Positions 1 through 64,000 of a DNA stretch of 64,000 nt are shown one piece after another. The translations under genes and the position numbers were made by a program. The stretch is taken from the NCBI GenBank assembly GCA_965205865.1, contig CBDBHR010000030.1, positions 1,184,001 to 1,248,000 on the forward strand. The letters run 5' to 3'. How positions within the stretch are numbered: the stretch's first letter is position 1; each line of letters starts with the position of its first letter. The stretch comes from a bacterium. Lineage in GTDB: Bacteria > SAR324 > NAC60-12. The notes below the pieces were generated by a model. That model was not told the origin of the DNA and did no database searches. It saw only the letters and a list, made by a program, of their open reading frames with translations.

Positions 1-1
1 A

Positions 2-55
2 ATCACCATCAGTCTGGAAACCGTCAAGCTGGTCAAGGGGTTACCCGAATGGTAA
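2..55 (+). CDS. 3' end of a gene entering the window, resembling the C-terminus of a type ISP restriction-modification/helicase protein
   Basis: Frame reads ITISLETVKLVKGLPEW*, similar to the 'VITVSLETxKIVxxLP' C-terminus of type ISP enzymes. Only 17 codons are visible. Confidence 0.5.
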   Translation: MTISLETVKLVKGLPEW

Positions 56-243
56 ATTCTTGAGAAACTGGGCGATCGGCGTAGTATAAACTGTTAACTT
101 GCTCAAATCGGTTACACGTTTTATGGATCAAATAGTTGGTTGTTATCATCGCAATATGTCGTCTATGTTGCTCTCGTTCTTTATTATCAGAAATTCTTAT
201 CAAAAGCTGGAGTCCAGGCAAGAATGAATCTCGCATTTATAAA

Positions 244-1152
244 ATGAGCAATAGTAATCCCAAAAGACATCATTCTATCCCACAAATGGTGACCAATAAT
301 TTCTGCAATGAGGATGGCAAAATCTGGGTATTTGATAAAACGACAAATAAAATCTATTTAACTAAACCAATAAATCTATTTGTTGAAAAGGATCTATACA
401 CGTATCAAAAACTTAGTCCCCCAACTGTTGAAGAACCACATATAAAAATCACTAAAGAGTATAAATATGAAAAAGAATTGAGCAGTCTTGAAAGTAAATC
501 AGCAAGTATTTTCAAACATATCATTTCGCAAGCCAGACTTAGGAAAACGCCAAAACTTTCACTGCCGGATCGTAGTATCGTAAAACAGTTTATTATAACT
601 TTGGCGAGGCGGACAAAAGAATCTCAGGAACGTGTGCATCCCAAAATAAATGCTGAAGATATTTTTTATAAAATTACAACAAATGGAATAAAAGATATAT
701 GTTTGGAATTGCCTGATAAGGAGACATTTTATAAAAATAAAGATATTAAAAAATTGAAAGATATTATTATTTCAAATACCAGTGCAAGGTTCGCTTTTGG
801 TGACAGACAATATGATAAAAATCAAGAAGAAAAATTTATTCAAGATACAGGATTAATGATTGTCGCAATTCATAACCCACGGAGAAGTTTTGTTATTGGA
901 AGTCATGGTATAACCAGAATAAGAGATTTAAATAATAATGAATCAACTGGGGTGCCAATATCGCATGATGTTATGATTGTTGTCACAAACAAGCCCGATG
1001 AAGAACAATTTTTAACAATTAGTGATAAAGTCATAAGAATGATTAACAATTGTACATTCATGCAAAGTAATATAGTGGCAAGTCGTTCAAAAGATCTTCT
1101 CGAGTCACTCAGACGTGCTGTACACTCACGTGTATCAAAAAAGAAACGATAA
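244..1152 (+). CDS. DUF4238-family protein
   Basis: N-terminal 'PKRHHSIPQ...F...IWVFDK...NLFVEKDLY...E..LSSLES' pattern; AT-rich; ATG at 244. Confidence 0.7.
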   Translation: MSNSNPKRHHSIPQMVTNNFCNEDGKIWVFDKTTNKIYLTKPINLFVEKDLYTYQKLSPPTVEEPHIKITKEYKYEKELSSLESKSASIFKHIISQARLRKTPKLSLPDRSIVKQFIITLARRTKESQERVHPKINAEDIFYKITTNGIKDICLELPDKETFYKNKDIKKLKDIIISNTSARFAFGDRQYDKNQEEKFIQDTGLMIVAIHNPRRSFVIGSHGITRIRDLNNNESTGVPISHDVMIVVTNKPDEEQFLTISDKVIRMINNCTFMQSNIVASRSKDLLESLRRAVHSRVSKKKR

Positions 1153-1235
1153 ACAGGAAACCCTAAGGTACTCCTGTCTATTGGGGCGAAGATTGTAGCC
1201 ACAATTTGTGCAGTCTTAGAGGAGATGCCGCTGTT

Positions 1236-2405
1236 ATGACCTCGGCTGGTGAACAAACTAAAGTGGAACGGCTACTTGTTATATACCGAAGGATTGAGGA
1301 AGTGTTGTACGGGAGTGTGTACCCCTTGCGAGTAAACACCCCAGAAGCGGCGGAAAAAATTAACTTGGGGAAATGGAAGTCACCCTTTGTTGTTGCGAAG
1401 CAGTTGGGACAGCAAGAAATTGTCTTCGGCAGCGTTCTCCATCACATACATGAAGCTGTCAGACCAATTTTTAAGATGGAAGCTCTCCAAAAGAAGTTAG
1501 CGGAATCCCTTCCTTCCGAAATTCGCGCATCAATGGTCGAGTCTCGCTCCGGCAATGAGATTACTTTTTCCTCACCAGTAGGTGGGTTCCCTGCATTGTT
1601 CCTTTACCAGCAGAATGAAATAATCAAGGATGGAGTGTTGTTGTCTGCTCTTTCTGTGCGAACCCTTTTGGAAATTTTCAGTGGTAAAGGCAATCGCATC
1701 GTGCCCACCTACGATTATGAGGGCAACCCAACTAATGGGGTTTCGATGCAGCAGTTGTTCCACACGCTTTGCCACCACAGGTACTGTGTGGTTTCAGATA
1801 GGTTCATCTATGATGTTTTTTCCGGGCAGGATACGCGGGGATTGCCTGACATGTTCGGGACGAAGATAAGGGTTGAAGAGTTCTTAACAAAAGTTATTGG
1901 TTTCCTCGAAGGGATCACTGTCAATGATTTCGTGGAAATGTTATGTAGGTGTCTGAAGAAGCTGACAATCAACTCCAAAATGTTATGTAGGTGTCTGAAG
2001 AAGCTGACAATCAACTCCAAGACGAGGGACATTATTTATGCCCATCAGAACGTTTACGCGCTTACAGAGGTTATCAAGCACAGACTCGAAGATGCGGGTT
2101 TTTCACCCTTCCTGAACTACCTCTTTAGCCAATTAACGGATGATGAAAGTCGGGAAGTAAAGGCAGCGAGGGGAAAGTCCACTGTCGTGCTGAAAAAACT
2201 ATTCAATCTGCCGCACTTCAAGATAGGGTCTGATCTTGATGCAAAGGTAATTGAAATGAGCATCACGATCAATGAAAAGCAGGAGAGATTCGAGTTCAGT
2301 CAACAGGAGTTCTTCGAGAAATTAACCGCTACGTGTGGAAACGAGTCAATCATCCCCATCGAAAGGCTGCGACAGCGTGTTGAGAACCTTGTCGAACCTA
2401 GCTGA
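1236..2405 (+). CDS. Hypothetical protein with an internal 14-aa tandem duplication
   Basis: Long ORF with GGAG upstream of ATG 1236; no recognisable motif. Confidence 0.6.
   Translation: MTSAGEQTKVERLLVIYRRIEEVLYGSVYPLRVNTPEAAEKINLGKWKSPFVVAKQLGQQEIVFGSVLHHIHEAVRPIFKMEALQKKLAESLPSEIRASMVESRSGNEITFSSPVGGFPALFLYQQNEIIKDGVLLSALSVRTLLEIFSGKGNRIVPTYDYEGNPTNGVSMQQLFHTLCHHRYCVVSDRFIYDVFSGQDTRGLPDMFGTKIRVEEFLTKVIGFLEGITVNDFVEMLCRCLKKLTINSKMLCRCLKKLTINSKTRDIIYAHQNVYALTEVIKHRLEDAGFSPFLNYLFSQLTDDESREVKAARGKSTVVLKKLFNLPHFKIGSDLDAKVIEMSITINEKQERFEFSQQEFFEKLTATCGNESIIPIERLRQRVENLVEPS
1936..2020 (+). repeat. Perfect 42-bp tandem duplication (MLCRCLKKLTINSK x2)
   Basis: 1936-1977 is identical to 1978-2019. 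Confidence 0.95.
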
Positions 2406-2551
2406 TGTAGCATCCAGCCCGGTGGGAGTGTTTTGCTTCCTCCATAACTTGTCGGCCCCCTTTTTCCAACCTCAAACCATAGACTGAACAGTCGAGGGTT
2501 TCGCTCAAGCCAAGATGCCTGCGGTAATAGTATGCTCCTTAAACTTGAAAC

Positions 2552-3084
2552 GGGGTCAGGCTTGCAAGTTTGCAAAAATGGGTATTCTTTAAATTTTAAC
2601 CTTTTTCAATTTGCCAAGATGTCTCGGAAAACGCGTTTGTACGACCCTGGCACGCTTTATCATGTGACACTTCGAGTCAATGGGGGGCAACGTACTTTTC
2701 GATGGCAACGACTCTCGTCGTTTTTATCAGTCTTTGATTGGAAATCTGCAACAATCCGGGAAGTGGCAAATGCTCTCAATTGAGATGATTCTACTATCAG
2801 TCGTGGCGCGCATAAGTTGAGAGAAAGATTGAAGGAATTCACAAATCTCGATAGTCGTCCGCTTGAGTGTTGTTCCTCTGAAAATCGGGAAAAATAACTG
2901 TAGACCGTGGTAACCACGCCGGAAAATGCCTTCTATTTGCTGAATCCCAACACTTCACAGGGAGAATTTTGCTGATAAGAGGCACTAACACTCAAGAGGG
3001 AGACTATCCAAATCTCCAAGAGTGGTTAAAAGAACTCAACCTAAAAATGTTTTCTTAAATTCGCAAACTTGCAAGTCTGACCCC
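2552..3084 (+). mobile_element. Internally deleted Y1 (HUH, RAYT/IS200-like) transposase element with 22-bp terminal inverted repeats
   Basis: GGGGTCAGGCTTGCAAGTTTGC (2552-2573) vs GCAAACTTGCAAGTCTGACCCC (3063-3084), one mismatch. Internal remnant MSRKTRLYDPGTLYHVTLRVNGGQRTF from 2619. Confidence 0.75.
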
Positions 3085-3429
3085 TTCATTGTGACTTGCA
3101 TCGGTGGATCGAGGCCTACTTGAGTTTTGGTTGTTGAGAGCCAGCCGATCCCGGAGTTGCATATTTTCTGTCTCAAGAGCTTTAATGCGCTTATTTTCTG
3201 TCTCAAGAGCTTCAATACGTTTAAGGAATCCTAATCGCTTTTGCTTCCATTAGTCCCATACTTTTTCAAAGAGCAGACAGGCTTCTTGAAGAGCTTCGAA
3301 GTGGGGAGTCGATGAAATGGAATCAATATATTTTTGAACTTTCGAGAGCATAAAATCCTTTCTGTATTTTTTGCAACGCAAAATCCGTGCTTAAATCGAA
3401 GGGCTCTCTGAAGATACCTGAATAATTAA
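3085..3429 (-). pseudogene. IS66-like left end and transposase N-terminal fragment
   Basis: Minus frame LKRIEALETENKRIKALETENMQLRDRLALNNQNSSRPRSTD (coiled coil followed by an 'NSSxPPSxD'-like motif), including a 30-bp tandem repeat at 3162-3221. IR-like TTAATTATTCAGGT at 3429-3416. Confidence 0.6.
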
Positions 3430-6311
3430 TTGCGAGTAATCAATTCCTTGCCGTTGCGAAACGCTTTAGCGCTTTCAACGGTAGCCTTTACGCCACCTTT
3501 GGCACCCGGAGAAATCACGGAGAGCGCACGCGGTTTTTCCAGTACGATCTCGTTGTAAGCATCCTGCAAGTCCTTGATGGTAATTGCCTTCACTACTTCG
3601 ACTGCCTTCTGACGAGAATCGAAGTTGGGGTAGTCATTGCGCAGATCTTGCCAGAAGCGAGCAACTTTCTTACCCACATTCTGCGGAGGTTGGCTCAACT
3701 GAGCAATGGCCGCTTGTTTCAGCGGAGCCAGTTGTTCGTCAGTCATTGCGTCAAGAACCCCTTTGAAGACCCGCAAGAACTTGTCAGTGGCCGCTTCAAC
3801 TGCACTGGCATTTGCAGTTGGAGACTGCACAACAAAAATCAGGCCCATTGTGCGGTCGGTTAATTTGCCTGCCGCTTGCACAATGTAACCCAACTGCTGC
3901 TCGGTACGCAGGCTGCCGTAGTACGGCTGGTGCATAATCCGGCTTAGCAGATACAGTGTAAAATCCTCTTCGCGGGTGCTCTCGCGGCCCTGGTAGTAAC
4001 GGAATACTGCAGCATCGGTGTGAGCAATCTTGGAAATGTACACGTCGCGCTTGTCGTTTGACTCATTCAAACGAACAACGCGCATGCCTTTGGGAATGTC
4101 TCGGTTCGTCGCTTTCAGGCCCAGGGTTTTGCGAATACGCTGTGCGAAATCACGAGACTGTTGTTCCGTGATGTTACCGCTGGCCATCATTTGCATACGA
4201 CCCTCACCATACAGCCATCCGGGTACTTTCAACACTTTTTCCAGAGTAATGCCCTCTACCACTTTGCGAATGTCTTCAATGGCGAAACTGTCTGCATCCA
4301 GCAACTCATCCAGGTCTCTGCCAACACCCTGGGTTGGAGTCACTTTGTCGTAGTTTTTTAAATTACGCTGTAACTGTTCCATCAAACGCCGGTACTGCTG
4401 TTCCGTAAAACGAGGCTTCAATACTTCGGACAGCACCTGATCAGACAACTGCGGCAGTTTGTCCGAGTAGCCACTGAAGGAAACGCCGTCGGCACCGAAG
4501 TTATAGGCAACGCCGGCGCGATTGGCGTTGTAGCTCAAATCCTGCAGCTGCTCTCCCATCAAGCCAAAGTAAACCTGTGACAGCAGGTCCTCTTCCAGAG
4601 TCGTACGCTCCGGACGGTCAATAGCCAATTGTATAGTTGCACGGGGGATTTTGTCTTCGATATCGGGGTAGTGCCAGATCTCCATACCTTCGGTATTGGC
4701 CAGTTTGACCGGCTGCTCGACAGTAACCACGTCCACCAGGTCAAAGTTTTCCGGGATCAGCGGGTTGCGCTCGGCCAGCTTCAGGTCACTGTACTGGGAA
4801 ACGCTCCAGCTTTTGACGCGATCAGTACCGGGTTGATAAGTGCGGTAGTCAGCACCGTAGAACCTGGTTTCCAGCTCCGGTTCAACACTTGGCGCAACCA
4901 GGGTTATCACCATATTGTCCAGGCGCAGCTCCGCCAATACATTGTTGATCAGTTTGCTGTCAAATTTCTTAAAACCGGAACCCAGCAGGTCACGAGGCAG
5001 GGTTTCCTGCAATGCATTGGCAAAATCGAACGCATCCTGCTTATCGAGGGGCCTGTTCTCGGCAAAGCGGAAGCTCATCTCGGAAAGGTTTTTAATCTCG
5101 TTGTAGCGCCATTCTTTCACGCCTTCACGTTTAACCAATTCAATCTGGTCAAACAATGCGGCAATGATCTCGTCCTGATGTTCCATCCCGGTTTCAGTCA
5201 GGGTAACAGCCAGAATAAAGCTGTCGTTGGCGCCATAGCTAATGCCTCCGGAAGCCTGAAAATTCTCAATCCAGCCCTTGGCCTTCAAACGGTCGCTGAG
5301 GCTGTCATCACTCTCGGAGGTCAGCATAGCGGCAACAAAGCCAACCGGGTTTTCCTGCTTGTACTCTTTCTGAGAAGGCAGTGGGAAGGTCAACTGTAAT
5401 GCACGAAACTCTTGTACCGGTTTGATTTCGATCACTTTCGGCAGTTCACCCGCGGCAAACAGTGGCGGAAAATGGGTTTCCGGAATATCTTTCAGCGTGG
5501 GTACCGCCTCAAATTTGGCGCGGGCCAGTTTTTCCAGTTCATCCGGAGACTGGTTACTTACCAACGTCAGCGCCATAATATCGGAGCTGTAGTACGTCTT
5601 GTAAAACTCGACCAGTATATCGCGGGCCTTGGCGTCCGGCTTATCAGACAGTGTTTCCAGCGTTCCGTTATTAAATTTATACGCCGGGTGCGCTTTGTCG
5701 ATGGTGTTTTCGAACACTTCGATATAGCGAATGTCATCGTTTTCGATACGGGTGAAGTATTCGGAGTGCACCGCATTCTTCTCGCGATCAACATAATTCC
5801 CGGTGAACAACGGCGTAATAAAGAACTGGGCAAAACGATCCACTGTACCTTCGTAGCCACCGTTATCCACTGAGAAATAATAGTTGGTGAATTCATATTC
5901 GGTGTAGGCGTTATGAGAGCCGCCGTGAGAATTCAAGAACTCAGAGTATTCATTGGGTTCCGGGTACTTTTCGGTACCCAAAAAAAGCATGTGCTCAAGA
6001 AAGTGCGCCAGACCATCCCAGCCTTCCGGATCCTGGAAACTGCCGACTTTAACATTCAGGGAAGCAAGGGATTTGACCGCATTGGTGTCAGAGATCAGCA
6101 ACACCTTCATACCGTTGTCCAACTGTATGTAACGATATTCTTTGGTATCCAGCGGGAAGCTGCTTACCACATAGGCGGATGCATCTTCGATGCGACTGGT
6201 ATCAGCCTCTTTCTCGATCGCCATGGTCGAACCACTGCAAAGGACTATCAGACCAAGGGTGAGGGCCAACAAAATTGCACTGAGTTTAGAGTTGATTTTA
6301 TGACGGTTCAT
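3426..6311 (-). CDS. Secreted M16 (insulinase/pitrilysin-like) zinc metallopeptidase
   Basis: Signal peptide, HFLEH inverted zinc motif, NAYT, and C-terminal LRTEQQLGY. Confidence 0.93.
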   Translation of the reverse strand: MNRHKINSKLSAILLALTLGLIVLCSGSTMAIEKEADTSRIEDASAYVVSSFPLDTKEYRYIQLDNGMKVLLISDTNAVKSLASLNVKVGSFQDPEGWDGLAHFLEHMLFLGTEKYPEPNEYSEFLNSHGGSHNAYTEYEFTNYYFSVDNGGYEGTVDRFAQFFITPLFTGNYVDREKNAVHSEYFTRIENDDIRYIEVFENTIDKAHPAYKFNNGTLETLSDKPDAKARDILVEFYKTYYSSDIMALTLVSNQSPDELEKLARAKFEAVPTLKDIPETHFPPLFAAGELPKVIEIKPVQEFRALQLTFPLPSQKEYKQENPVGFVAAMLTSESDDSLSDRLKAKGWIENFQASGGISYGANDSFILAVTLTETGMEHQDEIIAALFDQIELVKREGVKEWRYNEIKNLSEMSFRFAENRPLDKQDAFDFANALQETLPRDLLGSGFKKFDSKLINNVLAELRLDNMVITLVAPSVEPELETRFYGADYRTYQPGTDRVKSWSVSQYSDLKLAERNPLIPENFDLVDVVTVEQPVKLANTEGMEIWHYPDIEDKIPRATIQLAIDRPERTTLEEDLLSQVYFGLMGEQLQDLSYNANRAGVAYNFGADGVSFSGYSDKLPQLSDQVLSEVLKPRFTEQQYRRLMEQLQRNLKNYDKVTPTQGVGRDLDELLDADSFAIEDIRKVVEGITLEKVLKVPGWLYGEGRMQMMASGNITEQQSRDFAQRIRKTLGLKATNRDIPKGMRVVRLNESNDKRDVYISKIAHTDAAVFRYYQGRESTREEDFTLYLLSRIMHQPYYGSLRTEQQLGYIVQAAGKLTDRTMGLIFVVQSPTANASAVEAATDKFLRVFKGVLDAMTDEQLAPLKQAAIAQLSQPPQNVGKKVARFWQDLRNDYPNFDSRQKAVEVVKAITIKDLQDAYNEIVLEKPRALSVISPGAKGGVKATVESAKAFRNGKELITRN

Positions 6312-6486
6312 ATTTCACCTTTCGTTTGAATGATCAAAAACTTGAGTGTGGGTTGTTTTGAAAAGTTCTTTCTTTCCCAAAAGCACTACGTTATCGTCTC
6401 TAGTACATTGTATCGAAATATTTTTACAGCGATAATTTTTCTGGAATTATTCGTATAGGTGGTCACACATCCCTCGACATGATCAG

Positions 6487-6840
6487 TCACATTAAACGGA
6501 ACCGGAACTGTACAGACACCTGTTTGTCTCTAGTTTTCACGGGTGAAACTCTTATCTTCCAAGAATTCCCGCCGATCTCCCACTCACCACTAGGGGTAAA
6601 CTCCCATTGTTTGTGGCGATCTTTGAGTTTGTGGCGATCTTTGACAAAGGTCTCCAATTCGCTTAAGAATACCTGGTTGTGGATGACGTCGTCATGAATC
6701 GCCAATTTGCCTTTCGCTGTTGGCTTGATTCGGAGATAGCTGGGGTTGAACACTTCATCGGAAGGCTTATCTTGCGCAGCTAATATAGATGTCAAGCTCA
6801 AGCCCATCAAGAGGGCTACCATTCTTTTTGTTACTTTCAT
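6487..6840 (-). CDS. Small secreted hypothetical protein
   Basis: GGAG RBS, signal-peptide-like N-terminus, internal KDRHK duplication. Confidence 0.55.
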   Translation of the reverse strand: MKVTKRMVALLMGLSLTSILAAQDKPSDEVFNPSYLRIKPTAKGKLAIHDDVIHNQVFLSELETFVKDRHKLKDRHKQWEFTPSGEWEIGGNSWKIRVSPVKTRDKQVSVQFRFRLM

Positions 6841-6900
6841 ATCAATCTCCGGAATATTGAGAAAAGAAATTGTAACTATTCAGGTCTCTGAAAAACCCGT

Positions 6901-8749
6901 TTAGTTAGACCCTAGCCGAAAAGGGTTTCGAAAATAGTAAATGTAACCAATTTGATTCTATTGGATTCTCTATTTGATTCAATATGACGAGAAAACGATT
7001 TATTTTTGTTTTTTATTCGCCCACGGCACAGTTTTTATAGGGGAAAAATCTTTTTTGGACATACTTTCCTCGCCCCTGCTCATATTTCACACTCCCCCAT
7101 TGAATATTCAGGCCGCTTGTTTGAGTTGTCTTTTTTTCAACTCAATCATTTTGCAAAAATTATAGGTTAATGCTTTTTCCAGCAACTCTGCCCGAACGTT
7201 TTCAATCCCTCTGCGCATAACTTGTCCGAAATGGAAACGATGCTTAAGATGAAACATCAACGACTCTGCAGCAGATCTTCCATTTCGTGATTCCAAATAG
7301 ATTTCACTTTCCCATTCTTCAATCGGGGTCATCTTTTTTCCCTTTGCCCCACTAATACTAAAAACCTTAACGCCTTTGCCCATCCACTTTTCTCTGATCG
7401 CCTGATTGGCATATCCATCATCAAGGCTCACTTCAGAGGGAATGCTGATGGTGCATCGCAAATGTTCAACAAGGGCAGGGTCGAGTTGCCCTGAATCAGC
7501 AGCATTGCCCTCCGGAGTAATTAACACGGAAATAAAACCATTTCCGCTCCTTCCTAATTGAGGCTTATATCCGATAAGCGCTTCTCGATCTCCCTTTTGA
7601 ATATAAGCCGAGCTCTGATCGGAAAGACTCAATACTTTCTCAGTGGAAGGAACCTTCTTTTCTTCAAAAACTCTTTGATGACAGTAGATGATTACCCGTT
7701 GCAAATTAGAAATATCTTCATTCATCATTTCAATGAGGCGAATCAAACGCGTTTTCCGAGAAGGGGGGAGAAGAGCTTTTTGGGCACGGATATCCACCTT
7801 TGCCATTTCTTTTAAAAATTTCCCATGAGCGCTTTGAGCTTTCTTCAATAGGGTTTTGTAATGTTTTTTTCGCTTCGTTTTACTGTCCTTTTTACCTGTC
7901 TCAAAAGCAATCATCTTAGAGAGCTTATTCATCTCCTTGATGAGGAAATCAAAATTTCTTTCACTGATCTCAGCGATTCCAAATGTATCAAGGGAACGCC
8001 CTCGATGGTAGCTTCGCTCCACGAGACGAGTCAATATCGACGAATCAGTAGGCCAAGCTGTATTTCCTTTTACAGAGGTGCTATCCAGTTTTAAAATATC
8101 AAAATCGTCCAACTCTTCATCGAGAACCATTCGAATTTGAGCATCGAAAATAAACTGTCTGCTCTCGTTGCTGACAGCATTGACATTATCAAGGATTGTA
8201 CTCGCTCCCGGCATTTTCAATCCACGGTTGAGCAGAAGCAGATGCAGTGTGATTGACTCTGAAAGAAATATTTGGGCCGTTTGGGATTTGATACTTCCTA
8301 AATATCCCCGAATCATCATAAAAAGGTAGACTAAAAAAGCCGACATCCGAGGACACCCTATTTCCAGCCTCAGTTCTTCCGGCTTCAATTCCTCATCTTC
8401 TACGGGAAGATGAGGAAGCCATGGATTCCGGGCTTCCTGCCATCGTTTATCCTCTAAACGCTCTTTCTTTTTATTTCTTGCGTATTTCTCCAAATCCTGT
8501 TCAATTTTGTCCAATATCTCCGGCTCTCGCTCAGACAATTGATCAAGTTCTGATAAGAAATTTTCAAATTCTGTATCAGGAGCGCTTAAAAAAAGATGTT
8601 TTTCTGCTCGAATGAATGGTTTCATTTTGGGTGCCATAATTCTTAATATTGAAGTTATTCACAGTTATTTCAATGAATTATGGCACTTTTTAACCTCAAG
8701 TTTAAAGATATAATTCTAAAAAATACCTTTTCGGCTAGGATCTAGCTAA
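6901..8749 (-). mobile_element. Insertion sequence (DDE; IS4/IS5/ISNCY-like, family unresolved)
   Basis: 24-bp IR TTAGTTAGACCCTAGCCGAAAAGG (6901-6924) vs 8726-8749, two mismatches; no TSD evident. Confidence 0.85.
7108..8637 (-). CDS. DDE transposase
   Basis: Motifs LDSTSV...WPTDS, SLDDGY and RSAAESLMFHLK...RRG. Confidence 0.85.
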   Translation of the reverse strand: MAPKMKPFIRAEKHLFLSAPDTEFENFLSELDQLSEREPEILDKIEQDLEKYARNKKKERLEDKRWQEARNPWLPHLPVEDEELKPEELRLEIGCPRMSAFLVYLFMMIRGYLGSIKSQTAQIFLSESITLHLLLLNRGLKMPGASTILDNVNAVSNESRQFIFDAQIRMVLDEELDDFDILKLDSTSVKGNTAWPTDSSILTRLVERSYHRGRSLDTFGIAEISERNFDFLIKEMNKLSKMIAFETGKKDSKTKRKKHYKTLLKKAQSAHGKFLKEMAKVDIRAQKALLPPSRKTRLIRLIEMMNEDISNLQRVIIYCHQRVFEEKKVPSTEKVLSLSDQSSAYIQKGDREALIGYKPQLGRSGNGFISVLITPEGNAADSGQLDPALVEHLRCTISIPSEVSLDDGYANQAIREKWMGKGVKVFSISGAKGKKMTPIEEWESEIYLESRNGRSAAESLMFHLKHRFHFGQVMRRGIENVRAELLEKALTYNFCKMIELKKRQLKQAA

Positions 8750-8778
8750 TAACACAACAGCGAAAGCCTGACGCCATC

Positions 8779-9963
8779 CTAGTGTATTGCCTGTTTAATA
8801 CATTGTATTATTGGTCATTTGGTAGACAGGTTTGAGTTTGTTGATAATTTCTTCGGCAGTTTTAGTCCAGACATAGGGTTTTGGGTTGCGATTGTGTGTC
8901 TCGATGTAACTATGGATGGCTTCGGTCAACTCGAGCACGCTTTTGAAGGCGCCTCGTCGAATCCGTTCTGCAGTGATCTTGCCAAAAAAGCGTTCCACCA
9001 TGTTCAGCCATGAGGAGGAAGTAGGAATGAAATGCGGGTGAAATCGCGGGTGTTTTTTGAGCCATTCTTTCACCTTAAGATGTTTGTGGGTGGCGTAATT
9101 GTCCAGGATCAAGTGTACCTGCAGTTGCTTCGAGGTAGTCTTGTCAATAAGACGCAGGAAGCGCAGATACTCTTGGTGTCGGTGCCGTTTTTCACAGCGA
9201 GCGAGCACTTCCCCTGTCTGCGTATTCAAAGCAGTAAACAGACAGCAGGTGCCATGACGGATATAATCATGAGTTCTGGTGCCATTGCGCCCTGGTTTCA
9301 GTGGCAGACCTGGCTGGGTGCGATCGAGTGCCTGGATTTGTGATTTCTCATCGACGCTCAAGACCAGCGCTTTCTCAGGAGGATTCATGTACAAACCGAT
9401 GACATCTTTCAGTTTCGCAGTGAAATGCTTATCATGCGACAACTTAAATGTTTTTTCCAGATGAGGCTTGAGGCGATGGGCCTTCCATACTTTACCGACG
9501 GTTGTCTTGCCTACGCCAACTGCCTTGGCCATCGATCGCGTGCTCCAATGGGTACGGTCCTCAGGCTTCTCTTCAATGGTTTTCTTCACAATCTCCTCGA
9601 TTTTATCCGCTCCATAAATGCGTGTCCTGCCAGGCCGCGGATCATCATTGAGACCTGTTATTCCTTTTTCAACAAAGCGCCGTCGCCACTTTCCAACGGC
9701 ATTACCGCTGGTTCCAAGCGTTTTGGCAATTTCTTGATTCTTAAGGCCATCAGCAGCCAACAGGATGATGCGCGCACGACGAGTGTCTCGCATCGCTCCG
9801 GTATGACGGCGTGCGGTTTTGCCCAATTCATCCCGTTCTTCCCGGGTCAGTTTTATACTTGGTGCTTTTCTCATGCTGTCTCCATATATGCAAAAAAAAG
9901 GACAGCTCGTAGTATAGCAAACCAAGGATTTTTTTACACATTAATAAAAGAGCGACACACTAG
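8779..9963 (-). mobile_element. IS630-family insertion sequence in a CTAG target
   Basis: Ends CTAGTGTATTGC and GCGACACACTAG. Confidence 0.92.
8795..9874 (-). CDS. IS630-family transposase
   Basis: HTH N-terminus, SVDEKSQIQALDR, LILDNYATHK, SSWLNMVERFF; GGAG before ATG 9874. Confidence 0.95.
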   Translation of the reverse strand: MRKAPSIKLTREERDELGKTARRHTGAMRDTRRARIILLAADGLKNQEIAKTLGTSGNAVGKWRRRFVEKGITGLNDDPRPGRTRIYGADKIEEIVKKTIEEKPEDRTHWSTRSMAKAVGVGKTTVGKVWKAHRLKPHLEKTFKLSHDKHFTAKLKDVIGLYMNPPEKALVLSVDEKSQIQALDRTQPGLPLKPGRNGTRTHDYIRHGTCCLFTALNTQTGEVLARCEKRHRHQEYLRFLRLIDKTTSKQLQVHLILDNYATHKHLKVKEWLKKHPRFHPHFIPTSSSWLNMVERFFGKITAERIRRGAFKSVLELTEAIHSYIETHNRNPKPYVWTKTAEEIINKLKPVYQMTNNTMY

Positions 9964-9987
9964 CATAGGGTGCTGCTCACCTTGAGG

Positions 9988-11126
9988 TTATCGCCAGGTT
10001 TCAAAGGGGTCACCTTTTTCTTCCAGGGGAAACGGGACCCGAGCTCCCTTAATGTGAGACACACGGGCCGCTATGGCCATTTCGGTGCCGATGCGGGCGG
10101 CGGGACCCAGACAAAGTTCATATTCCGGGGTTTTTCCATCAATCATGTCTATCATGGCACGGGCCATGCGGTGATGGGCATTGAGCCATTTTTCCGGGCC
10201 AGAGAGGGTATTGTCTACCAGCACCTCCCAGAGATCATCTCCGGGAAGGGTCGGGTGAGGATGAGGGTGGTAATAGATGTCCGGTCCATCCCAGATCGCG
10301 CCAGGGAGAAAGAGAGTACCTTCGGTGCCATGGATTTCGATACCATACAGGGAGGCTCTTCCCCGCTCCTGACCTTGGTTGGAACCCAGGATGGAGACAA
10401 ATTCGACAATGAACCCATCAAATTGGTAGTGTGCCAAAAGTCCATTTCCTGCAGTCCTTTTTACTCCAAAGGCCCCGGTGGTGAGGTCTGCGGGAGTTGC
10501 CGGCCGGCCATCCAGGGTGATGAGTGACTGGCACCAGAGGGGGGTTCCAAAAATTTGACAGATGAAATCGTAGTGATGTGGAAAGAGATCGAACATCCAC
10601 TGGTCCCCGCTAAACACATTCCAATCTCCATATTCAGGAGCCCAAGCCGGACAGGGGCCGTGAATCCGAGCCCATTGCGGGATTCCAATTTTTCCCTTCC
10701 GGATCAGCGGAATTGCCTTTTTTTGAATCTCCGGATGCCCCCGCCAGGGAAGTGCTGTCACCAGCAGAACGCCTGCGTTCTCACACGCCTCCATCATTGC
10801 ATCCACAGCTCCCACGGTGGCGGCGAGTGGTTTTTCGACATAAACATGGGCGCCATGTTCGGCTGCCGCCAACACCATGGGCAGATGAATGTTCAATTCA
10901 TGGGAGCGATCACCACAACGTCCGGTTTTTCGGTCTTCAACATTTCATGATAATCGGCATAGCCTGTGGCGGCTCCCGTGAGTTCCATATATTTTTGGCG
11001 CCCCGCTTCATCCGGGTCGGCCAAAGCAACGATCTCGGCGCCTGCCACGCTCACAAAGGCCTGGTCGAAATGATGCCCATAGCCTCCATTGCCTGTTTCA
11101 CCAATAATTGCTACTCGTTTGCTCAT
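9988..11126 (-). pseudogene. Gfo/Idh/MocA oxidoreductase, frameshifted near 10902 (or a sequencing error)
   Basis: ORFs 10893-11126 and 9988-10896 are colinear with the intact paralog at 16543-17679; one C is missing in a C run; EKP motif present. Confidence 0.85.
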
Positions 11127-11279
11127 GTGTCTTCTCCAGTTGAGTTTGTAAGGATTGTTTAGTCAGGAATGGGGGTGAGCAGCCAGTCCGGTTTTACTAG
11201 ATACTGGTTCCATGTCCCGGAGCGGTCTTCTGAGCCAAGGGTGCCATCCTTGATAAAATCAATGTTTTTTCTATTTCTA

Positions 11280-12218
11280 TCACCTCGCTTTCAGGGTGGT
11301 TTTTTTCACCGAGCCGTAGCCCCCGCTCTTGCCACGCAGACGTGGATCGAGCAGGTCCCTCAGGGCGTCCCCAAAGACATTGGCGCTATACACCACCGCG
11401 GTCAGGCAAAGACCGGGAAACCAGGCCAGTCTCGGGTGTCCTTCCATGAACATGCGGCCTTCCCAACTGAGCATCCGTCCCCAGGAGGGGGTTTGGGGTG
11501 GCAATCCAAAGCCGAGGAAGCTCAATGCCGCTTCTCCCAAGATCATACCTCCGATGCTGGTGGTGAAGATGATGAGGATGGGGGCGGTCACATTGGGCAG
11601 AATATAGCGCAGCAGCGTTCTCCCGGTGGAGCAACCGGCGGCCTTGGCGGATTCGACATAGGGTATCGCTTTGACCGCAATGACTGCGCTGCGCACCACC
11701 CGTGACTGGGTGATGCCGACATAGAGACCCATCAGCAGGATGATCTCCACCAACCCCCTGCCAAAAATCGAGACAAAGGTGACCAAATACAACAATCCCG
11801 GAAAGGCATACCAGGCGTCGACAAAGCGCTGGATCACCATGTCGGCTTTGCCGCCAAAATATCCGGAAAGGCCTCCAACCAGGGAGGCAATCACCACAGC
11901 GACCAGACTGCCGCCAAGGCCTACACTGAGTGAGATGCGGGCTCCGTAGATCAGACGGCTGTAGAAATCCCGGCCATAGCTGTCAGTGCCCAACAGATGT
12001 TCCACCGAGGGCCCTTTCAGTCGTTTGACCAACCGCTGTCTGTTGACATCGTGTGTGGCCAACACTGGGGCAAACAAGGCCACGATGACCATGAAAAGCA
12101 AAATCGTCAGACCGATCGTCCCCAAGAGTTTCTCCCGGAACAGCCGTCTGAAAAAATCCACAACCACCGACCGGGATTTGTGTTCAAAAGTGGCTTCAGA
12201 AGGGTTGAAATCGGTCAT
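11280..12218 (-). CDS. Peptide/nickel ABC transporter permease (DppC/OppC-like)
   Basis: LGTDSYGRD, YVESAKAAG (EAA loop), GDALRDLLDPR. Confidence 0.93.
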   Translation of the reverse strand: MTDFNPSEATFEHKSRSVVVDFFRRLFREKLLGTIGLTILLFMVIVALFAPVLATHDVNRQRLVKRLKGPSVEHLLGTDSYGRDFYSRLIYGARISLSVGLGGSLVAVVIASLVGGLSGYFGGKADMVIQRFVDAWYAFPGLLYLVTFVSIFGRGLVEIILLMGLYVGITQSRVVRSAVIAVKAIPYVESAKAAGCSTGRTLLRYILPNVTAPILIIFTTSIGGMILGEAALSFLGFGLPPQTPSWGRMLSWEGRMFMEGHPRLAWFPGLCLTAVVYSANVFGDALRDLLDPRLRGKSGGYGSVKKTTLKAR

Positions 12219-12246
12219 GTTTTGCCTTCTATTGTGTTTTCATCTA

Positions 12247-12300
12247 TCAGCGGTCAGCGATCAGTCCCCTGAAAGCTGAAAGCTGGTAACTGATACAGCT
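12247..12300. repeat. Inverted short heptamer-type repeats (TCAGC.../...GCTGA) between the permease genes
   Basis: tcagcggtcagcgatcag ... ctgaaagctgaaagctg. Confidence 0.5.
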
Positions 12301-13249
12301 ACCTGTAATGTATTCGTGGATCGAGCCAGGCGTATGCGATGTCCACCAGAAAATTCACCAGCACCAGGAAGGTGCCGACTATCATGTTGATGCCGGACAC
12401 CGCGGGATAATCCCGTGAAAAGATGGAGTCGATCATCAACGTGCCCAGCCCAGGAAGGGCGAAAACGGTCTCGATGATCACCGCCCCTCCTACCATCCAG
12501 GGTATTTGGGTGCCCACGACGGTGATGACCGGGATTAAGGCGTTTTTGAGGGCATGGCGCACGACCACCACCCGCTCCCGCAAACCTTTGGCCCAGGCGG
12601 TGCGGATGTAGTCCTGCCGGAGCACCTCCAGCATCATGGTGCGCATCATCCGCATCGTCATGCCGCTGATCAGCAACCCCAACACCGTGCCGGGTACCAG
12701 GATCATCACCAGATGCCCCAGCGGATCCTCGGACCAGCGGATCATGGTCACCGAGGGAGCCCAGCCAAACCACAGGACAGGGTAGATCATCACGAGGATG
12801 GCGATAAAGAACTCGGGTGTGGAAATGAAAAGGATGGAGATGCTGCGGGTAATATAATCGCCGGCGGTGTCCTGCCGCAAGGCGGAATAGATTCCGATGG
12901 GCAACCCAAAGAGGAGGGAAACCAGCAAGGCGACAAAACCGAGTTCCAGGGTCGGGATGCTGCGCGGGAAGATTTTTTCAGTCACCGGCCTCTGGTTATC
13001 CAGGGAGCGCCCAAAATCGGCATGAAGCAAAATGCCGCGTATCCAGCGGATATATTGTACATGGATCGGCACATCCACCCCCAGCTGACGCGCAATCTGC
13101 TCCCGATCAAACCCCGCGGTGCGATACTTGCTCAACATGATGGAAACGATATCCCCTGGGAGAAAACGCACGGCAATAAAGACGATGGTGCTGAAAAAGA
13201 AGAGGGTGGGGATGAGGAGCAGCAATCGCCTGATGATATATCCACGCAT
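12299..13249 (-). CDS. Peptide/nickel ABC transporter permease (DppB/OppB-like)
   Basis: YIRTAWAKGL...HALKNAL, DIAYAWLDPRI. Confidence 0.93.
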   Translation of the reverse strand: MRGYIIRRLLLLIPTLFFFSTIVFIAVRFLPGDIVSIMLSKYRTAGFDREQIARQLGVDVPIHVQYIRWIRGILLHADFGRSLDNQRPVTEKIFPRSIPTLELGFVALLVSLLFGLPIGIYSALRQDTAGDYITRSISILFISTPEFFIAILVMIYPVLWFGWAPSVTMIRWSEDPLGHLVMILVPGTVLGLLISGMTMRMMRTMMLEVLRQDYIRTAWAKGLRERVVVVRHALKNALIPVITVVGTQIPWMVGGAVIIETVFALPGLGTLMIDSIFSRDYPAVSGINMIVGTFLVLVNFLVDIAYAWLDPRIHYR

Positions 13250-13328
13250 TGGGTTCCTCTTACTTGAAATGGGCGTAGGCGCCTACGTTGAGATTAAGCC
13301 GCGACATCTTTTCTTTCCGCTTTAAAAA

Positions 13329-13366
13329 TTCCCACGCTCCATCCGCATACGGGTAGAGCGTGGGAA
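13329..13366. repeat. REP-like palindrome after the SBP gene
   Basis: TTCCCACGCTC ... GAGCGTGGGAA. Confidence 0.6.
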
Positions 13367-13388
13367 CGAGGTCAAATGAAACAAAGAG

Positions 13389-15119
13389 CTAGAAGCCCAT
13401 TTCCTTTTTGAGGTCTTGATCAATCCAGATGCGGGCATACACGGGGCCTTCTCGCATCAATCCCAGGAGGATTTCACCATCAAAACCGCCAATGTAAGGA
13501 TGCCAGACTTGAAAATTCGCATGGGGCAGCAGCGACACTTGATAATGCTGTTCGGTCCAACGCCGGGTGACCGCCTTCATGGCTTTGACAAAGTCCTCAT
13601 GAGTCTTGGCGTTGATTGCGGCGTCCATCAAAATTTCCATGGTGGGATCTTTCAATAAGTTATAGATGCAACAGGAGGTGGTTCTGGGATCGAATTGCAG
13701 CGTTGCCCACAAGAGCGGGTCAATATTCACTGCGGCCCAACCGTAGTGGAGTTCATAACCTGCACGGGTTTCGGAGATCATCGTCCAAAAATCCCCCCAC
13801 TCCATCTCGATGATCTCGGCCTCAATGCCAATCTCGCGAAGATAGCCCGTAGCGATCTGGACGATGTTCCAATCCTGTTCCTGCCGCGCGGCATGGATGG
13901 TGGTCTTGAATCCGTTGGGGTAGCCCGCATCGGCCAGGAGCCGCTTGGCTCCTTCCGGGTTGTACTCATAAGCTTCCCGGATATGCTTCGGCATCTCACT
14001 CAAGGGAGTAAAAAATTCCGCAGCTGATTCTCCCAGGGCCGGATAGATGATAGGAGGCACATGCCCCTGGTAATATTCCGAGGACATCTCCTCGTAATTC
14101 ATGGCCATCTGCATCGCTTTACGGACCCTTTGGTCGGCCCAGGGATGGTTCGGATCGTCAAACAAATACCCGATTGCCCAGGATTCCAAAACCCAGCTCT
14201 TCACCTGAATGTCCGGGTGGGTCTTTTTGAGCAGATTAAATTCCTCAATGTTGAGCGCAGCGATGTTGCCTTTGCCAATATGGTCGACCTGACCGGTGCG
14301 AATCGCAGCCATGCGGGTGGCTGTCTCTTTGATGATCAGCCAGCGGACTTGATCCAAAAAGGGCAGCTTGTACTGTGGATCCAATTCATAGCTTCCCCAG
14401 TAGTCCGGATTTTTCTCCCAGGTGACCGAACTGCCTTCTTGATAATCTTTGAGCATCCAGGCCCCTGTGCCGACTTGTTCTTTCCAATCGGTCAAGTCAC
14501 CATGTTCTTTCGGGAAGATTTTGTCCGCATTAGACTGCGTGAGAAAAGTATTTTCGAGATGGATGCTGGGCTTATGCTTGATGACCACCGTATACTCATC
14601 TCTGGCCTCAACAGATTTGATACCATAGGGATCCCACGTTTGTCCTCCCTTGGAAGCTTCCGTAAAACCCGACCCTAGCCCCAGGAGCCGGTGAAAGGAG
14701 TAGACGACGTCCTTCGCCGTCATTTCTCTTCCATTGGTCGGGGGTCTGTTATGAAAGTGAATCCCTTTGCGCAGGTAAAACACCATGGTTTCAGGATCTT
14801 CTATTTCATAACGTTCGGCCACCCAAGTGGTACCGCACGCCTTGACCGAATAGTCTATCGTCCAGGGACACTGATCGCGGGGTTTGCTCCAGTCGCCAAA
14901 ACCGAGTTGCTCATAGACATAGCTGGGTTGCGGGTTTAAATCAATGTGCGGATCCCAACTGGTGATGGTATGGCCCACCGTGGTGAACGTCCCTCCATAT
15001 TGAGGAGTCTTTGTGGCCATCTTCTGGCCCAAAGTGAAAGTGGGGAAGATCAACAGGATCACCCCCAATGCAATGAAACCATAAATTCGTTTGAACATGA
15101 AATTTTTCAGTACAGACAT
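13389..15119 (-). CDS. ABC transporter substrate-binding protein, family 5
   Basis: Signal peptide, PQYGG, LRKGIHFH, TAKDVVYSF, VGTGAW, DQRVRKAM. Confidence 0.92.
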   Translation of the reverse strand: MSVLKNFMFKRIYGFIALGVILLIFPTFTLGQKMATKTPQYGGTFTTVGHTITSWDPHIDLNPQPSYVYEQLGFGDWSKPRDQCPWTIDYSVKACGTTWVAERYEIEDPETMVFYLRKGIHFHNRPPTNGREMTAKDVVYSFHRLLGLGSGFTEASKGGQTWDPYGIKSVEARDEYTVVIKHKPSIHLENTFLTQSNADKIFPKEHGDLTDWKEQVGTGAWMLKDYQEGSSVTWEKNPDYWGSYELDPQYKLPFLDQVRWLIIKETATRMAAIRTGQVDHIGKGNIAALNIEEFNLLKKTHPDIQVKSWVLESWAIGYLFDDPNHPWADQRVRKAMQMAMNYEEMSSEYYQGHVPPIIYPALGESAAEFFTPLSEMPKHIREAYEYNPEGAKRLLADAGYPNGFKTTIHAARQEQDWNIVQIATGYLREIGIEAEIIEMEWGDFWTMISETRAGYELHYGWAAVNIDPLLWATLQFDPRTTSCCIYNLLKDPTMEILMDAAINAKTHEDFVKAMKAVTRRWTEQHYQVSLLPHANFQVWHPYIGGFDGEILLGLMREGPVYARIWIDQDLKKEMGF

Positions 15120-15171
15120 AGCTTACTCCTTAATGTAATAAATTATTAGATACTCCTCGTCCTTCAGCAAT

Positions 15172-15376
15172 GAAGAATTCGGCAAAATCAAGAATTAAAA
15201 ATTCCCAAAAACCTTCCCCTTTTCTCTGGGGAACGGAGATAAATTACCTCAACTAAAAGGTGGGCTTCAAGAAAAAAAGAAGAATTCGGCAAAATCAAGA
15301 ATTAAAAATTCCCAAAAACCTTCCCCCTTTTCTCTGGGGAACGGGGATAAAGTACCCCAACTAAAGAGAGATGTCA
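15172..15376 (-). repeat. Two tandem ~86-bp units (period 107), each with a promoter-like start and a structured leader
   Basis: 15172-15257 is nearly identical to 15279-15365. Minus strand reads TTGACA-17-TACTTT and TTGAAG-18-TAATTT. Confidence 0.85.
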
Positions 15377-15543
15377 AAAAAAAAAAGAGGGAATTGGGAT
15401 TGACTATTTTCTTTGATGATTTTATAAAAAAAATTGAATGGGACACCGCCCATCCCCCTTGAAGGAGTTGGGGGCCGTCTCACTCAAAGATTTCAACATA
15501 TTCTAGTAAAAGTCAGCAGATACAACCATACAAGGAGAAAACA

Positions 15544-16395
15544 ATGACAGAAAACACAGGGAGACTGGCCGGAAAAGTCGCAATTGTCACAGGTGGTAAT
15601 AGTGGCATGGGGGCTGGTACCGTAGAATTATTTGTGAAAGAAGGCGCCCGTGTGGCAATTGCGGCCCGGGGAGAGGAAGCCGGACTATCCCTGGCGCATC
15701 GGCTTGGGGATAATGCGATATTTCATCGCACCGATGTCTCTGATGAAACGAGTGTGAAATCGCTGGTCGAAGTAACCATGGCCAAGTGGGGAAGGGTGGA
15801 TGCGCTGTTCAACAATGCTGGGATTGGGCAGAAACACGTCCCGGTGGAAGAATTCACGATGGAGGATTTCGAGACGCTCTTTAAAATCAATCTAGCCTCT
15901 TGTTACCTCGGCATCAAATACGCTGCACCAATTATGAAACAGCAAGGCAGGGGCAGCATTATCAACAACGGCAGCACCGCCGGGGTTACCACCGATGGTT
16001 CGGGCCCCCTCTATAGCGGTACCAAAGCCGCAGTGATCCATATGACAAAGGTCTGGGCGGTCGAATTAGCCGAACATGGTATCCGGGTCAATTGCATTTC
16101 TCCGGGGGCGGTCGTCACCCCGATCTTTTGGGGCGGGCATCATACTCAATCTGATGAAGAAAACGCCACTCGGGCGCAACGGCTTACCAAATTTTTTGAT
16201 GAGAATGTAGGGCTCAAACGAGCAGGCACCCCGGAAGACATTGCCTACGCCGCCTTGTATTTAGCCAGTGATGAGAGCCTTCACACCACAGGTCTCAATT
16301 TGCGTGTGGATTCCGGATTGACGTGCCACAATCGCCCCTGGCAAGACCTTATGGAACGTAGGCGAAGGATTGCTCAACAAATCGAAGAGGAGTAA
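15544..16395 (+). CDS. Short-chain dehydrogenase/reductase
   Basis: TGGNSGMG, NNAG, YSGTK, VNCISPG. Confidence 0.95.
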   Translation: MTENTGRLAGKVAIVTGGNSGMGAGTVELFVKEGARVAIAARGEEAGLSLAHRLGDNAIFHRTDVSDETSVKSLVEVTMAKWGRVDALFNNAGIGQKHVPVEEFTMEDFETLFKINLASCYLGIKYAAPIMKQQGRGSIINNGSTAGVTTDGSGPLYSGTKAAVIHMTKVWAVELAEHGIRVNCISPGAVVTPIFWGGHHTQSDEENATRAQRLTKFFDENVGLKRAGTPEDIAYAALYLASDESLHTTGLNLRVDSGLTCHNRPWQDLMERRRRIAQQIEEE

Positions 16396-16542
16396 TCAGA
16401 GAAAATCTAAATGTCCCTCTTTAGCAAACTTGACAATGGACACATCTCATATTCTCTTGAATTGACAGAGATCTTTCTTCTTTGTCAAACGGGGGAGTAT
16501 TTCCTTCAGACAACTTAAAAAATCATTAAAAAAGGAGAATAA

Positions 16543-17679
16543 ATGACTAAGCGTATTGCTATTATCGGAGATACCCACAATGGAGGCTATGGTCATAATA
16601 ATGATCTGGCCTTTGTCGGCGTGGAGGGCTCGGAAATCGTCGCCTTGGCCGATCCGGATGAGTCGGGGCGAAAAAAATACATGGAACGTACAGGAGCAGC
16701 TAAAGGATATGCCGATTACGCGGAGATGTTGAAGATCGAGAAACCGGATATTGCGGTGATCACACCGCATGAATTGAACAACCACCTGCCGATGGTATTG
16801 GCTGCTACGGAGAATGGGGCCCATTCCTATGTGGAAAAACCTCTCGCTGCCACCGTAGATGCGGTGGATGAGATGATCGAGGCGTGTGAAAAAGCCGGGG
16901 TTTTGCTGGTGACCGCTCTTCCCTGGCGGGGACATCCGGAGATTCAAAAAAAGGCCATTCCGCTAATCAAGGAAGGAAAAATCGGAGACCCACAATGGGC
17001 ACGGATTCACGGCAACTGTCCAAGCTGGGCTCCTGAGTATGGACATTGGGATGCGTATGGCGGGGATCAGTGGATGATCGATCTCTATCCCCATCACTTC
17101 AATTTCATCTGTCAAATTTTTGGCAAACCCCTCTGGTGTCAGTCATTCCTCACCCAGGGGGGCCGGCCGGCCACTCCCACTGACCTCACTACGGGTGCAT
17201 TTGGAGTCAAAAAAACTGCGGGAGATGGGATTTTAGCCCACTACCAATTTGAAAGCGCCATTGTTGAATTTATCGCTATCCTGGGCAGCAACCGTGGTCT
17301 GGAGCGAGGAAATTCTACCCTGTATGGTGTCGAAATCCACGGCACCGAAGGCACCTTCTTTCTTCCAGGCGCGATTGTTGATGGCCCCGATGTATTTTAT
17401 CATCCCCATCCCCACCCCACTCTGCCTGGTGATGATCTCTGGGAAGTGTTGGTGAACAATTCCATGTCGGGTACGGAAAAATGGATCAATTCCCATCACA
17501 ACATGGCCCGTGCGATGATTGACCTGATTGATGGAAAAACCCCAGAATACGAACTCTGTTTTGGGCCTTCCGCCCGCGTTGACACCGAAATGGCCATGGC
17601 CGCCCGTTTGTTTCACATCAAAGGCGCCCGAATACACTTTCCCCTGAAGGAAACTGGTGATCCTTTTGATAGTTGGTAA
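16543..17679 (+). CDS. Gfo/Idh/MocA-family oxidoreductase
   Basis: Rossmann N-terminus, VEKPLA motif, AGGAG RBS. Confidence 0.92.
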   Translation: MTKRIAIIGDTHNGGYGHNNDLAFVGVEGSEIVALADPDESGRKKYMERTGAAKGYADYAEMLKIEKPDIAVITPHELNNHLPMVLAATENGAHSYVEKPLAATVDAVDEMIEACEKAGVLLVTALPWRGHPEIQKKAIPLIKEGKIGDPQWARIHGNCPSWAPEYGHWDAYGGDQWMIDLYPHHFNFICQIFGKPLWCQSFLTQGGRPATPTDLTTGAFGVKKTAGDGILAHYQFESAIVEFIAILGSNRGLERGNSTLYGVEIHGTEGTFFLPGAIVDGPDVFYHPHPHPTLPGDDLWEVLVNNSMSGTEKWINSHHNMARAMIDLIDGKTPEYELCFGPSARVDTEMAMAARLFHIKGARIHFPLKETGDPFDSW

Positions 17680-17848
17680 CAGATAAGGGGTTAAGTCTTG
17701 ACCCCTTCAGACCCCGTCATGATATGAAAAAAAGTGGTCTTTCTGGAAAAAGAGAATTTTACCCTGAAAGCCACTGATTCATCCTGTGCTTAATTCCAGG
17801 CGTCAATTTTTTGGATAAACAAATAATGAACCATTAAAAGGAATATAT

Positions 17849-18799
17849 ATGAAAATCGTGATTGATATAGCGTTGGAAGCAGATCTTCGTGAACTGATTC
17901 AAGAAGCCGCCGCTGACAATGACGTTCTCTTTTTAAAGGATAAGAAGGAACTGATCCCGGAAAGCAAAGCAGTAGAAATTTATTATGGATTCTGTCACGA
18001 AGAAATCTTTCCACATCTTGTCGACTTGAAGTGGATTCAGTCCCACGGCGCAGGCGTGGAGCAACAACTGTTTCCGGCATTGCGGGAGAGCCATGTCGTC
18101 ATCACCAATGCGGCTGGTATGTACGGGACCCAGGTTGCGGATCAGGGATTTGCGCTTTTACTCGCTTTGACACGTAAACTTCACTATTCCACCCGATTCC
18201 AGGACAAACGCCAATGGCAGTTGAACCTCCTCAGCAAATCGGTGATCGAAATCGGCGGGATGACCATCGGCATTATAGGCATGGGGGGTATCGGACGGCA
18301 CATGGCCAGGCGAGCCAGGGGCTTCGAAATGATTGTCATCGCCGTAGACCCTTACCTTAGAGAGAAGCCGGAACATTGCGATGAATTAGTTGGAATGGAT
18401 CAATTGCCTGAAATCATCAGTCGAGTTGACGTGATCATGATCGCCTGTCCGCTGACCGATGAAACGCGTGGATTGATCAATGCGGAAATGTTGGCGTTGA
18501 TGAAACCAACGGCCTATCTCATCAATGTCGCGCGCGGACCGATTCATGACGAGTCCGCCTTGATCGAAGTCCTCAATCAGCATAAAATCACGGGTGCGGG
18601 TTTGGATGTGACAGCCGTCGAACCGCTCCCGCAAGATAGTCCGTTGTGGGACATGGACAATGTCATCATCAGCCCTCACGTGGGAGGATATTCCCAACAC
18701 CGTCCTCGCCGCACCGTCGAGTTATTCTGCGAAAATTTGAACCGGTATCTGAAAGGGGACTCTTTAAAAAACGTCGTGAACAAAGAGTTGGGGTTTTAG
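17849..18799 (+). CDS. D-2-hydroxyacid dehydrogenase
   Basis: GMGGIG, INVARG, LDV..EP, SPHVGG. Confidence 0.93.
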   Translation: MKIVIDIALEADLRELIQEAAADNDVLFLKDKKELIPESKAVEIYYGFCHEEIFPHLVDLKWIQSHGAGVEQQLFPALRESHVVITNAAGMYGTQVADQGFALLLALTRKLHYSTRFQDKRQWQLNLLSKSVIEIGGMTIGIIGMGGIGRHMARRARGFEMIVIAVDPYLREKPEHCDELVGMDQLPEIISRVDVIMIACPLTDETRGLINAEMLALMKPTAYLINVARGPIHDESALIEVLNQHKITGAGLDVTAVEPLPQDSPLWDMDNVIISPHVGGYSQHRPRRTVELFCENLNRYLKGDSLKNVVNKELGF

Positions 18800-18898
18800 A
18801 GGGGTGAAGGAGATATCCCGGGTGAAAGGGGTCCAAGTTCCCTCGGGCTGTTCAGGAGGAAGGTTGGGGGTCCAGCCCTGAGGAGATAAAAAATTTCC

Positions 18899-20368
18899 AT
18901 GATGCGAACAATCGCAATCCATAGAAAAGGTAGATTGGGAGTTCGGCCCCGAAGAAACAATCGGTTCGTAGGTTTTTTCGGAGTGGCTCTTGTACTGGCA
19001 GGGTGCGTTAATGTACAGCCTGAAGGTTCCCACAGGCCGCAGAGGGAGTGGGAAATGCCGCAAGTTCCCATCACGGTGGAGTCGAAACCTCTCAGGGTGG
19101 ATACTCGTCCCTGCACCGGTTCATTTATTCCTCGTTATTTGTCTCATGACACCCTCGCAACTTCCGGCCTGTATGGCTATGTAAAAAGCATCACCCGTGG
19201 AATGTCCGGTCGCATTGGATTTTATCTGAGCAATGGGGCAGGTGTGGCATTGGCAGACCTGGACAACGATGGTTTCATCGATATAGTCTTACCGGGGTTG
19301 CATGCGCCGACCAGCATTTACTGGAACCTGGGGGGGATGAAATTTCGATACGAGCAGCTGGACGCAAAATTCGCACGGGCGGTCAACGTGGTCGATGTGG
19401 ATGGCGATGGTTTGCCAGACTTGGTATTCACTCATGTGGCAGGCCCGCCCTCGTTGTGGCGTGCTGGTGCCGGAGCATCAGGACCGGCATATACGCGTCT
19501 TTCAGATGATGAATTCCGCGGCGCCTTCAATCTCTATGCGATCGCTTGGGCGGATTTGGATGAGGATGGAGATCTCGATATGGTAGGGGCTTCCTATGAT
19601 TCGGAACTCAATCAACAAGGTCGCGGTTCAGGTGGGGTGTTCCTCTACATGAATGACGGTGGTGTTCTCACGCCTTTCCGTCTTTCCACCAATGCCACTG
19701 CCCTTGCTCTGATCCTCACTGATCTCAATGGGGATAGACGTCGCGACATCCTGGTAGGCAACGACTTCCATCCGGCTGATGAAGTGCTTTTCAACACGCC
19801 CGAAGGCTGGATCAATGCGACTCCCTTCACCAGCACCACCACCAATACGATGAGCTTTGCGGAAGGAGACATCGATAACGATGGGATCCCGGAACTGCTG
19901 GCTACCGATATGAAGCCCTACCGTCAGGATGAAGCCATTGCGCATGCTTGGGCTCCGATGCTGGAAAACGAGCAAGGTTTGGAACCGGGGGACGGGGTGC
20001 AAATCGTGGCCAATGTTCTACAATCTCGTGAGCAGGGAGGCTTGGAATTTGTGGATCGTGCTGAAGAAGTCGGCGTGGACGCCACCGGTTGGAGTTGGTC
20101 GGCCCAATTTGGAGATCTGGACAACGATGGATTCCTCGACCTCTATGTCGTCAATGGCATGATTGCCATCCAACTTTTTGAGCATTTACCCGGTGACGAG
20201 TTGGTAGAAGAGAACCAAGCCCTGCGCAACGACGGAACCGGTCATTTCGTACCAGCTCTAGTTAAATATCATTTAAAAAAGATTCCCGGAGAGGATCGAT
20301 CGTTTTCAAGTCCTCCCACGATATTGTTCAATCGATCGGGAACCCTCTCGTTCATTAAAACAACTTAG
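18899..20368 (+). pseudogene. FG-GAP/VCBS repeat (CRTAC1-like) lipoprotein, truncated at about 20258
   Basis: Repeated DxDxDGxxD motifs and lipobox-like LAGC. Homology breaks after NDGTGHFVP where AT-rich repeat DNA begins. Start uncertain. Confidence 0.75.
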
Positions 20369-20720
20369 CAAAGGCATCATTCTATTACACAAAAACCCAA
20401 TGTCAACCCCCCAAGGCAAAATAAATGCGGGATTCGCAAAAAAAATAAAAAATCAATAAATCTGCTCAAATCCGGGGACAGTCAGAAGCCGTTCAGTTCA
20501 ATAACGTTGAAAAAAGATTCCCGAGGAGTATCCATCACTTCACTTCCTCCCGCACTTATTTTGAATCGAACGGGCGGGAACCCTCCCAAGATTTTGTTCA
20601 ATCGATCAAGCGGGAACCCTTTTCTTCCCTAAAACAACAAGGCATGATTTTAGTACAACAACTAACAACGCAGCTTCAAGCCCCCAAAAAAAAAATAAGC
20701 GGAGTCCGCGAAAAAAATAA
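20270..20720 (-). repeat. Two tandem copies of a structured cassette also found at 36.7-37.0 kb (candidate sRNA/attenuator)
   Basis: Shared GAGGGTTCCCG..GATCGATTGAACAA..GGGAGG..CGGGAATCTTTTTT. TTGACA-16-TAGAAT at 20406-20379. Confidence 0.75.
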
Positions 20721-20992
20721 AAAAACCATGAAGGGATCGATTGTTTTTTTAAGTTAGTTGGTCAAGGTTTGGAAGACAACTATGAAGAGAGCGGGGGTAC
20801 GTTGACCTGAGGAATGAACAGTTGCTTTCATTGGAATTGAAGAGGTGATTCGAGAGGGAGTCTATGAGATTCAGATCAAGTTCTCAAATGGATTTCTCTT
20901 GAAGAGATTCAGAGATATCTTGAAAACAAAAAAAGACTGAAACGAACCATTTTGAAGTTTCCGGAGACACTCAGAAAGGATTGGAGCGAGAA

Positions 20993-21888
20993 ACTAGGTA
21001 AGCTCATAATTTTCCCTTCCGTTCAAAACTTATCCTTCGCAATAAGCTTACCGGCGAGAACTGTTCCCATGCGCCACGCAGATAAGGCTTCGAGTCCTCC
21101 GGCAATGACTTGCCAGGCTTCTACGCTCTTTGCACTTCGATGGCGCATGCTTCTCCGTTGATATCCCATTCGGCTCCACGTCGACCGGACATCAGGTGAC
21201 CACTGGGAATAGCTTCCAGGTGATTGGCAAGAGTTTCCGTCTTGATAAACTGATCAAATCGCGTGACTGCTGTTTGCACGAATTGTGAAGTTTGATAACG
21301 AACATGAATACGCGCCATCACGTCGAACGCCTGCTCTTTTCTCATATTCTGTACTTTATTGACGAATTCCCGGGCAAATCCTTCCTGTTGCAAGTCAATT
21401 GTCAGTTCCGTATTCAGGGCAACGGTCACATTGTTTTCCGTCTGCGCCAGTAAGCCTTCTTTTTCATGACGTTGCAAAAGCACGTCTTCGGGTGCTAAGA
21501 TAATAGTTTCTCCATCCAACTCCAATGTCGTCCGTTTGCCATCCCGCAGCCGAAAAATAGCGGAGGAATCGAGCTCCACAATGGTTCGGGCGACTTGTTT
21601 CATGCGAACTCCGAGCTTCGGTCCGAGCACACTGTAATTGGCCTTGGCGCTGTAAGTCACTAAATCTTCTTCATTATCAGCCACGACGACTTTCTTGATA
21701 TTCAACTCTTCCGTGATCAATTCTTCCATGTCGTTCAAAATCGCTACGGCTTCCGGGTCACGGGTCACCAGAAAAATGCTGGCAAGGGGTTGTCGTATTT
21801 TCAATTGATGCTTGTTACGCAAGGCGCGTCCCATGCTGACTGCCGAGAGCACCAATTCCATTTTCTTTTCGATTGCAGGGTCCCGATA
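20993..21888. repeat. ~895-bp direct repeat of 25519-26414 (ileS 3' end plus downstream DNA)
   Basis: Constant offset of 4526; about a dozen substitutions counted by eye. Confidence 0.95.
21121..21888 (-). pseudogene. ileS: Orphan 3' fragment of ileS
   Basis: The 246-aa ORF is nearly identical to the IleRS C-terminus (4 substitutions seen). Confidence 0.93.
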
Positions 21889-21901
21889 TTGGGGTCAGGC
21901 T

Positions 21902-23500
21902 GTGCGCCAGGAAAGCTGGCAAGAAATAGAGAGTGAAAGTCTCTTACTCGGTAAGGCAGTAACGACCCGCCGAGTCCCCGAGTCATGAGTGGTTATTCGC
22001 AAGGATAGGCGCTAAGCGTTGACAGGGGAGAACATAGGCTCGGTATTGAGCTCCGAAATCATAGTCTCAGGCGCTGACCTTGTGGTCTGGTGGGGAAGGC
22101 AATATCAACCGAAGGCGTTAGCGTGAGTCTCGGCTGAGCCTGGCGGAGTCAAAGACCCGGTGCATGTGTGGAAGTTTCTTGATCGGAACCTGGGAGATCC
22201 TGAAGACGACTGTCAACATTCTATTGGTAGTCGGATCGGGAAAATTAATAAATAACCCCGATATCTACGTCTTCAGGAAGTCGGACAAGTTCGTAGTAGC
22301 GTGAGCAGCCGACAAGGCTGTGGATTTTGGAGAGTGAAAGTCTCTCTGTCGTCAGTTTCCCATTCGGGCGACTAGCATATCCGGTGCGCTTAGCAGGTAA
22401 CTGCTTTGCGTTCTGCCCGGAAGTAAAAGTCACCGTCTGCTTTGGACGAGAGTCCATAGTGGGAGCCAACAGGGTGGCGAGCAAACCTGGAGGCCTGAAC
22501 ATTAGTGAATGATTGCAGCTCCGAAAGAGACTTCCGTCGTGAATTGGCTTGACGGTGTGTTGCCCAACCGCCGACCCGCTCGCTACTCGGGGAAGGCCGA
22601 AGTTCCAAGGGAAGTAATGGGAACAGGCACCTTGGAGGGAGCCGGAGTATGGATCCAAGCATCCAGGGAAAGATCCACAGAGATAACGTCGGGAAGGGCC
22701 AACTTCCAGCAGGGACTCGCAATAACCTGCAAGGACCTACCGTATAGGGTAACACCGAAATCGGCAGGAGGATTTTGGTCTGGCGCATGAGTCCGTATGA
22801 GCGATGAAGACCGGGTAACGCTGGTCGAGGGGATGCTTGGACATCTCCCTTTTGGAGGTAACACCTCTAAAAGGCAAAGGGGCTCTCGGTAAATGGCGGG
22901 CATTTCATGAACCACTGCCGAACTTGTGTCGGTCAAGAGTGTCACCACAAAGAATGTCGAGCTGGAGATCAAATCACTCACTCCAGGGGTGAATGCAGGC
23001 GAGTGCTTAAGCTTCGGATTGGGTGGGAAGGGTTTCTGGGGAAACGCTGTTGCTGCCAACCGGACTCGGGAAATCCGACCGTCCGGGATGAGAGGGGGGC
23101 TTGCGGAAACGTGATGCAGGGTCTGACGCCCTTTTGCCACGAAACCGGAAACGGGGGATACATTGGAAGTCGTTGACCTAAACATGCGCGCGCCGTATTT
23201 CTACCCGGCATGAAGCGGCGAACAATGAGATCATTTGCAGAGAGTAACAATGCAAAGGAAATCAACGGAGCCTGTGGAGCAAAGGGACTTGGCTGAGAGG
23301 AATTCTGCTTGCCCTCCTGTGTTCGGAACTCAGAGGCCGTAAAATCAGAGAGCGGTTTAAGCAGGGTGCGCCAAACGGCAACGTTTGAGCGTCTGACTCG
23401 AAGCAGGAGCCGGATGCGTTAGCAGCGCACGTCCGGATCTGTACCGGAGGAATGACGAAAGGTGGCTGGAAACCACTATAAGTCAGTTCTTTACGGTGAC
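21902..23500 (+). mobile_element. Group II intron (IIB-like) with its IEP ORF deleted, interrupted in domain III
   Basis: 5' GTGCG; EBS1 GGTCTG at 22084-22089; domain V GAGCCGGATGCG..CGCACGTCCGGATC at 23407-23439; domain VI with bulged A 23493; ends ...GAC at 23500. Confidence 0.9.
22301..23209 (+). mobile_element. Inner ORF-less group II intron (twintron)
   Basis: 5' GTGAG; EBS1 GCTACT at 22582-22587; domain V CAACCGGACTCGGGAAATCCGACCGTCCGGGATG at 23057-23090; long domain VI ending CTACCCGGC. Boundaries uncertain by about 1 nt. Confidence 0.85.
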
Positions 23501-23691
23501 TGCATACTTGTATTTAAATCGTGAAATGCCACTCAGACAAAGGACTGAGACTTTGTTCCTTTCTGAGACCTTCCTTGCTGAACAGACAACGCATTGCTTT
23601 TCAAACCTAGATGAGAGTCAATCTTCAGATAGATGAAAAACTCATGCACTTTAGACAATTTCTTAATACAAATACCCCAGCCTGCCCCCAT

Positions 23692-24759
23692 TTATGTGTT
23701 CGTCCTTTTTTTCGCATAGGACTTGAGTTTAGATTGATATTCGCTGATTCGGTGGTCCTTTCCAGCAATAGATGGGCCATTGGCAATCATCCTCCTGGCC
23801 AACCGAAAGACGCGAAATGGCATACCGAGGTTTGGAATGACTTTGAGCTTGGAGACATTCATCTCACAAGCCGTCAGGTAGCGCATATCACCTTGATGCA
23901 TGTAACCGCAGAAATTCCGTTCCAAACAATCCGCCAGTTCGCGATTTATAAAGGAAACAAGGAAGACAATACAATGAGTCACCCAAGAGGGCGGTACGCG
24001 GGGAACACCATCTGCTGCGTTGACGATACGGTATATTGGCGCGCGAATCTCTTCACCGAATTCCTCATTGCCCACACGCGGACTGCCATACGTGTAGCAG
24101 GCGGCTAGCGAATCACGTTCCAATTCCTCGCATGCGACAACTGCAAGAGCGCCACCCAGGGAATGACCGGTAATATAGAGGGAAAAACCTTCCGGTAAAT
24201 TATCGACTGCGGATTTGACTTGATCACTTACCTGATTGTACGCGGCTCGGAAACCGCTATGAATTTTAACGCCCGCTTCGCCCTTGTAAAATCGGGTATT
24301 CAAATCTGTCTTGACGTCATTCCAACTATTCGCTTCAGTACCGCGAAACGCGAGAACGGCGATTTTATCTTTTTCGCGTCCAGCAAGAAATGCCTGCGTA
24401 TCGTTTATGTTGAAGGTACAAATAAGATTGAAACAGGCATCAGCAAGAGCGTCTTTTAGTTTCTGAAGACCGGGAGGCGTCTTAGCGTCGCCATCGAGTT
24501 TTTGGGCGATATAATTCTTCAGATTTTCTTCCAGTTCCGTAATTCGTCCGGCCGTTCCCTCTCCTCTATCTTTTTTCCATGCAATTTTTGCAAGCTTGGC
24601 TATTGCATCGAGTACTTCCTTGAACTGGTATTCGCCCTCGAATTGCAAATATGCAAGCGCACTCATCTCGCTCATCATCCAAGCCGTGCGATCACTGTAT
24701 GCAGCCCGGTTTGTCGGCAAGACTTTCAAATTTTCCGGTACATTAAAGTAATCACTCAT
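23692..24759 (-). CDS. Class 3 lipase family protein
   Basis: AFRGTE, IHSGF, TGHSLGGALA, TYGSPRVG, DGVPRVP. Confidence 0.92.
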   Translation of the reverse strand: MSDYFNVPENLKVLPTNRAAYSDRTAWMMSEMSALAYLQFEGEYQFKEVLDAIAKLAKIAWKKDRGEGTAGRITELEENLKNYIAQKLDGDAKTPPGLQKLKDALADACFNLICTFNINDTQAFLAGREKDKIAVLAFRGTEANSWNDVKTDLNTRFYKGEAGVKIHSGFRAAYNQVSDQVKSAVDNLPEGFSLYITGHSLGGALAVVACEELERDSLAACYTYGSPRVGNEEFGEEIRAPIYRIVNAADGVPRVPPSWVTHCIVFLVSFINRELADCLERNFCGYMHQGDMRYLTACEMNVSKLKVIPNLGMPFRVFRLARRMIANGPSIAGKDHRISEYQSKLKSYAKKRTNT

Positions 24760-25061
24760 TTTGTGCGCTATCGTATTACAGTGTTTATCGAAGGGATGTT
24801 TGCTTAGATTGCAAGCCCAGTCTCGAAATGGTCTCCCGATGTGGTTTTCCCGGACGTCAAGCATCCCGCAAGAACATGGATTTTAAAAAAAAACATTTTC
24901 ATGTTCCTCTTTTTATTCAGAATTGCTCAACTCGAGTAAGAGTTAAAGCAGGGATGACAGGCTCGGTAATTTTCGAGCAATATTCACTGCTGTTTTTCCC
25001 AGAGCTTTCACTTGTTTCACCAAGGCGGCCTGATTGAGATTTTGTTGCGTCGCTTCCTGCA

Positions 25062-25523
25062 CTAGTGTATTGCCTGTTTAATACATTTGTATTATTGGTC
25101 ATTTGGTAGACAGGTTTGAGTTTGTTGATAATTTCTTCGGCAGTTTTAGTCCAAACATATGGTTTTGGGTTGCGATTGTGCGCTTCGATGTAACTATGGA
25201 TGGCTTCGGTCAACTCGAGCACGCTTTTGAAGGCGCCTCGCCGTCGCCACTTTCCAACGGAATTGCCGCTGGTTCCAAGCGTTTTGGCAATCTCTTGATT
25301 CTTAAGGCCATCAGCAGCCAACAGGATGATGCGCGCACGAAGAGCGTCTCGCATCGCTCCGGTCTGACGGCGTGCGGTTTTGCTCAATTCATCCCGTTCT
25401 TCCCGGGTCAGTTTTATACTTGGCGCTTTCCTAATGCTGTCTCCATATATGCAAATAAAAAGACAGCTCTAGTATAGCAAACCAAGGAATTATTTACACA
25501 TTAATAAAAGAGCGACACACTAG
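25062..25523 (-). mobile_element. Non-autonomous deletion derivative of the IS630 element at 8779-9963
   Basis: Same CTAG-bounded ends; about 723 bp deleted in frame, joining GKWRRR to GAFKSV. Confidence 0.92.
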
Positions 25524-25646
25524 GTAAGCTCATAATTATCCCTTCCGTTCAATACTTATCCTTCGCAACAAGCTTACCTGCGAGAACTGTTCCCATGCGC
25601 CACGCAGATGAGGCTTCGAGTCCTCCGGCAATGACTTGCCAGGCTT

Positions 25647-28600
25647 CTACGCTCTTTGCACTTCGATGGCGCATGCTTCTCCGTTGATATCCCATTCGGT
25701 TCCACGTCGACCGGACATCAGGTGACCACTGGGAATAGCTTCCAGGTGATTGGCAAGAGTTTCCGTCTTGATAAACTGATCAAATCGCGTGACTGCTGTT
25801 TGCACGGATTGTGAAGTTTGATAACGAACATGAATACGCGCCATCACGTCGAACGCCTGCTCTTTTCTCATATTCTGTACTTTATTGACGAATTCCCGGG
25901 CAAATCCTTCTTGTTGCAAGTCAATTGTCAGTTCCGTATTCAGGGCAACGGTCACATTGTTTTCCGTCTGCGCCAGTAAGCCTTCTTTTTCATGACGTTG
26001 CAAAAGCACGTCTTCGGGTGCTAAGATAATAGTTTCTCCATCCAACTCCAATGTCGTCCGTTTGCCATCCCGCAGCCGAAAAATAGCGGAGGAATCGAGC
26101 TCCGCAATGGTTCGGGCGACTTGTTTCATGCGAACTCCGAGCTTCGGTCCGAGCACCCTGTAATTGGCCTTGGCGCTGTAAGTCACTAAATCTTCTTCAT
26201 TGTCAGCCACGACGACTTTCTTGATATTCAACTCTTCCGTGATCAATTCTTCCATGTCGTTCAAAATCGCTACGGCTTCCGGGTCACGGGTCACCAGAAA
26301 AATGCTGGCAAGGGGTTGTCGTATTTTCAATTGATGCTTGTTACGCAAGGCGCGTCCCATGCTGACTGCCGAGAGCACCAATTCCATTTTCTTTTCGATT
26401 GCAGGGTCCCGATAGCGTCTCCGGACTTGGGGAAAGTTCGCCAGGTGCACGCTCTCTTCATCTCGTTCGTTTCGCAGATTGCGGTAAATTCCTTCGGCAA
26501 TAAAGGGCACAAAGGGTGCGATCACTTTGGAGAGCTCCACTAAGACCTGATAAAGTACCGCATAGGCTTCCTGCTTGTCTTTTCCCTGTCCCGCCTTCCA
26601 AAATCGGCGGCGGCTGCGTCTAATATACCAATTGGTCAACAAGTCGATGAAGCCCACGAAAGGAGCAACGGATTTATTCAAATCGTAGGCGTCCATGCTG
26701 GCTCTCACTGTTTCGATCAGTCCCTGCAATTTGGACAATATCCAGCGATCCAGGGGATTGGAGGGCATGCTCAGTATTTCCCCGGAGGGCTGCCAGCGGT
26801 CGATAGCGGCATAGGTGGTCAGAAAGGCCAGAGCATTCCAAAGGGGCAGCAAAATAGAACGGGTGGTGTCCACCAGTCCTTTTTCCGAAAACCTGAGATC
26901 GTCTCCGCGTACTGCCGGGGAATTGAGCATGTAGAGACGAATGGCATCCGCTCCATATTGGTCCAACATGTTGATAGGATCCGGATAGTTTTTCAGTCGT
27001 TTGCTCATTTTTTTACCATCTTCAGCCAGGACGAGTCCGTTGACGATGACATTGTGAAAGGCCGGTTTGTTGTACAATGCCGTCCCGACGACGACCAGAG
27101 AATAGAACCAGCCTCTTGTTTGATCCAACCCCTCACAAATAAAATCCGCAGGGAAATTGGCGTCAAATCTTTCTTTGTTTTCAAAAGGGTAATGTTCCTG
27201 ACCATAGGGCATAGAGCCGGATTCGAACCAACAATCGAGCACTTCGGGAATCCGCTTATATATTTTGTCATTTTGAACTATCACCAGATCGTCCACCAAG
27301 TGTTTGTGCAAATCTTCCACTTTTTGTCCGCTCGCTTCTTCCAGTTCTGCCACGCTACCGAAACAGAGACAATCTCCATCCTCACTCTTCCAAATCGGCA
27401 ATGGGGTTCCCCAGAAACGATTTCGACTGATGGCCCAGTCTCTCGCATTTTCCAACCATTTGCCAAAACGTCCATCCCGGATGTGCCCCGGTACCCAATG
27501 AATGGTCTGATTATTTTGCACCATCTGGTCTTTGATTGCTTCCACCTTGACGAACCAGGTCGAGATGGCTTTATAGATGAGGGGGGTGTCCGTTCGCCAG
27601 CAGAAGGGATAACTGTGTTCGATGGTTTCGTGTCTGAGAATTTTGTTCTTGTCTTTCAAATAGCGGATGATCGTTTTGTCGGCCGCCTTGATATTCAACC
27701 CTGCCAGGAATCCCATGTAGGATTGAAAATTTCCGTCATCGTCCACCGGGTCGAACAGGGGTAAACCTTCCCGCAGGCCAATCCGCAAGTCATCTTCACC
27801 AAAGGCTGGCGCTTGGTGGACAATGCCGGTTCCACTTTCATCACTGATATAATCGTCGACCAGCACCCGCCATACCCGGCTGCTGTCCACTCGTCCAATG
27901 GCAAAGTCAAACGGTGGATGATAAGTTTTGTTCCGCAAATCGCTGCCTTTCAAGGCGTCAAGCACTTCATATTCACCGGCTTGCCAATAAGCAGGTATGC
28001 GGTTGGTTGCCAGGTAATAGTTTTCTCCACTGGCCTTTTCCCTGATTTTGACGTAATCTATTTCCGCTCCGACACAGCATGCCAGATTTGCGGGGATGGT
28101 CCAGGGAGTGGTGGTCCATCCTAAATAATAAGTGTTTTCCTCATCAGTCGCCTGGCATTTGAAAGTAATCGAAGGATCCTGCGTCTCCTGATAGTTGAGG
28201 TTGGCTTCGAAATTGGAAAGAGGAGTTGAAAGCCGCCAGGAATAAGGCACCACTTTTCTGCCTTCGTAGATGAGATTCTTCTGCCATAATTGTTTCATCA
28301 CCCACCAAACAGATTCCATGTAGGAGCGATCCATGGTTTTGTAATCGTTGTCAAAATCTACCCAACGGGCCATACGATCCACGGTTTCCCGCCATTCCCT
28401 GGTGTATCGTAATACGATTTTGCGACATGCTTCATTGTAATTCCCTATACCAAATTCGATGATATCCGGACGCCCTTCTAATTGGAGCGCTTGTTCCACC
28501 TCAAACTCGACCGGCAGTCCGTGGCAATCCCAACCAAAACGCCGTTCCACTCGATGGCCTCGCATGGTTTTGTAACGAGGAATGACGTCTTTGATGGTAC

Positions 28601-28781
28601 CGGCAAGCAAATGACCATAGTGAGGCAATCCTGTCGCAAAAGGAGGTCCATCATAAAATACGAATTCACGATCTTTGGGACGTTGTTCGATCGATTTTTC
28701 AAAGATTTGTTGATGCTTCCAAAACGCCAGAATCTCGCTTTCAAGATCGGGGAAATTTATTTTATTGGAAATTTCTTTCAT
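25647..28781 (-). CDS. ileS: Isoleucine--tRNA ligase (IleRS2 type)
   Basis: DGPPFATGLPHYGH, WTTTPWT, KMSKR; long type-2 C-terminus. Confidence 0.97.
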   Translation of the reverse strand: MKEISNKINFPDLESEILAFWKHQQIFEKSIEQRPKDREFVFYDGPPFATGLPHYGHLLAGTIKDVIPRYKTMRGHRVERRFGWDCHGLPVEFEVEQALQLEGRPDIIEFGIGNYNEACRKIVLRYTREWRETVDRMARWVDFDNDYKTMDRSYMESVWWVMKQLWQKNLIYEGRKVVPYSWRLSTPLSNFEANLNYQETQDPSITFKCQATDEENTYYLGWTTTPWTIPANLACCVGAEIDYVKIREKASGENYYLATNRIPAYWQAGEYEVLDALKGSDLRNKTYHPPFDFAIGRVDSSRVWRVLVDDYISDESGTGIVHQAPAFGEDDLRIGLREGLPLFDPVDDDGNFQSYMGFLAGLNIKAADKTIIRYLKDKNKILRHETIEHSYPFCWRTDTPLIYKAISTWFVKVEAIKDQMVQNNQTIHWVPGHIRDGRFGKWLENARDWAISRNRFWGTPLPIWKSEDGDCLCFGSVAELEEASGQKVEDLHKHLVDDLVIVQNDKIYKRIPEVLDCWFESGSMPYGQEHYPFENKERFDANFPADFICEGLDQTRGWFYSLVVVGTALYNKPAFHNVIVNGLVLAEDGKKMSKRLKNYPDPINMLDQYGADAIRLYMLNSPAVRGDDLRFSEKGLVDTTRSILLPLWNALAFLTTYAAIDRWQPSGEILSMPSNPLDRWILSKLQGLIETVRASMDAYDLNKSVAPFVGFIDLLTNWYIRRSRRRFWKAGQGKDKQEAYAVLYQVLVELSKVIAPFVPFIAEGIYRNLRNERDEESVHLANFPQVRRRYRDPAIEKKMELVLSAVSMGRALRNKHQLKIRQPLASIFLVTRDPEAVAILNDMEELITEELNIKKVVVADNEEDLVTYSAKANYRVLGPKLGVRMKQVARTIAELDSSAIFRLRDGKRTTLELDGETIILAPEDVLLQRHEKEGLLAQTENNVTVALNTELTIDLQQEGFAREFVNKVQNMRKEQAFDVMARIHVRYQTSQSVQTAVTRFDQFIKTETLANHLEAIPSGHLMSGRRGTEWDINGEACAIEVQRA

Positions 28782-29276
28782 TCGTACTCCTGATTTCGCT
28801 GCCGAATTTTGTCATTGCGTTTCAATCTCATGCGGATGAGAGCAAGGATCAATGATGGCTGAAGCCCTACAACATTCAAGCGCAATGTCCGCTGACCGTG
28901 CTTTACAGAGCTTCCGATCCCGGAGTGTAGCTTCCAACAATCGTTTGTCATTCTTGCCTGTTCAACTATGATCACGTCGACCAGGAAGCTTGCATACGCA
29001 AATGAGAATAGGAAGCAAAAGATCGATCCGACGTCGATTTTGGATTTCTTTATTGTCTCGAGCATGGCATCCATTCCAAAGATCCGAAAAGATGGCGTGA
29101 CGAAAAAAAGCCTTTCTTTCAGATGACCACTGGATTTTGAAGAATACATGCGCTAAGATCAAGCAATCACATTCAAAGTCAGGAAGAGAATTCCTCATTT
29201 TGATTTCTGACTGCCAGCATATCAGATTAGTCTTCCGCCAACCAAACCTTGACTTGGAAATTCAGAAAGGACTGTC

Positions 29277-31784
29277 ATGTCGCAAGAAGATCGATATTCC
29301 GAGGTAAACACCCCCATCCAAATTCCCATGCTGCCCATGAGAGACATTGTGGTTTTCCCCCGCATGACCGCGCCTTTTTTCATCGGGAGAGCCCCCTCCA
29401 TGGCTGCCTTGGAAAAAGCTCTGGCAACCGATCGCCGGGTTTTTGTAGTAGCGCAGCAGGATCCCATGATTGAATCACCCTCTGCGAAAGATTTGTTCCG
29501 GATGGGGACCATAGGCCAGATCCTCCAGATCATGCGTCTACACAATGGCACCATCAAAGCCCTGTTCGAGGCCAAAACTCGCGGCATGCTGATTGAAGCC
29601 AGTCTGACAGGTTCTTTTTATTCGGCACTTGTCGAACCCCTCCCGGAAGCCGTGTTTCATACTCCGGAATTGGTTGCATTGAGCAAAAATGTCCGGCATG
29701 AGTTGAAACGCTATCTCAAAGAAGTCAAAAAGCACACTGAACGTATTGAAAAGCTGGCCCTGGATAAGGAAGAACCCTGCCACCTGGCCGACCGCATTGC
29801 GCCGCTATTGAACATGGATCTGAAGAAAAAACAGGAACTCCTGGAAATTTCAGATGCTCAAAGACGACTGGAAATCGTTTACGAGCGGATGCTGGAAGAA
29901 AATGAATTGAAAAAAGTGGAGCGCAAACTCAAAGAACGCGTCCAAGGGCAAATAGGCAGAACTCAAAAGGAATACTATCTCAACGAACAAATCAAAGCTA
30001 TCCAAAAAGAGCTGGGACAAGGAGAAGACGGAAAAGCGGAAATTGAAGAATACACCAAAAAAGTCGCAGACACCCCGCTTTCCAAGGAAGCCGGAGAGGT
30101 GGCTGTAAAGGAAGTAAAAAAACTGAAAATGATGCAACCGATGTCGGCAGAGGCCAATGTGGTGAGGAATTATCTGGATTGGTTGCTGGGCATGCCCTGG
30201 GGTGAAAAAACCGAAGATCATTTTGAATTAGGAGATGCCGAGAAAGTTCTCGACGTCGAGCATTATGGTTTGAGAAAAATAAAAGAGCGGATTATTGAAT
30301 ATTTAGCGGTTGCGCAGAAAGTAGGACAGATGAATGGTCCGATCATTTGTCTGGTGGGGCCTCCGGGTGTGGGGAAGACCTCTCTTGCCCGCTCAGTCGC
30401 CAAAGCGCTTGGCAGAAAATTCGTACGCATGAGTCTGGGAGGGGTGCGGGACGAAGCAGAAATCAGGGGGCACCGTCGTACTTACATTGGCGCTCTTCCC
30501 GGAAAAATCATTCAGTCGGTCCGTAAGGCGAAAAGCACCAACCCTCTGATGCTGCTCGACGAGTTGGACAAGATGACCTATGGAGTTATGGGCGACCCTG
30601 CTGCCGCCTTGTTGGAAGTGTTGGACCGGGAACAAAACCACTCTTTCATGGATCACTATCTGGAGATTGAATTCGATTTATCCGATGTCCTTTTCTTTTG
30701 TACCGCCAACGTCGACCAAAATATCCCTCTCACTTTGAAAGATCGGATGGAAGTCATCACTTTATCCGGATACACCGAATTGGAAAAAGAGCACATCGCC
30801 GCACGGCATTTGATTCCCAAACAGATTGAAGAAAACGGATTGAAAAAGGAGCAGATCAGGTTCCAGCGTAAAGGATTGACAGAAATCATCCAGCGCTACA
30901 CGCGAGAAGCCGGGGTGCGGGATCTCGAACGCTCCATTTCCAAGGTCTGCCGCAAAGTAGCCCGCCAGATTGTACAAAAGCATGGGGCTAAAAACCCCTC
31001 CCCCGGCCCCTCCCTCAAGGGGAGGGGAGAACTGATCGATAAAACAATTGTGGTGACGGAGAAACGAATTCACGATTATCTGGGAGTTCCATGTTATAAA
31101 CACAAGGAAATCGCAGAGAAAAATGAAATTGGAACCGCGTGCGGACTGGCCTGGACATCGGTAGGTGGTAAATTGCTCACCAATGAAGTGTGCCTGATGA
31201 AGGGAAAAGGCAATCTGAAATTAACGGGGCAATTGGGCGAAGTGATGAAAGAATCCGCAAAGGCCGCTTTGAGCTATGTGCGCAGCAATGCGAATATGCT
31301 CGGAATTTATTCATCGGTCTTTCAAGAAACCGACATCCATATCCATGTTCCGGAAGGTTCCGTTCCCAAAGATGGTCCATCGGCTGGAATTACCATGACC
31401 ACCTCCTTGATAAGCGCCTTCACCAGCATTCCTGTGAGAAAGGAGGTTGCCATGACCGGAGAAATCACCTTACGGGGAAGAATTTTGCCCATTGGTGGAC
31501 TGAAAGAGAAATTGTTGGCTGCCAAACGGGGAGGAGTTCAAACCGTCTTGATTCCTGATAAAAATGAAAAAGACTTGGTAGAGATTCCGGTTGAGATCAA
31601 AAAAGAGTTGACGATTGTCCCTGTCACTTTTGCGGAGGATGCCTTGAAAGTGGCGTTGGAACGTCTACCAGTTGCCGTGGAAGATCCTCCGAAGGAAGAA
31701 GAAAACGCCCGTGAAACTGCAACCAACGTGATTGCGGAGGAATCTTTCACTGAGCATGAAGTCCCCAGTTTTCCTCACAATTAA
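29277..31784 (+). CDS. lon: Lon protease
   Basis: GPPGVGKT, RGHRRTYIGA, PKDGPSAG. Confidence 0.97.
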   Translation: MSQEDRYSEVNTPIQIPMLPMRDIVVFPRMTAPFFIGRAPSMAALEKALATDRRVFVVAQQDPMIESPSAKDLFRMGTIGQILQIMRLHNGTIKALFEAKTRGMLIEASLTGSFYSALVEPLPEAVFHTPELVALSKNVRHELKRYLKEVKKHTERIEKLALDKEEPCHLADRIAPLLNMDLKKKQELLEISDAQRRLEIVYERMLEENELKKVERKLKERVQGQIGRTQKEYYLNEQIKAIQKELGQGEDGKAEIEEYTKKVADTPLSKEAGEVAVKEVKKLKMMQPMSAEANVVRNYLDWLLGMPWGEKTEDHFELGDAEKVLDVEHYGLRKIKERIIEYLAVAQKVGQMNGPIICLVGPPGVGKTSLARSVAKALGRKFVRMSLGGVRDEAEIRGHRRTYIGALPGKIIQSVRKAKSTNPLMLLDELDKMTYGVMGDPAAALLEVLDREQNHSFMDHYLEIEFDLSDVLFFCTANVDQNIPLTLKDRMEVITLSGYTELEKEHIAARHLIPKQIEENGLKKEQIRFQRKGLTEIIQRYTREAGVRDLERSISKVCRKVARQIVQKHGAKNPSPGPSLKGRGELIDKTIVVTEKRIHDYLGVPCYKHKEIAEKNEIGTACGLAWTSVGGKLLTNEVCLMKGKGNLKLTGQLGEVMKESAKAALSYVRSNANMLGIYSSVFQETDIHIHVPEGSVPKDGPSAGITMTTSLISAFTSIPVRKEVAMTGEITLRGRILPIGGLKEKLLAAKRGGVQTVLIPDKNEKDLVEIPVEIKKELTIVPVTFAEDALKVALERLPVAVEDPPKEEENARETATNVIAEESFTEHEVPSFPHN
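30995..31034. repeat. 40-bp palindromic repeat in frame inside lon; identical copy at 31792-31831 and a related copy at about 33178-33218
   Basis: CCCCTCCCCCGGCCCCTCCCTCAAGGGGAGGGGAGAACTG occurs twice. Confidence 0.9.
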
Positions 31785-31840
31785 GAAAAACCCCCTCCCC
31801 CGGCCCCTCCCTCAAGGGGAGGGGAGAACTGGGGGATTGG

Positions 31841-33123
31841 TCAAAGTTCTTGTAGGGCCAGTTTAACGGCATGCGCAGTTTTCTCCAAATCCGCTTCCGA
31901 GTGTACCGTGGATATAAAGAGGGATTCGAAAGCGGAGGGGGCGAGATAGATTCCTGCCGCCAACATTTCTTTGAAAAACTTCTTAAATCCCGCTACGTCC
32001 GTTTGTAAGGCATCTTGATAATTGCGTACCGGGTTTGCGGCAAAGAAAAAACCAAACATCCCTCCCATGTGATGGGCTTGAAAAGGGAGGCCTGCTTTTT
32101 CGAACAGACTCGTCATTTCATTGACCAGCCACGAACATTTTTGGCTGAGATCCGCATAAACTCCTTCACATTTGAGCAATTGAAGGGTGGCAATGCCCGC
32201 TGCTACCGCAATGGGATTGCCCGACAAGGTGCCTGCCTGATAAACCGGGCCGACAGGGGCAACTTGCAACATGATATCCTGACGGCCGCCATACGCGCCC
32301 ACAGGTAAACCTCCTCCAATCACTTTGCCAAAAGTGGTGAGATCCGGCTGAACGTTTAAAAGAGCTTGCGCCCCTCCGTAATCCACGCGGAAACCGCTCA
32401 TCACTTCATCAAAATAAGCACCATCCCTTCCCGATTACACAAATTCCGCAATCCCTGCAAGAATCCATGTTCCGGTAAAATCATTCCCATGTTTCCCGCC
32501 ACCGGCTCGACGATCACTGCCGCTATTTCCTGAGGATGAAGATCCAGCAGTTCGATCACCGAATCGAGATCATTGTAACGCGCCAACAGAGTCAACTCCA
32601 CAAATGCTTGTGGCACTCCGGCAGAATCAGGTTTGCCCAAAGTGGTGGCACCCGAACCGGCTTGTACGAGTAAGGGATCCACGCTGCCGTGATAACATCC
32701 TTCGAACTTTATGATCTTGTCTTTTCCGGTATAGCCACGCGCAGTCCGGATTGCCCCCATAGTGGCTTCACCGCCGGAGTTGACGAGCCTCAGAATCTCG
32801 ATGCCCGGCACGGCTTCTTTGACCATCTCCGCTAAAACGACCTCGTTTTCAGTAGGGGCGCCGAATGAGGTACCGGCATGCAGCGCTTTTTCCACTGCCT
32901 CCATCACCGCTTGATGACAATGACCTAAAATGAGGGGTCCCCAAGAGCCCACATAGTCGATGAACTCGTTGCCATCAATATCATAAATTTTTGATCCTTT
33001 GCCTCGCTCAATGAAAAGGGGGTGTGTCTCCACGGATTTGAATGCGCGAACGGGACTGTTTACGCCTCCTGGAATCGATAGTTGCGCACGCTCGAAAAGT
33101 TGAAGAGATCGACTGAATTTCAT
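31841..33123 (-). CDS. hemL: Glutamate-1-semialdehyde 2,1-aminomutase with an apparent -1 frameshift at about 32412
   Basis: [16 protein letters not shown] and TFGKVIGGG are present. Adding one T restores [11 protein letters not shown]. Confidence 0.9.
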
Positions 33124-33306
33124 GGCTATGTCCTTATCAAAGAGAGCCTGCAACGCGGGCTGCTGGTAATAACGCCACTCCCCCCTCCCCTAACCCCTCC
33201 CTCGTGGGGAGGGGGACTCCTTCCGAGCCATAGAAAAGCAAGAAAAGACCCTCGAGCAATGGATCGACTGATTGGGAAAGATTTGTCACAAAATGATAGC
33301 AGCAGA

Positions 33307-36300
33307 CTATGGATTTTGTTGCGAATCTTTAAATTGGTCAAAGGATTGGACTATGATTCCCGACCCTGGAATATCCGTGTGTGATTGACCCACCATGCGA
33401 ATTGCCAAATAGGGATTTTCTTCAAGAGAGAGCGTGTTTTCCAAAATCTCCACCACTTCGTCCCGTGTCACTTCCTCAATGGCTTTGATATTTTCACTGA
33501 CGTAATCAAAGTCTGCGTCTTTTTCAAAAGCTTGATAAAACAGGAAATTCGCTTCTTCGGAAATCGTGGCGTATTTCTCCAGTTGGGAATTGATCACGGA
33601 TTGCCGGAAATTTTCAAATTCACCATCAGGCAACTGTTTAAACTCTTCAATGAATTTGGGAATATAGGCTTCTACTCGTTCTTGCAGCAGACCTGGAGGA
33701 TATTTACCGGATTGCACCATCAACATCCACCCCAGGGTTTTTTCCATCCATGATATATCGCCAAAAACGGTATATCCCAACTGTTGCTCGGTCCTCAATT
33801 CACTATATGCCCAGGAGCGCAAAGCGGTGGCAATGATCAGCATCGCTCCCCGCAGCCGGGGATTGCTTGCTCCTACCTGAACTTCAAAGAGCAAGGCGGA
33901 ATTGTCGATTTTCACTTTTTTGGAAAAAATGAAATCTTTGCTATTGTTGATCCGCACAATTGTATTCTCAAAAAGTTCCTCTCGGGGCAGAGGCTGTCCC
34001 TGCAAATTTCGCAACATTTCCTGAAGGGCTTGCCGGGCCTTTTCTTTTTCCAGATTTCCATAGACCACTCCCTGGACGTAGAAAGAGCGATAGAGTGTTT
34101 TTGTATAAGCTATCAAATCATCCAAGGTGATGTTTTTAATTACTTCCTGATATTGGTCTATTGAAAATTTCTTTTCTTCCATGAGCAATGAACGCGCATA
34201 AAACGCTTGCTGATAGGCTTGATTGAACTGGAAATTCTGGTAGATACGCAGACGCCGCTCCTTCAAGGATTGAAACGTTGCTTCATCAATGGTGATCTCC
34301 TGCAGTTTGGTCAACAGGATTTTAGAAAGAGTGAAAATGCGATCTGAATAGCCACTGACATTGACTGTGATTCCCTCTTTACCGGTTCTGATCCCAAATT
34401 CCAATCCGGCAATCCGCACCGCATAGCCAAATTCGTTCAATCCTTCATTGATGGCATTGGTATACAATTGGGAGAGCACCGCTGATTTCGGAGAACTGTA
34501 AACCTGAGGCGTATGAATCAGCAATGTCAGTTCCGCTTTCGGGGTGTGAAAGCGTAAATCCTGCTGAAACCAGACTTCCCCTTGCTCATTGTCCAGGATT
34601 TTTTGAGGACGGGCCATGGCGTGTTTGAAGATCAACTTGCGAAATGGTTGAATCTCTTCCGCACGGCCCGGGAATAACTGCTCTTGAAATTCTTGCCAGG
34701 ACGCCCAATATTTTCCCTGATGCGTCTCCAGCACATTGAGGATGGGCTGGGGAATTTGCTCTTGTTTCAATCCAACCAGGGACTGATAGGCGAGCATAAA
34801 CTGAGTGATTGAAGAAACCAGATTCAGATTTTCCGGGATAAAAATATTCTTTTCCGGCAAATCCATTTCTTCATGAGGCTGGACTTTCTGCAGCGTACGA
34901 ATGAAATCCGGATTGTCTTCGGTATAAGAATAATTGGCTCCGAAATAAGGCTCGGTCTTGTCTGTTTTCAAGCCCTTGGCCATCAAAGTGACCAGCATGT
35001 TGTCCGCAGTGAGGCGAAACAGAATGCTGTCGAAATGGTGAGGTTCGTAGCGATCATAAAGAAATGGCGCCGTTTCTACCAAGTCCATTGGAATGTAGTG
35101 GAGTAAGGAAGCAAAGCCGATGACCAGATCCGTGCCATCGGTTTTTTCCTCAAAACGATAATCGATCACCGCCATCTGCTCGAGTTCCTCAAAAAGCTCT
35201 TCTTGAAAGCCCGTGCGTCTTAAAAGTCGGATGTATTGAAAAATCCGTTTGACGACCGTTTCATATTGTTCCAATCCTTTCGGCGTCAGTTGCACTGTAA
35301 CAGTAAATCGCCCATAGGCTTTTCCGGAAGAACCTCCTGCGGAAAGACCTGTGGCCAGACCTTCCTTTTTGAGCAAGGAGAGGAGGCTTCCTTTTCCTTC
35401 GTGACCAATGAGGTGTCCTAAGGCATAGCTGGGTTTGGTTTCATAGAGCCTTTGGATACTGGGCAGCGGAAAGATGAGTTTAAGGGAACGGGTATCTTTG
35501 AGCGGTTCAATCCGGACCACCCGAAACTGATCGCTTTTCTTCAAATAAGTTTGAGGGATCCTGATTGGACTGACCGGCAGATTGCGAATCTGGCTGAAGT
35601 ACGTCTCCACCCATTCATGCAGAGTGTCCAGATCCTGCTTTCCCAAAACAGCCAGTGTCATCGAGTTCGCAGAATAGTATTTGTCGTAAAATTCCAGCAA
35701 ATCCTCTCTGGTGGTGTTTTGCAAGGTCGCCACGTTGCCAATACGAAAATTTTGTGCCGGGTGATTGGGGGTAAATAAGGAAGCCTCCACTTGCGACACG
35801 CGCCAATGATCGCTGGGTCGCTTTTGGGTATATTCTGACTCCACCACTTCCAATTCACGCTTGACATATTCCGGATTGAATAGAGGGGCGATAAAAAACT
35901 GGGCAAAGCGATCGAGCGCTTCTTCCAAATGCTCCCCGGCCACTTGAAAATAATAGTTAGTCGTCTCGTTCGTTGTGAATGCGTTGCTGAATCCGTCATG
36001 ACTGGTAAGAAAATCTTTGTCGTCGTCAACATCCGGGTATTTTTCAGTCCCTAAAAACAACATGTGTTCTAAAAAATGGGCTATTCCCTGATGCTCGGGG
36101 GGATCGCTCAAAGATCCGACTGCCACACTGAGCGACGCCGCTCCGTGATGCGCGGTGGGATCAGAAACTAAAATGACCTTCAAGGAATTGGGAAGGATAA
36201 ATCGACGATATTGCCGCTGCTCATAACGTGGGTCCGTTCTGTCTGTTGCCCAGGTGTTTAAATGTTGAGAAGGAAAAAGAAAGAAAAACACAAAAAATAT

Positions 36301-36324
36301 AAATAGATATCTCATGGTATTCAT
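33307..36324 (-). CDS. Second secreted M16 (pitrilysin-like) peptidase
   Basis: Signal peptide, HFLEH, NAFT, LRTEQQLGY. Confidence 0.93.
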   Translation of the reverse strand: MNTMRYLFIFFVFFFLFPSQHLNTWATDRTDPRYEQRQYRRFILPNSLKVILVSDPTAHHGAASLSVAVGSLSDPPEHQGIAHFLEHMLFLGTEKYPDVDDDKDFLTSHDGFSNAFTTNETTNYYFQVAGEHLEEALDRFAQFFIAPLFNPEYVKRELEVVESEYTQKRPSDHWRVSQVEASLFTPNHPAQNFRIGNVATLQNTTREDLLEFYDKYYSANSMTLAVLGKQDLDTLHEWVETYFSQIRNLPVSPIRIPQTYLKKSDQFRVVRIEPLKDTRSLKLIFPLPSIQRLYETKPSYALGHLIGHEGKGSLLSLLKKEGLATGLSAGGSSGKAYGRFTVTVQLTPKGLEQYETVVKRIFQYIRLLRRTGFQEELFEELEQMAVIDYRFEEKTDGTDLVIGFASLLHYIPMDLVETAPFLYDRYEPHHFDSILFRLTADNMLVTLMAKGLKTDKTEPYFGANYSYTEDNPDFIRTLQKVQPHEEMDLPEKNIFIPENLNLVSSITQFMLAYQSLVGLKQEQIPQPILNVLETHQGKYWASWQEFQEQLFPGRAEEIQPFRKLIFKHAMARPQKILDNEQGEVWFQQDLRFHTPKAELTLLIHTPQVYSSPKSAVLSQLYTNAINEGLNEFGYAVRIAGLEFGIRTGKEGITVNVSGYSDRIFTLSKILLTKLQEITIDEATFQSLKERRLRIYQNFQFNQAYQQAFYARSLLMEEKKFSIDQYQEVIKNITLDDLIAYTKTLYRSFYVQGVVYGNLEKEKARQALQEMLRNLQGQPLPREELFENTIVRINNSKDFIFSKKVKIDNSALLFEVQVGASNPRLRGAMLIIATALRSWAYSELRTEQQLGYTVFGDISWMEKTLGWMLMVQSGKYPPGLLQERVEAYIPKFIEEFKQLPDGEFENFRQSVINSQLEKYATISEEANFLFYQAFEKDADFDYVSENIKAIEEVTRDEVVEILENTLSLEENPYLAIRMVGQSHTDIPGSGIIVQSFDQFKDSQQNP

Positions 36325-36689
36325 TAGTTCGAGTTAATGCATGTTTCTATGAAATGCTCATTAGAGAATTTGAGGGTTACACTTTGAATAGTTTATTTTA
36401 TTTATCTTTGTTTTTTTGTCAAGTTGCGTTCGAGGGAGTTTAATTGAAAAATAACTATTGCATTTCCCCTCATTCCTCTTATCTGAAAACCGTTGCTCCC
36501 TACCTTCCTGTTATTTCGCCGCTCAAAGGAATCTTTCAGACCTCTACCCTGAAAAACTTAAAAAACCAATAACCTTCTTCATTGAGTTTATGTTTTTTTA
36601 ATCTCTTAGGGTCTGATTCCCCGCAGTCTTGCTGCGATGAAAATGATTTACCAATAAATACGCCGCTGCTTGCCGCAGGGTAGTTCATT

Positions 36690-36972
36690 TTTTTCGCGAA
36701 TCCTGTTTTTTTAGGCTATACGTTGTATAGTAGTGCTAAAATCATGACTTGTTGTTTCAGGGAAGAAGAGGGTTCCCGCTCGATCGATTGAACAATGCCG
36801 TGGTAGGGCGTGAAAACGATGGATCCTCCCCGGGAATCTTTTTTCAACATTTTTGTATTTTAGGCTTGATCCTGAGGATCCTAAGTAGTAGTAGTGTTAA
36901 AATCATTTCTTGTTGTTTTGGGAAAGAGAGGGCGTGAAAACGAGTCATCCCCCCCGGGAATCTTTTTTCAAC
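36690..36972 (+). repeat. Two tandem copies of the structured cassette family (matches 20270-20720)
   Basis: Extended -10 TGnTAAAAT at 36734-36742 and 36895-36903. Both copies end CCCGGGAATCTTTTTTCAAC. Confidence 0.75.
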
Positions 36973-37466
36973 TTTTTGCTATTCTTATGAACTCGAGAGT
37001 GACGAATTCTTGTCAGTCAATGAAATTAAAATCACTGACTGATACACATTCTCATTTCCGCGAAAGCGCATTGGATCAACTTAAGAGTCCGTATATTATT
37101 TCAGTTACTTGGAGTCAAAAATAGAATTCCACACCCCTGGAAAGATGGGCCAGGGGAGCGGGAATCCGTAGTGTTTTCATAGGCTAATGAAGACTGGATC
37201 CCGCATCAAGTGCGGGATGACACGAGAATTCGTAACTCAAGAGCAATGAGAGTAGGCGCGATGAGACGTAGAATCAATAGCAGGCAGTTAACTTCTGACA
37301 AAAGAGGAATTATGAAAGATAAAATCAAAAAAAATATCAATCAACTTCTGAAAAAGGAGAAATTATGCGACATCCAATAAATCAAATCCAATTCACTTCT
37401 AATAAAGAAGAAGCAATGGAACATCCAAGGAATCTTAACCCAAATCAAAGTGAAAGAGGAGGAATC

Positions 37467-39224
37467 ATGGAAAAAAGTATAACCAGAAAAATCAATTCAT
37501 TGTTGTTGACCCTCATCCTGATGGTGACCGTCCTGTGGGTCGGGTCGGTCGTTGCTGCTGAGAAAGAGATGGTCACCGACCCCACCACCGGTAAAATGGT
37601 GAGCGCACCGGAGTATGGCGGGACATTCAGCTGGGGCGATGCGCTCGAGCCTCCGCACTGTGACCCCTACCTGCATGGCCATGGGCCAAGGGTCATCGAT
37701 GAAGTTGGAGAGAAGCTGGGCCTCGGGAACTGGGCAGTAGATCGGGCCGAACATAGCTTTTCAGACCCGTGGATCCCTTCCCATTTCATGACAGGGGCGC
37801 TGGCGGAAAGCTGGGAGATGGCTGACCCACTGACCTATGTCTTCCACATTCGCCAGGGCATTCGCTGGCACGACAAGGCGCCGATGAATGGTCGGAAGTT
37901 CATTGCCCAGGATGTCGTCTATAACTTTCACCGTTATACAGGTACGGGCAGCGGCTTCAGCGAACCGAGCGCCGGTGCCGGCAATCTCGCCTCAATACCA
38001 TTCGAATCGATAACGGCCAGAGACGATGCGACGGTTGTCTTCAAACTGACGAAGCCAAAGGTAGACCTGCCTGACGTTCTCCTGGTCGACTGGTATGCGT
38101 GGATATTACCCCCTGAGGTCATCGAGCAGCATGGCGACCTGACGGACTGCGACAACATGGTCGGCACCGGGCCCTATATGCTGACCGAATGGGTCAAGGG
38201 CAGCTCCCTGACCTATTCCAAGAATCCTGACTACTGGGACTTCGACGAAAAATACCCGCAGAACCGCTTACCCTACATCGACCAGATAAATCGGTTGATC
38301 ATGCCGGATAAGGCAACATCGCTGGCGGCGCTGCGCTCGGCCAAGCTCGATTACGTCGGTCAGCCTGGCATCAATCAGTTACAAGCGTCCCAGGTAGAGA
38401 GCCTCGAGCGCACCAACCCCGAAATCGTAGTATGGCCGTGGGCCTTTCGGTCGGAGACCTCCGCTGCATTCAACGTGCGCCACCCGTCGCCCTTTCAAGA
38501 CATCCGGGTGCGTAAGGCCATGCAGATGGCCATTGATATCGAAACCATTAACAAGACCTACTTTGGGGGCTTTGGAATGACGACGCCCCAAGGGATTATA
38601 GGGGATGGTCTGAAGGGGTACTTCGTCCCATTCGAAGAGTGGCCCGAAGAGACCAAGAACGTCTTTACTTATGACCCGGAAGGGGCGATGCGGCTTCTGG
38701 CTGAAGCGGGCTATCCCAATGGCTTCAAGGCCGTCCATAACCCTTTGCCCTCATGGGGGCTGGGCTATCAAGAGATAGTCGTTGAATACTGGGCTGCGAT
38801 TGGCGTTGACGTAGAGATCAAGACGCATGAAGGCACTCAGTTGACGGGATTAATAACTGACGGTTCGTATGAAGGCATGACCTTTATGGATCTCGGCAAT
38901 GACACCTCGCCTCCCTTGCTGCTAAACCGGCTTCAAATCGGGGCGGTGTGGGGCCGCACCGGACACCAGGACCCCGTGATGCAGTCCAAGGTTGAAGCCG
39001 CTATGGCCGCTCCCACCCTCGAGGAGCAGCAGCGGCTGACCGCGGAGGCAGATTTGTACATGATCGAGCAGCATTGGTACATATGGGGTCCCAAAGTTCC
39101 CCAATTCGACGCGATCCAGCCGTGGGTGATAGGTTTCAACGGTGAAATCTTTGTTGGCAACTCACATGCGCCGTTCTCCCGTCTGTGGATCGATAGTGCG
39201 CTGAAGAAAGAAATGGGGCATTAG
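37467..39224 (+). CDS. ABC transporter substrate-binding protein, family 5
   Basis: GGAGG RBS, signal peptide, PEYGG, VGTGPY, DIRVRKAM. Confidence 0.92.
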   Translation: MEKSITRKINSLLLTLILMVTVLWVGSVVAAEKEMVTDPTTGKMVSAPEYGGTFSWGDALEPPHCDPYLHGHGPRVIDEVGEKLGLGNWAVDRAEHSFSDPWIPSHFMTGALAESWEMADPLTYVFHIRQGIRWHDKAPMNGRKFIAQDVVYNFHRYTGTGSGFSEPSAGAGNLASIPFESITARDDATVVFKLTKPKVDLPDVLLVDWYAWILPPEVIEQHGDLTDCDNMVGTGPYMLTEWVKGSSLTYSKNPDYWDFDEKYPQNRLPYIDQINRLIMPDKATSLAALRSAKLDYVGQPGINQLQASQVESLERTNPEIVVWPWAFRSETSAAFNVRHPSPFQDIRVRKAMQMAIDIETINKTYFGGFGMTTPQGIIGDGLKGYFVPFEEWPEETKNVFTYDPEGAMRLLAEAGYPNGFKAVHNPLPSWGLGYQEIVVEYWAAIGVDVEIKTHEGTQLTGLITDGSYEGMTFMDLGNDTSPPLLLNRLQIGAVWGRTGHQDPVMQSKVEAAMAAPTLEEQQRLTAEADLYMIEQHWYIWGPKVPQFDAIQPWVIGFNGEIFVGNSHAPFSRLWIDSALKKEMGH

Positions 39225-39329
39225 GAGCTGTGTTAAAACCTTGTTCCCCCTCTCCTGGTGGGAGGCAGAGAAGCAGTTTGGCCACAGGCGTGGCCAGTAA
39301 AAACTACTGAACGCGGGAGGGGGCATCAT

Positions 39330-40286
39330 ATGAAAGCCTATCTCATCCGGCGGGTATTGCTGGTAATCCCCACCCTGTTTATCCTGAGCATCCTGGTCTT
39401 TCTCTCGGTGCGCTTCATCCCCGGCGACGTCGTAGATGCCATGTTGGGTCAGCTGCAGTCGACAATAGGGAGGATAGACCGTGCAGCCGTTGAGCGTCGG
39501 CTGGGACTGGACGTGCCGGTCTGGGAGCAGTATGGACGCTGGATCGGCCAGATTCTCCGGCATGGCAGCCTGGGCAAATCCCTGTGGGGCGAATGGACGG
39601 TAGAGGAGAGGATACTAGCTAGCCTGCCGATCACCCTTGAGCTTGGCGTCCTGGCCATCGTAATCGGGCTTGTGATCGCGCTGCCCGTGGGTATCTACTC
39701 GGCGATGCGCCAGGATACGGTCGGCGATTACGCGGGGCGTTCCCTGGCCATCATCGGCCTGGCCACGCCGAACTTCTGGCTGGCCATTATGGTGATACTC
39801 TACCCGGCCATCTGGTGGGGCTGGACGCCGCCGATGCAGTGGGTTCCTTTCACCAAAGACCCGCTGGGGAATCTCGGGATATTCCTCATTCCCAGCGCGA
39901 TTCTGGGGACAGCCATGGCCGCCGCCACCATGCGCATGACGCGCACTATGATGCTGGAGGTGCTCCGGCAGGACTATATCCGCACCGCTTGGTCCAAGGG
40001 CCTCAGGGAGCGGGTCGTGATTATCCGGCACACCATCAAAAATGCCCTCATCCCGGTGGTAACTCTGATCGGCCTGCAGTTGCCGATCCTGGTAGGGGGC
40101 GCGGTGATCATGGAGAATATCTTCAACCTGCCGGGACTCGGTCGTCTCATGCTGGATGCCCTGCAACACCGGGACTACCCGGTGGTCCAGGGAACCAACC
40201 TGTTTTTCGCGACCGGGGTGGTGCTGCTCAATCTTTTGATCGACCTGATATATCCCTATTTGGACCCCAGAGTCAGATATGAATAG
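39330..40286 (+). CDS. Peptide ABC permease (DppB-like)
   Basis: YIRTAWSKGL, YPYLDPRV. Confidence 0.93.
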   Translation: MKAYLIRRVLLVIPTLFILSILVFLSVRFIPGDVVDAMLGQLQSTIGRIDRAAVERRLGLDVPVWEQYGRWIGQILRHGSLGKSLWGEWTVEERILASLPITLELGVLAIVIGLVIALPVGIYSAMRQDTVGDYAGRSLAIIGLATPNFWLAIMVILYPAIWWGWTPPMQWVPFTKDPLGNLGIFLIPSAILGTAMAAATMRMTRTMMLEVLRQDYIRTAWSKGLRERVVIIRHTIKNALIPVVTLIGLQLPILVGGAVIMENIFNLPGLGRLMLDALQHRDYPVVQGTNLFFATGVVLLNLLIDLIYPYLDPRVRYE

Positions 40287-40334
40287 TCGTTATGCTTCTG
40301 GTAAATATAGGTTTGAGATTCGTCTGTCAGAAGT

Positions 40335-40742
40335 AGTCCCTGAGGGACGAAAGGAAGTAGCCCAGCGATTCATCGCTGGGAACAAAAGATAGTCTCCTTC
40401 AAAGTCCCGGAGGGACGATACAACAATGAGGTTTCATGTCCCATTCCTACATCAGCAATCATCTTCATGGTGTCTTTTGCGCAAAAAACCGAGTTGAGAT
40501 GATGACTCCTGAAATCAAAAAGCGCCTTTTTCCTTATTTGACATCATGAGCGTTATATTTGGGAGTAACTCGCTGGATCGAAGAAGTGTCGTCCCTCCGG
40601 GACTAGCTGAGGAGGAGGGGGGTTCCTTTCCCAGCGATGAATCGCTGGGCTATTCCCTTTCGTCCCTCTGGGACTAGCTGAGGAGGGGGTTCCTTTCCCA
40701 GCGATGAATCGCTGGGCTATTCCCTTTCGTCCCTCCAGGACT
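40335..40742. mobile_element. REP-like inverted repeats flanking a deleted IS200/RAYT-like Y1 tnpA remnant (40436-40568)
   Basis: GTCCC..GGGAC and CCCAGCGA..TCGCTGGG palindromes in opposite orientations. Remnant MSHSYISNHLHGVFCAKNR...PYL / ERYIWE*. Confidence 0.75.
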
Positions 40743-40764
40743 GCATTATAGAAAAATCGAGAAC

Positions 40765-41733
40765 ATGAGCGACAGCATAGAGACGCCATCCCCGATCATT
40801 GAGTCCAAGCGACGGGGCCGGTTTGTGGATTTCTTCATCAGGCTGATCAGGGAAAAGCCCCTCGGGACGTTTGGCGGGATAGTCACCTTGATCTTTATTT
40901 TGTTGGCGATCTTTGCCGAGCTTCTGGCGCCTTATCCCTATCGGGAAATACACCTGGCCGACATACTAAAAGGCCCAGCCGCCCAGTATCTGCTGGGGAC
41001 CGACCATTTGGGGCGAGACCTGTTGAGCCGCCTTCTCTACGGGGCTCGTATTTCCTTGACCGTCGGTCTGGCCGCGACGGTGCTGAATGTGGTGGTCGCT
41101 GTCCTGATTGGCGGCACTTCCGGATTCCTGGGGGGGAAAGTGGACCTGGCGGTGCAGCGCTTTGTCGATGCCTGGATGGCCTTCCCGGGGCTGCTCTTGT
41201 TGTTAACCATCATGTCCATCGTGGGACAAGGCCTCCTCCAGATCATCGTGGTGTTGGGGATTACCGGAGGTGTCGGCGGCTCCCGAGTCATCCGAGGCGC
41301 CGTGGTGGGCATCAAAGAGAATGACTATTTCCTGGCAGCCAGGGCCGTAGGCACTCCCACGCGCCATATCCTGACCCGCCATGTGCTGCCCAATATTATG
41401 GCGCCCCTCATCATCATCTTCTCGATCAACATTGGCGGCGTAATCATCGCCGAGGCGTCGCTGAGCTTCCTGGGATTCGGGCTGCCCCTCAAGGTTCCCA
41501 GCTGGGGAGGAATGCTCAGCCGGGAAGGGCGGGAATTCATGGAGCGGGCGCCCCGGCTGGCGCTCTGGCCGGGGCTGTGCCTGACGATTGTCGTCTACTC
41601 TCTCAACATGTTCGGAGACGCCATGCGAGACCTGCTGGATCCCCGGCTGCGAGGCGGACAGGGAAGTTACGGCGCCACGGGGAAACGCAAACGAGGTCTC
41701 TTGGCCCGACTGATCAACCCTTTCAACTGGTAA
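40765..41733 (+). CDS. Peptide ABC permease (DppC-like)
   Basis: LGTDHLGRD, GDAMRDLLDPR. Confidence 0.93.
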   Translation: MSDSIETPSPIIESKRRGRFVDFFIRLIREKPLGTFGGIVTLIFILLAIFAELLAPYPYREIHLADILKGPAAQYLLGTDHLGRDLLSRLLYGARISLTVGLAATVLNVVVAVLIGGTSGFLGGKVDLAVQRFVDAWMAFPGLLLLLTIMSIVGQGLLQIIVVLGITGGVGGSRVIRGAVVGIKENDYFLAARAVGTPTRHILTRHVLPNIMAPLIIIFSINIGGVIIAEASLSFLGFGLPLKVPSWGGMLSREGREFMERAPRLALWPGLCLTIVVYSLNMFGDAMRDLLDPRLRGGQGSYGATGKRKRGLLARLINPFNW

Positions 41734-41895
41734 GCGCGCAATATGAAATATACTCGCCTGAATCGAATGGTCTCTTAAGAGACCTCAATAGTAACCTTGA
41801 ATATTAAAATGCGATCCCATATCTTGGTTCCTGTTCTCAACTCGAATCGATATCCTGCTTTGCCGGTCCTTCTTACAGATGCCATAGAAAATAAA

Positions 41896-43251
41896 ATGAA
41901 CTCTAATAAAGTCAGAGATTCGGTGGTTGCCCTTTTTACCTGCAAAGATCGTGTATTTGTCATCCAAAGGCAGTCTTATTTGACGGTTTTCCCCGGTTAT
42001 CATTCATTTCCGGGAGGCAAAGTGGATCGGGAAGATTCGCATCAACCCTATGAGATTCGTTTTCTCCGTGACCACAAAGCCCAGATGATGCATGCCCTTT
42101 GTCGTGAAGTTGAAGAAGAATTGAATTTTGATTTGGCAGCCGCCATTTTAAGGGGTCAGGTCGAACATTTTTCAAAATTCGGATATGCCATCACTCCTGT
42201 TTTCAATCCTGTTCGTTTCAATGCCCGATTTTATAGAATAGAACTGACCTCCCGGGTGGAATTCAATGTGGACAGTAACGAAACGGCATGGGCGAGTTGG
42301 CTTTCTGCGCAGGATTTTATGAAGCAATACCAACAGGGACAGATTTTGGCTGCCGTTCCCACACTGCGCGTGATGGAGAGGTTGGCTGAAAATCCGAATG
42401 TCAATAATTTGGCAGAACTGCATTTGAGTTATGATCCGCAAAACGAAGTGCCTTGTATGCAGCCCGTCTATCAAGTAGTGCAGCTGCCGGTTCCATCGAA
42501 TACTCTTCCTCCTGCGGAAAGCACGAATGCCTTCATTCTGGGCGATGATCATTGCGAGCGTTATCTGGTAGATCCTTCGCCGGCATCTCCGGAGGTGTTG
42601 GCACGTTTGCATCATGTGGTCCGTTCCTTCCGAATAACGGGTGTTTTTTTAACGCACCATCACCCGGATCATCATCAATTCTGCAACAAACTGGCCCGTG
42701 ACTTTCAAGTTCCAATAAAAATGAGCCGGGATTCCTATGAACGGATTTGTAAGAAATTCGGCCATGAATATTTTGACAAGCTTGAAATCCAGTTTGCTCA
42801 GGAAGGGGACATTCTCACTCAATGGCTGGGTAAAGATATCCAAATTTTTGAGATTCCAGGGCATGATGAAGGGCAATTGGGGTTGGCGCCAACGACGATG
42901 GACTGGTTTCTGGTAGGAGATTTGATGCAGGGCGTCGGAACTGTCGTGATTGCAGCGCCGGAAGGAAATATGAAAAAATATTTTGCGTCCCTGGAGAAGG
43001 TCATCTCGTTGGACCCCAAGATCATCATTCCTTCTCATGGCATACCTCTGAGAACCACGTTGTACCTCAAAAGAGCCCTGGAACATCGGCAGATGAGAGA
43101 GCGACAGATTCTACAACTTTACAAGGAGGGAAAATCAAAAGAGGAAATGTTGTCGACACTCTATCAGGATATCGACCCTCGATTACTGCAGGCAGCCTTG
43201 CGCAATATCGAATCCCATCTGGCAAAGCTGCAAACAGACCATTTGATTTGA
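41896..43251 (+). CDS. NUDIX hydrolase / metallo-beta-lactamase-fold fusion protein
   Basis: FPGGKVD..REVEEE Nudix box; THHHPDH, PGH, GD and PSHG MBL motifs. Confidence 0.88.
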   Translation: MNSNKVRDSVVALFTCKDRVFVIQRQSYLTVFPGYHSFPGGKVDREDSHQPYEIRFLRDHKAQMMHALCREVEEELNFDLAAAILRGQVEHFSKFGYAITPVFNPVRFNARFYRIELTSRVEFNVDSNETAWASWLSAQDFMKQYQQGQILAAVPTLRVMERLAENPNVNNLAELHLSYDPQNEVPCMQPVYQVVQLPVPSNTLPPAESTNAFILGDDHCERYLVDPSPASPEVLARLHHVVRSFRITGVFLTHHHPDHHQFCNKLARDFQVPIKMSRDSYERICKKFGHEYFDKLEIQFAQEGDILTQWLGKDIQIFEIPGHDEGQLGLAPTTMDWFLVGDLMQGVGTVVIAAPEGNMKKYFASLEKVISLDPKIIIPSHGIPLRTTLYLKRALEHRQMRERQILQLYKEGKSKEEMLSTLYQDIDPRLLQAALRNIESHLAKLQTDHLI

Positions 43252-43356
43252 TATCTGAATCTTCAAGACCCTGATTTGATTATAGTGCCAGATGACACCA
43301 GATGAAAAATCAGAAACTTCCGGAGCATTGAATACGAAGGTTACGATAAGGACCGA

Positions 43357-43740
43357 TTATGCCCGGAGTTGTTTTGTTAGAATCGTATTTTCCCTTTTCA
43401 AAACTCTGAATTGTTCATCGAGTGCTGCAATGACGCTATTTTTCATGTGCAGCAATTCCAGGAGGGTTTCATCACACTCTCCGACGCGCACCAAGGACGT
43501 GCTCACCACCATCTCTTCTCTTCCAGTCTCATACCAAGTCGGATTGAGCCCATATTTAATCTGCATGAGCATGACGGTTTGTTGGGACGGGTTGCTTTCC
43601 CCCCGTTTGATCTTGTAGAGCGCCTGCACTGAAATACCGATATTGTCCGTAACCTTTGTGAGTGAATATCCTTTATCTGATTTTAAATAATCAAGAAATT
43701 CAGAAAAGCGCTTCCTTTGCGCATTGGATCGAACCGTCAT
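43357..43740 (-). CDS. XRE-family HTH regulator
   Basis: KVTDNIGISVQALYKIKRGESNPS..YGLNPTWYETG. Confidence 0.8.
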   Translation of the reverse strand: MTVRSNAQRKRFSEFLDYLKSDKGYSLTKVTDNIGISVQALYKIKRGESNPSQQTVMLMQIKYGLNPTWYETGREEMVVSTSLVRVGECDETLLELLHMKNSVIAALDEQFRVLKRENTILTKQLRA

Positions 43741-43806
43741 TTTCTTATTTTTTAAAAGAGGTATGGATTTTATTCAAAAAGATGCTTGCAAAAATTTACC
43801 CTTGTT

Positions 43807-44484
43807 TCAGGAAGTTTTTCTATTTCGCGCGATCTTTTTTTCGAGTTCCTGCAGAAAATATTGGCGCAATCGCTCATCGACTTTTTTTGGAACCAGTTTT
43901 GTACCCCCGGCGATTATAGCGCTCAATGTTTTTTCCGGATTTTCTTCCGACACTATTTTTCCCTTGATCAGTAGCTTTTGGTCCATGGATAGTCCTGTTA
44001 ACAATTTTTTTAATGCCAGTCCCGTCAGTCTTTCTTGGAGCAATTGTTTGTATTCATTGTATTTGGCCCGATTCAACTGGTTCACATTAACCGGCGCCTT
44101 TTGCCCAATTTTCTTTTGCATGATCGCATTTTTCTTTTTCAAGGACTCGTTTTGATGAGTTAACTCTTCAATCACATGATTCTTCATGCGGATCAATTCC
44201 ATCAAAATCTCGTCCGAACGTTCAAGGAGACCCGAACCTTCCCTGACCTCCATCGTGCCTTGTCCGGTCTCGTACCAATTGGTATTCAATCCGTATTTGA
44301 TCTTGAGTAACATAACGGTTTGTTTGGAAGGATTGATTTCTCCTCGTTTGATTTTGTAGAGTCCCTGTACCGAAATTCCGATGTTCTCAGCAACTTTAGA
44401 ATAAGAAAATCCCTGATCTGATTTTAGATTCTCCAAAAATTCAGAGAACCTTCTTCTATGTAAGGCATCCCTATTAACACTCAT
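43807..44484 (-). CDS. XRE-family HTH regulator, longer paralog of the adjacent gene
   Basis: KVAENIGISVQGLYKIKRGEINPS..YGLNTNWYETG. Confidence 0.8.
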   Translation of the reverse strand: MSVNRDALHRRRFSEFLENLKSDQGFSYSKVAENIGISVQGLYKIKRGEINPSKQTVMLLKIKYGLNTNWYETGQGTMEVREGSGLLERSDEILMELIRMKNHVIEELTHQNESLKKKNAIMQKKIGQKAPVNVNQLNRAKYNEYKQLLQERLTGLALKKLLTGLSMDQKLLIKGKIVSEENPEKTLSAIIAGGTKLVPKKVDERLRQYFLQELEKKIARNRKTS

Positions 44485-44615
44485 TGTTGAATTCTTTCAT
44501 TTGAGATTAGCATTCCGGATCCACCCCCGAAATCGCGAATTGGGGCACTGTCCTTGTCATTACAACAGACTTCCTTTGGAAAAGTTTTCTCCGGTTTTCA
44601 AGATATTATTAAAAT

Positions 44616-44849
44616 AACCTGAGTTCGACATAAATCTTCAATAATATGAGTATCCTAGCGTATATGTCATCCTCGCGAAACTTGTCCCCGCGAAAGCGGG
44701 GAGCGGGGATCCGGATTTCAGTCTGGCTGCATACCTCCGGATTCCTTCCCTGCGTACGCAGGGATCTCGCAGGAATGACAAGGTTTCTCTAAGATATGAA
44801 GATTCCATAACATATTGAATTTATTAAATTCTTATCTCGAACTCAGGTT
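44616..44849. mobile_element. MITE copy 1 (TIR AACCTGAGTTCGA; TSD AAAAT)
   Basis: 13-bp TIRs, 5-bp direct repeat, internal GTCAT..GGATCC/GGATTC..ATGAC palindrome. Confidence 0.88.
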
Positions 44850-44955
44850 AAAATAGTCACCATAAAGCGTCGAATCGAACACTCCGGGAGCAAGTGAGCT
44901 GATGAAATTCAAATCATCCCGATTTATTTGCAGATTCTCCGAGTGGGAATGAAGG

Positions 44956-45567
44956 TTAAAGAATATGCGAACTTTGTAGTAACGTAATACCGGCGGATTT
45001 CATTTCTTCCAGTGCGTTTTTCACGTCCCCTGAATTGAGATCGACTCCGCGCGTGCCGTCAGTGATGAGATGAGTTTGATACCCCAAAGCCTGGGCATCC
45101 AATGCGGTGAATTTGACACAATAATCTGTCGCCAATCCCACCACATAAACCTCTGTCACACCTTTCTCTTTCAAATTCGAGTCCAGCCCGGTGGCGCTTT
45201 GGTGATCGTTGTCGAAAAATCCACTGTAGCTGTCGACGGTTTTTTTCATGCCTTTTTGGCATACGCAGGCAATTTTTGCCGTATTCAAACCTGCGATAAA
45301 CGCTGCTCCTTCCGTGCCCTGCACACAATGCGCCGGCCACAGTATTTGTTCAATACCATGGAGCATGATGATTTCCCCGGGTTCTTTGCCATGATGAACC
45401 GCAAAACTTTCATGGTCGGCAGGGTGCCAGTCCTGCGTTGCCACAACCAAGTCGAATGCGTTTTGCAATTGGTTGATCAAGGGAATGATTTGATCCCCTT
45501 GCGGAACTGGCAAGGCGCCACTCGGGGTAAAATCGTTTTGCAAGTCAACCAGGATCAATGCCCGCAT
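44956..45567 (-). CDS. pncA: Nicotinamidase/pyrazinamidase
   Basis: VDLQNDF, QDWHP, WPAHCVQ, ATDYCV. Confidence 0.95.
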   Translation of the reverse strand: MRALILVDLQNDFTPSGALPVPQGDQIIPLINQLQNAFDLVVATQDWHPADHESFAVHHGKEPGEIIMLHGIEQILWPAHCVQGTEGAAFIAGLNTAKIACVCQKGMKKTVDSYSGFFDNDHQSATGLDSNLKEKGVTEVYVVGLATDYCVKFTALDAQALGYQTHLITDGTRGVDLNSGDVKNALEEMKSAGITLLQSSHIL

Positions 45568-45599
45568 AAGCCTTACCGTGCTGGAGGTTATTGGTAATA

Positions 45600-45848
45600 A
45601 ACCTGAGTTCGAGATAAAAATTTAATAAATTCAATATGTTATGGAATCTTCATATCTTAGAGAAACCTTTTCATTCCTGCGAGATCCCTGCGTACGCAGG
45701 GAAGGAATCCGGAGGTATGCAGCCAGACTGAAATCCGGATCCCAGCTCCCCGCTTTCGCGAGGACAAGTTTCGCGGGGACAAGTTTCGCGAGGATGACAT
45801 ATACACTAGGATACTCATATTATTGAAGATTTATGTCGAACTCAGGTT
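45600..45848. mobile_element. MITE copy 2, inverted relative to copy 1
   Basis: Same TIRs and body; TSD imperfect. Confidence 0.88.
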
Positions 45849-47313
45849 AACAATAGTTTTCCCGGATCTGAAGAATCAGTTGAGTTTTCAAATCAAAAAG
45901 GGATTTTTCAATCCCCACCGGATATTGATGGGGATTGACGAATCGCGCGATACCGGGATGAAACTGGCACAATCCTTGCCGTACCTTCTTTCTGATTTGT
46001 TGAATGGAAGGCGTAGTATACACTTTTTTTCCTTTTTTGAAAATAGGAATCAACAAGTCTTCGGATTGCATACCTGCAGGAATTTTTCGCTGCCGGGTCA
46101 TGTCTAAGGGATCGACGATGGTGCATCCCTTGCTCAAGTCCGAATGGATGTCAAAAATCACATCTGCGCTATTTTCCTGCTCTGTGCGATAACGTCGAAC
46201 CTGTTGAACGCCGGGTGTCGTCACTTTCACGGCTTGTTCAGAGATTTTGACGCGATGTTCCCAGGACTGGCCGGGCTCTCGGGTTGCCGCAAGTTTATAG
46301 ACACCGTCTAATGCCGGCTGGTCATAGGCAGTAGCCAATTTTGTACCGACACCCCACATGTCGATTTTTGCATTTTGGTTTTTCAAACTGGCAATGATGA
46401 ATTCGTCCAATTCATTGCTGACGACAATTTTTGTATCGGAAAACCCATTTTCGTCCAGCATCTTTCGCGCTTCAATGCTCAGGTACGCCAAATCCCCCGA
46501 ATCCAGTCGGATTCCCAACAATGGATAGCCCTGAGCTTTCAGCCAACGTCCGGTTGCAATGGCATTTTTCACGCCTTGCAGAGAAGAATAGGTATCGACG
46601 ATGAGTACGCAGTTATTGGGTGAGGATTCAGCATAAGTCTGAAAGGCTTCCGCCTCTCCCGCAAAGCTCATCACCCAACTATGGGCGATGGTTCCGACAA
46701 CCGGAATGCCGAAATTTTTCCCTGCCAATACGTTTGAAGTCCCCGCGCACCCTCCGATAAAAGATGCCCGGCTGACCGTTAAACCACCGTCCACTCCTTG
46801 CGCGCGTCGAAGCCCGAATTCCAGAACAGGATCGCCTTTTGCGGCCAGACAGACGCGCGCGGCTTTGGTGGCAATCAAAGTCTGAAAGTTGATGATATTG
46901 AGTAAAATGGTTTCCAGTATCTGGCACTGCGCAAGGGGCCCCTGCACCCGTATCAGGGGTTCATAGGGAAAGACCACCGTTCCTTCGGGAATTGCATCGA
47001 CATCGCATTGGAAACGAAGGGTTTTCAGATAACGCAAAAAATCTCTATGAAAGAGGGCTTTCTCATCAATGCCTTGCAAAGAAGCCAGGTAGTCGAGTTC
47101 TTCCTGTTCAAAGCAGAAATTGTCCAGTAATTCGATGACGTTTTCTAAACCGCAGACGATGCCGAATCCTCCTTTAAAAGGAAGGGTTCTGAAAAATAAA
47201 TGAAATACGCTTTCTTTGGAAGCAATGCCGCTTTTCCAGTACCCGTAAGCCATGGTGAGTTGATAGAGATCTGTCAAAAGAATAGAATAACGTGAAATTC
47301 CTGGAGCTGTCAT
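45847..47313 (-). CDS. pncB: Nicotinate phosphoribosyltransferase
   Basis: LTDLYQLTM, EFGLRRAQG, GTIAHSW, IRLDSGDL. Confidence 0.95.
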   Translation of the reverse strand: MTAPGISRYSILLTDLYQLTMAYGYWKSGIASKESVFHLFFRTLPFKGGFGIVCGLENVIELLDNFCFEQEELDYLASLQGIDEKALFHRDFLRYLKTLRFQCDVDAIPEGTVVFPYEPLIRVQGPLAQCQILETILLNIINFQTLIATKAARVCLAAKGDPVLEFGLRRAQGVDGGLTVSRASFIGGCAGTSNVLAGKNFGIPVVGTIAHSWVMSFAGEAEAFQTYAESSPNNCVLIVDTYSSLQGVKNAIATGRWLKAQGYPLLGIRLDSGDLAYLSIEARKMLDENGFSDTKIVVSNELDEFIIASLKNQNAKIDMWGVGTKLATAYDQPALDGVYKLAATREPGQSWEHRVKISEQAVKVTTPGVQQVRRYRTEQENSADVIFDIHSDLSKGCTIVDPLDMTRQRKIPAGMQSEDLLIPIFKKGKKVYTTPSIQQIRKKVRQGLCQFHPGIARFVNPHQYPVGIEKSLFDLKTQLILQIRENYC

Positions 47314-47386
47314 TAGTATTTTTCCGAGTCGAATGGGTGCAGTGGGATCAAATCTATTCAGTCAAAAAAAGAGGCGAACATCTTGG

Positions 47387-48841
47387 CTATTCTTTCCAAA
47401 AAGAAGGATAAAACAGGACAATCACCGCAAACATTTCCAATCGCCCTGCCAGCATATTGAAAGAGAGGAACCATTTTCCAATGACGGAAAAATCATTAAA
47501 TTGATGGCCAGGTCCCACTTCTCCGAATCCCACGCCGACATTCATGATTGTGGCGATAACGGCACACATCGAACTGAAGTACTCCATCTCTTCCGTCAGT
47601 GCCAGCAAACCGCCTCCCAGCAAGATCCAAAGGATATTGACAATGAAAAAACTGAGGACCAATTCCACGGCTTTCACATCGAGCGAACGTCGGTCGATGC
47701 GGATGGGTCTCACTTCCAGGGGCTGCATCATTTTTCTAATCGTGGCATGCAAATATTTCAAGATAATAACGTAATGTATAATTTTGATCCCGCTGGTGGT
47801 CGATCCTGCCGACGCGCCAATGAACAATGTAATGAAAAGAAACATTTGAGCCGGGTGAGGCCATAATTCATAATCGACCGTCGTGAATCCGGTGGTTGTG
47901 AGCAGAGAGACGACTTGAAATGTTCCATGGCGGAGAGCGTCTGTCGGGGAATACGCATTTTCCCGCCATAATACCAGGGAAACGATGCTACAAATAAACA
48001 AGGTGATGCCAATGTACCAGCGAATTTCCGTGTTGATTTTCACAGATTCCCAGTTTCTTTTCAAGAGTTGATAGTGGAAAATAAAACTCATTCCTCCTAA
48101 AAACATAAAAAGGATCGTCACCCAGTCGACATAAGCATTGTTGTAATGCCCTATACTGGTGTTTTGGAGAGAGTAACCGGCAGTAGCCACCGTTCCGAAA
48201 GCATGGCAGAAAGCGTCAAACAAGGGTATACCTCCTCCCCGGAGCATGACACCATTCAAAAAAACAATTCCCAGATAGATCAGGCAAAGCCGAATTGCCA
48301 TTCCTTTCATCCGCAGAGGGAATTTTTTCGGAGTGACGACTTGCCCCGGATCTGCTTCTGATGAATAGAATGCCATCCCCCCTGATGACATGACAGGCAG
48401 GATAAAAATGGCGATCAGGAGAATAACCATCCCTCCCAGAAAATGGGTAAAGCTTCGCCAGAAAAGCAGCCCGTGCGGAAGGGATTCAATATCCGTTAAA
48501 ATGGTAGCCCCGGTTGTCGTGAAACCGGACATCATTTCAAAAAAGGCATCGGTAAACGAAGGGATCGCGCCATGAATCATAAAAGGCAACGTTGAAACGA
48601 AACAGATCAGGATCCATCCCACCGAAACAACGACGAAACCGTCCTTCACGCTCAATCTGGAATGCCTGCGAAAAAATTGCCAAAACAGCAATCCGACGAT
48701 GATGGCAATGGCTGCGGTGAGGAATAACGCGGAAGCGTCTCCGTCGCCATAAATAAGGGCCACCAGAAAAGGAAACACCATCATGCAACCCGTCACGACG
48801 GTCAAGATCCCCAAAACATACAAAATAGCAAAAAAATTCAT
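47387..48841 (-). CDS. trkH: Trk potassium uptake membrane protein
   Basis: SGFTTTGAT, TTTGF, GSTTSGIK, MLAGRLE. Confidence 0.92.
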   Translation of the reverse strand: MNFFAILYVLGILTVVTGCMMVFPFLVALIYGDGDASALFLTAAIAIIVGLLFWQFFRRHSRLSVKDGFVVVSVGWILICFVSTLPFMIHGAIPSFTDAFFEMMSGFTTTGATILTDIESLPHGLLFWRSFTHFLGGMVILLIAIFILPVMSSGGMAFYSSEADPGQVVTPKKFPLRMKGMAIRLCLIYLGIVFLNGVMLRGGGIPLFDAFCHAFGTVATAGYSLQNTSIGHYNNAYVDWVTILFMFLGGMSFIFHYQLLKRNWESVKINTEIRWYIGITLFICSIVSLVLWRENAYSPTDALRHGTFQVVSLLTTTGFTTVDYELWPHPAQMFLFITLFIGASAGSTTSGIKIIHYVIILKYLHATIRKMMQPLEVRPIRIDRRSLDVKAVELVLSFFIVNILWILLGGGLLALTEEMEYFSSMCAVIATIMNVGVGFGEVGPGHQFNDFSVIGKWFLSFNMLAGRLEMFAVIVLFYPSFWKE

Positions 48842-49119
48842 CCAACCCCTTCTCCAAAAACAATGAGGACAGGGTCCACTGACCTGAAAAATGCCACTTC
48901 TTGATCTCTCATAGCAGAAAAACCCGCATGAGGCACTTGAATTTTATTGGAATCACAATCATTCTTTTCCCATGATTTTTTTGTCATCCTTCAAAAAAGG
49001 GAGTAGCGCAGTTTGCGGGATTGCATCAGCATTTGTGTCAATTCGCGAGACGATATGTTACATTGAACACGTTCTTTTCAAATTGCTATCATACCTGTTA
49101 TTTTTTTGGGAAAGGCAGA

Positions 49120-49764
49120 ATGGGACAGGAAAAAACTGCATTGATTGTTTGCAATGGAGTACCTCCCACAAAAGAATTGATACGGCAATTGTGGCAAAAG
49201 GTTGATTTAAAAATCTGTGCTGATGGGGGAGCGAATCATGTGATTTCGCAGGGATTCCAGCCAGACGTCGTGGTGGGAGATATGGACTCGATTCTTCCTG
49301 AAATCCGGCAGCAGCTTGCTCCTGAACGACTGATTCAAATTGCGGATCAAATTACCAATGACGGAGATAAGGCCCTGCGTTATTGTTTGATGCGTCAAAT
49401 TCAAAAAGTGTACGTCTTAGGAGCAGCTGGAAGTCGCAGTGACCATTTTTTGGCCAATATCGAATTACTCTATAAATATGGTTCTCATCTGAAAATTATT
49501 TTATGGACCGGATGCGAACAAATCGAAGTGATTGATGGGGAATGGCAGGGAATTTTTCCTCCGGGCACGACATTGTCGTTGCATCCTTTGTTTGGTGCGG
49601 TTCATGGGATAACCACGAGCGGGTTGGCTTGGCCTTTGAAGAAGCAAACATTACAAATGGGAAAAGATCCCATGGGAGTTTCAAATAAAACTACAAAACC
49701 CACCGTCCATATTTCCATGGAGGAGGGGAAACTATTGTTGATCACCCAGAATTTCTGCTGTTGA
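49120..49764 (+). CDS. thiN: Thiamine diphosphokinase
   Basis: CADGGA, VGDMDS, GSRSDH, GVSN. Confidence 0.9.
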   Translation: MGQEKTALIVCNGVPPTKELIRQLWQKVDLKICADGGANHVISQGFQPDVVVGDMDSILPEIRQQLAPERLIQIADQITNDGDKALRYCLMRQIQKVYVLGAAGSRSDHFLANIELLYKYGSHLKIILWTGCEQIEVIDGEWQGIFPPGTTLSLHPLFGAVHGITTSGLAWPLKKQTLQMGKDPMGVSNKTTKPTVHISMEEGKLLLITQNFCC

Positions 49765-49890
49765 TTACCCCTGCCATTTATGATGTTTCGTGATCCAAAT
49801 CTTTATACCAATATGACTCTTGGCGTGACTTCATTTCCTCTTTTTCAATAAATTTTTTCACTGACCTTGGTAGGAAAAAAGAAAATTTAC

Positions 49891-49944
49891 TTGACAGAAA
49901 TATTTCCAATACTATAATTAGCACTCATAGCAAGCGAGTGCTAA
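49891..49944 (+). promoter_or_regulatory. Sigma70-type promoter with a perfect CIRCE operator
   Basis: TTGACA (49891)-16-TATAAT; TTAGCACTC-N9-GAGTGCTAA at 49918-49944. Confidence 0.97.
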
Positions 49945-50009
49945 TACTAATCAGACACCAGATGAAGATTATCAGAAGTGGTCGTAAGGTTCATGTGGGA
50001 GACGGATCT

Positions 50010-51086
50010 ATGAAGAAAGAAGGACAGATTTTGGAGAAAAATTTGCCAGAAATTGATGATCGCACCCAAAGGGTATTAACAGGGATCATTGACAACTATA
50101 TACAGACCACCGAACCCGTGGGTTCACGCACGCTATCAAAGACGTTGGATGTTGAACTTTCACCGGCAACCATTCGTAACATCATGGTCGATTTATCGGA
50201 AATGGGTTATTTGAAGCAAACCCACACGTCTGCAGGAAGGATTCCAACGGACAAGGCATATCGCTTTTATGTGGATTCTCTTGCAGTGGCCAATGATTTA
50301 CCGAAGAGTATTCAGACGACGCTCAATGAAGTTTCTCATCTCAGTGGACCTCAAGTGGAGCAACTCTTGGTCAACACCACTCGAGTATTGGCAAATTTGA
50401 CGGAATTCATATGCGTGGTTTCCGCTCCAAAAGCGGAAGCAAGTCTTCTCCAGCGTATCGAATTCATCAAGGTCAACTCACGTGAAATTTTGGTGATCCT
50501 TATTACCAAATCGGGGTTGGTGCGTAACAAAATTATTGAATCAAGCGAAGGGTTGTCTCAAAATTTTCTCAATTCAGTGGCGCAATTCCTCAATGAACAA
50601 TTTCAAAACTCATCACTTCTGGAAATTCGTAATAAGATCCTGGAAAGTATGTTGGAAGATAAGGAACGCTACGACACCTTGCTGGCACAGGCGGTGCGTT
50701 TGGGGAAAAAGGCATTTGAACTCGACACGCCACCGGAATTGTACGTGGAGGGACAGATTGGTTTAATGTTGAGTACGAAATTCAAGAAGCAAGAGACCAT
50801 CAAGTCCTTGTTAGAAGCATTCGAGGAAAAGAGTACCATCATGGCAATTGTCGACAACACCCTGGCGGCGGACCGGATTCAAATTTTTATAGGGGTAGAA
50901 AACAAATACCAGGGATTGCAGGAATGTTCCATGATCACTGCGGCGTATGGTTTAAAAAACAATGTTCTTGGAATGGTGGGGGTGGTTGGACCGACTTGCA
51001 TGGATTATCAGCGCATCATACCTGTGGTCGATTATACCGCAAAAATCCTGACGGCATCCCTTTCGGAACACGCCCAAATTGAATAG
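50010..51086 (+). CDS. hrcA: Heat-inducible repressor HrcA
   Basis: EPVGSRTL, SPATIRN, HTSAGRIPT, GPTCMDY; follows CIRCE. Confidence 0.95.
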   Translation: MKKEGQILEKNLPEIDDRTQRVLTGIIDNYIQTTEPVGSRTLSKTLDVELSPATIRNIMVDLSEMGYLKQTHTSAGRIPTDKAYRFYVDSLAVANDLPKSIQTTLNEVSHLSGPQVEQLLVNTTRVLANLTEFICVVSAPKAEASLLQRIEFIKVNSREILVILITKSGLVRNKIIESSEGLSQNFLNSVAQFLNEQFQNSSLLEIRNKILESMLEDKERYDTLLAQAVRLGKKAFELDTPPELYVEGQIGLMLSTKFKKQETIKSLLEAFEEKSTIMAIVDNTLAADRIQIFIGVENKYQGLQECSMITAAYGLKNNVLGMVGVVGPTCMDYQRIIPVVDYTAKILTASLSEHAQIE

Positions 51087-51130
51087 CAAGCAATTGGCAA
51101 AAAGAGGTCTTTCAACTTTGTATAAAAATC

Positions 51131-51865
51131 ATGAGAGTAAATAATCCTAAAGAGGTGAAAGAAGAAAACTATAATATGTCAGAAGAATCAGAAGATAAAA
51201 TTTCCTCGTCTGAAAATCCACATGAAAAGGAAATCGCAAACGAAACAAACAACGGACTTGAATCCCGGAAAAACCAAACACCGGATTTACAAGAAGATTC
51301 GGTTGCAAATGGAGTAACAGAAGGGCAGCCAGAGACTTCCGAAACAAGAGAGGTCGAATCAACAGAGAGTGAGGATACGCCTCCGGAAGTCAAGCCGGAG
51401 GAGCAACTGGAACAAGCGCAACAACAAGTCGAAGCATTACAAGATCGTTTGCTACGCATGAACGCCGAATTTGAGAATTACAAGAGACGCATAGCCAAGG
51501 AGAACGCAGAAAGATTCAAATTTTATCACATGGGTTTGGTGAAAGAATTGCTGCCTGCGTTGGACAGTTTGGAGAGGGCCATCGAGCATGGTCAAAAAGA
51601 AAATACGACAACTCAAGCAATGCTGGAAGGAATTCAGATGGTTTATAAGCTCAATCAAGAAGCACTCGAGAAATTTTCAGTGTCTAAAATTGAAGCAATT
51701 GGAGAGCCATTTGACCCTGCTGTTCATCAAGCGGTAGGGACGGTTGAATCAAACACGGTTCCGGAAAATCATGTGGTCGATCAATTCCAGATCGGTTATC
51801 TGCTACATAAGCGGGTGATTCGACCGGCTATGGTTCGTGTGTGTCAAAAAAACAACAATGAATGA
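51131..51865 (+). CDS. grpE: Nucleotide exchange factor GrpE
   Basis: AEFENYKRR, FDPAVHQA, GYLLHKRVIRPAMV. Start may be 51176. Confidence 0.95.
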   Translation: MRVNNPKEVKEENYNMSEESEDKISSSENPHEKEIANETNNGLESRKNQTPDLQEDSVANGVTEGQPETSETREVESTESEDTPPEVKPEEQLEQAQQQVEALQDRLLRMNAEFENYKRRIAKENAERFKFYHMGLVKELLPALDSLERAIEHGQKENTTTQAMLEGIQMVYKLNQEALEKFSVSKIEAIGEPFDPAVHQAVGTVESNTVPENHVVDQFQIGYLLHKRVIRPAMVRVCQKNNNE

Positions 51866-51904
51866 GGCGTAGAACGCGACGCCGAATGAAACAAGGAGCG
51901 ATTT

Positions 51905-53830
51905 ATGGGAAAAGTTATTGGAATTGATTTAGGAACAACAAACTCTTGTGTGGCTGTTATGGAAGGGGGAGATCCCAAAGTCATTCAGAACGCGGAAGGG
52001 ACGCGGACTACGCCTTCCATGATTGCATTCAATGATGCGGGAGAGCGTCTCAGTGGTCAAATCGCAAAACGACAAGCAGTCACCAATCCCAGCCGCACTA
52101 TTTTTTCCATCAAGCGATTGATGGGACAAAAATTGGTGGCGGAAGAAGTGAAACGCCTGGAAGCTGTAGCCCCTTACAAAGTGATGGCAGGACCTTCCAA
52201 TCTCGCCTATGTGGAAATCGACGGGAAAAAATACTCTCCTCCTGAAATTTCCGGATTCGTTTTGCAAAAAATGAAACAGACGGCGGAAGATTATCTGGGT
52301 GAAGAAGTGACCGATGCCGTCATCACAGTGCCTGCTTATTTCAATGACAGTCAGCGACAAGCCACAAAAGATGCGGGTAAAATTGCGGGTTTGAATGTTT
52401 TACGGATCATCAATGAACCAACCGCCGCCTCGCTGGCTTATGGCCTGGATAAGAAAAGCGACGAGAAAATCGCCGTTTTTGATTTAGGAGGGGGAACTTT
52501 TGATATTTCCATTCTCGAGATTGGGGATGGTGTCTTTGAAGTGAAGGCAACCAATGGAGACACGTTTTTAGGGGGGGATGATTTTGACAATCGCTTGATC
52601 AATTTTCTGGCAGATGAATTCAAAAAAGAACAGGCGATCGATCTCAGACAAGACAAGATGGCACTTCAACGATTGAAAGAAGCGGCTGAAAAAGCCAAAC
52701 ATGAGCTCTCTTCGAGTATGCAAACCGATGTCAATCTCCCTTTCATTACAGCAGATGCTTCAGGCCCCAAGCATATGAATCTCAAAATTTCCCGTGCTAA
52801 ATTCGAACAGCTTGTCGAGGAGTTGACCCAACGCTGTTTAGAGCCTTGTAAACGGGCATTGCGGGATGCGAAATGCACGGCCAGCGACATCGATGAAGTG
52901 ATTCTGGTAGGAGGAATGATTCGCATGCCCCGTATACAGGCTCTGGTCAAAGACTTTTTTGGCAAGGAACCTCATAAAGGTGTCAATCCGGATGAGGTGG
53001 TTGCAATTGGCGCCGCAATTCAAGGGGGCGTGCTCAGAGGAGACGTAAAGGATGTCTTATTGCTGGACGTGACGCCGCTTTCCCTCGGAATCGAAACCCT
53101 GGGAGGGGTGATGACTAAATTGATTGAACGCAACACGACCATTCCTACCCGTAAGAGCCAGACCTTTTCCACTGCCGCCGACAATCAACCTGCAGTGAGC
53201 ATTCATGTCTTGCAGGGAGAGCGCGAAATGGTTGCTGGCAATAAAACCCTCGGACGATTTGAATTGGTTGGCATTCCTCCGGCACCTCGTGGAATTCCTC
53301 AGATCGAAGTCACCTTCGACATCGATGCGAACGGCATCGTGCATGTCAATGCCAAAGACTTGGGAACTGGCAAAGAACAAAAGATCAAAATCACGACCTC
53401 CAGCGGACTTTCAGAAGAAGAAGTGGAAAGAATGGTCCGCGAAGCGGAGCAATATGCGGAGGATGATAAAAAGCAACGTGAAAAAGTAGAAACAAAAAAC
53501 GAAGCGGAAACATTGATCTACAGTACGGAAAAATCCCTCGGTGAAGTGGGAGACAAATTGCCCGAAACCGACAAAACCAATATCCGGGCTGCCATCGAAC
53601 AATTGAAAAAAGATGTGGAAGGTGGGGATGTGGAAACCATAAAAGCCAGCATCGGCACCCTGACGGAAGCCTCTCATAAACTGGCGGAGTTCCTCTATGC
53701 CCAAGCAACTCGACAACAGGCGGCTGCAGGCGAGGAGACGACTTCGACTGAGAGTTCTACTGATTCTGAGAAGCCGGATGATGATGACAATGTGGTGGAT
53801 GCCGAATTCGAAGAAATCAAGAAAGATTAA
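51905..53830 (+). CDS. dnaK: Chaperone DnaK
   Basis: [24 protein letters not shown]. Confidence 0.98.
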
Positions 53831-53853
53831 ACGGAATTTAAGAGAGAAGTCTT

Positions 53854-54978
53854 TTGGCAAAACGCGATTATTACGAGGTTCTTGGTGTTTCCAAATCCGC
53901 ATCTGACGATGATCTAAAAAAAGCCTATCGTAAAGTTGCATTAAGATACCACCCCGACCGCAATCCTGGAGATAAGAAAGCGGAAGAAAAATTCAAGGAA
54001 GCGACTGAAGCATACGAAGTGCTCAGCAATGCTGAAAAGCGCACTCGTTATGATCGTTTCGGGCATGCCGGTGTGGGTCAAGGTTCCGAAGGGATGGGAG
54101 ATCCGTTTTCAAATTTTGGAAGCGGTGGGCTTGGAGACGTATTCGATGACATTTTCGGTCAATTTTTTGGCGGATCGTCTCGTAACAGCGGATCAAGGAG
54201 AGCTCAGCGAGGTGCGGACCTGCAATATAATCTGGAAGTTACTTTTGAGCAGGCCGCTTTTGGACATAGCGCTGAACTCGATATTCCCCGTTTGGAAACC
54301 TGCGGACAGTGTGGTGGTCTCGGAGCCCGTTCTTCGAAGGATATCGAAATATGCGGTGTCTGCCAGGGAACCGGACAGCAAAGTGTGCAGCAGGGTTTCT
54401 TCAGTGTTGCCACCGCCTGTAATCGTTGTCATGGAGAAGGAAAAATCATCCGCAGACCCTGCCCCGCCTGTCAAGGGAGCACTCGTATCACAAAGACTAA
54501 AACACTGCGTGTCAATATTCCTGCAGGGGTGGACAATGGATCCCGTATCAAAATAACCGGTGAGGGTGAACAAGGTCCGCATGGTGGACCTGCCGGTGAT
54601 CTCCATGTCGTGCTTCAAGTCAGGCAACATCCCATTTTTGAACGTGTGGAAAGTGATCTGTATTGCGAAGTGCCGATCAGTGTCAGCAAAGCGGCACTGG
54701 GAACGGAAATTGAAGTACCAACCTTGGAAGGAGCTGCACGACTCAAAATCCCCCCTGGTTCACAAACTCACAGAGTATTTCGCCTCCGCAACAAGGGCAT
54801 TGTCCATCTGAGAACTAACAGAAGGGGAGATTTGCATGTCAGAATCGTCGTTGAAACCCCCACAAACCTGACATCCAAGCAACAGGAATTATTGGAAGAT
54901 TTCGAAAAAATTTCCAATGAACGAAGCCATCCCTTACATACGAAATTCGTAGACAAAATCAAAGAACTGTTTTCCTGA
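53854..54978 (+). CDS. dnaJ: Chaperone DnaJ
   Basis: HPD motif and four CxxCxGxG-type repeats; TTG start. Confidence 0.97.
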
Positions 54979-55088
54979 TTCTTGCTATAAACCCGGTATT
55001 TCTCCACTTCGTAAGGACTAGGCATTCAGATTTCTTAGTTGCTCACAAGGTATTCAGCCGGCAAAGCAATTGCCATGAAAGTCCATTT

Positions 55089-56249
55089 ATGAATCATTCT
55101 GACAATGTCCATCGACTGCAACTGAAAGACAAGGAAGTGCTTCTCATTGGGACAGCCCACATTTCTCGAGAAAGTACCAACGAAGTGATGCAGGTGATTG
55201 AACACGAACAGCCCAAGACGGTTTGTGTCGAACTGTGCAAGTCTCGATATGAAGCTCTTTCCCGCAAAGACCACTGGAAAAGCATGGACATATTCAAAGT
55301 TATCCGGGAGAAAAAAACTTTTTTACTCCTGGCCAATATCATCCTGGCTTCTTTTCAAAAAAGGCTGGGGAACAAATTGGGCATTCAACCCGGCCGGGAA
55401 ATGATCGTAGCCATTGATTCGGCAAAAGCCATTCAGGCAAACATTGTGCTGGCAGATCGAGACGTACAAACCACCTTTCTGAAAACCTGGCGCATGCTTC
55501 CTTTTCGGGAAAAAGTGAAAGTGCTCATGCAGATGATGATGAGTGTTTTTGTCTCGGAGGAAATCAGCCGAGACGATATCGAAAAAATGAAGACCCAGGA
55601 TGTGTTGACAGAAACCATGGAGATCTTCTCCCGTCAATCACCAATGATGAAAAAGGTTCTCATTGACGAACGAGATCAATATCTTGCAGAAAAAATCAGG
55701 ACGGCGCCCGGGGAAAAAATCGTCGCGGTGGTGGGCGCAGGACATGTACCTGGAATAAAAAAAGAAATAAACCACTCGCACGACTTACCTGTCTTGGAAC
55801 AGGTACCATCTCCTGCGCGGTGGGGAAATTGGTTGAAATGGGGTATTCCTGCCTTGATCATCTCCTTGATTGCTTATGGTTTTTTTCTCGCCGATTGGAA
55901 TGTTGGCATTGAAATGGTAAAACGCTGGTTTTTGATCAATGGGATTTTGTCGGCTCTCGGAGTAGTACTGGCGGCAGGTCATCCTTTGACCATCCTTTCT
56001 GCTTTCATTGCCGCCCCTTTCACGTCTCTGAATCCTACCATCGCAGCAGGTTGGGTTGCCGGGTTGGTCGAAGCGTTTGTGCGTAAACCACAGGTTCGGG
56101 ATTTTGAAAACCTCATGGAGGACATCACCCATATCTCCGGATTCTGGAGAAACAAAGTCACCCGTATTCTTCTGATTGTTGTTTTTGCGAATGTCGGCAG
56201 TATGGTGGGGACATTCATTGGCGGTGGGGCCATCATCGAACTATTGTAA
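55089..56249 (+). CDS. TraB/GumN-family (pheromone shutdown-like) membrane protein
   Basis: IGTAHIS, VCVEL, ERD, VVGAGH, C-terminal TM helices. Confidence 0.88.
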   Translation: MNHSDNVHRLQLKDKEVLLIGTAHISRESTNEVMQVIEHEQPKTVCVELCKSRYEALSRKDHWKSMDIFKVIREKKTFLLLANIILASFQKRLGNKLGIQPGREMIVAIDSAKAIQANIVLADRDVQTTFLKTWRMLPFREKVKVLMQMMMSVFVSEEISRDDIEKMKTQDVLTETMEIFSRQSPMMKKVLIDERDQYLAEKIRTAPGEKIVAVVGAGHVPGIKKEINHSHDLPVLEQVPSPARWGNWLKWGIPALIISLIAYGFFLADWNVGIEMVKRWFLINGILSALGVVLAAGHPLTILSAFIAAPFTSLNPTIAAGWVAGLVEAFVRKPQVRDFENLMEDITHISGFWRNKVTRILLIVVFANVGSMVGTFIGGGAIIELL

Positions 56250-56459
56250 CCTGAGTTCGAGATAAGAATTTAATAAATTCAATATGTTATGGAATTTTCA
56301 TATCTTAGAGAAACCTTGTCATTCCTGCGAGATCCCTGCGTACGCAGGGAAGGAATCCAGAGGTATGCGGCCAGACTGAAATCTGGATCCCCGCTTTCGC
56401 GAGGATGACATATACACTAGGATACTCATATTATTGAAGATTTATGTCGAACTCAGGTT
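56248..56459. mobile_element. MITE copy 3 (TSD ATTGT)
   Basis: Same TIRs; shorter internal palindrome. Confidence 0.88.
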
Positions 56460-56485
56460 ATTGTGAGAATCTCGGGAGAACACGG

Positions 56486-57103
56486 ATGTTGCGGTTTTTT
56501 TTCGATGTCGATGGAGTTTTACTCAATTTTGAAAAGAGTTATGTCCGTGTCTTGAAGGACTATTTTAAATTGGACGTTCCTGATGATTTCGAGATGGCAG
56601 ACTGGTTTTTCAAGGATGTGCTGGATGAGAATCAACTCAAAGAAAGCTGGGAATATTTTATCGGCAGCGACCATTTTAGCCGACTCTCTCCGCTAATCAA
56701 CCCGGAACGGTTCAATCGTGTCTTTGGGGCCTACCCAGTGCATTTCATCACAAATATCCCTCGACAGTATTTAGAAAAGCGAAAACAAAACCTGAAAGAT
56801 GCTGGATTTCGCTGGCATTCCCTGCATTGTGGCGGAATGGTATCCTTTGATTACAATCCTCCGGTGACCAAGGCAGAAATTATCCGTCAGCTGGCGCGGG
56901 ATGAGGAGATATTGGTATTCGTGGATGATCATCCGGACAATTGTATGAACGTTCATGAGCATTTTTCTCAAGCAAAAGTCTGGCTTATTTCTCGTCCTTT
57001 CAATCAACATTTCACTCATTCCGTGATTCGCCGCGCCGATCATTGGGATACCCTCATTGCCTTTTCAAAAGACTTGATCAACGCCGTAGTGAATCACCGC
57101 TGA
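56486..57103 (+). CDS. HAD-superfamily hydrolase (5'-nucleotidase-like)
   Basis: FDVDGVL, FITN, K, FVDD motifs. Confidence 0.8.
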   Translation: MLRFFFDVDGVLLNFEKSYVRVLKDYFKLDVPDDFEMADWFFKDVLDENQLKESWEYFIGSDHFSRLSPLINPERFNRVFGAYPVHFITNIPRQYLEKRKQNLKDAGFRWHSLHCGGMVSFDYNPPVTKAEIIRQLARDEEILVFVDDHPDNCMNVHEHFSQAKVWLISRPFNQHFTHSVIRRADHWDTLIAFSKDLINAVVNHR

Positions 57104-57391
57104 GCCTCTCTGCACTGCCCTCTTGAAGCCAGAACCCAGGACCCACATGGCGTGGCCTGCGCCTGGATTCCCGCTCAAGCCAGGAATGACAAAAATTGAA
57201 AATCACAGACTGCTGTCTAAACTAATCCGGAGAATAAAGGGGAAGTCCCGGCACTTGTTCTTGGGGAGAGATGGCAACGTCAGCATGAAGTGATTTATTT
57301 GGAAGTCTGAATATCTGCGGGGAATTCAAGCATAGTCAGAACTGGACGCAAAGTGAAAAAAAATCTGCCGCTTTTTTTAAACCGGAAGGAC

Positions 57392-58933
57392 TCAAAAAGA
57401 ATAAAAAATCCGAGCCACTAGATGAGTGATGGGTTCATTCCTTTCCAGAGGGGTATGATTGTCATTGTAATTGAATGCTTCTCCTGCCATGAAAAAGTTG
57501 ATTTCCAGCTCCGTATGCAAGTGCTTGTCCCATTTCCAAAAAAGCGTGTTATCCCACTCCAGGCCGATATTACTCACTTGCTTTCCAATCGCATTCAGGG
57601 TTGGCTTGCTACGAGCGAGCTGGAACAATCCCCCTCGATACATGAAGGAATATTCCTCCAATGTCAATTGGTACCATCCTCCAAACATGTTGGTATTGCT
57701 GACCGAATGCCCCAAACCGGTTCCGCTTGTCAACCCCAATCCCCCACCATTGAAGTAAAAATTGGTTCCTTGATAAGTGCCTGGAACGATTTCATGGTAG
57801 CCATTCAAAGTTCGTAAGAAGTTGGCGCCGCTGTTATCAGGATCATTTATTTCCTCGTCACCAGACGCTATCAAACCTCGAAAACCAATTTGATGGTTAT
57901 CAAGCTGATAACTCAGTTCCAATTCGCTGGCCACACCCGCTATCGATTGTTTGCTCCGTTCTGAGCTATCTTTTAAATGGTAACGGCGTTTTCCCTGATT
58001 GCCGGTTAGATCGAATCTCAAATTAAGTGGATATAATTCCCAGTTCACCAAAATTCCAAAATATTCTTGCTCTCTTGCATCATAGTACCAACCCTTTTCC
58101 CCTGTTGTTGCTTGCATTGTTGTCGTCTCGCGAAAGACGGGACCGTTGCCTCTGCCCAGAGGAACATCACGCTCCGTATAAAGGATACGGAATATTTCTA
58201 TATCCAATAAGCGCGATGTGGCGCCATCCTCATTTTGTTCATGAAAGACGGGATAATTCAGGGAACCATAGTACAGCCATTCGGCTGAATGCCGGCCAAT
58301 TTTGGCTGCTCCTAACTGGTAACACCAAGTTCCTATTGTACAATCTTGAGAAATACCTGTGAGGATTCCCGAAAAAACTTTGCCTCGACGGTCTCCAATA
58401 TTGAATGCGTGTTTCCCTGCTCTCAGAATATTCCGTGGATTGGAGTTGTATTCCAAAAATGCCTGCCGTGCCTGAACCTGGGCCGATTGAGAATCCGGTA
58501 CCTTTCTCAAGGAATTTTCTTCTCTCAAATTTGCTTCCTGCCAAGGTCCTTGCCGGATTTCCAATTCGGCATTGATAGAAAGATTGCGATGGAAGATGGA
58601 ATGCAATCCGATTCTCAGTTCGTGTTCGAAAGACAAGTCCTTGGGGTTGATTTCGTTTTCTCCATAGGGAGGAAAGGTACTGCTGTCCATATGCCTGACA
58701 TGCAAGCGATAATCTGCCGAAATTTTCAAACCTGCAGAAAACATCAGGGTATCCTCCCTTTCTTCTACGTCTTCCGCACTCATAGGGGTAAAATTTGATT
58801 GAGCGAACGCATTGCCTGCAATCCATGCAATTGCGATCCAACTGACAAGGAAGATTTGCAAGAAAAAGTATACGGACCGCTCGTAGCTCAGGGGAACCAG
58901 CCGTCTACCAATTTTCGGAAAAAAATGTTTCAT
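57392..58933 (-). CDS. Probable outer-membrane beta-barrel protein
   Basis: Signal peptide, alternating aromatic strands, C-terminal ...RIFYSF. Start uncertain. Confidence 0.65.
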   Translation of the reverse strand: MKHFFPKIGRRLVPLSYERSVYFFLQIFLVSWIAIAWIAGNAFAQSNFTPMSAEDVEEREDTLMFSAGLKISADYRLHVRHMDSSTFPPYGENEINPKDLSFEHELRIGLHSIFHRNLSINAELEIRQGPWQEANLREENSLRKVPDSQSAQVQARQAFLEYNSNPRNILRAGKHAFNIGDRRGKVFSGILTGISQDCTIGTWCYQLGAAKIGRHSAEWLYYGSLNYPVFHEQNEDGATSRLLDIEIFRILYTERDVPLGRGNGPVFRETTTMQATTGEKGWYYDAREQEYFGILVNWELYPLNLRFDLTGNQGKRRYHLKDSSERSKQSIAGVASELELSYQLDNHQIGFRGLIASGDEEINDPDNSGANFLRTLNGYHEIVPGTYQGTNFYFNGGGLGLTSGTGLGHSVSNTNMFGGWYQLTLEEYSFMYRGGLFQLARSKPTLNAIGKQVSNIGLEWDNTLFWKWDKHLHTELEINFFMAGEAFNYNDNHTPLERNEPITHLVARIFYSF

Positions 58934-59173
58934 AAGGATTCGTCCGGAGTGGTTGCGCAAGAGGATAAATAGATTACTTTCGCTGTGATTTATAAAGAAA
59001 AAATTTTGCTTTCACAAGTGTTTTTTAGAACTCTCTGAAAAAAACTGGCTTTTCCAGGGTGCCTTGATTACAAATATTGATCCGGCACTTTATAAATAGC
59101 TCGGACCACAGCAAAAGAGCCCATCTTTGGTAGGCTGATTCGTCGCATTGGCGTACTTCATTGAGGAATTCTT

Positions 59174-60931
59174 ATGACAGCGACCCAACTTTCCAAACAG
59201 AAAATCTGGAGTTTTCTTCCCTCTCCGGAACCCGATCTCTTACGGAAAGTGAGTGGAGAATTCCGCTTGTCTAAATTGGTCAGCAGCATTTTAGTCAGGC
59301 GGGGTTATTCGACGTCGGAGTCCATATACGCTTTTTTGCATCCTCAGCTTTCAAACTTGCGCAATCCTTACTTGATGCGAGATATGCGAAAAGGCGTGGA
59401 TTTATTGAAATGGGCAATTTTTGCGCAAAAACGCATTGTTATTCTGGGCGACTATGATGTTGATGGGATCACGGCGACCGCCATGTTGATGTTGTTTCTG
59501 AAATCTTGTGGATGCCGGAACATCGACTATTTCATTCCCAATCGCTTTGATCATGGATATGGTTTGACCCAAGCCAGCGCAGATGTTTTGCTGGAAATGC
59601 AACCGGATCTTGTAGTCACCGTAGATAATGGCATCACTGCCCTCCGCGAAATTCAAACCCTGCAACAACGTGGTATCCGAACTTTGATAACCGATCATCA
59701 TCTTGCGGATTCCAGCGGAACGGCGCTCTTTAGCGGACATCCCCCTCAAATCCCCGATGGAGTGGTAATCAACCCCAACCGACCGGATTGTGACTATCCT
59801 TTCAAGGGAATTTCAGGTTGCGGGGTTGCCTTGAAGCTTTTGACGGCATTGAGAAAGGATTTGCGAGATGCCAACTTTTGGACTCTTGAAAAACCACAAC
59901 CCAATCTGAAAGCATACCTCGACTTGGCCGCTCTCGGCACCGTCGCCGACGTTGTTCCTTTAGTGGATGAAAATCGCATTTTGGCGCATTGTGGTATCCA
60001 GTGCATGAATGCGCAACCTCGCGTTGGCATTCAAGCGCTCTCTCGCTTGAAAAACATCAGGAGCGTCGATACTCAGACTCTCGCTTTCCAATTTGGTCCA
60101 CTTTTAAATGCGGCAGGACGAATGTACAATGCCGCCATCGGAGTGAAATTGCTCTTGAGTGATGATTTTAACGAAGCAGAGAAAATTGCAAGACAACTGG
60201 ATCAAGCCAATCAGGAACGCCGTGAAACCGAAGCCCGAATGTTGGAAATTGCCACGGAACAAGCACGAGTCCTCCAACATCAGCACGGTCTGGTGCTGCA
60301 ATCATCTCAATTTCACGAAGGCATCAGTGGCATTGTGGCAGCAAGGATGGTTGAACAATTTTATAAACCAACGATTGTCTGCGCAAAAAATGGAAATTAT
60401 TACAAATGCTCCGCGCGGTCCATTCCGGAACTCCATATCAAAAACGTTTTGAATCAGTGCGCTGAACAACTAGAGAAATTTGGAGGTCATGCCGGAGCGG
60501 CTGGTTGTACCGTTCATGAGGAACAGTTTGAAACCTTTATTGAGAAATACGAATCGACTTGCAAAAAATTCCTGACGGTCGACGGACAGATTCAGATTCC
60601 GCAGCCTCGGCTGATGCTCGAAGGAGAACTGACTCTTGATGCCATTGATTGGCATCTGATTGATCAATTGGAATTGCTGCAACCTTTTGGCGCCGCCAAT
60701 CCAACTCCTCTTTTTTCTATCCCAACCCCTCGGCAAGCGTTCCATACGTTGAAAGAAAAGCACCTCAAATGGGGCACGCGAGGAAAAGATATCATCGGGT
60801 GGAATTTAGCCGGACCTTTTTTAAACGCGCAGGCAATGAATCGAGTCCCTCAAAAACTTGCAGTCCTTCTTGGAGTCAATGTATTCCAAGGTCGGCGATC
60901 CATTCAACTGGTGATTCAAGATTATCAGTGA
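59174..60931 (+). CDS. recJ: ssDNA exonuclease RecJ
   Basis: GDYDVDG, TVDNG, TDHH, GTVADV, GGH. Confidence 0.95.
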   Translation: MTATQLSKQKIWSFLPSPEPDLLRKVSGEFRLSKLVSSILVRRGYSTSESIYAFLHPQLSNLRNPYLMRDMRKGVDLLKWAIFAQKRIVILGDYDVDGITATAMLMLFLKSCGCRNIDYFIPNRFDHGYGLTQASADVLLEMQPDLVVTVDNGITALREIQTLQQRGIRTLITDHHLADSSGTALFSGHPPQIPDGVVINPNRPDCDYPFKGISGCGVALKLLTALRKDLRDANFWTLEKPQPNLKAYLDLAALGTVADVVPLVDENRILAHCGIQCMNAQPRVGIQALSRLKNIRSVDTQTLAFQFGPLLNAAGRMYNAAIGVKLLLSDDFNEAEKIARQLDQANQERRETEARMLEIATEQARVLQHQHGLVLQSSQFHEGISGIVAARMVEQFYKPTIVCAKNGNYYKCSARSIPELHIKNVLNQCAEQLEKFGGHAGAAGCTVHEEQFETFIEKYESTCKKFLTVDGQIQIPQPRLMLEGELTLDAIDWHLIDQLELLQPFGAANPTPLFSIPTPRQAFHTLKEKHLKWGTRGKDIIGWNLAGPFLNAQAMNRVPQKLAVLLGVNVFQGRRSIQLVIQDYQ

Positions 60932-60957
60932 AGAAGAAAAATGATTTTATTGCAGTC

Positions 60958-61998
60958 TCATTGTGACGAAGACTCCATGGTCCGCTGAGAGATTTTTGCC
61001 AGCACGAGCACAAGAACAATCCCCACAATCATCAAAATCACCGCCAAGAGTAATTGGATATCAAATTGTGCAGGCAAAATGTTTTGTTCTTCTAAAATAT
61101 GGATTTCTCCATGAATGACTTTGCTTTCCAATATTTCCTTCCAGGGCCAGATTTTCCGCATGGCTCCAACCATAACCCCTGTCAACAACGCCATGGTGGC
61201 ACTGCGATAATGACTCAAAAGGGATTTTAAAATTCGGGAAAACCCCACAATGCCAATCACACAACCCAAGGCGAAGAGGAAAATCACCAGCATGTTGTCG
61301 AGATTGAAGGGGTTTTTGACGGCTCCCGTAACAAATTCATACTTTCCCAGAATCAATAAAAGGAAGGATCCACTCAAACCAGGCAAGACCATTGCGCAAA
61401 TAACTATGATGCCACTGAAAACCAGAAACCACCAAGTTTCAGGAGTGGTGAGGGGAATCACGCCGACGATGAAATAGGCGCTCAGTCCTCCTCCCCCGGC
61501 AAAAAGAATGGTGGTACCTTGCCAGGAATCGATTTCCTTACCGACTATGAAAATGGATGCGAGGATCAATCCGAAGAACAAAGACCAGGTCAAAACCGCG
61601 TGGGTTGTGATCAAATAATGCATCAGCCTTGCAGTACTGACGATTGCGACACCAATTCCAAACAAAAGAGGCAGTAGGAAACGCAAATGAATTTCGGCCA
61701 AAGCGCTCTTCCATTCAAATCGAAGGAGACTCCTGACAAAGACCGGATTGATGGAAACAATTGCCCCTAACCATTGGGAATAAATTCCACTAATGAAAGC
61801 AATAGTGCCTCCGGAAACACCTGGAACGATATCCGCAGTTCCCATGCAAAATCCTTTCAGCATCAGTAGCTGAAAATCCTTCCGAGTACGGGGTCCCGGA
61901 CTGAAAAGCCATGCTGCTTTCCAGCTGCTCGGTTGGGAACCGCTGCTTATTGAAGTTTTATTCGCGTTTGGTAAATCAGATGGAGTGGGTACTTCCAT
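60958..61998 (-). CDS. DUF368-family membrane protein
   Basis: ADIVPGVSGGTIA and MVLPGLSGS motifs. Confidence 0.88.
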   Translation of the reverse strand: MEVPTPSDLPNANKTSISSGSQPSSWKAAWLFSPGPRTRKDFQLLMLKGFCMGTADIVPGVSGGTIAFISGIYSQWLGAIVSINPVFVRSLLRFEWKSALAEIHLRFLLPLLFGIGVAIVSTARLMHYLITTHAVLTWSLFFGLILASIFIVGKEIDSWQGTTILFAGGGGLSAYFIVGVIPLTTPETWWFLVFSGIIVICAMVLPGLSGSFLLLILGKYEFVTGAVKNPFNLDNMLVIFLFALGCVIGIVGFSRILKSLLSHYRSATMALLTGVMVGAMRKIWPWKEILESKVIHGEIHILEEQNILPAQFDIQLLLAVILMIVGIVLVLVLAKISQRTMESSSQ

Positions 61999-62070
61999 AG
62001 CAAAATAGGAGAGGGCGCTTTTTCAGTCATCAAGGAGGAAAGTGATTTATATTGAATGCCAGGAAATAGA

Positions 62071-62514
62071 TCAAACTAAAAAGCTGTCGTCACTCTCCTT
62101 TACAAAAAAATGATCGACATAGGCTTCATATATTCTCTGATTAAAATTTTTATAAAATGTTTTATCATCAAACTGTTCCAGACATATCGTACAATATTGC
62201 CTCAATTTTAAAACCGACCCTGCCTCGTTCCTGACAAACTGATTGACAAATACTTGCACCTCCCACGAAAACGTTTGCAGCGACATTTCAAAAAGGAAGC
62301 AATCTTCGGCATGTTCAATCAACAATTCCGTCGCAACGTGATCAATCAGTGCGAAAAAATCCCTTCCCAGCACATTCAAAGATGTGATTTCTTGACGAGT
62401 GAGTTTTTCTGCTAAATTCTGATAGAATGTCCGGTAGTGGAAATCCTTGGTTTGTAGTTGTTGGACTAAAACGTCTTTTTGCATAATTCGTTGATTGAGT
62501 TGTCTTTTTTCCAC
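62071..62514 (-). CDS. Hypothetical protein
   Basis: 147-aa ORF filling the intergenic gap. Confidence 0.55.
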   Translation of the reverse strand: MEKRQLNQRIMQKDVLVQQLQTKDFHYRTFYQNLAEKLTRQEITSLNVLGRDFFALIDHVATELLIEHAEDCFLFEMSLQTFSWEVQVFVNQFVRNEAGSVLKLRQYCTICLEQFDDKTFYKNFNQRIYEAYVDHFFVKESDDSFLV

Positions 62515-62549
62515 ATTTCAATAAAATATCAGCAAAATATGCAAGAATC

Positions 62550-63977
62550 ATGACAAATGCGGAAGACAACATTCTGATGACAACCATTGCTGATGAGATA
62601 TTGAGAGAAGCGCTGCGTCGCAAAGGCATTGGACCGAAAGGAAGTAAAAAGCTACCCGCTTCGATGTTGCAACAAGTCCTCCCTATGCTTTCGGAAGCAG
62701 AAACCAACCGAACCACCGCGGCTGCTTTCTGGACAGCCTGTTTGTTGTTGGATAATTCTGATGAAGAAGAACAATACATCGCTCCCGTCAAACAACAACC
62801 AGGTCGATTTCTTTTACCGGAATTGCAGGCATTGACTACCCTAACAACGGATCGGAAATTTTCCGCCGAATTTTTAGCGATCATTCGTAAGTTGATTGAA
62901 AGGCGCGATCTGTCCGTTGCGGAAGCGCAAAATGCCATGGAATATTTTTGGAAAGATAGTGTTCCGGAATGGATGAAAGGGGCTTTCCTGCAAGCAGAGA
63001 GGATCAAACGGGAAAGTTTCGAGGAAAATATTGTATTTTTTGATTCCCTTTGGGTCCAAGGACAACGCATCGAAGTGGATCTGCCCACTTTAGTGGATTT
63101 ATGTGATAGTTATGATGGCACCAATCGCAGTTACCATTTGACCCCTTTTGTCGCGGCGCTGCTTGGCGCATCAGGGGTTCCCACCGTATTGCATGGCATT
63201 GAATCACTGGGTCCCAAATACGGCATCACTACGGCCCAAATTCTTCGCCAGGCCGGTAAATCCACAACGCACTCTTTGCGGCAAGCCAAAGAAAACCTGC
63301 TCAATCCGGATATTCATTGGTGTTACGTTGATCAATCCGTCTCCTTTCCGCAATTGTTTGCCATGCGCCGATTGCGTCATGATATGGTCAAACGTCCTTT
63401 TTTGGCGACTTTTGATAAATTGCTGCAACCCATTCACAATCGAAGGGGCAACATTGTCATTACCGGCTATGTCCATGCCCATTACCGAAGCGAGATCATC
63501 AAACTCCTGAGCCTGCGCAATCAGAACCACATGGCTTTCAACTTAAGGACCATTGAAGGGTCCACAAACTGCTGGGGGAAAAAACCCACTCCTTATATTG
63601 GTTTCCATCGAGGGGCCAACAATCTGAATTTGGGAGGAATGCAACTCCCCTGTTCAATGAATCCGGAACTTCCGGTTGCAGAGTTCCTCACTACAGAGGG
63701 GAATCATCTCGTAGAAGGAGAACTGTTGCCTGAAGATTTTGGCATTCACCGTGAGGATCATCGCTTGATCAAAGGGATTACGGCTTTGCAAACGGCTCGA
63801 GGCGGGCTCTCGGCTTTGCAAGGGGAACGCGGATTGATCCACGATTTACTGATCTATCAAGCCGCCGCATTTCTGTGGCTCAGTCGCGTGGCGCCCGGTA
63901 AAAGAGAGGCTGCTGAACAAGCTCGAGAGACTCTTCAATCAAAAAAAGCCTGGAGGCATTGGCAAAAACAAATCTGA
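62550..63977 (+). CDS. Anthranilate phosphoribosyltransferase-like (glycosyltransferase family 3 / YbiB-like) protein
   Basis: KGIGPKGSK, DSYDG, VLHG..GPKYG, KRPFLAT; lacks the canonical TrpD GTGGD. Confidence 0.7.
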   Translation: MTNAEDNILMTTIADEILREALRRKGIGPKGSKKLPASMLQQVLPMLSEAETNRTTAAAFWTACLLLDNSDEEEQYIAPVKQQPGRFLLPELQALTTLTTDRKFSAEFLAIIRKLIERRDLSVAEAQNAMEYFWKDSVPEWMKGAFLQAERIKRESFEENIVFFDSLWVQGQRIEVDLPTLVDLCDSYDGTNRSYHLTPFVAALLGASGVPTVLHGIESLGPKYGITTAQILRQAGKSTTHSLRQAKENLLNPDIHWCYVDQSVSFPQLFAMRRLRHDMVKRPFLATFDKLLQPIHNRRGNIVITGYVHAHYRSEIIKLLSLRNQNHMAFNLRTIEGSTNCWGKKPTPYIGFHRGANNLNLGGMQLPCSMNPELPVAEFLTTEGNHLVEGELLPEDFGIHREDHRLIKGITALQTARGGLSALQGERGLIHDLLIYQAAAFLWLSRVAPGKREAAEQARETLQSKKAWRHWQKQI

Positions 63978-64000
63978 ATTTCACCTCTGTTTTATTTTTT

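Follow-up and report, generated by a model that had tools for sequence, protein, structure and literature searches.

Anatomy of the nest

We identified a three-level nest in the 64,000-nucleotide stretch of DNA analysed here (the window), between a duplicated 3' fragment of ileS and a lipase gene and antisense to both. An ORF-less intron lies within an ORF-less group II intron, which in turn lies within the end of a MITE-like repeat. The nest is composed of the following parts.

21891-21901, forward strand: left end of the MITE-like repeat (GGGGTCAGGCT), which serves as 5' exon and IBS of the outer intron
21902-22301, forward strand: 5' segment of the outer intron; it begins GUGCG and contains domains I and II (the latter at about 22199-22277) and the first part of domain III with the stem strand 22286-22292
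22302-23209, forward strand: inner ORF-less intron ("A"), 908 nt, from UGAGC... to ...CUACCCGGC
23210-23500, forward strand: 3' segment of the outer intron; domain III continues to 23291 and is followed by what is left of domain IV, by domain V (23406-23438) and by domain VI, in which A23493 is bulged
23501-23689, forward strand: remainder of the MITE-like repeat, with its right inverted end at 23665-23689

The first-pass annotation of this DNA had proposed a protein-free nest of this kind, and the proposal is borne out by the boundaries, by the uninterrupted copies and by exon-binding loops complementary to the flanks in both introns. No Pfam family was found on the five open frames tested inside the nest (89-200 aa), and none of the 11 RVT_1 matches in the genome falls inside the window, in agreement with the earlier statement that neither the nest nor the window encodes a reverse transcriptase (RT). 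The genome-wide counts refer to a 92%-complete assembly of 30 contigs, in which repeats may be collapsed or missing.

We regard the first level as MITE-like because it is short, non-coding and multi-copy and has inverted ends. Without the introns it is about 200 nt long, with ends at 21891-21915 (split by the introns) and 23665-23689. The two 25-nt ends agree at about 20 of 25 positions by eye, and GGGGGCAGGCT is found within the right end, on the minus strand at 23679-23689. Eight related stretches occur elsewhere in the genome at 76-91% identity, and four of these eight are nearly full-length at 87-89%. The terminal 10-mer of the repeat, GGGTCAGGCY, has 164 genomic occurrences and stands at the head of several short repeat families. 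By eye, an ATT may be present on either side of the repeat.

The outer intron

The outer intron runs from GUGCG at 21902 to ...GAC at 23500; these termini and the bulged A23493 were read from the sequence. Its domain I is matched by the Rfam model RF02005 (21936-22158, 168 bits, E 9e-49, gathering score 49), and domains V-VI are matched by RF00029 (23405-23500, 31 bits, E 0.0012), under the gathering score of 40. With the latter model the other outer copies in the genome, ORF-bearing ones included, score 25-32 bits. The group II assignment made from the sequence at first reading is well founded on the domain I match. The domain III stem proposed at the same time, CAAGUUC (22286-22292) with GGACUUG (23285-23291), is likewise paired in the minimum-energy fold of an uninterrupted copy (z -3.07). 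One candidate exon-binding element can be placed.

22137-22143, forward strand: outer EBS1 candidate AGCCUGG, which pairs with UCAGGCU at 21895-21901 by six Watson-Crick pairs and one G-U, read from the sequence

At least 36 copies of the outer intron are present in the genome, counted as those that carry at least 384 nt of the 5' part. The EBS1 loop GAGCCUGG is present in every copy that could be read by pattern (21 of the 36), whether the flank ends in T or in C. The first 399 nt (21902-22300) share 96-100% identity with the 35 other copies, and the copies are mosaic in sequence. Exactly GGGTCAGGCY stands directly before 25 of the 36, with otherwise unrelated flanks. Sixteen copies are contiguous and ORF-less, and nine have an ORF-type joint.

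The ORF-deletion joint of the window's outer intron lies at 23379/23380, in the domain IV remnant, and without the insert this ORF-less derivative is 692 nt long. ORF-bearing copies have about 1265 additional bases at position 170 of the 3' segment. Five of the nine copies with an ORF-type joint are complete and carry an RVT_1 frame of 460-477 aa at the deletion point, and more partial copies also carry an RT/maturase. Given that no such gene is present here and that five complete siblings have one, we consider the window's outer intron to be a non-autonomous derivative. The suggestion that it could borrow its protein from elsewhere is thus backed by genes in its own family.

The inner intron

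The boundaries of the inner intron rest on the comparison of filled with empty sites, on the alignment of its family together with the EBS1/flank pairing, and on the joints and contig ends in public runs. Of the 32 uninterrupted sites that the junction pattern found, 31 read TAGCG/ATGAAG (the slash marks the insertion point), so that the precise insert is 22302-23209 and G22301 belongs to the outer intron. Excising the insert yields this same junction, as in a twintron, and rebuilds the uninterrupted-copy sequence letter for letter. The claim of the first-pass annotation that domain III of the outer intron is split by another intron stands, but the uninterrupted sites, the family alignment and the contig ends rule out the reading of 22301-23209 and with it the length of 909 nt. 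The 5' start "GUGAG" at 22301 was also a misreading: the insert begins UGAGC at U22302, and the apparent motif is a coincidence. A further explanation of the 5' junction, by loss of one nucleotide or by joining at a microhomology, was abandoned when relatives proved to begin with GGAGC.

The joint 22301>23210 is present in three of four public runs, and contigs of run X9 start at 22302 and end at 23209. The joint is uninformative on splicing, because about 30 uninterrupted genomic copies yield the same one. Contigs of RNA libraries from two studies (X15 and X17) contain the inner element; such libraries may contain DNA, and multi-copy DNA confounds depth, so we draw no conclusion on expression or splicing from these runs.

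The target site, guide loops and domains of the inner intron are as follows.

22295-22301, forward strand: inner IBS1 AGUAGCG, located in the basal internal loop of outer domain III, with seven of seven Watson-Crick pairs to 22581-22587
22328-22504, forward strand: inner domain I core, RF02003 match of 33.2 bits, E 3.7e-5, under the gathering score of 49
22529-22533, forward strand: weak inner EBS2 candidate GACUU, against AAGUU at 22287-22291, four Watson-Crick pairs and one G-U, by eye
22581-22587, forward strand: inner EBS1 CGCUACU, within a 9-nt hairpin loop
23057-23090, forward strand: inner domain V, with AAC for the AGC triad, a 2-nt bulge (CC) and a pentaloop (GAAAU)
23094-23206, forward strand: long inner domain VI (about 115 nt), with a bulged A at 23203, the seventh base from the 3' end, as branch-site candidate

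The pairing of EBS1 GCUACU (22582-22587) with AGUAGC (22295-22300), noted at first reading, holds and grows to 7 bp with C22581-G22301. Both junctions are precise, with no target duplication. The second proposed pairing, of the loop UGAAUU (22540-22545) with AGUUCG, is present as letters, but we rejected the loop as EBS2: it is a conserved family motif (GAAGUYG), and the flank pairing of relatives maps to about 22527-22533. At that alignment position six of 13 relatives have 6-7 bp of flank complementarity, and the window copy has no flank match of at least 6 bp.

The first-pass annotation described a complete set of group II landmarks in the inner intron. EBS1 and domain I, whose exon-binding loop is complementary to the 5' flank, are present, the latter with the sub-gathering RF02003 match, but the covariance-model match expected at 23057-23209 is absent: no Rfam model matches there even at E 10, nor does RF00029 at E 1 in the genome-wide search. 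Domain V was instead recognised by comparison with relatives. Across the family its closing pair covaries (GC in eight, CG in three, AU in two and GU in one), as does the upper stem (UA in nine and CG in five). A gap-free alignment of the hairpin with the canonical domain V of the genome's second nested intron has 22 of 33 positions alike. The basal helices of domain VI are conserved and covary in the family alignment. Folded alone, 23040-23215 has a minimum-energy structure no better than those of shuffled sequences (z 0.39). We set aside a possible covariation between the first base and the last but one (U...G in the relative L058 and in the window copy, G...A in the others), as the 3' end of L058 is uncertain.

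Canonical bacterial group II introns, as described in a review (Zimmerly and Semper 2015, PMC4424553), have an AGC or CGC triad in domain V. The inner intron resembles them in its domain I exon-binding loops, in a short domain V with a 2-nt bulge, in the bulged A of domain VI and in precise insertion guided by base pairing. It differs from that description in beginning UGAGC (GGAGC in relatives) in place of GUGYG, in having AAC, whose central A faces a GA that is unpaired, in place of that triad, in the length of its domain VI and in having no ORF.

The lineage of the inner intron

[quoted passage not shown] The hairpin pattern occurs in at least 118 stretches of public genomes. The 23 such hairpins that we examined occupy 22 loci and represent, by record title, at least seven phyla; the sources include the cultured Bacillota Niallia taxi, Gracilibacillus massiliensis, a Paenibacillus and a Pseudalkalibacillus. 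Shared traits are a length of about 900 nt, the absence of an ORF, a GGAGC-type 5' end, AAC for AGC and a long domain VI. Outside the search pattern, 12 of the 13 relatives in the alignment have 55-63% identity with the window copy and one has 51%; three loci whose upstream DNA does not align are about 40% identical. RF02003 matches eight of 20 loci, at 38.7-62.3 bits. A DNA search of 63 other genomes of the same order found no match to the inner intron.

The family has a conserved multi-domain structure with covariation. RNAalifold predicted 178 pairs, of which 122 show compensatory changes (43-53 in slid controls). A structure predicted from the 13 relatives without the window copy is kept in that copy at 170 of 183 pairs, as against 58-91 in slid controls. 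Moreover, an EBS1/flank pairing of at least 6 bp ends exactly at the GGAGC or UGAGC start in 12 of 14 family members. Since the conserved fold of the lineage, non-canonical domain V included, has been kept, we predict, as the most likely case, that the inner element is active as a ribozyme.

At seven of 22 loci the member is surrounded by a different group II intron or by the RT gene of one. From these comparisons we assign the inner element to what appears to be a widespread, cosmopolitan, non-canonical lineage that is often found inside other introns. In the literature searched, we found no description of an ORF-less lineage with an AAC triad or a GGAGC start. We tentatively suggest, as a possibility that falls short of an even chance, that this is an unclassified cosmopolitan lineage of protein-less group II introns of about 900 nt (with a GGAGC-type end, AAC opposite one additional unpaired base and an enlarged domain VI), which may parasitise other group II introns by homing into their RNA domains or RT genes and using their proteins, and which would be invisible to surveys based on RTs or on standard domain V.

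Origin of the nest

The genome contains four copies of the inner intron, all at one common site of the outer intron, and a 197-nt 5' fragment elsewhere. All four invaded outer copies are themselves ORF-less. The inner copies show no substitution across 908 nt and a single 1-nt indel, and their host outer introns carry different alleles at distances of 29 and 39 nt from the insert and have private changes, four in the copy on contig C28 (577 nt of outer sequence) and two in that on C29 (691 nt). If changes were evenly spread, the chance that all six would miss the insert is about 0.004 by our own arithmetic. Such identity in hosts that differ by alleles and private changes argues for repeated separate homing, and the inner element appears to have entered several outer copies separately. 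As the outer copies are mosaic, gene conversion could yield some of the host differences after a single insertion.

We consider it likely that the nest was built by successive RNA-guided retrohoming events. The starting point would have been a short repeat with inverted ends between the ileS fragment and the lipase gene. A 692-nt group II derivative, which had lost its RT gene by a domain IV deletion, would then have inserted after GGGGUCAGGCU in the repeat end, guided by its own EBS1 and presumably mobilised by the RT/maturase of intact siblings. Finally, a 908-nt intron of an unrelated, cosmopolitan lineage would have inserted after AGUAGCG at the base of outer domain III, with its own EBS1 as guide; in this genome such an entry would have taken place on at least three separate occasions.

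Searches of this genome by blastn, by RF02003 and by the AAC-type hairpin pattern turned up no relative of the inner intron that carries an RT, and the helper of this intron is thus a guess. The inner-intron type of this pattern occurs only in the four copies, and the genome's RF02003 matches were ruled out as RT-bearing relatives, being other intron types or fragments. An RT-bearing intron on contig C30 (877.9-880.0 kb) also has an AAC triad and was rejected for its unrelated 5' end. Most plausibly, the RT of the inner intron would be supplied in trans by the outer family that it parasitises.

Alternatively, the inner intron may have entered once, after which the 1.6-kb twintron would have been copied whole by the machinery of the outer intron, so that no activity of the inner one would be needed. 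Mohr et al. (PMC2882425) name this as a possible route, the four inner copies share site and junctions, and a 3' allele, T at column 39, is common to the hosts at C29:627016 and C30:788483. We nevertheless consider this route unlikely, as there are three host haplotypes within 40 nt of the insert and six private changes in the hosts against none in the 908 nt, and as the retention of the family's base pairs would be unexpected in a decaying passenger. The contigs of X9 begin and end exactly at the boundaries of the element, whereas a contig of run X2 extends 30 nt into the outer intron, which suggests more than one context of the inner element in X9.

Still less probable, in our estimation, is spread at the DNA level by homologous recombination or gene conversion among the roughly 40 near-identical outer copies, with no RNA step. 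The visible mosaicism of these copies and the long flanking homology (400 nt 5' and 290 nt 3' of the insert) would favour such exchange, but conversion tracts would have to stop within 29 nt 3' of the insert in at least two transfers, and the insertion point is the one predicted by the EBS1 loop, a rule that relatives keep at unrelated targets. The notion that the insert is another structured RNA gene or an insertion element that merely resembles domain I, which might be entertained for its lack of a GUGYG start, an AGC triad and an Rfam match on domains V-VI, is very improbable in view of the domain I matches in the insert and its relatives, the domain V-like hairpin with its 2-nt bulge and likeness to the canonical form, the bulged A 7 nt from the end, and the exon-binding loop matched to the flank of a precise insertion.

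Comparison with known systems

Among the closest counterparts of the nest are the TeI3/TeI4 introns and twintrons of Thermosynechococcus elongatus, as described by Mohr, Ghanem and Lambowitz (2010, PMC2882425). There too one family has proliferated and a single domain IV deletion gave rise to ORF-less copies served by siblings; the targets into which ORF-less introns home are insertion sequences and a conserved site in another intron. According to that account, ORF-less introns are mobilised in trans by the proteins of other introns, and twintrons in which the inner introns are identical and the outer ones diverged are interpreted as separate recent insertions. The systems differ in that inner and outer introns are described there as close relatives and the site as lying in domain IV between two start codons, whereas the inner lineage here is unrelated, has non-canonical ends and domain V, and uses a site in domain III. 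The ORF-less state of the four invaded copies, and our failure to find an RT-bearing inner relative in the genome, are further differences from the system as reported.

The nests of Methanosarcina acetivorans (Dai and Zimmerly 2003, as summarised in PMC4424553) likewise involve repeated site-specific homing into group II introns outside host genes, and include both ORF-less and RT-bearing introns. In that summary they are archaeal, reach up to five levels and arise by homing into the ORFs of related introns; in the present case a bacterial repeat contains two levels of intron, and the target of homing is a ribozyme domain. The intron that Pfreundt and Hess (2015, PMC4649490) described in Trichodesmium erythraeum is, like ours, a bacterial group II twintron, and their study provides experimental proof that inner-then-outer splicing can occur. 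That element, of 5400 nt, lies in a conserved protein gene, where splicing matters to the host, whereas the present one is intergenic and known from its sequence; any splicing order in it, such as the inner-first order that the first-pass annotation supposed, would be presumptive.

Implications

Given that twintrons and ORF-less introns mobilised in trans are already known, the nest itself is one more instance of a known arrangement, and its less expected part is the inner partner. A large survey used RF00029 to locate introns (PMC8919778), and this model misses the lineage to which the inner intron belongs. Several members of the lineage come from cultured Bacillota, so that splicing and mobility can be tested directly.

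Group II introns and the spliceosome share a catalytic core. A domain V that is conserved, covaries and carries AAC would amount to a natural experiment on that core. The genome itself, with about 40 target sites, is a compact setting in which to study how layers of parasites spread.

The nested introns and their boundaries

The nest itself is genuine and belongs to a known kind. The outer group II intron occupies 21902-23500 and, as read from the sequence, begins with GUGCG and ends with GAC. Its domain I matched the Rfam model RF02005 at 21936-22158 (168 bits) and its domain V-VI matched RF00029 at 23405-23500 (31 bits, E 0.0012), under the curators' threshold; other copies in the genome, including those bearing a reverse transcriptase (RT), scored 25-32 bits with RF00029. 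The catalytic triad is AGC, with G and not U opposite the A.

Searching the genome (30 contigs, 92% complete), we identified 36 outer copies retaining 384 nt or more of the 5' part, 16 of them contiguous 692-nt ORF-less copies and nine with the joint typical of the ORF-bearing form. Five of these nine are complete; at position 170 of the 3' segment they carry ~1265 extra bases, which encode a frame of 460-477 aa with an RVT_1 domain. None of the genome's 11 RVT_1 matches lies in the window. The RT-bearing siblings and their extra bases indicate that the window's outer copy is a domain IV deletion derivative, which the intact siblings could serve in trans. On contig C26 (239010-240179) two outer copies lie head to tail: the second, 90% identical and carrying a 30-nt insertion, follows the terminal GAC of the first without a gap.

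Of the 32 uninterrupted outer sites that the junction pattern matched, 31 have GTAGTAGCG joined to ATGAAGCGG, and all four filled copies read GTAGTAGCG-TGAGC...CCCGGC-ATGAAGCGG, so that the only precise insertion is 22302-23209, 908 nt. The first-pass annotation had placed a 909-nt insert at 22301-23209; its 3' end holds, and the 5' end moves to 22302. A GUGAG start at 22301 was rejected: G22301 is a base of the outer intron, and the GUGAG arises by coincidence. Relatives from other genomes have GGAGC at the position aligned to the insert start. For 12 of the 14 sequences of the family, the counterpart of hairpin loop 22578-22589 forms 6-8 bp with the 5' flank, and this pairing stops precisely at the boundary. 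Contigs from three of four public runs contain the joint 22301>23210, which skips the 908 nt, and in one run (X9) element contigs begin at 22302 and end at 23209. The stem CAAGUUC/GGACUUG is present in the predicted fold of an uninterrupted copy, and the insertion point falls among the unpaired bases immediately within it, bearing out the earlier proposal that the insert splits domain III.

The surrounding repeat

The exact sequence GGGTCAGGCY precedes 25 of the 36 outer copies, the flanks being otherwise unrelated, and occurs 164 times in the genome, at the head of several short repeat families. It is followed by the outer intron in 26 cases (24 GTGCGCCA and two ATGCGCCA), and the outer loop AGCCUGG (22137-22143) pairs with UCAGGCU (21895-21901). 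The window's repeat comprises:

21891-21901 and 23501-23689, the repeat, split by the introns
23679-23689, imperfect inverted end of the repeat

Eight relatives elsewhere in the genome are 76-91% identical, four of them nearly full-length. The earlier label of transposon terminal repeat appears fair. Fragments of a further intron type, with the 5' end GUAUGCGG, occur on contig C30 from 272497 onward and on C25 at ~64190 (minus strand); they adjoin this repeat end on its other strand, at a junction of ...GCAAGCCTGACC with GTATGCGG. The repeat's ends are thus targets for at least two intron families.

The nest is antisense to both neighbouring genes. A 905-bp direct duplication (20984-21888 and 25510-26414, 98.6% identical) spans the last 246 codons of ileS and downstream DNA; the ileS copy at 21121-21861 is a C-terminal protein fragment, 98% identical. 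The duplication stops about 2 nt short of the repeat's left end (21891). Between its two copies lie the nest and a class-3 lipase gene (23692-24864, minus strand); rearrangement or misassembly could account for it. Elsewhere in the window, 40335-40742 contains three Acido-Lenti-1 (RF01687) matches of 51-54 bits.

Spread of the inner element

The genome has four copies of the inner element, all at the same site in outer introns, and a 197-nt 5' fragment in another context. The four copies show no substitutions over 908 nt, with one extra G in one copy. Their hosts carry three combinations of alleles at the positions 29 and 39 nt beyond the insert's 3' end, each of them also present in uninterrupted copies, and have private changes (four in 577 nt on C28, two in 691 nt on C29); by our own arithmetic the chance of all six falling outside the insert is ~0.004 if changes fell evenly. 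In T. elongatus, Mohr et al. (PMC2882425) took this same pattern to indicate that the insertions were recent and separate. The outer copies are mosaic, and gene conversion among them, or copying of the composite, could contribute, although we consider both together improbable.

A search of 63 other genomes from the order gave no match to the inner element. The outer intron occurs in the sister genome (90% identity) and, among 20 relatives searched, in a single further genus. From these distributions the inner element looks like a recent arrival. Word depths in run X9 were ~497 for the inner element contig, ~198-200 for outer pieces and 15.5 for the unique flank (a 97%-identical strain), contig depths not being copy numbers; that population may hold many more copies of the inner element than this genome does, perhaps in several contexts. 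RNA-library contigs of two studies also contain it, which DNA carry-over and copy number preclude reading as expression.

A lineage of ORF-less introns

Domain I of the insert gave a sub-threshold match to RF02003 at 22328-22504 (33 bits, E 3.7e-5). Covariance hits had been anticipated at both domain V/VI stretches; the outer one was obtained, sub-threshold, and the Rfam search of 23057-23209 returned no match, an outcome that counts against the inner half of the first-pass reading. The hairpin at 23057-23090 is nevertheless built like domain V, with a six-pair lower stem, a four-pair upper stem, a 2-nt bulge on the 3' strand and a GAAAU loop, and by our count shares 22 of 33 ungapped positions with the canonical domain V of the genome's second nested intron. 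It has AAC where AGC is expected.

A degenerate form of this hairpin, scanned over a collection of species genomes, matched at least 118 stretches, 80 of which were taken further. These included 23 hairpins in 22 loci of the window's type, with a common long domain VI ending ...UUUCUAUCCCGAC, from at least seven phyla by record title, cultured Bacillota included. Another 47 had AAC in a standard-size hairpin; an open frame ends just before the hairpin in 17 of the 40 such loci with enough upstream DNA, and the tails of these frames appear to resemble the C-termini of this genome's intron proteins. AAC thus does not reflect a defect peculiar to the copy in the window. This genome also has one RT-bearing intron of a different family (C30:877955-880040, 463-aa frame) with an AAC triad, there opposite A, and a ~400-nt remnant of its family, keeping only the 5' part and domain VI, lies at C30:42650-43060.

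We aligned the window copy with 13 relatives over the whole length (~840-940 nt). Outside the search pattern 12 of the 13 are 55-63% identical to it and one 51%; three loci with non-aligning upstream DNA gave ~40%. No RT frame was found ahead of the hairpin in seven loci inspected. RNAalifold predicted 178 pairs, 122 of them with at least one compensatory double change, against 43-53 in controls with partners slid by 1-3 columns, and the window copy keeps 170 of the 183 pairs predicted from the 13 relatives alone (slid controls, 58-91). The domain V closing pair covaries (GC 8, CG 3, AU 2, GU 1), as does the upper stem (UA 9, CG 5); invariance of the lower stem carries no weight because the search pattern fixed it. 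In the predicted structure all 14 sequences pair the triad's first A with U; the middle A lies opposite unpaired GA. The basal helices of domain VI are conserved and covarying, with the bulged A, seventh from the end, at 23203 in the window.

Other introns as hosts

At least seven of the 22 loci have another group II intron around or next to the lineage member, a floor because flanks are only ~0.35-1 kb. A domain I model is split by or adjacent to the member in L034, L038, L060 and L092, and an RT/maturase frame is interrupted or adjacent in L034, L038, L042, L060, L066 and L088; in L042 the member sits within the RT frame and splits it.

Three other outer copies contain a second ORF-less intron of ~903 nt (B), unrelated to the inner element, at a position only 4 nt upstream of the site that the window's insert uses:

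C28:326614-327516 (L031:614-1517), intron B
C29:728189-729062, minus strand, intron B
C30:654280-655123, intron B

The three are 94-96% alike, with canonical domains V-VI (RF00029, 44 bits). The precise insert starts GCGCAC, so the GU of the apparent GUGCG belongs to the host.

Among the proteins encoded by the lineage's host introns, several resemble this genome's outer-family protein most closely (in L042, for example, at 68% identity across 75 residues). This likeness is the one indication that the inner element may be served by the protein of the outer family. We found no description of the lineage in the literature searched; the assignment of the inner intron to a non-canonical, widespread lineage of ORF-less introns is well supported.

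Follow-up and report, generated by a model that had tools for sequence, protein, structure and literature searches.

The stretch of DNA analysed here, hereafter the window, comprises 64,000 nt (C30:1184001-1248000) of the 4.74-Mb, 30-contig assembly of a bacterium of the SAR324 lineage. A group II intron is inserted at the tip of an inverted repeat of a short MITE in the window, and an internally deleted Y1 element with unoccupied ends is present upstream of it. The features on which the analysis is based are as follows.

2552-3084, no strand assigned: internally deleted Y1 element of 533 bp, both ends of which are empty target sites
2552-2562, plus strand: first empty site of the 533-bp element, GGGGTCAGGCT
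3074-3084, minus strand: second empty site of the 533-bp element, reverse complement GGGGTCAGACT
21891-21901, plus strand: 5' exon GGGGTCAGGCT, which makes up the outer 11 nt at the left inverted repeat of a ~200-bp MITE
21896-21901, plus strand: IBS1 CAGGCT, part of the 5' exon GGGGTCAGGCT
21902-23500, plus strand: outer group II intron of 1599 nt, a 692-nt ORF-deleted form with a 908-nt inner element (twintron)
21936-22158, plus strand: domain 1 core of the outer intron, RF02005 (group II D1-D4), 168.1 bits, gathering score 49
22084-22089, plus strand: EBS1 GGUCUG, within the 9-nt loop that caps a D1 hairpin in the RF02005 alignment
22302-23209, plus strand: inner intron-like element of 908 nt with the ends TGAGC...CCGGC, ~40 nt upstream of the start codon of the IEP remnant
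23250-23378, plus strand: what is left of the IEP frame (MQRKSTEPVEQ...), ending at the ORF deletion point, from comparison with the full-length protein
23405-23500, plus strand: domains 5-6 and 3' end (...UUUACGGUGAC), RF00029
23501-23689, plus strand: 3' exon, the remainder of the host MITE, with a degenerate right end

The consensus ends of group II introns are GUGYG at the 5' side and AY at the 3' side. The outer intron starts with GTGCG at 21902 and closes with GGTGAC at 23500 (the last letters up to this position being TTTACGGTGAC), with TGCATACTTG following; the GUGCG and GAC termini agree with the consensus and recur in other copies. When the flanks are rejoined without 21902-23500, GGGGTCAGGCT is followed by TGCA and the result is identical to 2552-2566 over 15 nt, which bears out the original prediction that removal of the intron restores the sequence of a terminal inverted repeat (TIR). 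The score of the domain 1 core, well above the RF02005 gathering score, indicates a domain 1 fold in the window copy. RF00029 (D5-D6) spans its full length at 23405-23500, with a score of 31.0 bits (E 0.0014) that lies below the gathering score of 40, and candidate D5-D6 features noted by eye are a GAGC...hairpin and UUUACGGU.

The right end of the host MITE (23679-23689, reverse complement GGGGGCAGGCT) carries one mismatch in its outer 11 nt and 8 in the 20 nt of its inner part, and the interior of the MITE is similar to an empty end at C30:388282. In the 533-bp element, an N-terminal remnant of the Y1 protein is seen by eye from 2620 onwards (MSRKTRLYDPGTLYHV...). The window additionally contains three copies of the Acido-Lenti-1 RNA motif (RF01687) at 40335-40380 (minus strand), 40630-40675 (plus strand) and 40697-40742 (plus strand), scoring 51-54 bits against a gathering score of 37.

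Contigs from four public runs, two of them labelled RNA, were mapped to the region; all of these contigs stop at the repeat borders (21888, 21896-21903). No contig spans the 5' junction or connects 21901 with 23501, and the runs are thus uninformative on splicing and on empty alleles. Position 22301 is joined directly to 23210 in the contigs of all four runs, and 22302-23209 is therefore an insert in the 692-nt form; the strength of this joint stems from the common 692-nt form of the other copies. An extra G behind 23338 is also present in the contigs of all four runs, and, from comparison of the sequences, the window copy is read as having a 1-nt deletion in its remnant IEP frame relative to most copies. 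The inner element occurs in four full copies that are 99.9-100% identical (three identical and one with a single-base difference), and all four occupy one and the same position within outer introns at four different loci. Its resemblance to group II domain 1 is weak (RF02003, 33.2 bits, gathering score 49) and its ends, TGAGC...CCGGC, are non-canonical. Over the whole genome, neither a free-standing full copy nor a cognate ORF of the inner element was seen; a fragment of 196 nt is found at C29:45405. The simplest reading of these copies is one insertion event, after which the whole twintron would have moved as a unit.

Intron copies were collected from the genome with an 18-nt anchor, allowing up to two substitutions. 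This search found 42 5' ends and 40 3' ends, and 32 of the former were matched to a 3' end within 6 kb, one such pairing being spurious. The commonest form measures 692 nt (10 copies, with several more of 689-703 nt), four copies of 1957 nt hold open frames of 473-477 codons, a fifth long copy of 2039 nt is broken, and others are truncated or internally deleted (228, 315 and 583 nt). Overall the copies are 97-100% alike. The protein encoded by the four 1957-nt copies (IEP, 470 aa) is an RT/maturase, with 342.7 bits for TIGR04416 (group II RT/maturase, cutoff 300) and 127.4 bits for RVT_1. RVT_1 is the sole Pfam family reported for this protein; no endonuclease family was found in it, and little of the frame follows the maturase region. 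A whole-genome search recovered the four intact IEP copies, 99-100% identical to one another, together with six IEP fragments of 79-99% identity.

Only the first ~43 IEP codons are retained in the window copy, and in the full-length copies the alignment of the 3' query starts at query base 29. Because these first codons are kept, the 692-nt form is taken to have arisen by ORF deletion; shuffled sequences are predicted to fold less stably than this form (z -3.0). In a search of solved structures with the IEP, the best match was the IIC-type RT 7uim (E 1.4e-43), the scores for IIC (152.7 bits), IIB (133.1 bits) and IIA (130.5 bits) structures being too close for an intron class to follow. Other RT genes with 35-41% identity to the IEP, at C30:878628-879896, C15:7754-8446, C25:24311-25003 and C26:166504-167199, indicate that additional group II introns or RTs, unrelated to this family, are probably present in the genome. 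Two intron copies stand head to tail at C26:239009-239711 and from 239712 onward, the second beginning right after the GAC of the first. The copies at C28:358767 and C29:409363 share an identical 30-nt 5' flank and have different 3' flanks, one of them being only 228 nt long, a pattern that suggests possible recombination between dispersed intron copies.

The 11-mer in front of the intron is a component of a transposon superfamily. In the genome it bounds 33 exact inverted pairs, 52-1206 bp apart, with A-rich bases preceding each end and no target duplications found at any of the 33 pairs. The pairs that span 52-87 bp or about 367 bp have no coding sequence; copies of 1033-1206 bp encode a frame of ~310 aa that scores 53.8 bits for PF01797 (Y1_Tnp, cutoff 23) and 32.7 bits for Bac_DnaA_C, a DnaA-like HTH at the C-terminus. 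With this score, and with the motifs HVH and GRYK seen by eye, the transposase is assigned to the Y1 (HUH) group; its score of 71.1 bits for NCBIfam NF047646 is below the cutoff of 80 and it is not classed as a RAYT in the strict sense. The occurrence of short non-coding and longer coding copies with inverted ends at many loci, among them three copies of 1048 bp with different flanks, identifies the group as MITEs and transposons. Several families are distinguished by the repeat sequence that follows inward of the shared 11-mer and reads TTTGATTA..., TGCAAGTTTGC..., TGCATA..., TGAAAGTTTG..., TCGTTA... or TGYGAC.... The 11-mer was also considered as half of a free-standing palindromic target; no match to such a palindrome exists in the genome, and the 11-mer is thus the element's own tip.

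A segment of less than 30 kb at C29:716900-746100 contains five co-oriented Y1 elements of the TGAAAG family whose 335-codon frames are open, and two of the five carry the intron in the promoter-proximal repeat, co-oriented with the transposase gene, one of these introns being full-length with the IEP. Tandem 12-nt duplications of the form NNNN-GGGGTCAR-NNNN-GGGGTCAG were noted seven times just outside element ends, for example at C10:101534 (minus strand), C30:451355 (plus strand) and C29:78701 (minus strand); they may be footprints of transposition chemistry.

According to the original prediction, the intron has its target in the terminal repeat of a multicopy Y1-transposase family. Tabulation of the upstream flanks and counting of filled and empty sites, the check proposed with this prediction, gave 32 of 42 5' flanks within one mismatch of GGGGTCAGGCY, 23 being exact and nine having a single mismatch. 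Six further flanks have two mismatches, one has three and two have four, and a single flank is unrelated, belonging to a tandem copy directly behind another intron; the 10 flanks with at least two mismatches are counted against the homing model proposed below. A scatter of the copies over unrelated flanks, the outcome that would contradict targeting, was not found among the 42 5' flanks. Exact GGGGTCAGRCY sites number 141 in the genome, of which 24 are filled and 117 empty, and the latter include both ends of the element at 2552-3084, as predicted for these two TIRs. The 11-mer GGGGTCAGRCT occurs 79 times genome-wide compared with four times for its reversed control, and three times in the window, where 0.04 is expected and none of 100 shuffles got to three. 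With the 11-mer forming the outer end of the 33 inverted pairs, and with autonomous members that encode a Y1_Tnp protein, the claim of targeting is well supported.

The hexamer CAGGCY occupies positions -6 to -1 in 35 of the 42 flanks. It occurs at 4467 sites in the genome, only 138 of which are preceded by GGGGT, and pairing with EBS1 alone therefore cannot explain the enrichment of the 11-mer in the flanks. At the last exon base, 26 of the 42 flanks carry T and the other 16 carry C, and the empty sites are divided into 63 with GGCT and 51 with GGCC. Sites of the A-type (CAGACT-like) account for three of the 141 exact sites, two of them GGGGTCAGACT and one GGGGTCAGACC, and one filled near-site of the CAGACT version is found at C23:92291. 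The flanks upstream of the intron copies are unique and A-rich, the intron being located on the 5' side of the element and not behind it. In 32 of the 42 copies the sense strand of the intron is the locally G-rich strand, a count that has to be read with the weak skew and the clustering of the copies in mind and that gives a weak hint of insertion into the lagging-strand template.

Downstream of the intron, 23 of 30 3' exons fall within six element-end families, which together have 161 empty ends, and seven fall outside them. Occupancy differs between the families, from 1 of 36 TGCAAG ends to 13 of 75 TTTxAT ends, and this difference is likewise counted against homing. Among the TTTxAT ends, T is the last exon base in 6 of the 13 that are filled and in 5 of the 62 that are empty (Fisher p 0.0025). 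Extra decay of the filled ends was not detected in a comparison within one family, in which 5 of 12 filled and 26 of 39 empty ends are exact (Fisher p 0.18).

Such a distribution could also arise if the intron had entered one or a few elements and had subsequently been a passenger of the DNA-level transposition of the MITEs and transposons, and hitchhiking on the element had been part of the original prediction. Intron-bearing MITEs of 80 bp in which both outer ends still match the terminus exactly (C27:47788-48570 and C29:717336-718107 among them) and two filled autonomous elements with open 335-codon transposase frames are compatible with passive carriage of this kind. The intron may alternatively inactivate its element, as was also suggested; the two filled autonomous elements just mentioned still have open frames. 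However, 13 different 3'-exon 6-mers are represented among 28 copies, different intron variants are located at filled ends of the commonest MITE family, and the twintron, with its inner part 99.9-100% identical, is found in different 3' contexts. The similarity among the introns is moreover not structured by element family: the mean intron distance within families is not smaller, beyond chance, than that between families, with 2439 of 5000 shuffles of the labels giving a difference as large as the one observed. This part of the prediction is accordingly not upheld, and carriage by the element is considered very unlikely as the origin of the copies.

The basis of target recognition was examined in relatives of the bacterium. 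Among 61 genomes (its own and those of 60 relatives), the intron is present in its own genome, in one genome of the same genus (G001) and in one of another genus (G008), and a scan of the genomes of 185,579 species returned the same two; metagenome scans for the filled junction and for the 5' end of the intron gave 0 matches each. The EBS1 sequences and the corresponding exons in the three lineages are as follows.

Own genome: EBS1 GGUCUG, 5' exons CAGGCY; the first EBS1 base is A in 12 of 39 aligned copies
G001, same genus: EBS1 AGCCUG, 5' exons CTGGCT, TGGGCT and CAGGCT
G008, other genus: EBS1 UGGCUG, 5' exons CAGCCA (twice) and CAACCA (once)

GGTCTG at 22084-22089 forms four Watson-Crick and two G-U pairs with CAGGCT, as had been predicted, and its position in a hairpin loop of the RF02005 alignment is that of an EBS1. 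EBS1 positions 1 and 3 covary with exon positions -1 and -3 across the three lineages, in agreement with EBS1-IBS1 pairing, and the compensatory changes in G001 and G008 fix the EBS1 assignment. The differences between the EBS1 of G001 and that of the window's genome are A to G and C to U, both of them to wobble-capable bases, and GGUCUG can thus read CAGGCU, CAGGCC, CAGACU and CAGACC. The suggestion that wobble pairing serves to recognise two versions of the element end stands in spirit, since both of these differences are of this kind, but the CAGACT version to which it referred is marginal, with 3 of 141 exact sites. The common polymorphism is at the last exon base, where T or C is opposed to the first EBS1 base G in a G-U or G-C pair, and it is mainly there, and not at the rare CAGACT, that wobble matters. 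Among the copies with A as the first EBS1 base, inspection by eye showed 3 of 10 usable ones at C-ending sites, an A-C mismatch, and the first EBS1 base was not associated with the last exon base, the A-variants being at seven T and three C and the G-variants at 15 T and 10 C. The two or three G-U pairs among the 6-7 pairs of EBS1 and IBS1 in the window's genome are also counted against homing.

The target in G008 was considered as the end of a repeat family; AGGACAGCCA has 22 matches there against 16 for the control and is not clearly enriched. A tandem array of units of about 30 nt, AAATAAAAGGACAGCCACTTATTTATCT, at 100-320 of L054 (on contig C27 of G008) contains the sequence of the 5' exon of the G008 intron. 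G001 has 42 exact sites and six intron copies, none of them at an exact site, and its IEP exists as a C-terminal fragment only; judged by its sequences, the intron family in G001 looks dead. In view of this fossil-like state, of the absence of the ORF from most copies in the window's genome and of the several truncated or internally deleted copies there (228, 315 and 583 nt), the copies analysed here might similarly be fossils of a past burst, with nothing now mobile. Such a relic nature is unlikely in the face of the four intact IEP frames of 99-100% identity, the many copies that are 99-100% identical over 399 nt and the identity of the twintron copies at four loci; the four intact IEPs and the identical copies suggest instead that the intron may have been active recently in the window's genome.

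No EBS2 could be recognised: comparison of the window's genome, G001 and G008 yielded no covarying segment that would correspond to EBS2 or to an EBS3/delta pairing, and the internal loop 5' of the EBS1 hairpin has no consistent pairing. ACCCC at 22256-22260, complementary to GGGGT, was rejected as a candidate, being unchanged in G008, where the exons read AAGGA, and paired in the predicted fold. Endonuclease-less introns and Y1 transposases both act on single-stranded DNA of the lagging-strand template, and the intron might use single-stranded DNA or a nick made by the Y1 transposase at element ends, in which case the transposase would contribute no less than RNA pairing to the choice of site. 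This action common to both systems, the location of the insertion point within the part of the repeat that all families have in common, and the need for GGGGT without an EBS2 having been found would all be accommodated by help from the transposase. Against it, though only indirectly, the covariation of EBS1 shows ordinary RNA-DNA pairing at work, and other endonuclease-less introns need no such helper, according to the abstracts on RmInt1; transposase-assisted retrohoming is accordingly held to be hardly probable. Nearly as little credence is given to a mechanistic coupling of the intron with the Y1 transposon, in which single-stranded DNA or a nick made by the transposase at GGGGTCAGGCY ends would serve both for entry and for the priming of reverse transcription. 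If it were true, the surplus of filled ends with T as their last exon base would be the trace of an unusual integration path, and a retroelement would be borrowing the nuclease of a DNA transposon.

The preferred explanation, to which a probability of about 0.85 is assigned, is that the TIR tips of a Y1 (HUH) transposon and MITE superfamily are the retrohoming sites of a group II intron family without endonuclease. To the observed anatomy, site statistics, covariation and intact IEPs it adds reverse splicing, mobilisation in trans and priming at the replication fork, which we infer. Besides the points already counted against it, the D5-D6 score below the gathering score, the failure to find an EBS2, the seven 3' exons outside the six families and the A-C mismatches also speak against this explanation. 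The RT/maturase from the few full-length copies would bind the excised intron RNA, and this RNA would be reverse-spliced between GGGGTCAGGCY and the next base, usually T. Recognition would involve pairing of EBS1 ([G/A]GUCUG) with CAGGCY, and a further contact, from the RNA or the protein, would read GGGGT. With the endonuclease domain lacking, priming would probably be provided by the nascent strand at a replication fork. Mobilisation in trans would extend to the ORF-deleted copies and to the twintron, which would move as one unit. Each transposition of a host element would create new empty sites outside host genes, and the superfamily would thus constitute a renewable safe haven for the intron.

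Introns of class IIC insert after a hairpin, either a terminator or an attC, and have a very short IBS1. Like the IIC and IIC-attC introns (the latter at integron attC sites), the family described here is a lineage specialised on a repeated, structured and non-coding motif, but its upstream flank is unique A-rich DNA and not a hairpin, and its IBS1 measures 6-7 nt. The IEPs of IIC and IIC-attC introns are described as endonuclease-less in an account which also states that bacterial group II introns often reside in other mobile DNA and that ORF-less introns are rare in bacteria (PMC4424553).

RmInt1 of Sinorhizobium meliloti, as described in the abstracts, is endonuclease-less and homes into ISRm2011-2, using the lagging-strand template at the fork (PMC1802570, PMC8914252). 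It thus resembles the window intron in having an RT/maturase without endonuclease and a natural homing site in a multicopy mobile element; its site is inside one IS, whereas the window intron targets the outermost 11 nt of an inverted repeat common to at least six families, mostly of non-coding MITEs. For Thermosynechococcus elongatus, dozens of related TeI3/TeI4 copies are described, mostly ORF-less and mobilised by a few IEPs; twintrons are formed, and new sites are supplied by mobile elements into which these introns insert (PMC2882425). The window family is similar in its many close copies, mostly ORF-less, and its twintrons; TeI3/TeI4, as reported there, proliferated with target specificity diverging over many different sites, whereas the window family has retained a single conserved 11-mer and owes its breadth to EBS1 bases capable of G-U pairing, and no temperature effect is implied for the window intron. 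Proximity of introns to short extragenic repeats is also described for Pseudomonas putida KT2440, in which two of nine group II intron copies adjoin REP sequences (PMC1525189); no defined insertion point in the repeat is given there, whereas 32 of 42 copies are at one position here.

The host element, for its part, resembles RAYT/REPIN and IS200/IS605 systems in its Y1_Tnp domain, in the inverted short repeats around the gene, in the many short non-coding inverted doublets and in the absence of target duplication. It differs from RAYTs in its NCBIfam score below the cutoff, in its multicopy genes with a DnaA-like C-terminal HTH, and in comprising several families with different inner repeats. 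A full-text search, in which subscription journals were thinly covered and supplements were set aside, found no published group II intron homing into the TIR of a MITE or Y1 transposon family.

Introns that home into mobile DNA are already known, and the intron described here is an ordinary endonuclease-less group II intron in an unusual niche, a clear example, though one with precedents, of a mobile element that lives within another; the known mechanism of group II introns is unchanged by these findings. The family provides material on how ORF-less introns proliferate in bacteria, on what besides EBS1 reads the DNA target in endonuclease-less introns, and on the widening of target range through wobble-capable EBS1 bases, for which the sister species with AGCCUG, a broken IEP and six copies offers a comparison. 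As a case of layered parasitism in nature it is unusually clean: the retroelement has become a specialist for the one short sequence with which none of the transposon families can dispense, a target that is multicopy, lies outside host genes and is renewed whenever the transposon moves.
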